Below, in pieces: positions 1 to 32,000 of a DNA stretch of 32,000 nucleotides. Under the pieces are notes generated by a model. The model ran no database searches, had not been told where the DNA came from, and saw nothing but the letters and a program-made list of their open reading frames with translations. Source of the DNA: an uncultured Actinomycetes bacterium (GTDB lineage Bacteria; Actinomycetota; Actinomycetes; S36-B12; CAIYMF01); NCBI GenBank assembly GCA_963843975.1, contig CAWJMG010000003.1, forward strand, positions 450,001-482,000. Reading direction: 5' to 3'. Positions within the stretch are counted from its first letter, which is position 1; every line of letters starts with the position of its first letter. The position numbers were made by a program, and so were the translations under genes.

Positions 1-222
1 CCGGCCGACGGTGCGGGCCAGCAGCACCGACGTGCGGGTGCCCTCGGCGGCAGCGCCCACCGCGGCGCCGACGGCAGCGGGCAGGTGGGACTCGGTGAGC
101 GCCAGCCGGCCGTAGGGGCCGGGCTGCTCGAGCACGAGCCAGGCGCGGGCGAGCGGAGCGGTGCCGGGCATGGGCTCGGCGAGCCTCGCTGAGACGACCG
201 AGCAGCGCTGGTCGTCGGTCAC
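1..222 (-). CDS. Sucrase/ferredoxin-like family protein, N-terminal fragment (3' end lies beyond the window edge)
   Basis: The reverse frame is open to position 1, so it is absent from the ORF track. A GTG at 222..220 lies 8 nt after the upstream gene's stop. Translation VTDDQRCSVVSARLAEPMPGTAPLARAWLVLEQPGPYGRLALTESHLP resembles the W-L-L/V-x-E-x-PGP-W/Y-G N-terminus of that family. Confidence 0.45.
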   Translation of the reverse strand, partial: MTDDQRCSVVSARLAEPMPGTAPLARAWLVLEQPGPYGRLALTESHLPAAVGAAVGAAAEGTRTSVLLARTVGR

Positions 223-230
223 GGGGGCGC

Positions 231-2723
231 TCACGCCGTCGGCTCCGGAGCGGCCGACGGTGCCGGACGCGGACCGCCCGGCTCGAGCGGGCCGCCGACT
301 GCGGCCACCGGCTTGGAGGTCGGCAGGCCCGAGCCGTCGCGGCGCGGGTCGATGGGCGGCAGGGGAGCGGGCGCCCCCTGCGGCGTCGCTGCGCGGGCGG
401 GAGCGGGGCCGACCCAGGCGACGAGGAGCGTGTCCTCGCCCTTGAGGAAGCGCTGGGCGCGCACGCCTCCGGTGGCCCGGCCCTTGCCCGGGAACTCCGA
501 GAACGGCGAGACCTTCACTGTGGCGCCGGACGTGCCCGGCAGCGCGCTCGTGCTGCCCGCAGCCGTGACCACGACGGACTCCCGCGAGGGATCGACGGCC
601 CCGAACCAGAGAGCGCGGGCACGGTCGTCGAGGCGGACACCTGCCATGCCGCCGGCGGGGCGGCCCTGGGGGCGGACGGCGGACGCCGGGAAGTGCAGCA
701 GCTGGGCGTCGGTGGTGACGAAGACGAGCTCCTCGTCGCCGGTGGTGAGCTCGACGGCGCCGACGACGCGGTCGCCGTCGTCGAGCCGGATGACCGACCA
801 CTGATCGGACGACGACGGCACGTCGGGGGCGACGCGCTTGACGATGCCGCCCGCCGTGCCGAGCGCGAGCCCGGGGCCCTCGCCGGTGACCGAGCACAGG
901 CCGACGGGCTGCTCGCCCTTGTCGAGCTCGGTCAGCGCGCCGAGCGGCACTCCGCCGGCGAGCGACGGCGCGCCGTGCGTCGGCGGCAGGGTCGGCATCT
1001 CGAGCACCGGCAGGCGCAGGACGCGGCCCGTGCTCGTGACGAGGCCGATGTGGCCGCGCGCGGTGGTGCGGACGGCGGCGACGATGACGTCGTGCGGGCC
1101 GCGCTCGCCGTCGGCGGGCAGCTCACGGTCGTCGGTCGTGCGGGCGAGGAGCCCGGTGCTCGACATGAGCACCACGCACGGATCGTCGGTGATCTCGAGG
1201 GGGACGGCGGCCGCCTTCGTGGGCGCACCGGATCCCTCGAGCAGAACCGTGCGGCGCGGGGTGCCGTGCTCCTTGGCGACGGCGGCGAGCTCGTCGCTCA
1301 CGACGCGGCGCAGGCGCTTCTCGTCCTCGAGGATCTCGGTGAGCTCGGCGATCCGCGCCTGCAGCTCGTCGCGCTCGGTCTCGAGCTCGATGCGGCTGAA
1401 CTTCGTGAGGCGGCGCAAGGGCATCTCGAGGATGTACTGGGCCTGGACGTCGGACAGGTCGAAGACCTGGATGAGGCGCACCCGTGCGGCCGCGGCGTCG
1501 TCGGACGAGCGGATCAGCGCGATGACCTCGTCGATGTCGATGATCGCGATGAGCAGGCCGTCGACGAGGTGCAGGCGCTCCTCGGCCTTGCGGCGGCGGA
1601 ACGCCGACCGACGGCGTACGACCTCGAGGCGGTGGTCGACGAAGACCTCGAGCATGTCCTTGAGGCCGAGCGTGCGCGGCTGCCCCTCGACGAGCGAGAC
1701 GGCGTTGATGTTGAACGAGTCCTCCATCGGCGTGAGCGCGTAGAGCTGCTCGAGCACCGCCTCGGGGACGAAGCCGTTCTTCACCTCGATCACCAGGCGC
1801 AGGCCGGACTCCATGTCGGAGAAGTCGTCGACGGCCGCGATGCCCGTGAGCTTCTTGGCGTCCACGGCCTCCTTGATGCGCGTGATCACCTTCTCCGGGC
1901 CGACGTTGTACGGCAGCTCGGTGACGATGATGCCCTTGCGGCGCGGCGTGACGCTCTCGATGTGCGCGGTCGCGCGGACGCGGAACGCGCCGCGGCCAGT
2001 CTCGTACGCCTCGCGGATGCCCTCGAGCCCGATGATGCGACCGCCGCTCGGGAGGTCGGGGCCGGGGATGAAGCCCATGAGGTCGTCGAGCGTCGCGCGC
2101 GGGTGCGCGATGAGATGCCGTGCGGCGGCCACGACCTCGACGAGGTTGTGCGGCGCGATGTTGGTGGCCATTCCCACCGCGATGCCGGAGGCGCCGTTCA
2201 CGAGCAGGTTCGGGATCGCCGCGGGCAGGACGACGGGCTCGTTCTCGCGGCCGTCGTAGTTGGGCGACATGTCCACGACGTCCTCGTCGAGGCCCGCCGT
2301 CATCAGCAGCGCGCTCTGCGCGAGCCGGCACTCGGTGTAGCGCATCGCCGCGGGGCCGTCGTCGAGCGAGCCGAAGTTGCCATGGCCGTCGACGAGGGGG
2401 AGCCGCAGCGAGAACGACTGCGCCATGCGCACGAGGGCGTCGTAGATCGCGGTGTCGCCGTGCGGGTGGTACTTGCCCATGACGTCGCCGACGACGCGCG
2501 AGCTCTTCACGTGGCCGCGGTCCGGGCGCAGGCCCATCTCCGACATCCCGAACAGGATGCGGCGCTGCACCGGCTTGAGTCCGTCACGGGCGTCCGGCAG
2601 CGCGCGGGAGTAGATGACCGAGTAGGCGTACTCGAGGAACGACCCGCGCATCTCGTCGGAGACGTCGATGTCGACGATCTTCTCCGGGACGTCCGGCGGC
2701 GGGGTGGTCGTGCGGCGGGCCAT
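231..2723 (-). CDS. parC: DNA topoisomerase IV subunit A (GyrA/ParC family type IIA topoisomerase A subunit)
   Basis: 830-aa ORF with ATG at 2723. It has the motifs [29 protein letters not shown] (catalytic Tyr region) and [22 protein letters not shown], plus a beta-pinwheel-like C-terminal half and a Pro/Ala-rich tail. The parC versus second-gyrA assignment is not resolvable by eye. Confidence 0.85.
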
Positions 2724-2799
2724 GCGGGTCTGCTGCTCCTCGGGATCGAGCGGCGGGCGGTGGACGGACGACGGGTGCTGGCACCCATCATGCGCTGCG

Positions 2800-3213
2800 T
2801 CAGCGCAAGTTCTGCTGCCGGGAGTCGGCCGCCACGGCGGCGAGGACCAGCAGCAGGAAGCCGGCGAGGGCGGCGCCGTAGGCGCCGAAGCCGATCGCGG
2901 CGAGCGGGACGCCCTTGGCGCCGTCGAGGGCGTTGATCAGGATCCACGCCGTCGGGACGGCCACCGAGAGCAGGCCGCCGATGACGACGAGCGCGCGGGC
3001 CCCGGACAGGGCGCCGAGCAGGGCGACGCCTGCGGCGACGGTGATGGGGAGCCCCATCGAGGTGATCCACCCCGTGGCGCCCACGGTGCCGGGGCTGAGG
3101 ATGCTCTTCCAGGGCACGTCGGTGCCCTGGACGCCGTTGGCCCAGGGCAGGAACTGGCATCCCGCCACGGCCAGGGCGAGCAGGGCCGCGACGACGCGTG
3201 CGAACGACTTCAT
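2800..3213 (-). CDS. Small membrane protein / putative lipoprotein
   Basis: Internal ATG at 3213 is preceded by GGGAGGA (revcomp of 3221-3229). Product [20 protein letters not shown]... has a lipobox-like LAVAGC followed by 3 hydrophobic Gly/Ala-rich segments. The upstream part of the 240-aa track ORF is Arg/Pro junk. Confidence 0.6.
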
Positions 3214-3310
3214 GGCCGCGATCCTCCCAGGTGGGCGCGCCGGGACGGCGCACCTCGGCGGCCTCGGGCCCGTGTCGGGCGGGCTCCCGTGACGGACGGT
3301 GCGGGTGGGG

Positions 3311-4252
3311 TCACGGGCGGGCGCCGACGCGCCCGACGACGCGGGCGGCGGCCCGGTTGCCGCGCCCGAGCGCGGTCTCGAGGTCGACGCCGTCGCACCA
3401 GGCGGGCAGGAACCCGGCGGCGAACGCGTCGCCGGCGCCGGTCGTGTCGACGACGTCGACGGGGACCGCCGCGGCGTACGCCTCGCCCTGCTCCTGGTCG
3501 ACCGCGACAGCGCCGCGGGCACCGAGCTTCACGACGACGGTGGCGGCCGTGCCCGCGAGGATCCGGGCGGCCTGGCGGGCCGCCTCGAGCGCGGTGTCGA
3601 GGTCCTCGTCGTCCGCGGGCGCCGGCAGACCGGCGAGGAGGGCGGCCTCCTCCTCGTTGGCGAGCAGCACGTCGACGCCGGACACCCACGAGAGGAACCG
3701 CGCGGCACCCGTGTCGGCCAGAGGGCCGACCGACGCGACGTCGATGCTGGTCGTCATCCCGCGCAGGCGCGCGCGGTCGAGCGCCGACAGCCCGGCCATG
3801 CGGCTGCTGTCGACCATGAGCATGTAGCCCGACAGGTGCAGGTGCCGGCCGGCGGCGAACAGGTCGTCGGCGAGGTCCTGCGGAGTGAGCGCCTCGTTGG
3901 CACCCGGGTCTGGCACCATCGTGCGCTCGCCGTCCGGCATCACGAGGACGATGCACGTCCCCGTCGGGCGGACCGGGTCGAGGGCGAGGGCGCACTCGAC
4001 GCCGCACTCCTCGAGCTCCATCCGTCCGGCCCGGCCGAGCAGGTCGTCGCCGATGCGGCCGGCGAACGTCGTGGGGTTGCCGTCGTGCGCGAGCCAGGCC
4101 GCGGTGTTGGCCGCGGCACCTCCGCCCATCACCCGCACGTCGGCGGGCGTGTCGGTGCCCTCGCGCAACGGGCCCGGGAGCGAGGCGACGACGTCGGTCA
4201 TGTACTGCCCGACCGAGACGAACCGCCGGTCGGGGTGCGGCGCGCGGGTCAT
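3311..4252 (-). CDS. psuK: PfkB-family carbohydrate kinase, probable pseudouridine kinase
   Basis: This is the last 313 aa of the artefactual 1500-aa ORF. It has the MGGGAANTA and [13 protein letters not shown] (PfkB signature 2) motifs. ATG at 4252 overlaps the psuG stop (ATGA at 4249-4252), implying a coupled operon. Confidence 0.72.
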
Positions 4253-5151
4253 GCCGAGGCGGCGACGGCGATCGCGGCCGCGAGCACCGCGTTGCTGCGG
4301 ACGAGGGCGACGTTGACCTCGAGGCTGCGGCCCTTGGTCGCCGTGTGGAAGAACTCGAGCAGGAACGGCGTGACGTCCTTGCCGCGCACGCCCGCCTGGT
4401 CGGCCGCGGCCAGGCCCGCCGTGAGGGTGCTGTCGTGCAGCGAGCGGTCGAGCTCGTCCTCCGGAGCGACCGGGTTGCAGACGATGAGGCCGGCATCGCA
4501 CTCGAGCGCCGACCGCGCGTGCATGACGGCTGCGACCTCGGCCGGGTCGTCGACCCGCCAGTCCAACGAGAAGCCCGAGTCGGCGAGGTAGAATCCGGGG
4601 AAGCGGTCGGTGCGGTAGCCGAGCACAGGGATGTTGAGGGTCTCGAGCCGCTCGAGGGTCGCGGAGACGTCGAGGATCGACTTCACGCCCGCGCAGACCA
4701 CGGTGACCGGCGTGCTCGACAGCGTGGTGAGGTCGGCCGACTCGTCCCACGTCTCGCGGGCCCCCCGGTGCACCCCGCCGAGTCCGCCGGTGGCGAAGAC
4801 CCGGATGCCGGCGAGGCTGGCGAGGTGCGACGTCGCGGCCACGGTGGTGGCGCCGTTGCCGGACTTGGCCACCAGGGTGCCGAGGTCGCGGACGCTGACC
4901 TTCACGACCGAGTCGTCCTCGGCGACCGTGCGCAGCGCGTCGTCGTCCAGCCCGATGCGGGGGATGCCGTCGACGACGGCGATGGTGGCGGGGACGGCGC
5001 CGCCGGAGCGGACCGAGTCCTCGATCTCGCGGGCCACGCGCAGGTTGTCGGGGCGCGGGAGGCCGTGGCTGATGATCGTGGACTCGAGCGCGACGACCGG
5101 TCGGCCGGCCTCGAGGGCCTCGGCGACCTCGGGGTGGATCTGCAGGTGCAT
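4249..5151 (-). CDS. psuG: Pseudouridine-5'-phosphate glycosidase
   Basis: 300-aa ORF with [26 protein letters not shown] and [11 protein letters not shown] motifs typical of PsuG/YeiN. Confidence 0.9.
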
Positions 5152-5182
5152 GGATGAAAGGTAACGGCCCAGGCCGGGGCGC

Positions 5183-5188
5183 TACGTT
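5183..5188 (+). promoter_or_regulatory. Candidate -10 box (TACGTT) for a leaderless transcript of the acetyltransferase gene
   Basis: A TANNNT hexamer lies 6 nt upstream of the GTG at 5195, with no Shine-Dalgarno between. It sits in the 43-bp divergent gap shared with psuG. Confidence 0.3.
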
Positions 5189-5194
5189 GGGCCC

Positions 5195-8005
5195 GTGCCG
5201 CAGGACGCCGATCCGACCGCCCCTCCCGAGCACTGGGAGGCAGACGTCGTCCTCCGCGACGGCAGGACCGCGCGGCTCCGGCCGATCCGGCCGAGCGACG
5301 CCGAGCGGCTCGCGGACTTCCACCGGTCGCTGTCGGAGGAGACGGTCTACTACCGTTTCTTCGCGCCGTACCCCGAGCTGACCGAGCGCGACCTCACCCG
5401 GTTCACCACCGTCGACCACGACGACCGGGTGGCGTTCGTCGCCATGACGGGCGACGACATCATCGGCGTGGGCCGCTACGACCGAGTCGACGAGCGGGAC
5501 GCCGAGGTCGCCTTCGTCATCCGCGACGCCCACCAGGGACGCGGCCTCGGGTCGGTCCTGCTCGAGCACCTCGCGGCGGCAGCACGCGAGCGCGGCGTAC
5601 GGCGGTTCGTGGCCGAGGTGCTGCCGACGAACCGGCGGATGCTCTCGACCTTCGAGGACGCGGGCTACCACCCGTCGCACAAGATGGAGGACGGCGTCGT
5701 CTCGCTGGCCTTCGACCTCGAGCCGACGGAGTCGTCGGTGGCCGTGCGCCTGGCGCGCGAGCACCGCGCGGAGTCGCGCAGCGTGGCAGCGCTCGTGGCA
5801 CCGGAGTCGGTGGTCGTCGTCGGCGCGGGCCGTGACCCGAAGTCGCTCGGCAACCGCGTGCTGCGGCACCTGCTCGAGGGCGGCTACACCGGCCGGCTCT
5901 CCGCGGTGAACCGGGCTGCGGCCGAGGAGGGCGTGAACGTCCTCGACGTGCCGACGTACGCGTCGGTCAGTGCGATCCCCGAGCCGGTCACGCTCGCGGT
6001 CCTCGCCGTGCCGCACGACGAGGTGGACGCCGTCGTCGACGACTGCGCCGCCGCCCGGGTGCGCGGCCTGGTCGTCGTGGCGTCCGGCTACTCCGAGAGC
6101 GGCCCGGACGGCGTCGCCCGGCAGCGGGCGCTCGTGCGCAAGGCACGCGGCAACGGGATGCGCGTGATCGGGCCGAACGCGCTCGGCATCGTCAACACCG
6201 ATCCCGCCGTGTCGCTGAACGCGTCGCTCGCGCCGAGGCTCCCGGGCAACGCGCCCATCGGCTTCTTCAGCCAGAGCGGGTCGCTCGGCGGCACGATCCT
6301 CGCGCGAGCGGTGCGCCGCGGGCTCGGCGTCTCGACCTTCGTCTCGGCCGGCAACCGCGCCGACGTCAGCGGCAACGACCTGCTGCAGTACTGGGAGGAC
6401 GACGAGCAGACCTCGGTCGTGCTGCTGTACCTCGAGAGCGTCGGCAACCCGCGCAAGTTCACGCGCATCGCGCGAAGGCTCTCGCGCACCAAGCCGGTCG
6501 TCGCGATGCGCACCGGCCGCTCGACGCAGGCGTACCCGATCGGCCACGCGATCCGGCGTACGACGCTGCCGGTCGCGGCAGTCGACTCGATGTTCGCTCA
6601 GGCCGGCATCGTCGAGGTCGAGTCGCTCGGCGAGATGTTCGACGTCGCCGGACTCCTTGCGTACCAGCCTCTTCCCGCTGGGCGCCGTGTCGCGATCGTG
6701 GGCAACTCCGACGCGCTCGCGGTGCTCGCCGCCGACGCGTGCGAGAGCGCCGAGCTCGACGTCGTCGGGCCGCCGACCACCCTGCGCTCGGACTGCACGC
6801 CGCAGGACCTCGCCCGCGCGCTCGCCGCGGTGCTCGACGACCCGGCCGTCGACTCCGTCGTGGTGTCGCACGTGCCGACCCTCGGCCACGATGGCCGGGC
6901 CTGGGAGCTCGTCGTCGCCGAGACCGTGGTGCGCGGCGCGAAGCCGGTGGTCGCGGTGCTCGTTGCCGCCGAGGAGGAGAGCGGCCTGCTCGCCGCCCCG
7001 GACGCGACCGCCGACCTCCCGATGCCCGAGCACGGGTCGGTGCCGTTCTACGGCACGGTCGAGGACGCCGTCCGCGCGCTGCGCCGCGTGACGCGGTACG
7101 CCGAGTGGCGGGCGCGGCCGCTGGGCGACCTGCCGGAGTTCTCCGACATCGACCAGAAGGCCGCGCAGGCGATCATCGGCCGGCTCATGGGCGAGGAGCT
7201 CGAGGAGGCCGACGCGACGCCCGGGCTCACCGGCCGCGGCCGCGCCGGGCACGGGCCCGGTGCCACCACCGACACCTCCCACGTGGACGCCGACGCCGAC
7301 GTGCTCGTGCTGTACGCCGAGGACGCCGACGACGACCTCACGCTGCTGCTGGAGAAGTACGGCATCCCGGTGTGGCCGGTCGTGCGTGTCACGTCGCCCG
7401 AGCAGGCCGTGGAGGTGGCCGACCGCATCGGCTACCCGGTGGTGCTGAAGACCCTCGACCCGCGGTTCGCCTCGCGCACCGACCTCGGCGGCCTGCGCCT
7501 GAACCTCGAGAACGAGCGCGCGGTGCGCACGGCCTTCCGCTCGATGTCCGAGAGCCTCGATCCGGACGCGGCCGACCGCCTCGTGCTCCAGCACATGTCG
7601 ACGCCGGGCGTCGCGTGCGTGGTCGGCTCGACCGAGGACCCGCTCTTCGGCCCGGTGGTCTCGTTCGGGCTCGCCGGCATGGTGCCCGAGCTGCTCGGCG
7701 ACCGCGGCTACCGCATCCCGCCGCTGACCGACACCGACGCCCACGACCTCGTCGACGCCCCCGGCGCCTCGCCGATGCTCAACGGGATCGGCGGCACCGA
7801 GCCCGTCGACCACGCCGCGATCGAGGACCTGCTGCTGCGCGTCGGGCAGCTCGCGGACGACGTCCCCGAGCTCGGCGACCTGCGGCTCGAGCCCGTCGTC
7901 GTCGCGGAGGAGGGGCTCGCCGTGCTGGGGGCCCGGGCCGTTCTGCGTCGGCCTCAGGCACGGTCGGACGCCGAGGCCCGACGGCTCGGCGTCGGCGAGC
8001 TGTAG
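5195..8005 (+). CDS. Bifunctional GNAT acetyltransferase / NDP-forming acyl-CoA synthetase-like protein (actinobacterial PatA-type protein lysine acetyltransferase)
   Basis: 936 aa. The N-terminal GNAT carries HQGRGLGSVLLEHL. A CoA-binding domain follows (VVVVGAGRDPKSLGNRVLRHL), then a succinyl-CoA-ligase-like flavodoxin domain and a C-terminal ATP-grasp-like region (GYPVVLKTLDP). Confidence 0.85.
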   Translation: MPQDADPTAPPEHWEADVVLRDGRTARLRPIRPSDAERLADFHRSLSEETVYYRFFAPYPELTERDLTRFTTVDHDDRVAFVAMTGDDIIGVGRYDRVDERDAEVAFVIRDAHQGRGLGSVLLEHLAAAARERGVRRFVAEVLPTNRRMLSTFEDAGYHPSHKMEDGVVSLAFDLEPTESSVAVRLAREHRAESRSVAALVAPESVVVVGAGRDPKSLGNRVLRHLLEGGYTGRLSAVNRAAAEEGVNVLDVPTYASVSAIPEPVTLAVLAVPHDEVDAVVDDCAAARVRGLVVVASGYSESGPDGVARQRALVRKARGNGMRVIGPNALGIVNTDPAVSLNASLAPRLPGNAPIGFFSQSGSLGGTILARAVRRGLGVSTFVSAGNRADVSGNDLLQYWEDDEQTSVVLLYLESVGNPRKFTRIARRLSRTKPVVAMRTGRSTQAYPIGHAIRRTTLPVAAVDSMFAQAGIVEVESLGEMFDVAGLLAYQPLPAGRRVAIVGNSDALAVLAADACESAELDVVGPPTTLRSDCTPQDLARALAAVLDDPAVDSVVVSHVPTLGHDGRAWELVVAETVVRGAKPVVAVLVAAEEESGLLAAPDATADLPMPEHGSVPFYGTVEDAVRALRRVTRYAEWRARPLGDLPEFSDIDQKAAQAIIGRLMGEELEEADATPGLTGRGRAGHGPGATTDTSHVDADADVLVLYAEDADDDLTLLLEKYGIPVWPVVRVTSPEQAVEVADRIGYPVVLKTLDPRFASRTDLGGLRLNLENERAVRTAFRSMSESLDPDAADRLVLQHMSTPGVACVVGSTEDPLFGPVVSFGLAGMVPELLGDRGYRIPPLTDTDAHDLVDAPGASPMLNGIGGTEPVDHAAIEDLLLRVGQLADDVPELGDLRLEPVVVAEEGLAVLGARAVLRRPQARSDAEARRLGVGEL

Positions 8006-8077
8006 CGCGCTCCGGCGTCGTCCGGTCGGGCGCTAACCCGTTCGCCCGCTGTGGGTGGTGGGTGGTGTGATCGACGC

Positions 8078-9385
8078 ATGTCCTCCGAGCCCACCGCCAG
8101 CGGCACCGCTGCGCCCGAGGGCTCCCTGCGCGAGGTGATGACCCCCGGCCTGAAGCGGATGCTCATCGGCATCGCGTCCTCGAGCATCGGCGGCGGCCTG
8201 GTGCTGTCGCTCCTCGTGGTCTACCTGCACAAGGTCCGGGGCATCGAGCTGAGCACGGCGGGCTTCGTCCTGGCCTTTCAGGCCGTGCTCGGCCTCGTCT
8301 TCTCCCCGCTGGTCGGCTACCTGGTCGACCGGATCGGCCCGAAGCCGGTGCTCCTGGTGGCCTGCGTGGTCGAGACGGTCGGCACGGTGATGCTCGGCTT
8401 CGTCGGGTCGGTGCCGGCGGCGTTCTTCGCCGCGGGCGTCGTGGCGATCGGCAACGCCGGCCTGTGGTCACCGCAGGCGGCGATCCTGTCGCGTCTGGCT
8501 CCGCCCGAGCACCGCCAGCGGGTCTTCGGCCTGCAGTTCATGCTGCTCAACCTCGGGCTCGGGATCGGCGGGCTCATCGGTGCGGCGTTCCTCGACGTCG
8601 ACCACCCGCAGACCTTCACGATCCTGTACGCCGCCAACGCGCTCACCTTCCTCGGCTACTTCGTGGCCGTCGCCGGCGTGCGGGGCGTCTCCGGGCCCGA
8701 GGTGCACGAGCCGGACGACGGCGACGGCCCGGGCGGCTACCTCGAGGTGCTCGGCGACCGCCGGATGCGTCGCTACCTCATCGGCGCGCTGCTCCTGCTC
8801 ACCTGCGGCTACGGCTCGATGGAGGCCGGCATCCCGGTCTTCATCACGACCGTCGCGGACCTCCCGGTCAACATGATCGGCGTGGTCTTCTTCTTCAACA
8901 CCGTCGTGATCGTGGTGGCGCAGGTGTGGGTGCTGCGCCGGATCGACGGGCACTCCCGGTCGCGCATGATGGCGCTCGCCGCCGTGGCCTGGGGCGCGTG
9001 CTGGGTGCTCCTCGCCGCGTCGTCGGTGTTCGGCCAGGTCGTGGCGGCGGTCGTCATCACGATCGGCGTGAGCGTGTTCGCGCTGGGGGAGACCATCTGG
9101 TCGCCCGTCGCCCCCTCGCTCATCAACGACCTGGCGCCGGGTCACCTGCGCGGCCGCTACAACGCCGCGGGCGGCCTCGTCTGGGGTGTCGCGGGTGCGG
9201 CGGGCCCGGCGTTCGCCGGCGCCGTCCTCGGGAGCGGGCTCGGCGTCGTGTGGGCCCTCGCGCTGGCCGTCGGCGCCGGTGCCGCCGGTCTGGTGCTGCT
9301 GTCCCTGCGCCACCTGCTGACCGACGCCGAGGACGGCCGGGCCGGGGCTCGGATGACCGACGGCGTCGCCGAGGTGCGAGGATGA
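8078..9385 (+). CDS. MFS transporter
   Basis: About 12 hydrophobic segments with MFS-like loops (DRIGPKP, HLRGRYNAA). ATG at 8078 is preferred over the GTG at 8051 that begins the track ORF. Confidence 0.8.
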   Translation: MSSEPTASGTAAPEGSLREVMTPGLKRMLIGIASSSIGGGLVLSLLVVYLHKVRGIELSTAGFVLAFQAVLGLVFSPLVGYLVDRIGPKPVLLVACVVETVGTVMLGFVGSVPAAFFAAGVVAIGNAGLWSPQAAILSRLAPPEHRQRVFGLQFMLLNLGLGIGGLIGAAFLDVDHPQTFTILYAANALTFLGYFVAVAGVRGVSGPEVHEPDDGDGPGGYLEVLGDRRMRRYLIGALLLLTCGYGSMEAGIPVFITTVADLPVNMIGVVFFFNTVVIVVAQVWVLRRIDGHSRSRMMALAAVAWGACWVLLAASSVFGQVVAAVVITIGVSVFALGETIWSPVAPSLINDLAPGHLRGRYNAAGGLVWGVAGAAGPAFAGAVLGSGLGVVWALALAVGAGAAGLVLLSLRHLLTDAEDGRAGARMTDGVAEVRG

Positions 9386-9978
9386 CGCCATGTCGAACGA
9401 CGCCACCCTCGCTCCGCGCCTGCGCGCCGACATCGAGCGCAGCGGCTACTACCCGGAAGCTCGTGAGCGACACGCTCGACACTGCGCTCGCCACCGAGCC
9501 GGTGGTCGCGTACGTCGTCCACCACGAGGCGACGTTCGACCACGACGAGCTGCGCCGCCACGTCACGGTGCTGGCCCTCACGCCGACTCGCCTCATCGTC
9601 GGCCACACGGACGAGCACCCGGCCGACGAGACCTCCGAGAAGGCCTACGCCACCGCCTCGACCGAGGCGGTGCGCATCGAGCGCATCGACTCCGTCGTCG
9701 TCACTCGGGTGGCCGCCGACGCCGCCAAGCACAAGAAGGGCGCCCCGGTCCGCGAGGTCGTCCTCACGATCGGGTGGGGCGCGGTCAGCCGCATCGACCT
9801 CGAGCCGGCCTCCTGCGGCGACCCGGACTGCGACGCCGACCACGGCTACACGGGTACGGCGTCCAACGACGACCTCGCCCTGCGCGTGTCCGAGGCCGCC
9901 GACGGCGCCCCGGTCGTGCAGCAGACGCTGGAGTTCGCCGCGGCCCTGTCGCTGGCCACCGCGCACCGCAACCGCTGA
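9382..9978 (+). CDS. DUF5998-like conserved actinobacterial protein, apparently frameshifted near its 5' end
   Basis: The body (KLVSDTLDTALATEPVVAYVVHHEATFDHDELRRHVTVLALTPTRLIVGH...) is in the frame of ATG 9382. The protein-like N-terminus MSNDATLAPRLRADIERSGYYPE is in the frame of ATG 9390. The two join cleanly if one A of GAAG (9456-9459) is removed. The family name is from memory. Confidence 0.6.
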   Translation: MTPCRTTPPSLRACAPTSSAAATTRKLVSDTLDTALATEPVVAYVVHHEATFDHDELRRHVTVLALTPTRLIVGHTDEHPADETSEKAYATASTEAVRIERIDSVVVTRVAADAAKHKKGAPVREVVLTIGWGAVSRIDLEPASCGDPDCDADHGYTGTASNDDLALRVSEAADGAPVVQQTLEFAAALSLATAHRNR

Positions 9979-10117
9979 GGCGGATCCGCACCTGATGGGG
10001 GTGTCCCGTCCCGCCCGGCGGGGAGGGCAGGGATACTGGTCGCCTTCCCCGAGCACGACGTCCGATCCCTGTCCGGCCACCGCCCGCCGCGGTGTCCGCC
10101 CGTGCCCGAGGAGCCGC

Positions 10118-10774
10118 ATGGCCGAGCTGGTCTTCTTCTCCGGGACCATGGACTGCGGCAAGTCCACGCTGGCCCTGCAGACCGACCACAACCACGCCGC
10201 CCGCGGGCGCGCGGGGATCGTGTTCAGCCGCCTCGACCGCGCCGGCGAGGACACGCTCTCGAGCCGCCTCGGGCTCAAGGTGCCCGCCGTCGAGGTGTCG
10301 GCCGAGACCGACTTCTGGCAGCACGTGACCGACGTGCTCGCCTCCGGCGGCCGCGTCGACTACCTCATCTGCGACGAGGCCCAGTTCTACGAGCGCGAGC
10401 AGGTCGACCAGCTCGCCCGCATCGTCGACGAGCTCTCGATCGACGTCTTCGCCTTCGGGATCCTCACCGACTTCCGCACCGAGCTCTTCCCTGGCTCGCG
10501 GCGGCTCACCGAGCTCGCCGACAAGGTGCAGGTGCTGCAGGTCGAGGCGCTCTGCTGGTGCGGACGCCGGGCCACCCACAACGCCCGCACGGTCAACGGC
10601 GTCATGGTGGTCGAGGGCGACCAGGTCGTCGTCGGCGACACGTTCAGCGCCGACGTCGTGGCCTACGAGGTGCTCTGCCGCCGGCACCACACCCGCCGGA
10701 TGACGGCGGCCACCTCGATGCACGCGCACATGAGCCCGACGCCGCTGCCGTTCGACGAGCCCGCCCGCGCATGA
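10118..10774 (+). CDS. tdk: Thymidine kinase
   Basis: ATG at 10118 follows GAGGAG. P-loop FFSGTMDCGKST, DEAQF motif and a Cys pair (CWCGRRATHNAR) are present. The upstream part of the track ORF is junk. Confidence 0.9.
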   Translation: MAELVFFSGTMDCGKSTLALQTDHNHAARGRAGIVFSRLDRAGEDTLSSRLGLKVPAVEVSAETDFWQHVTDVLASGGRVDYLICDEAQFYEREQVDQLARIVDELSIDVFAFGILTDFRTELFPGSRRLTELADKVQVLQVEALCWCGRRATHNARTVNGVMVVEGDQVVVGDTFSADVVAYEVLCRRHHTRRMTAATSMHAHMSPTPLPFDEPARA

Positions 10775-11625
10775 CCTTCCTGGTCGACGCCGTGTCGCTT
10801 GCGGTCGAGCTCGGCTCGGACCGACCGCCCGTGGTGCTCGACACCCGCTGGAGCCACGCCGGTCCGCCCGGGCGCTCGGTGCACGCCCAGGGGCACGTGC
10901 CGGGCGCGGTCTTCGTCGACCTCGATGTTGATCTCGCTGCCCCGCCTGGTGCGGGTGGGCGCCACCCGCTGCCCGACCCTTCGTCGTTCGCTGCCGCGAT
11001 GCGCCGGGCCGGCGTCACGCTCGACCGGCCGGTCGTGGTGATGGACGGCCGCGAGGGGTCGCAGGCCGCGCGGATGTGGTGGCTGCTGCGGCACCACGGC
11101 CACGACGACGTCCGGCTCCTCGACGGCGGCCTCGCCGCGTGGGCCGCGGCCGGGGGAGAGGTCGCGACCGGTGACGCGGGTGCGCCGTACGGCGACGACG
11201 GCCCGGTCGGCGGTGTGCGCTTCACGGCCTCGGTCGCGCGGCTGCCTCTGCTGGATGCTTCTGGCGCTGCGGAGGTCGCGCGCGACGGCGTGCTGCTCGA
11301 CGCCCGCGCAGAGGAGCGCTACCTCGGCCAGACCGAGCCGATCGATCCCGTGGCGGGCCATATCCCCGGCGCGGTGACGATGCCGACGCTCGACCTCGTC
11401 GACGAGGACGGCCGCTTCCTCGAGCCCGACATCCTGCGGGTGCTGTTCGCCGGCGTCGACGCACGGCCGGGCTCGCTGGTCGGCGTCTACTGCGGGTCGG
11501 GCGTGACGGCGTCGCACGACGTGCTGGCGCTGGCCGAGGCCGGCATCGACGCCGCCCTCTACGCCGGCTCCTGGTCCGAGTGGATCACCGACCCGACCCG
11601 CCCGATCGCCACGACCGATCGCTAG
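10771..11625 (+). CDS. sseA: Two-domain rhodanese sulfurtransferase (3-mercaptopyruvate sulfurtransferase-type active-site loop)
   Basis: ATG at 10771 overlaps the tdk stop (ATGA). Tandem rhodanese domains are present, with active-site loop YCGSGVTASH (CGSGVTA type rather than CRKGVTA). Confidence 0.8.
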   Translation: MTFLVDAVSLAVELGSDRPPVVLDTRWSHAGPPGRSVHAQGHVPGAVFVDLDVDLAAPPGAGGRHPLPDPSSFAAAMRRAGVTLDRPVVVMDGREGSQAARMWWLLRHHGHDDVRLLDGGLAAWAAAGGEVATGDAGAPYGDDGPVGGVRFTASVARLPLLDASGAAEVARDGVLLDARAEERYLGQTEPIDPVAGHIPGAVTMPTLDLVDEDGRFLEPDILRVLFAGVDARPGSLVGVYCGSGVTASHDVLALAEAGIDAALYAGSWSEWITDPTRPIATTDR

Positions 11626-11710
11626 CCCGACCCGGCTCGTCATGGCGGGTCGTGCCCCAACCCGCCCCGTATCCGGCAATAGGCATCGCATTGTCGGGCA
11701 GGATGCGGGG

Positions 11711-12325
11711 GTGCCGACCTTCGACATCGACGACCCTGACCCAGGTCCCGATCTTCGCCTGGCGTTGGGGGGCCCGGTCACCATGTTCTTCCGTGCGTCT
11801 GTGCTCGAGGAGACCCAGGAGTGGCTAGCGGCTCACGGGTACGACGTCGTAACCGTCGATGCTGAAGCGTGGGTTTCACCGGGCGACATGCAGGACGCGA
11901 TGGCCATGGCTCTTAGCTTCCCGGACTACTACGGGCGGAATCTTGACGCCCTCAATGACTGCCTCAGCGACGTTGCCGCCGGTGCCTATGGCACCACGGA
12001 GTCGGCGACGGGACTTGTGCTGGTCATCCTTCGCTTCGACGCCTTCGCTCATCGGGAGCCAGTGGTCGCCCACGCTCTCTGCGACATCTTCGCCACCCAG
12101 GCCCGAGGCGCTGCCCTCTTCGGACGCCGCATGATGTGCCTGCTGCAAAGCGATGATCCGCGTTTGACCATCCCACCGGTCGGAAGCTTCGCCGGTTCTC
12201 TGGAACCCCGCCGAGTGGCTGGACTCGAAGCGGACATAGCGAGCGGATGTGCCGTTAGCGATCGCATCGGGCAGTCGGGTTTTCGGGCCGTGACTGTCCA
12301 CAGGTTGTGGACGACGGATCGCTGA
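11711..12325 (+). CDS. Barstar-family (ribonuclease inhibitor) protein with N- and C-terminal extensions
   Basis: ALSFPDYYGRNLDALNDCLSD aligns by eye with the barstar core LPEYYGENLDALWDCLTG, followed by GLVLVILRFDAF. The start is ambiguous (ATG 11642, GTG 11711, ATG 11783). Many codons end in A/T, unlike neighbouring genes. Confidence 0.6.
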   Translation: MPTFDIDDPDPGPDLRLALGGPVTMFFRASVLEETQEWLAAHGYDVVTVDAEAWVSPGDMQDAMAMALSFPDYYGRNLDALNDCLSDVAAGAYGTTESATGLVLVILRFDAFAHREPVVAHALCDIFATQARGAALFGRRMMCLLQSDDPRLTIPPVGSFAGSLEPRRVAGLEADIASGCAVSDRIGQSGFRAVTVHRLWTTDR

Positions 12326-12371
12326 AAGTCGTTGGGATTGCTCAGGTTTCGGCGTTGTCGGGGGTTGCGGA

Positions 12372-12377
12372 TAGATT
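12372..12377 (+). promoter_or_regulatory. Candidate -10 box (TAGATT) for a leaderless DUF222-HNH transcript
   Basis: A TANNNT hexamer in an AT-rich patch lies 7 nt upstream of ATG 12385, with no SD. Confidence 0.3.
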
Positions 12378-12384
12378 CATACAC

Positions 12385-14011
12385 ATGTACGATGCTGGCA
12401 TGCCCACTCACGACGCCACGCCGCAGGTCTGCGACCTGTCGGGTGCGTCGCTGGGCGAGGTCGCCGGGTTCCTCGACGCGTGCGCGCACCGCATCGGTGA
12501 GCTGGTGGAGTCGGGTGCGCATCGTGAGCTGGACGGTGCTTCGCAGGTCGGCCTGGTCCGTGAGCTGAACCGTGCGGCGGGTGTGGCCGAGGCTGCGCAG
12601 GCGGTGGTCGGCCTGGCGTCGCACCGGTCCGGGGAGCTGCGGCAGGAGGGCTACTTCTCGGTCAAGGGTCTGCTGGCCGACGGGGTGGGGGTGTCGGGGG
12701 CGCAGGGGTCGCGGGTGTCCAAGCTCGGCACCGGGATGGAGCGCTACCCGCTCATCCGGGTCGGGGTCCTGGCCGGTCGGATCAACCCCGACTCGGCCCG
12801 GGCCGCGTGCGAGGGCATCAACTCCGCGACCTCGGACCTGCGCGGCACGGCCAGGCAGGAAGCCCGCGACCTCGGCGAGGCGATCATGGTCGGGGTGTGC
12901 GAGACCGCCACCACCACCGAGGTGGAGAAGACCGCCGCCGCGTTGATCTTCCGCCTCGACCCCGAGTCCGCCGCCCGCCGCGCCCTCGAAGCACTCGAGA
13001 AGCGGCACGTGAAGGTCGGCACCATCGGCGAGACCGCCGTCGTCCGGATGGTGCTGGACGCGTGGACCGGGGCGCAGCTGGTCACCCTGCTGGAGACCAA
13101 GGTCGACGAGTGGTTCCGCACCGGGTCGCTGCCCGAGCATCTGCAGCCCACCGGCGACGACGACGAGGACACCCGCCGCCGCACCCTCGAACGGCCACGG
13201 CTGCTGGCCGAGGCGTTCGCCGAGGCTCATCGAGGAGATGCTCGGCCTGGCCGGCACCCGCGGCGGGTCCCCGGTCAACGTGACCTTCCTCGGCTCGGGC
13301 GACGTCCACGCCGACGGCGGCGCCGCGGAGATCCTGGTCCCCGGCCGTGAAGCCGTCCCCGTGCCGGCGGAGACGCTCGAGCGCGCGATGTGCGAGGCCG
13401 AGGTCACCGACATCCACATCGTCGGCCTCGTCCCCGACCGCTCGTCCCTGGGGCAGATCGCCCGCTCCGACCGTCGCGTCCGCGAAGCAGCGCAGTGGGT
13501 GCACCCCGGCGACCTCCTCGGCCACGACCACGACCACCACGACACCGACGACGCCAGCCACGCTGACGACGCCGCTCGTGACCACGCCGGCGATCCGCAC
13601 GACCTCACCGGGCAGTGCGCGCACGTCCACTGCGTCGCCCGCCGCCACCGCTTCGCCACCCGCGACCAACGCGCCGCCCTCGCCGCCCGCGACCGGCACT
13701 GCCGGTTCCCCGGCTGCCGCGTCGACCCGTCGCGCTGCCGCGCCCACCACATCCGCACCTGGACCCAGGGCGGCGCGACCTGCCTGTCGAACCTGGTGCT
13801 CCTGTGCCAGCGGCACCATGCCCTGGTGCACGAGCTGCGCTGGACCATCCACCCCGACGACACCCTCGACCCCGGCCACCCCGACCGCTGGCGATTCCAC
13901 CCACCCGCCAGCGGCTACGTCGGCAAAGACGGCGCCCTCCTCGCCGAACGCATCAGACGAGGACAACCACCCGAACCACCCGGCTCACCACCCAGACACG
14001 CCGCCGCCTGA
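12385..14011 (+). pseudogene. DUF222 + HNH endonuclease (REP13E12-type) gene split by a frameshift
   Basis: The DUF222-like N-terminal part is in the frame of ORF 12307..13350. The continuation and HNH motif ([45 protein letters not shown]) are in the frame of ORF 13238..14011. Reading ...LLAEAFAE|LIEEMLGLAGTRGG is restored by dropping one G at about 13225. Confidence 0.75.
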
Positions 14012-14097
14012 CCGACACCACCCGCGATCGACCGCCTCGACCCGACGCCGCACCCGGCGCTCGGGTCACAGGCACGTGCACCGGAGGCCTTGTCCCG

Positions 14098-14487
14098 CTA
14101 GTGATCCGGCCGCGCGGGGGTGAGGCGGGCGAAGCCGCCAGAGACCGCCACGTCGCCGCAAGGCACGAGCCAGTCAGGCGTCTCGACCGCGGACACGGCG
14201 TACATCCCGCCGATGTCGACGAAGGGGAGCAGCGCATCCAGCAGCAACGGTCCGGCATCCCCGTCGTCGGAGAGATCCAGGATCGCGCCGCGCGGGCCGC
14301 CGAGCCGCACATGCGTGATGAGCTCGTCGAGCGAGCCGTGCACCATCCGGCGCACGAACTCCGGAAGCACGTCGAGGCCGAGAGTCGACGCAGCAGCAGC
14401 GACGGAGTCGAACGGCACATTGCCAAGGGCGAGCAGCCCCGGGCCATGGCGCGCGGGCATCTCCGTGGTCGTGAGCCAGGAGCTCAC
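14098..14487 (-). CDS. Small hypothetical protein, SUKH/SMI1-KNR4-like (immunity-type fold) by motif order
   Basis: 129-aa ORF whose GTG at 14487 lies 6 nt after the sepH stop. [14 protein letters not shown] and [13 protein letters not shown] resemble the LP-x-x-y-x-x-f and ipfa-x-dggG elements of SMI1/KNR4 domains in the correct order. Noticeably more A/T-ending codons than sepH. Confidence 0.45.
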
Positions 14488-14493
14488 GGCGGG

Positions 14494-15444
14494 TCAGCTC
14501 TCGGGGTCGCGGGCGCCGAACAGGATCTCGTCCCAGCTCGGCACGCTGGCCCGCGGCTTGCTGCCCTTCTCGGCGTCGCCGACCTCGGGCGGGGTCGTCC
14601 GAGCGGCCTTGCGGCGGGCGCGGCGCGACTGGCGGTTCTCCGGGCGCTTGAGGCCGGGGAGCGTGTCATAGAGGTCGTGCAGCGGCGACTCGTCCTCGGG
14701 CTCGATCGGCGGCCGGTCCATGAGGTCGACGACGTCGGCGCTCGGCTCGGTCTCGACGATGGCGGAGAACGCGGCGTCGGGGTCGATCTGCTCGTCGTCC
14801 CAGTGGTCGACGTCGTCGCCGCTCGGGAGGCCCACGAGGAACGGGCGGCCGTCGAGCGGCACCTCCTCGGTGGGGCGGTCGCCGAGCAGCCAGCCGCTGG
14901 CGCTGTCGTCGGCGGAGATGGTGCGGACGCCGTTGTCGTAGATCCAGAGCGCCGCGGTGGCGCCGCCGGCGACGGAGTGGCGCGGCTCCCAGGAGGCGAG
15001 CACCGACCAGGTGCCGTCCTCGCGGCGCCAGGCGTCCCACTCGAGCGTGCTGGCGTCGACGCCGCCGCCCTCGAGTCCGGCGACGACGGTCTCCTCGAGC
15101 GTGGCGGAGGTGCCGGCGGTGCGGAGCTCGGTCTCGCGGGCCTGGGCCGCGAGGTGCTCGCGCTCGGCGAGCACCGGCCCGGCGAAGCGCATGACGCGGT
15201 CGACCGTGAGGCCGGAGGTCGCGGCGATGTCGTCGGGGCTCTGGCCATGGCGCACCCTCATCTGGATGTCGCGCGGCGTCGTGCCGTCGAGGGTGATCTC
15301 GAGCTGCCCGAGGCGGCTCTTGTCGCGGCGCACCGCGGCCTCGAGCCGCTCGTCGCACGGGACGGTGTAGCGGGTGCCGTCGGTGCTGCTGAGGACCAGG
15401 CTGTGACCGTCGTCGCTGAGCCCGACGAACGACAGCTCGCGCAT
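14494..15444 (-). CDS. sepH: Septation protein SepH (DUF3071 family)
   Basis: ATG at 15444 is preceded by AGGAGG. N-terminus [28 protein letters not shown], an HTH-like [21 protein letters not shown], an acidic linker and a basic C-terminus ending ...[13 protein letters not shown] are typical of SepH. Confidence 0.8.
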
Positions 15445-15546
15445 CGGTCCTCCTACCGTCCGGGCGCCCGTCCTGGGCGCTGCCCGGCCAGTCTCGCCCG
15501 AGCAGGCCCTCAGGTCGAGGACCGCCACGCGTGCGCGAGGGTCCGA

Positions 15547-16779
15547 TCAGGCCGGGTCGCCGTGCGCGTCGACGCCGTTGTCGGCATCTGCCCCGTCGAG
15601 CGACCGGCGCAGGTGCGGGGTGCCGAGGACGCCGAGCCCGGCGGCCAGGAGTGCGGAGACCGTCAGCACCCAGTACGCCGTGGACGCGCCGTACCGGTCG
15701 ATGATCGGCCCGGAGATCGAGGTGCCGGTGGCGAAGCCGACGGTCAGGCCGGCCATGACGACCGTCAGACCCTCGGTGAGCCGCTGCGAAGGGACGAGCC
15801 GCTCGACCAGGGCGAAGCCGGTGATCAGGCTGGGTGCGACCGCGAGGCCCGCGACGAGGACGGCCACGCCGAGCAGGACCGGCGAGCCGATGAACGGGAA
15901 CGGCAGGCCGACGAGCGCGACGAGCAACAGGTAGGTGCGGAACTGCGCGGGCAACGGCGTCCGCAGGTGCAGGACGCCGAGCACGAGACCGGCGATGCCG
16001 GAGCCGAGCGCGTAGAGGGCGAGCAGCAGGCCGGTCCAGCCGCGTACGTCGTACTCCGCGGCGAAGGCGACGGTGACGACCTCGTTGGCGCCGAACACGG
16101 CGCCGACGAAGAAGAACACGCCGGCCACCAGTGGCACGCCGGCGTAGCGGGCAGCCGCCTTGCCGCCGATGTGCGAGGACCCGGCCGCGGGCGGCTCGGT
16201 GGCGCGCAGCGGCACGAGCATCACCGTGCCGACGACCATGAGAACGATGCTCGCGCCGATGGCGCCCCAAGTGACGAGCGAGATCGCGAGCAGCGTGGCG
16301 ACCGGGGGGCCGGCCACGAAGACGACCTCGTCGATGACCGATTCGTAGGCGAACGCCGTGCGCACGTCCTGGGGCTCGTCGAGCACGTACGCCCAGCGGG
16401 CACGGGCGAGCGAGCCGAAGTTGGGCACGAACGCCTCGCCGAGGCCGAAGCACACGAACCAGGTCCACACCGGCGCGTCGAGCAGCACCAGCGCGATGAA
16501 GGTCAGCTGGAACACCAGCGCGATCGCGACCACGATCGGGATGACCTTGTGCTGGCTGTACCGGTCGATGTAGCGCGAGACGAACGGCCCGATCAGCGCG
16601 TTGGAGACCGCGCCGACCGCCGACACGCCTCCGGCGACGGCGTACGGCTCGCCCCGCAGCGTGAGGAAGAGCACCACGCCGAGGCCGAGCATCGCCATGG
16701 GGAGGCGTGCGACGAACGCCGCCGAGCTGAACCTGAAGGCGCCGGGGCGGCGCAGCAGGGTCAGGTAGGGCGTGAGCAC
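15547..16779 (-). CDS. MFS transporter
   Basis: 410-aa ORF with GTG start, 12 predicted hydrophobic segments and an MFS-like loop ([11 protein letters not shown]). Confidence 0.8.
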
Positions 16780-16836
16780 CCGGTGACGCTATCGACCGGG
16801 AGTGCGTGCCGACGAATCCGTTGGGAGGATCACGAC

Positions 16837-17925
16837 GTGACCCTCTCCGGCCCGCGCGGCTCGTACGACGCCCTCCTGCTCGTCTCGTTCGGGGGCCCCG
16901 AGGGTCCGGATGACGTCGTCCCCTTCCTGGAGAACGTCACCCGCGGCCGCGGCATCCCGCGCGAGCGGCTCGTCGCGGTGGGCGCGCACTACACCGCCTT
17001 CGGCGGGGTGTCGCCGATCAACCAGCAGAACCGCGACCTGCTCGCAGCGCTGCGCGCGGACCTCGCCGGTGCAGGTGTCGACCTGCCGGTCTACTGGGGC
17101 AACCGCAACTGGGACCCGTACCTCGCCGACGCGCTCCGCGAGATGCGCGCGGACGGCATCACGTCGGCCCTGTGCCTCATGACGAGCGCCTACTCGTCGT
17201 ACTCCGGCTGCAGGCAGTACCGCGAGAACCTCGCCGACGCGGTCTCGGAGGTGGAGGCCGACGGCCTCGGCCCGGCGCCGCACCTGGACAAGCTGCGGCA
17301 CTTCTTCGACCACCCCGGCTTCGTCGAGCCGATGGTCGACTCCGTCGTCGAGTGCGTGCAGAGCCTCGCGGCCGACGGCGTGCTCGCCCCCCGGCTCGTC
17401 TTCACGACGCACTCGATCCCGACGGCGTCGGCCGAGACCTCCGGCCCGGAGGGCGGTGCCTACGTCGCTCAGCATGAGGCGGTCGCCGAGCTCGTGACCC
17501 GCGCGGTCGCCGCCCGCGTGCAGGTGCAGGACGGGTGGGACCTCGTCTACCAGTCGCGGTCCGGCGCGCCGCAGATCCCGTGGCTCGAGCCGGACATCAG
17601 CGATCACCTCGCAGTGCTGAAGGCCGACGGCGTGCCCGGGGTCGTCATCTCGCCGATCGGGTTCGTGAGCGACCACATGGAGGTCGTCTGGGATCTCGAC
17701 ACCCTGGCGCTCGCCGACGCCCGTGAGCTCGGCCTTCCGGCCCTGCGCTCGGCGACAGTCGGCACCGATCCCCGGTTCGTCGCGATGGTGCGCGAGCTCG
17801 TGCTCGAGCGGGTCGGATCTACGCCGGCGCGCGCGGAGTCGCCGCTCGGCCCGATGCACGACGTCTGCCCGGGCACCTGCTGCCCGAACCCGCGCGGCCC
17901 GCGCCCCGCGCTCTGCGAGGTCTGA
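16837..17925 (+). CDS. hemH: Ferrochelatase (coproporphyrin ferrochelatase type) with C-terminal Cys cluster
   Basis: GTG at 16837 follows GGGAGGA. Motifs [18 protein letters not shown] and [14 protein letters not shown] are present, with C-terminus [17 protein letters not shown]. This is the only real part of the 1436-aa track ORF. Confidence 0.9.
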
Positions 17926-17937
17926 CAGGATCGAGGC

Positions 17938-18765
17938 GTGGACATCGAGTACGACCCCCGCCTGCTCGACGAGCTGCACGACATCGCGGTCGCGGCCGCA
18001 CGGCAGGCGGGCGAGCTGGTCCTCGAGGGCCGGCGCGGTCGGATCGACGTCGCCGCCACCAAGTCCAGCGCCACCGACGTCGTCACCGAGATGGACCGCG
18101 CCAGCGAGCGGATGCTGGTCGACCGGATCCTGTCCCAGCGCCCCGACGACGGGATCCTCGGCGAGGAGGGCGCCGACCACATCGGGTCGAGCGGCGTCCG
18201 CTGGGTGCTCGACCCCATCGACGGCACGGTGAACTACCTCTACGGCCTGCCGGAGTGGGCGGTCTCGGTGGCGGCGGAGATCGACGGCATCACCGTGGTC
18301 GGCGTCGTCGAGGCGCCGGCGCTGGGGGAGACGTACGTCGCCACCCAGGGTCGCGGTGCGCGGCTGCACGACAAGCACGGCGTCCACGACCTGCGCGTGA
18401 ACGACCCGGTCACCCTCGAGCAGGCTCTGGTCGCGACCGGCTTCGGCTACCGCGTCGAGCGTCGCGTGGCGCAGGCCCGCGTCGTCGAGCAGGTCGTCCC
18501 GCGCGTGCGCGACATCCGCCGCGGGGGAGCGTGCAGCGTCGACCTCTGCTCGGTCGCCGCCGGCCGCGTCGACGCCTACTACGAGCGCGGTCCCATGGCG
18601 TGGGACCTCGCCGCGGGCGGACTCGTGGCCACCGAGGCCGGTGCCCTGCTCGAGGGCCTCCACGGCAAGGTGGCAGGCGAGGACCTCATCATCGCGGCCG
18701 GCCCGGGCCTCTTCCCGTCCTTGCACGACCTGCTCGCCGACCTCGCCGCCGACAGCGGCGACTGA
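17938..18765 (+). CDS. Inositol monophosphatase family protein
   Basis: 275 aa with motifs GEEG, WVLDPIDGTVNY and WDLAAG. Confidence 0.85.
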   Translation: MDIEYDPRLLDELHDIAVAAARQAGELVLEGRRGRIDVAATKSSATDVVTEMDRASERMLVDRILSQRPDDGILGEEGADHIGSSGVRWVLDPIDGTVNYLYGLPEWAVSVAAEIDGITVVGVVEAPALGETYVATQGRGARLHDKHGVHDLRVNDPVTLEQALVATGFGYRVERRVAQARVVEQVVPRVRDIRRGGACSVDLCSVAAGRVDAYYERGPMAWDLAAGGLVATEAGALLEGLHGKVAGEDLIIAAGPGLFPSLHDLLADLAADSGD

Positions 18766-18792
18766 CCTCGCCCGCAGAGTGAAGAGGACCTC

Positions 18793-19632
18793 ATGACCAC
18801 GCCCATGCGCGGTGCCGCGCTCGTCACCGGATGCTCGACGGGCATCGGGCGCGCCACCGCCCTCGCCCTGCACGAGGCCGGCTTCGCCGTCGTCGCCACC
18901 GCCCGCAAGCCCGAGACGCTCGCGGAGCTCGCTGCCCTCGGCATCGAGACGCTCGCCCTCGACGTCACGTCCGAGCAGTCGATGGTGGACGCCGTCCGCA
19001 CGGTCGAAGAGCGCCACGGCCACGTGTCGGTCCTGGTCAACAACGCGGGCTACGCGCTCCAGGGGCCGATCGAGGACACCTCGGTCGACGCGGTGCGCGC
19101 GCAGCTCGAGACCAACGTCGTCGGCCTCGTCCGCCTCACGCAGCTGGTGCTCCCCGGCATGCGGGCCGCGAAGGCCGCTCGCGTCGTCAACATCGGCTCG
19201 ATGGGCGGCCGGTTCACCTTCGCCGGCGGCGGTTTCTACCACGCGAGCAAGCACGCGGTGGAGGCCGTCAGTGACGCGCTGCGGCTCGAGGTCGCGCCGT
19301 TCGGCGTCCACGTCGTACTGATCCAGCCAGGGCCGGTGACGTCGGCCTTCGTCGACGCCGCCGTGGCCACGCTCGAGCCCGGCGACGGACCGTACGCCGC
19401 CTTCCGCGCCGAGCTCGCCGACCGCTACCGCAAGGCGTACGACGGCTCGGGCAGCAACATGGAGGTCTCGCCCGAGACCGTCGCCGCCGTGGTCGTGAAG
19501 GCCGCGACGTCGAGCCGTCCGCGTGCCCGCTACGCCGTCGGCGTCATGGCGAAGACGCTCATCACGACGAGGCGGCTGCTGCCCGACGTCGCGTGGGACG
19601 GCCTCATGCGCCGCGTGTGGCCGACGCCCTGA
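18793..19632 (+). CDS. SDR family oxidoreductase
   Basis: 279 aa with TGCSTGIG cofactor motif, NNAG and catalytic YHASK. Confidence 0.85.
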   Translation: MTTPMRGAALVTGCSTGIGRATALALHEAGFAVVATARKPETLAELAALGIETLALDVTSEQSMVDAVRTVEERHGHVSVLVNNAGYALQGPIEDTSVDAVRAQLETNVVGLVRLTQLVLPGMRAAKAARVVNIGSMGGRFTFAGGGFYHASKHAVEAVSDALRLEVAPFGVHVVLIQPGPVTSAFVDAAVATLEPGDGPYAAFRAELADRYRKAYDGSGSNMEVSPETVAAVVVKAATSSRPRARYAVGVMAKTLITTRRLLPDVAWDGLMRRVWPTP

Positions 19633-20208
19633 TCAGTCGAGGCGCTTGAGGTCGGCCCGGTACCAGTGCCCGTTGTGCACGTACGTCTCCACGGCGTACG
19701 TGAACGCGCCCTCGGCCACGGCGTCCTCGCGGATCTTCACCGGGACGCCGAGCGCCATCGCGCGCGAAGGGATGTCGGTGCCGTTGGGCACGAGGGCGCC
19801 GGCGCCGACGAGCGCGCCACGGTGCACCACGACGCGATGCAGCACCACCGACCCCGAGCCGATGAGGCAGTCGTCCTCGACCGTGCAGCCCTCGAGATGG
19901 GCGTTGTGGCCCACGACGCAGCGGTCGCCGATCGTCGTCGGGAGGTCGGCCGTGCAGTGCACGACGGTGCCGTCCTGCACCGAGGTCTGCGCCCCGACGA
20001 CGATCCGTCCGTGGTCGCCGCGCAGCACCGCGGTCGGCCACACGGTGGACTCCGGGCCGATCGTGACGTCGCCGATGATCACGGCGTCCGGGTGCACGAA
20101 CGCGGCCGGATCGATCGTGGGCACGCGGTCGCCGAGGGCGTAGATCGGCACGGGAGCCTCCGGGACGAATCGGACGGGTCGGGCGTCGGCGGGGCCGATG
20201 TGAGCCAT
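19633..20208 (-). CDS. Gamma carbonic anhydrase-like / hexapeptide-repeat protein
   Basis: PIYALGDRVPTIDPAAFVHPDAVIIGDVTIG is followed by left-handed beta-helix hexapeptide repeats. ATG at 20208 is chosen; a shorter start near VPIYAL is possible. Confidence 0.78.
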   Translation of the reverse strand: MAHIGPADARPVRFVPEAPVPIYALGDRVPTIDPAAFVHPDAVIIGDVTIGPESTVWPTAVLRGDHGRIVVGAQTSVQDGTVVHCTADLPTTIGDRCVVGHNAHLEGCTVEDDCLIGSGSVVLHRVVVHRGALVGAGALVPNGTDIPSRAMALGVPVKIREDAVAEGAFTYAVETYVHNGHWYRADLKRLD

Positions 20209-20345
20209 CCCACCACCTGGGGGTACCGGTCGGCGCACGGGCTCGGGATGATTCCGACCCGGTACGGCGTTCAACGGGCTGCTCGACCTCGACGTGACCT
20301 CCGACGACGTGGGCCGCGCACGAACCGCACGCGAAGAAGGACGGA

Positions 20346-20642
20346 ATGGCTACTGACTACGACGCACCCCGCAAGACCGATGACGAGCTCGCCGAGGACA
20401 GCCTCGAGGAGCTGAAGGCCCAGCGCGCCACCAAGGCGTCCTCCAGCGTGGACGTCGACGAGGTGGAGCTCGCCGAGAACCTCGAGCTCCCCGGCGCCGA
20501 CCTGTCCGACGAGTCGCTCACGGTGCGGGTCATCCCGCGCCAGGCGGACGAGTTCACCTGCTCGACGTGCTTCCTCGTCCACCACCGCAGCCAGCTGGCC
20601 AAGGAGACCGCCAACGGTCCCGTGTGCCGCGACTGCGCCTGA
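20346..20642 (+). CDS. DUF4193-family protein (acidic N-terminus, C-terminal 4-Cys zinc-ribbon-like motif)
   Basis: 98 aa with ATG after GAAGGA. MATDYDAPRKTDDELAEDSLEELK... ends in CSTCFLVHHRSQL...PVCRDCA. The family name is from memory of the conserved dut neighbourhood. Confidence 0.78.
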   Translation: MATDYDAPRKTDDELAEDSLEELKAQRATKASSSVDVDEVELAENLELPGADLSDESLTVRVIPRQADEFTCSTCFLVHHRSQLAKETANGPVCRDCA

Positions 20643-20694
20643 GAACACTCCCGTCGGACGCAGCAGCGCCGACGACATCGTGCGAGGCTGGGGC

Positions 20695-21489
20695 ATGACC
20701 GAGCAGCAGCCCGCGCCCGAGGCGGCGCCCGACCAGGGCCGTGAGGTCGCCGACCTCGTCACCCAGCTGTCCGACGCCGACGCCTCCCGCAAGGAGCGCG
20801 CGTCGGCCCTCGGCCGCCTGTCGACGGTGGCCGCCGGCCGCGCCCGCGAGGCCGGCATCAAGGCCGTCGGCAGCGGCAAGTACATGGCCGACCTCCTGCT
20901 CGAGGCGGCGCCGCACATCCCGGTGCGCGACCTCGAGACGTTGAGCCTCCACCACAAGGGCCTCACCGGGGACGCCCTGGCCGACGCGCTCGTCCGCAAC
21001 GCGCAGCGCGCCACGGCCGGCATCGGCGCGGCCGGTGGCGCCGTGGCCGCCGCCGAGTGGGCTGCGATGCCCGTGCTCGTCGCCGTCCCGCTCGAGGTCG
21101 TCGTCGAGACGCTCGCCGTCGCCGCGGTCGAGGTGAAGCTGACGGCCGAGCTGCATGCCGTCTACGGCATCGACATCGAGGGCACCGGCACCCAGCGCGC
21201 GATCGCCTTCACGGGTGCCTGGGCCAACCGCCGCGGCCTCGACCCGATGAAGCCGTGGACGATCCCCAACGTGCTCGGCATCGCCGGCCGCCAGCAGCTG
21301 GCCAAGCGCATGCTCGGGCGGTTCGCCCGCAACCTCGGCACCGTGGTGCCGTTCCTCATCGGAGCGGTGGTGGGCGCGCAGATCAACCACCGCGAGACCA
21401 AGATGCTCGGGCTCGCGCTGCGCACCGACCTGCAGCGCGTCGCCGCCGAGCGGGCCGCGGCCGCAGGGCAGCCGCAGATCAGCGGCTGA
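20695..21489 (+). CDS. Conserved Ala/Gly-rich hypothetical protein (possibly EcsC-like)
   Basis: The ORF has coding-like composition throughout. A Gly/Ala-rich tract, an amphipathic segment and AELHAVYGID loosely recall EcsC-family layout. ATG 20695 is preferred to GTG 20680. Confidence 0.55.
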   Translation: MTEQQPAPEAAPDQGREVADLVTQLSDADASRKERASALGRLSTVAAGRAREAGIKAVGSGKYMADLLLEAAPHIPVRDLETLSLHHKGLTGDALADALVRNAQRATAGIGAAGGAVAAAEWAAMPVLVAVPLEVVVETLAVAAVEVKLTAELHAVYGIDIEGTGTQRAIAFTGAWANRRGLDPMKPWTIPNVLGIAGRQQLAKRMLGRFARNLGTVVPFLIGAVVGAQINHRETKMLGLALRTDLQRVAAERAAAAGQPQISG

Positions 21490-21784
21490 TCAGCTGCTGA
21501 TCGCGCGGCGCTTGGGCGCCGTCATGCGGTCGATGGCCACGTTCACGAGCGCGATGGCCACGGCGGTGGTCGCGGCGTACACCAGGACCCGGCCGATGTT
21601 CACGTCGCGGTCCGCGGCCTTGGGCGGGGCTGCACCGGTGGCTTTCTTGTAGGCGCCGTCGAGGGTCTTGCGCACCAGCCAGGCGGCACCGAGCGCGATC
21701 ACCGGTGCGGCGACCTTGAGCGCGGTCGACGCCTCGACGAGCTCGTCGTCGTCCAGGGCGGGGAAGCTCGAGATCGTCGGACAT
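21490..21784 (-). CDS. DUF4235-like small membrane-associated protein, apparent 1-nt frameshift near the 5' end
   Basis: The body ALKVAAPVIALGAAWLVRKTLDGAYKKATG...RVLVYAATTAVAIALVNVAIDR is in the frame of ORF 21490..21834. A strong GGAGGG-N4-ATG at 21784 opens the other frame (MSDDLELP). The frames join at a C4 run (G4 on the plus strand, 21760-21763). The alternative is a GTG start at 21834 with a junk-like N-terminus. Confidence 0.55.
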
Positions 21785-21817
21785 GGGTCCCTCCGGGGCA
21801 GGTGGTGCGGTCGGGTG

Positions 21818-22333
21818 TCAGCCTGCCACGTCACGCGACGCGTCGCGTGCGGCTGCGAGGACAGGTGCCAGCTCGCGGCAGCGCCGCGAGGAGATGAGCC
21901 AGTACGGGTGCGGGTCGTCGGGGTCGTCGACCTCGACGAGGACCGACGTCGGGATCCAGCCGCGGAGGCAGAGATAGGCGCGCGGGTCGGCCTTGGTGCC
22001 GCGGGCCTCGCGCGTGCGCTCGGCGTCCAGCGTGGCGACGCGGGCGATGTGCCGCAGCGGCAGCCGAGCGCGACCGGCGCGCAGGACGGCGTCGTCCACG
22101 ACGACGACGGGAGCGGTCACGAGCAGCAGCGCGGCCACGAGCGCCTCGGCGACGACGAACGTGACGATCCCCGTGAGCGCGCCGAGCCGGAACCCGTAGG
22201 CGATGCCCAGCGTGGCCATGAGCAGCGTGGCGAGTGCCCAGAGCCACCAGGGGGCGTGCAGTCGCTCCCGGTAGGCGACGACGGTGCCGTCGACGCCCTC
22301 CGCGCTCGTGCTGCCCTGCTCGTCCCCGGTCAT
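21818..22333 (-). CDS. DUF3093-family membrane protein
   Basis: ATG at 22333. YRERLHAPWWLWALATLLMATLGIAYG gives two TM segments, followed by a soluble C-terminal domain (AYLCLRGWIPTSVLVEVDDPDDPHPYWLISS). It is the usual neighbour of dut in Actinobacteria. Confidence 0.7.
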   Translation of the reverse strand: MTGDEQGSTSAEGVDGTVVAYRERLHAPWWLWALATLLMATLGIAYGFRLGALTGIVTFVVAEALVAALLLVTAPVVVVDDAVLRAGRARLPLRHIARVATLDAERTREARGTKADPRAYLCLRGWIPTSVLVEVDDPDDPHPYWLISSRRCRELAPVLAAARDASRDVAG

Positions 22334-22385
22334 GCTCCGAGCCTGCCACGGCGGTGCCGTGCCGCCCACGGGTAGGGTCGGCGAC

Positions 22386-22994
22386 GTGACGAGCGACGCC
22401 GGTGTCCCCGCTCGTGGGGGCCTCCTGCCCACCACCCCTCCGCCGGACGCCGTGCTGCCCGAGCGCAACCCGAACGCGCCGGCGCCGGGCCAGCCGATCC
22501 CCAGCCACTACACCCGCTGCTTCGTCTGCGGCGACGACCACGAGGCCGGGCTGCACCTCGAGCTCGTGGCGGGCGAGGGAGTTGCGCTCACCGGGACGTT
22601 CACCGTCTCCGAGCACCACCAGGGCGCGCCCGGCCTCGCCCACGGCGGACTGCTGACCGCGGCGTTCGACGACGCGCTCGGGTCGCTCAACTGGCTGCTC
22701 TCCGCACCTGCGGTGACGGGCCGGCTCGAGACCGACTTCCGCCGACCGGTCCCGGTCGGCTCGACGCTGCACATCCGGGCCGAGGTCGTCGGGGTGAAGG
22801 GGCGCAAGGTCTTCACCAAGGCCGTCGGCCGCCTCGGATCGCCCGACGGCCCGGTCGCCCTCACGGCTGCGGCGCTGTTCATCCAGGTGCCGATCGAGCA
22901 CTTCACCGCCAACGGCCGCCCCGAGGACGTCGAGAAGGCGCGCGAGGACCGCGCGGTGCGCCGCAGCGTCGAGAACCTCGAGGTGAACCCGTGA
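22386..22994 (+). CDS. PaaI/hotdog-fold thioesterase
   Basis: CFVCGDDHEAGLHL, HHQGAPGLAHGGLLTAAFDDALG and hotdog-fold layout. The start (GTG 22386) is uncertain. Confidence 0.7.
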   Translation: MTSDAGVPARGGLLPTTPPPDAVLPERNPNAPAPGQPIPSHYTRCFVCGDDHEAGLHLELVAGEGVALTGTFTVSEHHQGAPGLAHGGLLTAAFDDALGSLNWLLSAPAVTGRLETDFRRPVPVGSTLHIRAEVVGVKGRKVFTKAVGRLGSPDGPVALTAAALFIQVPIEHFTANGRPEDVEKAREDRAVRRSVENLEVNP

Positions 22995-23452
22995 CGTCGA
23001 CCCCGCGTCCGCCCCATGCCGTCGACGTCCTGCTCCAGCGCCTGCACCCCGGCGTGCGGGTGCCGACGTACGCCCACCCCGGCGACGCAGGGCTCGACCT
23101 GGTCACCACCGAGGCGGCCGTCATCGAGCCGGGGGAGCGCGCGCTGCTGCCCACAGGGATCGCGATCGCGCTGCCCGAGGGGTACGCCGCGTTCGTGCAC
23201 CCGCGGTCCGGCCTCGCGGTGAAGTTCGGCGTGTCCCTTGTCAACGCCCCGGGGACGATCGATGCCGGCTACCGCGGCGAGATCAAGGTGTCGGTGGTCA
23301 ACCTCGACCCGCGCGCGGCCGTGACGTTCGCCGCGGGCGACCGCATCGCCCAGCTCGTGGTGCAGCGGGTGGAGCACGCGGTGCTGCACGAGGTCGAACG
23401 CCTGCCCGGATCGGACCGCGGCGAGGGTGGATTCGGCTCGTCCGGCCGCTAG
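22991..23452 (+). CDS. dut: dUTP diphosphatase
   Basis: 153 aa with motifs GDAGLDL, HPRSGLA, GTIDAGYRGE and RGEGGFGSSG. GTG overlaps the upstream stop (GTGA). Confidence 0.92.
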   Translation: MTSTPRPPHAVDVLLQRLHPGVRVPTYAHPGDAGLDLVTTEAAVIEPGERALLPTGIAIALPEGYAAFVHPRSGLAVKFGVSLVNAPGTIDAGYRGEIKVSVVNLDPRAAVTFAAGDRIAQLVVQRVEHAVLHEVERLPGSDRGEGGFGSSGR

Positions 23453-23541
23453 CGTCTGACCTGCCCACGGCGCACCGCGCCGCTGGGGGAGAATCGTCCT
23501 CGGGCCCGACCCGAGCCCAGCACGCCAACGAAGGAGTCCCG

Positions 23542-24291
23542 GTGTTCCGTCGCCGCAAGGGCCAGGATCAGGAATCCACCGAGCCCACCGAGGTCGTCGA
23601 CGTCGAGGTCGACGACGAGGCCGCGGAGGTCCCCTCCATCGACCGCTCGCGCGGTCCGTACGACCTCGCCGAGGCGCCCGACGACGGCCTCGCCCGGCTC
23701 GACCTCGGAGGCCTGCACGTCGCCGGCGCGGAGGGCATGGAGATCCGGCTCGAGGTCGACGAGGCGACGCAGAACGTCGTCGCCGTCACCGCGGTGAATG
23801 CCGACTCCGCCCTGCAGCTGACGGCCTTCGCCGCACCGCGCACCGAGGGCATCTGGAACGACGTCCGCCGCGACATCCGCGCGAGCCTCGCGAGCAACGG
23901 AACGGTCGACGAGGTCGACGGCGAGTTCGGCACCGAGCTGCTCGCCACGCTGCCGATGCAGGGCCCGAACGGCCAGGTGCTGCCGCAGCCGGTGCGCTTC
24001 GTCGGCGTCGACGGCCCGCGCTGGTTCCTGCGCGGCCTCTTCACCGGGCGTGCGGCGCGCGAGGGCGGTGCCGCTGCTCCGCTCGAAGCAGTGCTGCGCG
24101 CGACCGTCGTCGTCCGTGGCAGCGACCCGATGGCTCCGGGCGACGCGCTCCCGCTGCGGGTGCCGACCAGCGTGCCGGAGGGCATCACCCGCAACGGCGA
24201 CGACGAGGACGGCGACGACGACGCTGCCCCCGACCGTCGTACTCCGCTCCCTCCCCCCGAGCGCGGCCCGGAGATCACCGAGATCCGCTAG
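23542..24291 (+). CDS. DUF3710-family protein
   Basis: 249 aa with GTG after GAAGGAG. GPYDLAEAPDDGLARLDLGGLHV and VRFVGVDGPRWFLRGLFTG match my memory of this actinobacterial family downstream of dut. Confidence 0.72.
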   Translation: MFRRRKGQDQESTEPTEVVDVEVDDEAAEVPSIDRSRGPYDLAEAPDDGLARLDLGGLHVAGAEGMEIRLEVDEATQNVVAVTAVNADSALQLTAFAAPRTEGIWNDVRRDIRASLASNGTVDEVDGEFGTELLATLPMQGPNGQVLPQPVRFVGVDGPRWFLRGLFTGRAAREGGAAAPLEAVLRATVVVRGSDPMAPGDALPLRVPTSVPEGITRNGDDEDGDDDAAPDRRTPLPPPERGPEITEIR

Positions 24292-24989
24292 AGGTCGTCG
24301 AGCGCGGCCCTCGCCGCGCGACCGAGGGCACCGCTGTCCTCGGCGGGGGCGTTGCGCGGCACGACGACCAGCCGCGCACCCGGGATGGCGTCGGCCCAGG
24401 CCTCGGCGACCGACGCCGGGTGCAGGGCGTCGTCGGCCAGGGCCACGACCACCACCCGCGCGCGGATGCGCGCCAGCTCCTCGAGGGTCGGTGCCCGGCT
24501 CCCGGACGCCGCCCTCAGCGATCGGGCGAGGGTCGCCGGATCGGCGTCGGTCCAGGCCCGCACCAGCTCGTCGACCACCCAGTCGTCGCCGGACTCGGCC
24601 GTCAGTCGAGCGAGGATCCCGGCAGTGCCCTCCAGCTCGATCTCCTCGGCGCTCGACGCCGTGAGGGCTGCGAGGTCGTCCGGCGGTCCGGTCCACGCCG
24701 GCATCGCGAGCACGAGCTCGGGCAGGTGCGCGCCGGGTCTGCCCGCGGCCCACGCGGCCACCGCGTGAGCGCCCAGGGAGATCCCGCCGACGAGGGTGAG
24801 TCGTCTTCCTTCGGCGGCGACGGCGCATGCGGTCGAGGCGAGGCGGTCGACCACTGTGTCGAGGTCGCCGCGCCCGTCGACAGCGAGCAGGTCGGCGTCG
24901 GGTGCCGCCCGGCCGAGCAGGCGCGTGACCGCATCGCGGGTCGACCCTGCGCCGTGCACCAGGACGGCGGCGTCCCCTCGGCTGGTCAC
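24288..24989 (-). CDS. Alpha/beta hydrolase-fold protein
   Basis: 233 aa with VLVHGAGST, nucleophile elbow GISLGAH and a C-terminal D...H region. The stop overlaps the DUF3710 stop (CTAG). Confidence 0.6.
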   Translation of the reverse strand: MTSRGDAAVLVHGAGSTRDAVTRLLGRAAPDADLLAVDGRGDLDTVVDRLASTACAVAAEGRRLTLVGGISLGAHAVAAWAAGRPGAHLPELVLAMPAWTGPPDDLAALTASSAEEIELEGTAGILARLTAESGDDWVVDELVRAWTDADPATLARSLRAASGSRAPTLEELARIRARVVVVALADDALHPASVAEAWADAIPGARLVVVPRNAPAEDSGALGRAARAALDDL

Positions 24990-25051
24990 GCGGTGATCCT
25001 GCCGTGCTCCCCGACCGGGTGGCGAGACCGGCGCCCCGGGGGCCGCCGGGT

Positions 25052-25057
25052 TAGCCT
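25052..25057 (+). promoter_or_regulatory. Candidate -10 box (TAGCCT) for a leaderless OB-fold gene transcript
   Basis: A TANNNT hexamer lies 6 nt upstream of GTG 25064, with no SD. Confidence 0.25.
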
Positions 25058-25063
25058 GTCGGG

Positions 25064-25435
25064 GTGAGCAGCAGCCGTCCCGGCCTCTTCGCTCGCCTGC
25101 TGCGCACGCAGGCCGAGCTCGACGCCGACCGCCTCGAGACCGAGGCCACCGCGCAGGGCGCGACCCTCGTCCGCGACTGCCAGGGCGGGTGCGTCAGCAC
25201 CGTGTCCGGCCGGCTGCGCTCGGTCACCCTGCGACCGGTCGGGGGAGCACCGGCCGTCGAGGCCGAGTTGTGGGACGGCACGGGTCGGCTGACGCTGCTG
25301 TTCCTCGGCCGGCGTCGCATCCCGGGCATCTCCCCGGGACGTCACCTCGTCGTGCACGGGCGCGCGATCGTGCGCGACGGCGACCGCACGATGGTCAACC
25401 CGCGCTACGAGCTGCTGCCGACCTCGGCCGACTGA
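25064..25435 (+). CDS. OB-fold nucleic-acid-binding domain protein
   Basis: 123 aa. VSGRLRSVTLRPVGGAPAVEAELWDGTGRLTLLFLGRRRIPGISPGRHLVVHGR is the conserved small OB-fold protein preceding DUF3159 in Actinobacteria. Confidence 0.7.
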   Translation: MSSSRPGLFARLLRTQAELDADRLETEATAQGATLVRDCQGGCVSTVSGRLRSVTLRPVGGAPAVEAELWDGTGRLTLLFLGRRRIPGISPGRHLVVHGRAIVRDGDRTMVNPRYELLPTSAD

Positions 25436-25436
25436 G

Positions 25437-26171
25437 ATGAGCACCCCCGACGACGCGTCCGCTGCGCCGGAGGCCGACCACCATGTGGTGGCCGAGGCGC
25501 TGCACCTCGACGGCGGCACCGGCACGGCCGGCGACGCCACCACCGAGCAGCTCATGGCCAACGCGATCGGTGGCTGGCGCGGCCTCATCGACGGCTCGCT
25601 GCCCTCGCTCGTCTTCCTGATCGTCTTCCTCGTCACCGGCCAGCAGCTCATGCCTGCTGTGTGGGGCGCCGTCATCGCCGGTGCGCTGATCGCGGTCCTG
25701 CGCCTCGTGCGCCGGCAGTCGCTGCAGCAGGTGCTGTCGGGCTTCATCGGCGTCGCGTTCTGCGCCTGGTTCGCGAGCCGCACCGGCAACGCCGAGGACT
25801 TCTACCTCCCCGGCCTGCTCGTCAACGTCGCCTACGGCACGGTGCTCGCGATCTCGTGCCTCGTCGGCCACCCGTTGCTGGGGTACGGCGTGGGCGCGGC
25901 CACCGGCGACGTCACCGGCTGGCGCCGCGTGCCGGAGCAGCGCCGCGCGTACGCGCTCGCGACCTGGTTCTTCGTGGCGGTCTTCGCGCTTCGCCTGCTC
26001 GTGCAGGTGCCGCTCTACCTCGCCGGGGCGGTCGGAGCGCTCGGGACGGCCAAGCTCTTCATGGGCTGGCCGCTGTTCGCGCTGGCGGCGTACCTCGCCT
26101 TCCGCGTGATCACGCGCGCCCGGCGCGAGGCGCCGGTGCCTCCGCTCGAGGACGCCGAGCCCGAGGGCTAG
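25437..26171 (+). CDS. DUF3159-family integral membrane protein
   Basis: 244 aa with multiple TM segments. GGWRGLIDGSLPSLVFLIVF is typical of the family, and the synteny fits. Confidence 0.7.
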   Translation: MSTPDDASAAPEADHHVVAEALHLDGGTGTAGDATTEQLMANAIGGWRGLIDGSLPSLVFLIVFLVTGQQLMPAVWGAVIAGALIAVLRLVRRQSLQQVLSGFIGVAFCAWFASRTGNAEDFYLPGLLVNVAYGTVLAISCLVGHPLLGYGVGAATGDVTGWRRVPEQRRAYALATWFFVAVFALRLLVQVPLYLAGAVGALGTAKLFMGWPLFALAAYLAFRVITRARREAPVPPLEDAEPEG

Positions 26172-26824
26172 TCGCCCAGGAGCTCCTCGAGGGCGGTCTC
26201 CTGCTCGGCGCTCGCCACGAAGAGGAGCTCGTCGCCGGCCTCGAGGGTGTCGTCGGGGGACGGCGCGATGACGCGCGAGTCGCGGATGATCGCCACGAGC
26301 GCGGTGTCGGTGGGCCACGTGACGTCGCCGACGCGCGAGCTCACGACGCCCGCCGAGGCCGGAAGCGTCATCTCGACGAGGTTGGCGTCGCCCTGGCGGA
26401 ACGTGAACAGGCGCACGAGGTCGCCGACGGTCACGGCCTCCTCGACCAGGGCCGAGAGCATGCGCGGGGTCGACACGGCGACGTCGACGCCCCACGCCTC
26501 GTCGAACATCCACTCGTTCTTCGGGTGGTTCACGCGCGCGACGACGCGGGGTACGCCGTACTCGGTCTTCGCCAGCAGCGACACGACGAGGTTGACCTTG
26601 TCGTCGCCGGTCGCGGCGATGAGCACCTGGCACGCGGGGAGGTCCGCCTCGTCCAGGACCGCGACCTCGCAGGTGTCGCCGAGGAGCACCTCGGCACCCG
26701 GGACGACGCCCTCGCGACCCTTGTCCGGGTCGCGGTCGATCAGCAGGACCTGGTGGTAGTTGCTGAGAAGCTCGCGGGCGATGGCACGCCCGACCTTGCC
26801 GGCTCCGGCGATCGCGATCCTCAT
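26168..26824 (-). CDS. trkA: TrkA-family (RCK) potassium uptake regulatory protein
   Basis: MRIAIAGAGKVGRAIAREL Rossmann motif plus a C-terminal TrkA_C-like domain. ATG overlaps the upstream trkA stop (ATGA at 26821-26824). Confidence 0.85.
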   Translation of the reverse strand: MRIAIAGAGKVGRAIARELLSNYHQVLLIDRDPDKGREGVVPGAEVLLGDTCEVAVLDEADLPACQVLIAATGDDKVNLVVSLLAKTEYGVPRVVARVNHPKNEWMFDEAWGVDVAVSTPRMLSALVEEAVTVGDLVRLFTFRQGDANLVEMTLPASAGVVSSRVGDVTWPTDTALVAIIRDSRVIAPSPDDTLEAGDELLFVASAEQETALEELLGD

Positions 26825-27486
26825 GCCGACCCCTCCGGTCCGGCGGCGAACACCGCGGTGATGTCGGCACGGCGGGCAGGGTCGAGGAGCACGTGCAGCT
26901 GGTCGTCGGCCTGCACCACGGTGTCGGCGTTGGGGATCATGCCCTCGCCGAACCTGGTGATGAACGCGACGCGTGCGCCCGAGTCGCGCTCGAGGCGGGT
27001 GATGCGCTGGCCGACCCATGCCTCGGCGGCGCGGACCTGCGTGAGCGCCACCTTGCCGGAGCCGTCGCGCCACTCGTCGCCCACGGACTCGGGGAGGATC
27101 CGGCGCAGGATCTGGTCGGTCTGCCACGCGACGCTCGCGACCGTGGGGATGCCGAGACGCTGGTAGACCTCGGCGCGGCGGGGGTCGTAGATGCGGGCGA
27201 CGACGTTCTCGACGCCGAACGTCTCGCGGGCCACCCGGGCGGCGAGGATGTTGGAGTTGTCGCCGCTGCTGACCGCCGCGAAGGCGTGCGCGCGCTCGAT
27301 CCCGGCCTCGAGGAGCCGGTCGCGGTCGAAGCCGATGCCGGTGACGGTCGTGCCCGTGAAGCTCGGGTGGAGCTTGCGGAAGCTGGTGCTCTCCTGGTCC
27401 ATGACGGCGACCGAGTGACCGGCCTCGTTCAGCGTGTGGGCGAGCGCCGACCCCACGCGGCCGCACCCCATGATCACTACGTGCAC
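26821..27486 (-). CDS. trkA: TrkA-family (RCK) potassium uptake regulatory protein
   Basis: (V)HVVIMGCGRVGSALAHTL Rossmann motif plus a TrkA_C-like C-terminus. The GTG 27486 start is chosen by analogy to the MHVVIMG N-termini I recall for this family; ATG 27510 and ATG 27471 are possible. Confidence 0.82.
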   Translation of the reverse strand: MHVVIMGCGRVGSALAHTLNEAGHSVAVMDQESTSFRKLHPSFTGTTVTGIGFDRDRLLEAGIERAHAFAAVSSGDNSNILAARVARETFGVENVVARIYDPRRAEVYQRLGIPTVASVAWQTDQILRRILPESVGDEWRDGSGKVALTQVRAAEAWVGQRITRLERDSGARVAFITRFGEGMIPNADTVVQADDQLHVLLDPARRADITAVFAAGPEGSA

Positions 27487-27537
27487 GATCACAGACGCTA
27501 CACGGCACACCTCCGACGGCGTGGGCGGGACGGCGCG

Positions 27538-27543
27538 TAGGGT
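27538..27543 (+). promoter_or_regulatory. Candidate -10 box (TAGGGT) for a leaderless permease transcript
   Basis: A TANNNT hexamer lies 8 nt upstream of GTG 27552, in the 65-bp divergent gap shared with trkA. Confidence 0.25.
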
Positions 27544-27551
27544 TTGGCGAC

Positions 27552-29612
27552 GTGCCCAATGTGACGGGATCCGCCAAGCGACTCATCGTCGGTCGAGCCC
27601 TCTCGAGCGAGCAGATGGGCGAGACCCTCCTGCCCAAGAGGGTCGCGCTGCCGGTCTTCGCCTCCGACGCGCTCTCGTCCAACGCGTACGCGACCCAGGA
27701 GATCCTCCTGGTGCTGTCCCTGGGTGGCGCCGCCTTCTACATGTACGCGCCGTGGGTCGCGGCGATGGTCGTGCTCGTCTACGCCGTGGTCGTCATGTCG
27801 TACCGCCAGAACGTCTACGCCTACCCGAGCGGTGGCGGCGACTACGAGGTCGTCACGACGAACCTCGGCCCGAACGCGGGCGTCTTCGTGGCGAGCGCCC
27901 TGCTCGTGGACTACGTGCTCACGGTCGCCGTGTCGATCGCTGCGGCGGTCGCCAACCTCGCCTCGGCGTACCCCTTCATCGAGACGCACAAGGTGCAGTG
28001 GGCCGTCGGGGCCATCGTCGTGATCACGCTGATGAACCTCCGCGGTGTCCGCGAGTCGGGCGTCGTGTTCGCGATCCCGACGTACGGCTTCGTCGTGGGC
28101 ATCTTCGGCATGGTGGGCTACGCGCTGTTCCGGATCTGGCAGGGCGACGTCCTGCTCGCGGAGAGCGCGACGTGGGAGATCAAGCCCGAGGCGGGCTTCA
28201 CCGGCCTCGCGCTCGTGTTCCTCGTCGCGCGCGCGTTCTCCTCCGGCACCACCGCGCTCACGGGCATCGAGGCGATCGCCAACGGCGTGCCCGCGTTCAA
28301 GAAGCCCAAGAGCAAGAACGCCGCGACCACGCTCGCGATGCTCGGCGGCATCGCGATGGTGATGTTCGCGTCGATCACGTGGCTCGCGCTCTACACGCAG
28401 GTGAAGGTCACCGAGTTCGACTCCGACCTGATCGGCCTTCCCCCGGGCGAGAACCAGAAGACCGTGATCGCGCAGATCGCCCAGGCGGTGTTCGGCGACT
28501 TCACCATCGGCTTCCTGTACGTGTCGTTCTCGACCGCGCTCATCCTCGCGCTGGCAGCGAACACCGCGTTCAACGGCTTCCCGGTGCTCGGCTCGATCCT
28601 CGCCCGCGACGGCTACCTGCCGCGCCAGCTGCACACCCGCGGCGACCGCCTCGCGTTCTCCAACGGCATCCTCGTGCTCGCGGGCCTCGCGGTGCTGCTC
28701 GTGGTGATCTACCAGGCCGAGGTCACGAACCTGATCCAGCTCTACATCGTGGGCGTCTTCGTGTCGTTCACGCTGAGCCAGCTCGGCATGATCCGGCACT
28801 GGAACCGCCTCATGCGCGGCACGCCGACCCCGGCCGAGAAGCGGCACATGCTCGTCAGCCGGTCGATCAACGCCGTCGGCTTCGTCCTCACCGGCAGCGT
28901 CCTCGTGATCGTGCTCGTCACGAAGTTCACGCACGGCGCCTGGATCGTCTGCGTCGCCATGCCGCTCATCTGGTTCCTCATGAAGAGCATCCGCAAGCAC
29001 TACGACGTGGTGCGCCTCGAGCTGGCCGCGGGCGACAACGAGCAAGTGACCCTGCCGGCCCGCGTGCACGCCGTCGTCCTCGTGTCCAAGGTGCACAAGC
29101 CGACGCTGCGGGCGCTCGCGTTCGCGCGCGCCACGCGCCCGAGCACGCTCGAGGCCGTGACCGTCGACGTCGACGAGGCCGACACCGCACGGCTGGTCGC
29201 CGACTGGGACCGCCGTGCGATCCCTGTGCCGCTCAAGGTGCTCGACTCGCCGTACCGCGAGGTCACGCGCCCGATCCTCGACCACGTGCGCGGCCTGCGC
29301 CGCAGCAGCCCGCGCGACCTCGTCATCGTCTACGTGCCCGAGTACGTCGTGGGCCACTGGTGGGAGCAGGTCCTGCACAACCAGAGCGCGCTGCGCCTGA
29401 AGAGCCGCCTGCTGTTCCAGCCCGGCGTCATGGTGTGCGCGGTGCCCTGGCAGCTGGCGTCGTCCGAGGGCCTTGTCGACAAGCCCGAGCCTGTGGCCGC
29501 CGGCGCCGTCCGTAGGGGCGAGCCGGACGCCGTCACCCAGGACGCCGTGGTCGCGGCCGAGTTCGTCGAGCCGGACGGCGGCGTCCGAGGGACCGCCGGT
29601 CCCACCTCATGA
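27552..29612 (+). CDS. APC-superfamily permease with about 200-aa cytoplasmic C-terminal domain
   Basis: 686 aa. N-terminus LPVFASDALSSNAYATQE is followed by about 12 TM segments, then a soluble tail (VHAVVLVSKVHKPTLRALAFARATRP...LVIVYVPEYVVGHWWEQVLHNQSALRLK). Confidence 0.8.
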   Translation: MPNVTGSAKRLIVGRALSSEQMGETLLPKRVALPVFASDALSSNAYATQEILLVLSLGGAAFYMYAPWVAAMVVLVYAVVVMSYRQNVYAYPSGGGDYEVVTTNLGPNAGVFVASALLVDYVLTVAVSIAAAVANLASAYPFIETHKVQWAVGAIVVITLMNLRGVRESGVVFAIPTYGFVVGIFGMVGYALFRIWQGDVLLAESATWEIKPEAGFTGLALVFLVARAFSSGTTALTGIEAIANGVPAFKKPKSKNAATTLAMLGGIAMVMFASITWLALYTQVKVTEFDSDLIGLPPGENQKTVIAQIAQAVFGDFTIGFLYVSFSTALILALAANTAFNGFPVLGSILARDGYLPRQLHTRGDRLAFSNGILVLAGLAVLLVVIYQAEVTNLIQLYIVGVFVSFTLSQLGMIRHWNRLMRGTPTPAEKRHMLVSRSINAVGFVLTGSVLVIVLVTKFTHGAWIVCVAMPLIWFLMKSIRKHYDVVRLELAAGDNEQVTLPARVHAVVLVSKVHKPTLRALAFARATRPSTLEAVTVDVDEADTARLVADWDRRAIPVPLKVLDSPYREVTRPILDHVRGLRRSSPRDLVIVYVPEYVVGHWWEQVLHNQSALRLKSRLLFQPGVMVCAVPWQLASSEGLVDKPEPVAAGAVRRGEPDAVTQDAVVAAEFVEPDGGVRGTAGPTS

Positions 29613-30865
29613 TGCGCGTCGGCGACCGGCTGACCGTCGAGGTCGGCGCGGTCGCGCACGGCGGGCACTGCGTCGCGCGCCACGACGGCCAGGTGCTGTT
29701 CGTGCGGCACGCCCTCCCCGGCGAGCGGGTCGAGGTCGTGGTGACCGACGTGGGCCGGAAGAACCGCTTCGTGCGGGCCGACGCCGTCACCGTGCTCGAG
29801 GCCTCAGCCGACCGGGTCGAGGCGCCGTGCGCCCACTCGCGGCCGGGCGGCTGCGGCGGATGCGACTGGCAGCACGCGTCGCTGCCCGCCCAGCGGGCGT
29901 TGAAGGCGACCGTCCTGCGCGAGCAGCTCACGCGGCTCGGCGGCATCACCGAGCTCGGGGGAGCGCCGCTGCAGGAGTGCGTCGACGTCGTGGCGGTGCC
30001 CGGCGACGAGGGCGGCCTCGGATGGCGCACGCGGGTGCGGTTCGCCGTGGGGCCCAACGGGAAGGCGGGCTTCCGCGGCCACCGCTCGCACGAGGTGCAC
30101 GCGGTGGACCCGTGCCCGTTGACCTCGCCGGGCGTGCAGTCGATCGGTGCGACCCACGAGTCCTGGGACGGCTCCGAGGAGATCGAGGTCGTGGCCTCCT
30201 CCGGTGGCGACCGGACCGTGGTCGTCGAGCCCGCCAAGCTCGGGCGGCGGCTGCCGGCCGACGTCAACGTGCCCGGCCTGCGCGGCCGTGGCTGGGTGCG
30301 CGAGCTCGCGGCGGGCCGTGAGTGGCGGGTGGCGGCGGACGGCTTCTGGCAGGTGCACCCCGGTGCGGCCGAGACGCTCGTCGCCACCGTGCGCGAGCTG
30401 CTGGCACCCCAGCCGGGCGAGCACCTGCTCGACCTCTACTGCGGGGTCGGGCTGTTCGCCGGCGCGCTCGCGGCCGACCTGGGCGCCGACGGCCAGGTCG
30501 ACGCGGTCGAGGCCTCGGTCCGCGCGTGCTCCGACGCGCGGCGCAACCTGCACGACCTCCCGAACGTGCGCATCCATGCCGAGCCGGTGGAGAACTGGCT
30601 CGTCTCTGCGTCCGCCCCGGACTCCGCCGACCTGGTGGTGCTCGACCCGCCCCGCAGCGGCGCCGGCACGGACGTGATGGACGCCGTGCTCGACCGTGCG
30701 CCGCGGGCGATCGCCTATGTCGCGTGCGACCCGGCCTCTCTCGGCCGCGACCTCGGCCATGCGGTGAAGGCCGGCTGGCGGGTGACCGCCGTCCAGGGCT
30801 TCGACCTGTTCCCCATGACGCATCACCTCGAGGCGGTCGCGCTCCTCGTGCCGCCGGGGCACTGA
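29609..30865 (+). CDS. TRAM-domain class I SAM-dependent RNA (uracil-5) methyltransferase, TrmA/RumA family
   Basis: 418 aa with an N-terminal TRAM-like barrel and a Cys cluster (CAHSRPGGCGGCDWQH). SAM motif LDLYCGVGLF, DPPRSG and catalytic YVACDP are present. ATG overlaps the permease stop (ATGA). Confidence 0.85.
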   Translation: MMRVGDRLTVEVGAVAHGGHCVARHDGQVLFVRHALPGERVEVVVTDVGRKNRFVRADAVTVLEASADRVEAPCAHSRPGGCGGCDWQHASLPAQRALKATVLREQLTRLGGITELGGAPLQECVDVVAVPGDEGGLGWRTRVRFAVGPNGKAGFRGHRSHEVHAVDPCPLTSPGVQSIGATHESWDGSEEIEVVASSGGDRTVVVEPAKLGRRLPADVNVPGLRGRGWVRELAAGREWRVAADGFWQVHPGAAETLVATVRELLAPQPGEHLLDLYCGVGLFAGALAADLGADGQVDAVEASVRACSDARRNLHDLPNVRIHAEPVENWLVSASAPDSADLVVLDPPRSGAGTDVMDAVLDRAPRAIAYVACDPASLGRDLGHAVKAGWRVTAVQGFDLFPMTHHLEAVALLVPPGH

Positions 30866-30881
30866 ACGCTGCCTCGATGTC

Positions 30882-30902
30882 CGGCCACGCGTAGCGTGGC
30901 CG
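30882..30902 (+). terminator. GC-rich hairpin (9-bp stem, 3-nt loop) between the methyltransferase and VOC genes
   Basis: CGGCCACGC-GTA-GCGTGGCCG starts 17 nt after the upstream stop and ends 1 nt before ATG 30904. There is no U-tract. Confidence 0.3.
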
Positions 30903-30903
30903 C

Positions 30904-31284
30904 ATGAAGCACGTCGCAGGGGACATGTCGGTCGCCGCCCCCGTCCTCATCACCACGGACGTCCCGGCGGCTCTCGAGCGCTACCGGGCCCTCGGTTTCA
31001 TGGTGTCCGCGCACGCGGACGGGCACGAGTACGGATTCCTGCGCCGCGGCGAGGCGTGGCTGCACGTGTCGTACGCACCGGACGTCGACCCGAGCCTGAA
31101 TGCGGTGTCGGCGTACCTCTACTGCGACGACGCCGACGCCCTCCACGCCGAGTGGGCGGCGTCCGGGGTGACGGGTCGGCACGTGGCGCCCATGGACACC
31201 GACTACGGCCTCCGCGAGGGTGCGTACGTCGATCCCGACGGCAACCTGCTGCGGTACGGCAGCCCGCTCGCGCACCGCTCCTGA
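30904..31284 (+). CDS. VOC/glyoxalase-bleomycin resistance family protein
   Basis: 126 aa with a beta-alpha-beta-beta-beta-like pattern. ...AYLYCDDADALHAEWAASGV...MDTDYGLREGAYVDPDGNLLRYGSP is typical of small VOC proteins. An alternative start is ATG 30925. Confidence 0.68.
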   Translation: MKHVAGDMSVAAPVLITTDVPAALERYRALGFMVSAHADGHEYGFLRRGEAWLHVSYAPDVDPSLNAVSAYLYCDDADALHAEWAASGVTGRHVAPMDTDYGLREGAYVDPDGNLLRYGSPLAHRS

Positions 31285-31332
31285 CGGCTCGACCCCGGCG
31301 CGGCGGGGGTGGTGCGGGCCGCTACGATGAAG

Positions 31333-31350
31333 TATCTTGACGTCAAGATA
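31333..31350. promoter_or_regulatory. Perfect 18-bp palindrome TATCTTGACGTCAAGATA, candidate operator upstream of acn
   Basis: Exact inverted repeat read directly from the sequence. It lies in the most AT-rich patch of the window, 60 nt upstream of the acn start. Confidence 0.5.
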
Positions 31351-31409
31351 AATTCTGCACGGCCCGGTTCCAGCACGGAACGACGACGACGGTGGAAGGA
31401 CTCCCTGCC

Positions 31410-32000
31410 ATGGCGAGCAAGGACAGCTTCGGCGCCCGCGCCGACCTCGAGGTCGGCGGCACGACGTACGAGATCTTCCGCGTGGACGCGGTCGAGGGCT
31501 CGGCGCGCCTCCCGTTCACGCACAAGGTGCTCCTCGAGAACCTCCTGCGCACCGAGGACGGCGCCAACGTCACCGCCGATCAGATCCGCTCGCTCGGGTC
31601 GTGGGACCCGACCGCCGAGCCCAGCGAGGAGATCCAGTTCTCGCCGGCCCGCGTGATCATGCAGGACTTCACCGGCGTGCCCTGCGTGGTCGACCTCGCC
31701 ACCATGCGCGAGGCCATGAAGGACCTCGGCGGCGACCCGGCCAAGATCAACCCGCTCGCCCCGGCCGAGCTCGTCATCGACCACTCGGTGATCGCCGACC
31801 ACTTCGCGAGCCCGGAGGCCGTCGGCCTCAACGTCGAGCTCGAGTACGAGCGCAACCGCGAGCGCTACCAGTTCCTGCGCTGGGGCCAGACGGCGTTCGA
31901 CGAGTTCAAGGTCGTCCCGCCGAGCACCGGCATCGTGCACCAGGTCAACATCGAGGCGCTCGCGCGCGTGGTGATGGTCCGCAACGGGCAGGCCTACCCC
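31410..32000 (+). CDS. acn: Aconitate hydratase, N-terminal part (continues beyond the window)
   Basis: ATG at 31410 follows [33 protein letters not shown]..., [21 protein letters not shown] and GIVHQVNIE are aconitase A motifs. It is absent from the ORF track because there is no stop in the window. Confidence 0.92.

Follow-up and report, generated by a model that had tools for sequence, protein, structure and literature searches.

The window analysed here, a 32-kb stretch of the 2.76-Mb genome of a Longivirga-like actinobacterium, is made up of housekeeping genes outside a single islet at positions 11627..14455 (no strand assigned). On its left lies the core gene sseA (10780..11625, forward strand), which encodes an SseA-like two-domain rhodanese sulfurtransferase (Pfam Rhodanese, E = 1.3e-25). 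The NCBIfam 3-mercaptopyruvate sulfurtransferase model also matched (9e-36), at a score under that model's cut-off, and the gene has a GC3 of 0.91. On its right lies the core gene sepH (14494..15528, reverse strand), identified by the NCBIfam SepH equivalog (1.7e-64; 219 bits versus a cut-off of 40) and by Pfam DUF3071 (6e-50). Between them are a barstar-family gene, a DUF222-HNH nuclease gene and a small open reading frame, orf129. An earlier note on this DNA had read the region as a compositionally atypical islet with two immunity-type genes around a decayed nuclease gene; its observation was partly confirmed and its interpretation partly supported.

The 2.8 kb that separate sseA from sepH are a true strain-specific insertion. 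In Longivirga aurantiaca (L002), sseA and sepH are 82 nt apart, and blastn against this genome returned two aligned blocks (window 3687-11626 and 14456-18763) that give the islet break points and are separated in L002 by ~40 unaligned bases; the L002 empty-site sequence contains a hairpin between the convergent genes. Other empty sites were found in more distant relatives (L004, L010, L011, L014 and others), and sseA-sepH spacing was 14-180 nt in 14 of the 46 species loci carrying both genes. The intergenic DNA at these empty sites is too diverged to tell loss from repeated gain. We rejected a classical genomic island or integrative element: the islet has no integrase or tRNA genes, and its junctions show no terminal inverted repeats, target duplication or flanking repeats. 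Promoter, terminator and Rfam scans over the islet also returned nothing.

The lowest-GC 600-nt window in the whole 32 kb was 11801-12400 (0.623 versus a mean of 0.729; z = -4.1), in agreement with the drop in G+C reported at ~11.65-12.42 kb, and the low-GC strings quoted for that drop were located at 11676-11696 and 12370-12402. Compared with core genes (GC3 0.939±0.022; n = 23), the barstar gene had a GC3 of 0.72 as read and 0.77 when frame-corrected (z = -7.8), within a segment of 65% GC. The 106-nt leader of the HNH unit was 55% GC (0.547). The claim that A/T-ending codons and atypical DNA mark the islet thus holds for the barstar segment and the HNH leader, but not for the HNH body (GC3 0.91, z = -1.1), and only mildly for orf129 (GC3 0.87, z = -3.1).

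Positions 11627-12293, which lead from sseA up to the HNH unit, contain a single gene, the forward-strand barstar-family gene (PF01337) at 11711..12239, which encodes an acidic protein (pI 4.3) of 175 aa after deletion of a surplus T near 12188; in the uncorrected sequence the frame shifts and the ORF continues to 12325. Its identification as a barstar-like RNase inhibitor was upheld by Pfam (E = 1.8e-16, 60.3 bits versus a gathering cut-off of 23.4, rising to 61.2 bits for the corrected protein), by a PDB barstar match (E = 7e-4) aligning the YYG..NLDALNDC segment, and by Foldseek on an AlphaFold model (pLDDT 91.4), for which the best 24 PDB matches were all barstar (E about 5e-6 to 3e-4; target TM 0.66-0.81, ≥0.75 for 23 of 24 and 0.76-0.81 for the top matches). 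The barnase-binding residues Tyr29, Asp35 and Asp39 are present (fpdYYGrnlDalnDcl aligned to barstar 26-41) and are nearly invariant among 51 family members; DxxxD is listed as a family signature of Imm-barstar (PMC3482391). The protein has the same fold and profile as barstar (PF01337; PDB 1BRS), which inhibits barnase, binase and RNase Sa, and shares with it Tyr29-Tyr30-Gly31 and Asp35...Asp39. It differs in being twice as long, with one more beta-alpha unit at the N terminus and, at the C terminus, a conserved PVGxxPVxWNxAEW tail, and in having no paired RNase gene and often being plasmid-borne.

This barstar belongs to a stand-alone 175-aa subfamily (barstar-175; 165 homologues, each ~175 aa) with no recurrent RNase partner. 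At 80 metagenome loci, no barnase or RNase Sa relative was found within 4 kb with either query, and no neighbour recurred among the 80 adjacent ORFs; three genome and three plasmid contexts likewise had no adjacent RNase. Nineteen actinobacterial plasmids, but no phages, carried members of the subfamily, and PADLOC gave no match for the protein. A barnase-barstar toxin-immunity pair was rejected, as neither the window nor the subfamily contexts provide an adjacent barnase-like RNase gene. Orphan status is a trait that the subfamily shows as a whole, not the trace of a toxin gene once present at this site, and the 'orphan immunity' label of the earlier note fits the barstar gene but no other gene in the islet. 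Like orphan immunity genes and acquired interbacterial defence clusters, it is a toxin-less immunity-type gene, horizontally acquired, in a variable region; unlike the clusters, it stands alone, not in an array, has no recombinase or cassette structure, and its protective role is putative.

The second piece, a DUF222-HNH unit of leader, coding sequence and ~65-nt tail, is a multicopy, dispersed repeat. It was delimited as the blastn block shared across loci (12294..14077, forward strand; 1.78 kb), and its end points were identical in alignments to L089 (84.6% identity) and L088 (78%), both at a second locus, glpK/glpD-DUF805, where the units of L088, L089, L173 and L174 have the same block ends and variable cargo on both sides. 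At the sepH locus, L001 matched over 12294-13992 with 85% identity, and its genome contains two copies that are 86% identical to each other. The source contig encodes an intact 541-aa twin (P0204), ~98% identical to the repaired window copy when compared by eye, as well as a paralogue at 62% (P0145). The left end of the unit bears a perfect palindrome, GTCCACAGGTTGTGGAC (12296..12312, forward strand), which is unique in the window (0.03 expected) and kept in four copies, the outer G..C pair being A..T in L088; it may be an operator or recognition site. The leader is ~90% conserved across four copies and contains a candidate promoter read from the sequence, TTGCGG-17 nt-TACGAT (12365..12399, forward strand), with the TACGAT box 6 nt before the HNH ATG (leaderless-type); a generic sigma-70 scan reported nothing.

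With one base removed at 13224, the coding sequence (12400..14011, forward strand) specifies a 536-aa nuclease; without that correction it falls into two ORFs, 12307/12385-13350 and 13238-14011. The HNH half of the DUF222-HNH assignment was established by Pfam: the C-terminal fragment scored 22.3 bits and the repaired protein 20.7 bits (cut-off 21.4), and PF01844 matched 30 of 30 family members at E ≤0.01 (best 5e-5). The catalytic/zinc motif CxxxxC...HH...N...CxxHH...H is intact and could be read directly (CRFPGC...AHH...SNL...CQRHHALVH). The DUF222 half stood by profile-profile comparison only: PF02720 did not match the window protein or the family directly, but hhalign of the family against proteins with PF02720 and PF01844 gave a probability of 100% (E = 4e-58, 361 columns, N-terminal domain included). 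The gene is under purifying selection (dN/dS 0.12-0.20). PADLOC returned weak generic HNH matches only, the best to a type II restriction-enzyme model (E = 9e-5). Plasmid carriage of the family was limited to one weak HNH-domain match, phage carriage was not found, and searches for a mobility mechanism turned up neither an integrase nor a target duplication nor terminal inverted repeats.

The closest described relatives are the REP13E12 / DUF222-HNH repeats of Mycobacterium tuberculosis and other Actinomycetota (PF02720 + PF01844), which are multicopy, gene-converting, often present as two ORFs and said to 'lack defined biological function' (PMC13061034, PMC10589994). The unit here shares their two-domain architecture, their several copies per genome at different loci with near-identical paralogues, and their annotation as two ORFs. 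It differs in representing a divergent subfamily that is confined to Longivirga / 'Nanopelagicales'-type genomes and escapes the PF02720 model, in carrying a His/Asp-rich insert of ~80 aa ahead of the HNH domain, and in having no known role as a site of prophage attachment; the conserved leader and the conserved palindrome at the left end are features described for the present unit only. Like free-standing HNH homing endonuclease genes, it is an intergenic nuclease gene with extra copies elsewhere and with same-site presence/absence polymorphism among related genomes, observed at one site (sseA|sepH); unlike them, it lies outside phages, introns and inteins, and any target site, cleavage or flank co-conversion is putative. 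Of the readings offered by the earlier note, the 'selfish HNH element' is the best supported, given a discrete unit at two chromosomal loci that is multicopy in the source genome.

The third piece, orf129 (14098..14487, reverse strand), is a lineage-restricted orphan gene encoding an acidic protein of 129 aa (pI 4.5). It starts 6 nt downstream of the sepH stop, with the same spacing wherever it was found, and is probably co-transcribed with sepH. Only five homologues were present among 5.8 billion clusters, all of 129 aa or a fragment, making a family of six. Because dN/dS is 0.24 (range 0.22-0.25), we consider it a true gene, with dS of 0.34-0.97 compared to 0.12-0.15 for sepH. The proposed SUKH-like identity was not borne out, and the second of the 'two immunity-type genes' is left without SUKH support: no SUKH profile (PF09346 and relatives) was matched. 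Pfam gave no family at E up to 10, NCBIfam, PADLOC and a PDB profile search were negative, and a profile search of 1.84 billion representatives recovered its own cluster only. The five homologues yielded a single weak, unrelated Pfam match (Asparaginase_C, E = 0.096), and the AlphaFold model (six sequences, pLDDT 46) gave no SUKH match in Foldseek (best E 1.2), its quality being too low to speak against a SUKH fold. Likeness to SUKH / SMI1-KNR4 proteins is confined to size, acidity and a mixed alpha/beta prediction. An hhalign comparison to the DUF6928 neighbour of another HNH copy gave a probability of 0.6%.

The nuclease gene had been called decayed, but its only lesion is a single 1-nt insertion at 13224 (forward strand; GAGCTS read as GAGGCTC, by comparison to the intact L001 and L089 copies), in a sequence context common to two other suspect insertions. 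One of these, at 12188 (forward strand; AAGCTC read as AAGCTTC), shifts the last 17 barstar codons, and the other, at 9457, disrupts a DUF5998 gene of the core set; after repair, the encoded protein matched profile positions 1-178 of 179 (E = 5e-75). Logan contig L084 (run ERR12037365), an independent assembly of the same strain, was identical at 1860 of 1861 aligned positions, did not contain the base at 12188, and encoded a barstar with the family-consensus C-terminus ...PVGSSPVLWNPAEWLDSKRT. All three insertions fall inside AGCT, a motif with 108 sites in the 32 kb; we estimate the chance of this at ~5e-6. Nanopore assemblies are known to contain systematic consensus errors at methylation motifs (PMC6591954), although the platform used for the source may be another. 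Given the independent assembly and the shared AGCT context, the HNH and barstar frameshifts are probably consensus errors rather than decay. That the islet is truly decaying, with HNH, barstar and DUF5998 as real recent pseudogenes, is suggested by the deposited sequence itself, annotated with split or extended ORFs (P0154, P0202, P0205), and by split REP13E12 ORF pairs in M. tuberculosis (PMC13061034). We nonetheless judge it unlikely: besides the motif and the assembly that contradicts one insertion, another insertion hits a conserved core gene, HNH and barstar have no other lesions, and dN/dS of the HNH gene is low. No intact version of the window HNH gene from the same strain, in Logan or elsewhere, is on record, and a GC3 phase scan found no additional clear frameshift.

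Distribution among genomes decides whether the three genes form one unit, either an HNH toxin and a pair of immunity proteins or antidotes, or a novel defence system. They are physically adjacent, both small proteins are acidic, and orf129 adjoins the HNH 3' end both here and in L082, the sole other contig reaching past orf129 (the sepH-orf129(-HNH) arrangement is seen in L082 and L083). Yet neither small gene accompanies the HNH units at the sseA|sepH site of L001 and L003, where their neighbours are OsmC-like, VOC/glyoxalase-family and three low-GC3 unknown genes, or at the DUF805 locus (L088, L089, L173, L174). Searches for homologues turned up no further barstar or orf129 gene on the source contig bearing the twin HNH copy; no HNH gene lies within 4 kb of barstar-175 at any of 80 loci, and neither barstar nor orf129 was at sseA|sepH in any of 80 species loci. 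Each genome has its own set of genes around the HNH unit, and an all-against-all BLASTP of the small flanking ORFs showed no relationship among them. Imm-barstar is, moreover, specific for barnase-like RNases (PMC3482391), and PADLOC detects no defence system in the islet. The 'uncharacterised three-gene module' is unsupported in view of independent distributions and the lack of co-occurrence elsewhere, and the single-unit reading, largely refuted, is highly improbable. An interaction between the orf129 and HNH proteins might still exist, since their genes are adjacent in every contig known to carry orf129. A polymorphic-toxin or barnase-barstar locus that lost its toxin gene and left orphan immunity genes behind is improbable too, if less so. 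Barstar is a classical immunity protein (PMC3482391) and an Asanoa homologue has an Imm5 gene nearby, but neither the islet nor the window contains a toxin fragment, secretion-associated domain or cassette (profile searches confirmed the window to be free of RNase, secretion and delivery genes), members of the subfamily nearly always stand alone, the segment from sseA to the HNH unit contains barstar only, and the supposed second immunity gene has no SUKH support. Least credible is core DNA that was passed down vertically and happens to have unusual codon usage: the HNH units of different genomes are about as similar (85%) as their flanks (84-86%), which fits vertical descent as well as homing, but the empty sites, a barstar GC3 7.8 s.d. 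under that of core genes and cargo that differs among closest relatives stand against it. This reading is refuted for barstar and orf129; the HNH unit may have been vertically inherited and lost in L. aurantiaca.

We therefore consider it likely that the islet is pieced together from three unrelated accessory parts and is not a new three-gene system, with the sseA|sepH intergenic terminator region acting as an accessory-gene hotspot into which each piece would have been acquired independently. The HNH unit would be a chromosomal multicopy selfish-type element of the REP13E12 kind, with its own leader, promoter-like region and conserved ends, apparently maintained by purifying selection and with copies homogenised or duplicated inside individual genomes. 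It would probably owe its persistence to nuclease and DNA-binding activity directed at its own locus, in the style of homing or gene conversion. The barstar-175 gene was probably imported recently from a lower-GC donor, plausibly via a plasmid. Because its product keeps the barnase-binding residues, it is most likely active against barnase/RNase Sa-type ribonucleases that come from elsewhere, either from competitors or from a distant gene in the same genome, and would thus be an orphan inhibitor. orf129 would be a fast-diverging orphan appended to the sepH transcript. A more far-reaching proposal is tentative and on balance doubtful: HNH units would be selfish elements specific to certain sites, with a nuclease that acts at the conserved palindrome at the end of its own locus and makes the intergenic site a hotspot for gene capture; orf129 and barstar-175 would be cargo, and barstar-175 would serve as a portable factor against RNases (anti-toxin or anti-defence). 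It is prompted by the variable foreign cargo adjoining HNH units at both known loci, which includes barstar, OsmC-like, VOC, GNAT and DUF6928 genes and several orphans.

Under comparative analysis, the picture of two immunity genes around a dead nuclease dissolves, and the islet is an ordinary accessory hotspot. Motif-linked indel errors at AGCT in the source assembly probably create false pseudogenes, one of them in a core gene. The analysis also identifies a stand-alone, often plasmid-borne barstar subfamily of 175 aa, and it provides the first defined boundaries of a DUF222-HNH repeat outside mycobacteria, with an end palindrome, leader, promoter-like region and two insertion loci. These boundaries could help to test the role of the very widespread actinobacterial DUF222-HNH family.

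Alignment to the nearest relatives of the window, Longivirga aurantiaca and uncultured 'Nanopelagicales' genomes, identified the region between the sseA-like gene and sepH (11627-14455) as an insertion. In blastn against L. aurantiaca, window positions 3687-11626 and 14456-18763 aligned as two blocks that are separated in that genome by only ~40 bases without alignment, and its intergenic DNA is a hairpin between convergent sseA and sepH. The two genes lie 14-180 nt apart in 14 of the 46 species loci having both, among them every near outgroup (L004, L010, L011 and L014). In the window, tdk (9995-10774, plus strand) and a gene for an SseA-like two-domain rhodanese (10780-11625, plus) are followed by a barstar-family ORF (11711-12239/12325, plus), a frameshift-split DUF222-HNH gene (12400-14011, plus) and a 129-codon ORF, orf129 (14098-14487, minus). 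Beyond these lie sepH (14494-15528, minus; NCBIfam equivalog, 219 bits) and a putative MFS transporter gene (15547-16779, minus), its family named from sequence; a similar ORF (37-86% identity) adjoins sepH in 60 of 80 species loci. Another relative, L011, carries a distant DUF222-HNH gene (5322-6404; 32-52% identity) on the opposite side of sepH, separating sepH from the MFS gene. A search of the islet for junction repeats, a tRNA or an integrase returned none. The first ~11 codons of orf129 are DNA homologous to the ancestral 3' flank of sepH (window 14456-14492 versus L. aurantiaca locus 9033-9069), placing the insertion junction inside the 5' end of orf129.

Against a window G+C of 73%, the low-GC strings quoted in the earlier note were located where it had placed them, and positions 11801-12400 form the lowest-GC 600-nt window of the 32 kb (0.623, z = -4.1). 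Compared with 23 core genes (GC3 0.939±0.022), GC3 was 0.77 for barstar (z = -7.8), 0.87 for orf129 (z = -3.1) and 0.91 for the HNH gene (z = -1.1). Segment 11627-12293 has 65% GC and the HNH leader (12294-12399) 55%, while the HNH coding sequence is normal at 73.5%. The atypical composition is therefore real, but extends over only the left quarter of the region.

The three pieces, proposed earlier as a possible module, have separate histories. In L001, the closest species-level relative (sepH 94% identical), an intact 601-codon HNH ORF occupies the same place, and its DNA is 85% identical over window 12294-13992 only. Its neighbours are an OsmC-like gene on the sepH side and three unknown low-GC3 genes (0.68-0.77) on the other; barstar and orf129 are both absent from this locus. 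These three genes sit immediately upstream of the HNH unit (L001 11474-12794), in a slot that thus gathers different foreign DNA in different genomes. Locus L003 carries a VOC/glyoxalase-family gene with HNH. Two contigs with 97% identical sepH, L082 and L083, both show sepH-orf129, and the longer-reaching L082 additionally shows the HNH gene. Neither barstar nor orf129 was found in any of 80 species-representative loci. With its pieces distributed in this way, a three-gene module is not supported.

Contigs L089 and L088 also carry the DUF222-HNH unit between their glpK/glpD and DUF805 genes, as a block that ends at the same points (window 12294/12297 to 14074/14077); L089 and L001 are from the same genome, whose two HNH copies are 86% identical. 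Two further family members (L173 and L174) lie at the DUF805 locus, where the surrounding variable genes include DUF6928, GNAT and orphans of 115-156 aa. The source contig (2,758,296 nt) itself encodes P0204, an intact 541-aa copy sharing ~98% identity with the window protein after repair, and P0145 (62%). The left end and leader (window 12296-12399; L001 11313-11420, minus strand; L089 ~5036-5140; L088 ~4897-5000) begin with a perfect 7+3+7 palindrome, GTCCACAGGTTGTGGAC, found once in the window, and continue with ~90 nt that are ~90% conserved across four copies. This 55% GC leader, whose conservation exceeds that of the initial HNH codons, contains TTGCGG-17-TACGAT 6 bases 5' of the ATG. 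The right end falls ~65 nt past the stop codon, and a similar motif, TC(C)ACAGG, is present there (~14066-14073).

Although the Pfam DUF222 model did not match this family, a profile of 30 members aligned with one built from PF02720+PF01844 proteins (probability 100%, E = 4e-58, 361 columns including the N-terminal domain). The HNH and zinc motif of the window gene is intact, and dN/dS is 0.12-0.20. Between the DUF222 and HNH domains lies a His/Asp-rich, length-polymorphic insert (13515-13600; HDHDHHDTDDASHADD...) that canonical DUF222-HNH proteins lack and whose copy-to-copy indels are multiples of 3. The family was absent from phage and plasmid collections. The unit agrees with the REP13E12/DUF222/HNH repeats of M. 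tuberculosis, which are multicopy, gene-conversion-prone elements of no defined function, frequently annotated as two ORFs each.

The HNH gene had been described as decayed. It is indeed frameshifted as read, but decay is doubtful: the break is a single extra base at 13224 (GAGCTS in L001 and L089, GAGGCTC in the window). Single extra bases also occur at 12188 in barstar and at 9457 (GGAGCTC in relatives, GGAAGCTC in the window), the latter splitting a core DUF5998 gene (9390-9978) whose repaired product covers Pfam profile positions 1-178 of 179 (E = 5e-75). All three insertions fall inside AGCT, which occurs at 108 sites in 32 kb (estimated chance ~5e-6). L084, a Logan contig from an independent assembly of the same strain (run ERR12037365), is identical at 1,860 of 1,861 aligned positions and lacks the 12188 base, restoring the family C-terminus. 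Nanopore assemblies of methylated DNA typically contain consensus errors tied to sequence motifs (PMC6591954), and the three insertions point to errors of this methylation type in the source assembly. The HNH frameshift is therefore probably an artefact.

The barstar assignment is supported by profile (PF01337, E = 1.8e-16) and fold (predicted model pLDDT 91; best PDB matches all barstar, TM 0.76-0.81), and phmmer matched B. amyloliquefaciens barstar directly, with Tyr29, Tyr30, Gly31, Asp35 and Asp39 kept. It belongs to a ~175-aa subfamily whose members have an additional beta-alpha unit at the N-terminus and share a conserved tail at the C-terminus. This subfamily is stand-alone. No RNase gene adjoins it in three genome contexts (next to an IS and Thoeris genes, near Imm5, and 2.8 kb from DUF222-HNH). 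When 80 metagenome barstar loci were searched by tblastn with barnase, RNase Sa, three DUF222-HNH proteins and orf129 as queries, no relative turned up within 4 kb, and the 80 nearest neighbours of members share no recurrent Pfam family. Imm-barstar is reported to be specific for barnase-like toxins (PMC3482391). The likeliest role, by inference, is therefore to act as an orphan inhibitor against RNases of the barnase/RNase Sa type whose genes lie elsewhere or in other cells. The subfamily was found on 19 actinobacterial plasmids and on no phage. It directly follows a MobF relaxase on a Nocardia plasmid (L170), adjoins a NucA/NucB DNase gene on a Streptomyces plasmid (L171) and sits beside IS and Thoeris genes on a Xylanimonas chromosome (L085), contexts that hint that it may serve as a portable anti-nuclease or anti-defence factor.

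For orf129, no match to SUKH or any other family or profile was obtained, nor a fold match with a model of too low quality (pLDDT 46) to weigh against any fold, and its earlier SUKH-like assignment is unsupported. Only 5 homologues were found in 5.8 billion clusters (72-84% identity; four of 129 aa, one 90-aa fragment), and the ORF starts 6 nt past the sepH stop in all three contigs retrieved. Its dN/dS of 0.22-0.25 indicates that it is protein-coding. In comparisons including L082 and L083, its dS (0.34-0.97) exceeded that of sepH (0.12-0.15), 6 nt away, by a factor of three to seven, suggesting allele exchange or replacement, or accelerated evolution, at the islet edge. Homologue searches found no second orf129 with the twin HNH copy on the source contig, so the HNH gene apparently does not require orf129 as a partner.

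The observation in the earlier note is thus confirmed in part, and its interpretation is supported in part: a selfish HNH element and one orphan immunity-type gene stand. The islet is an ordinary accessory hotspot carrying further members of already known kinds. The RNase targeted by the stand-alone barstar subfamily is of some interest, as are how DUF222-HNH units persist and why variable cargo builds up beside them.
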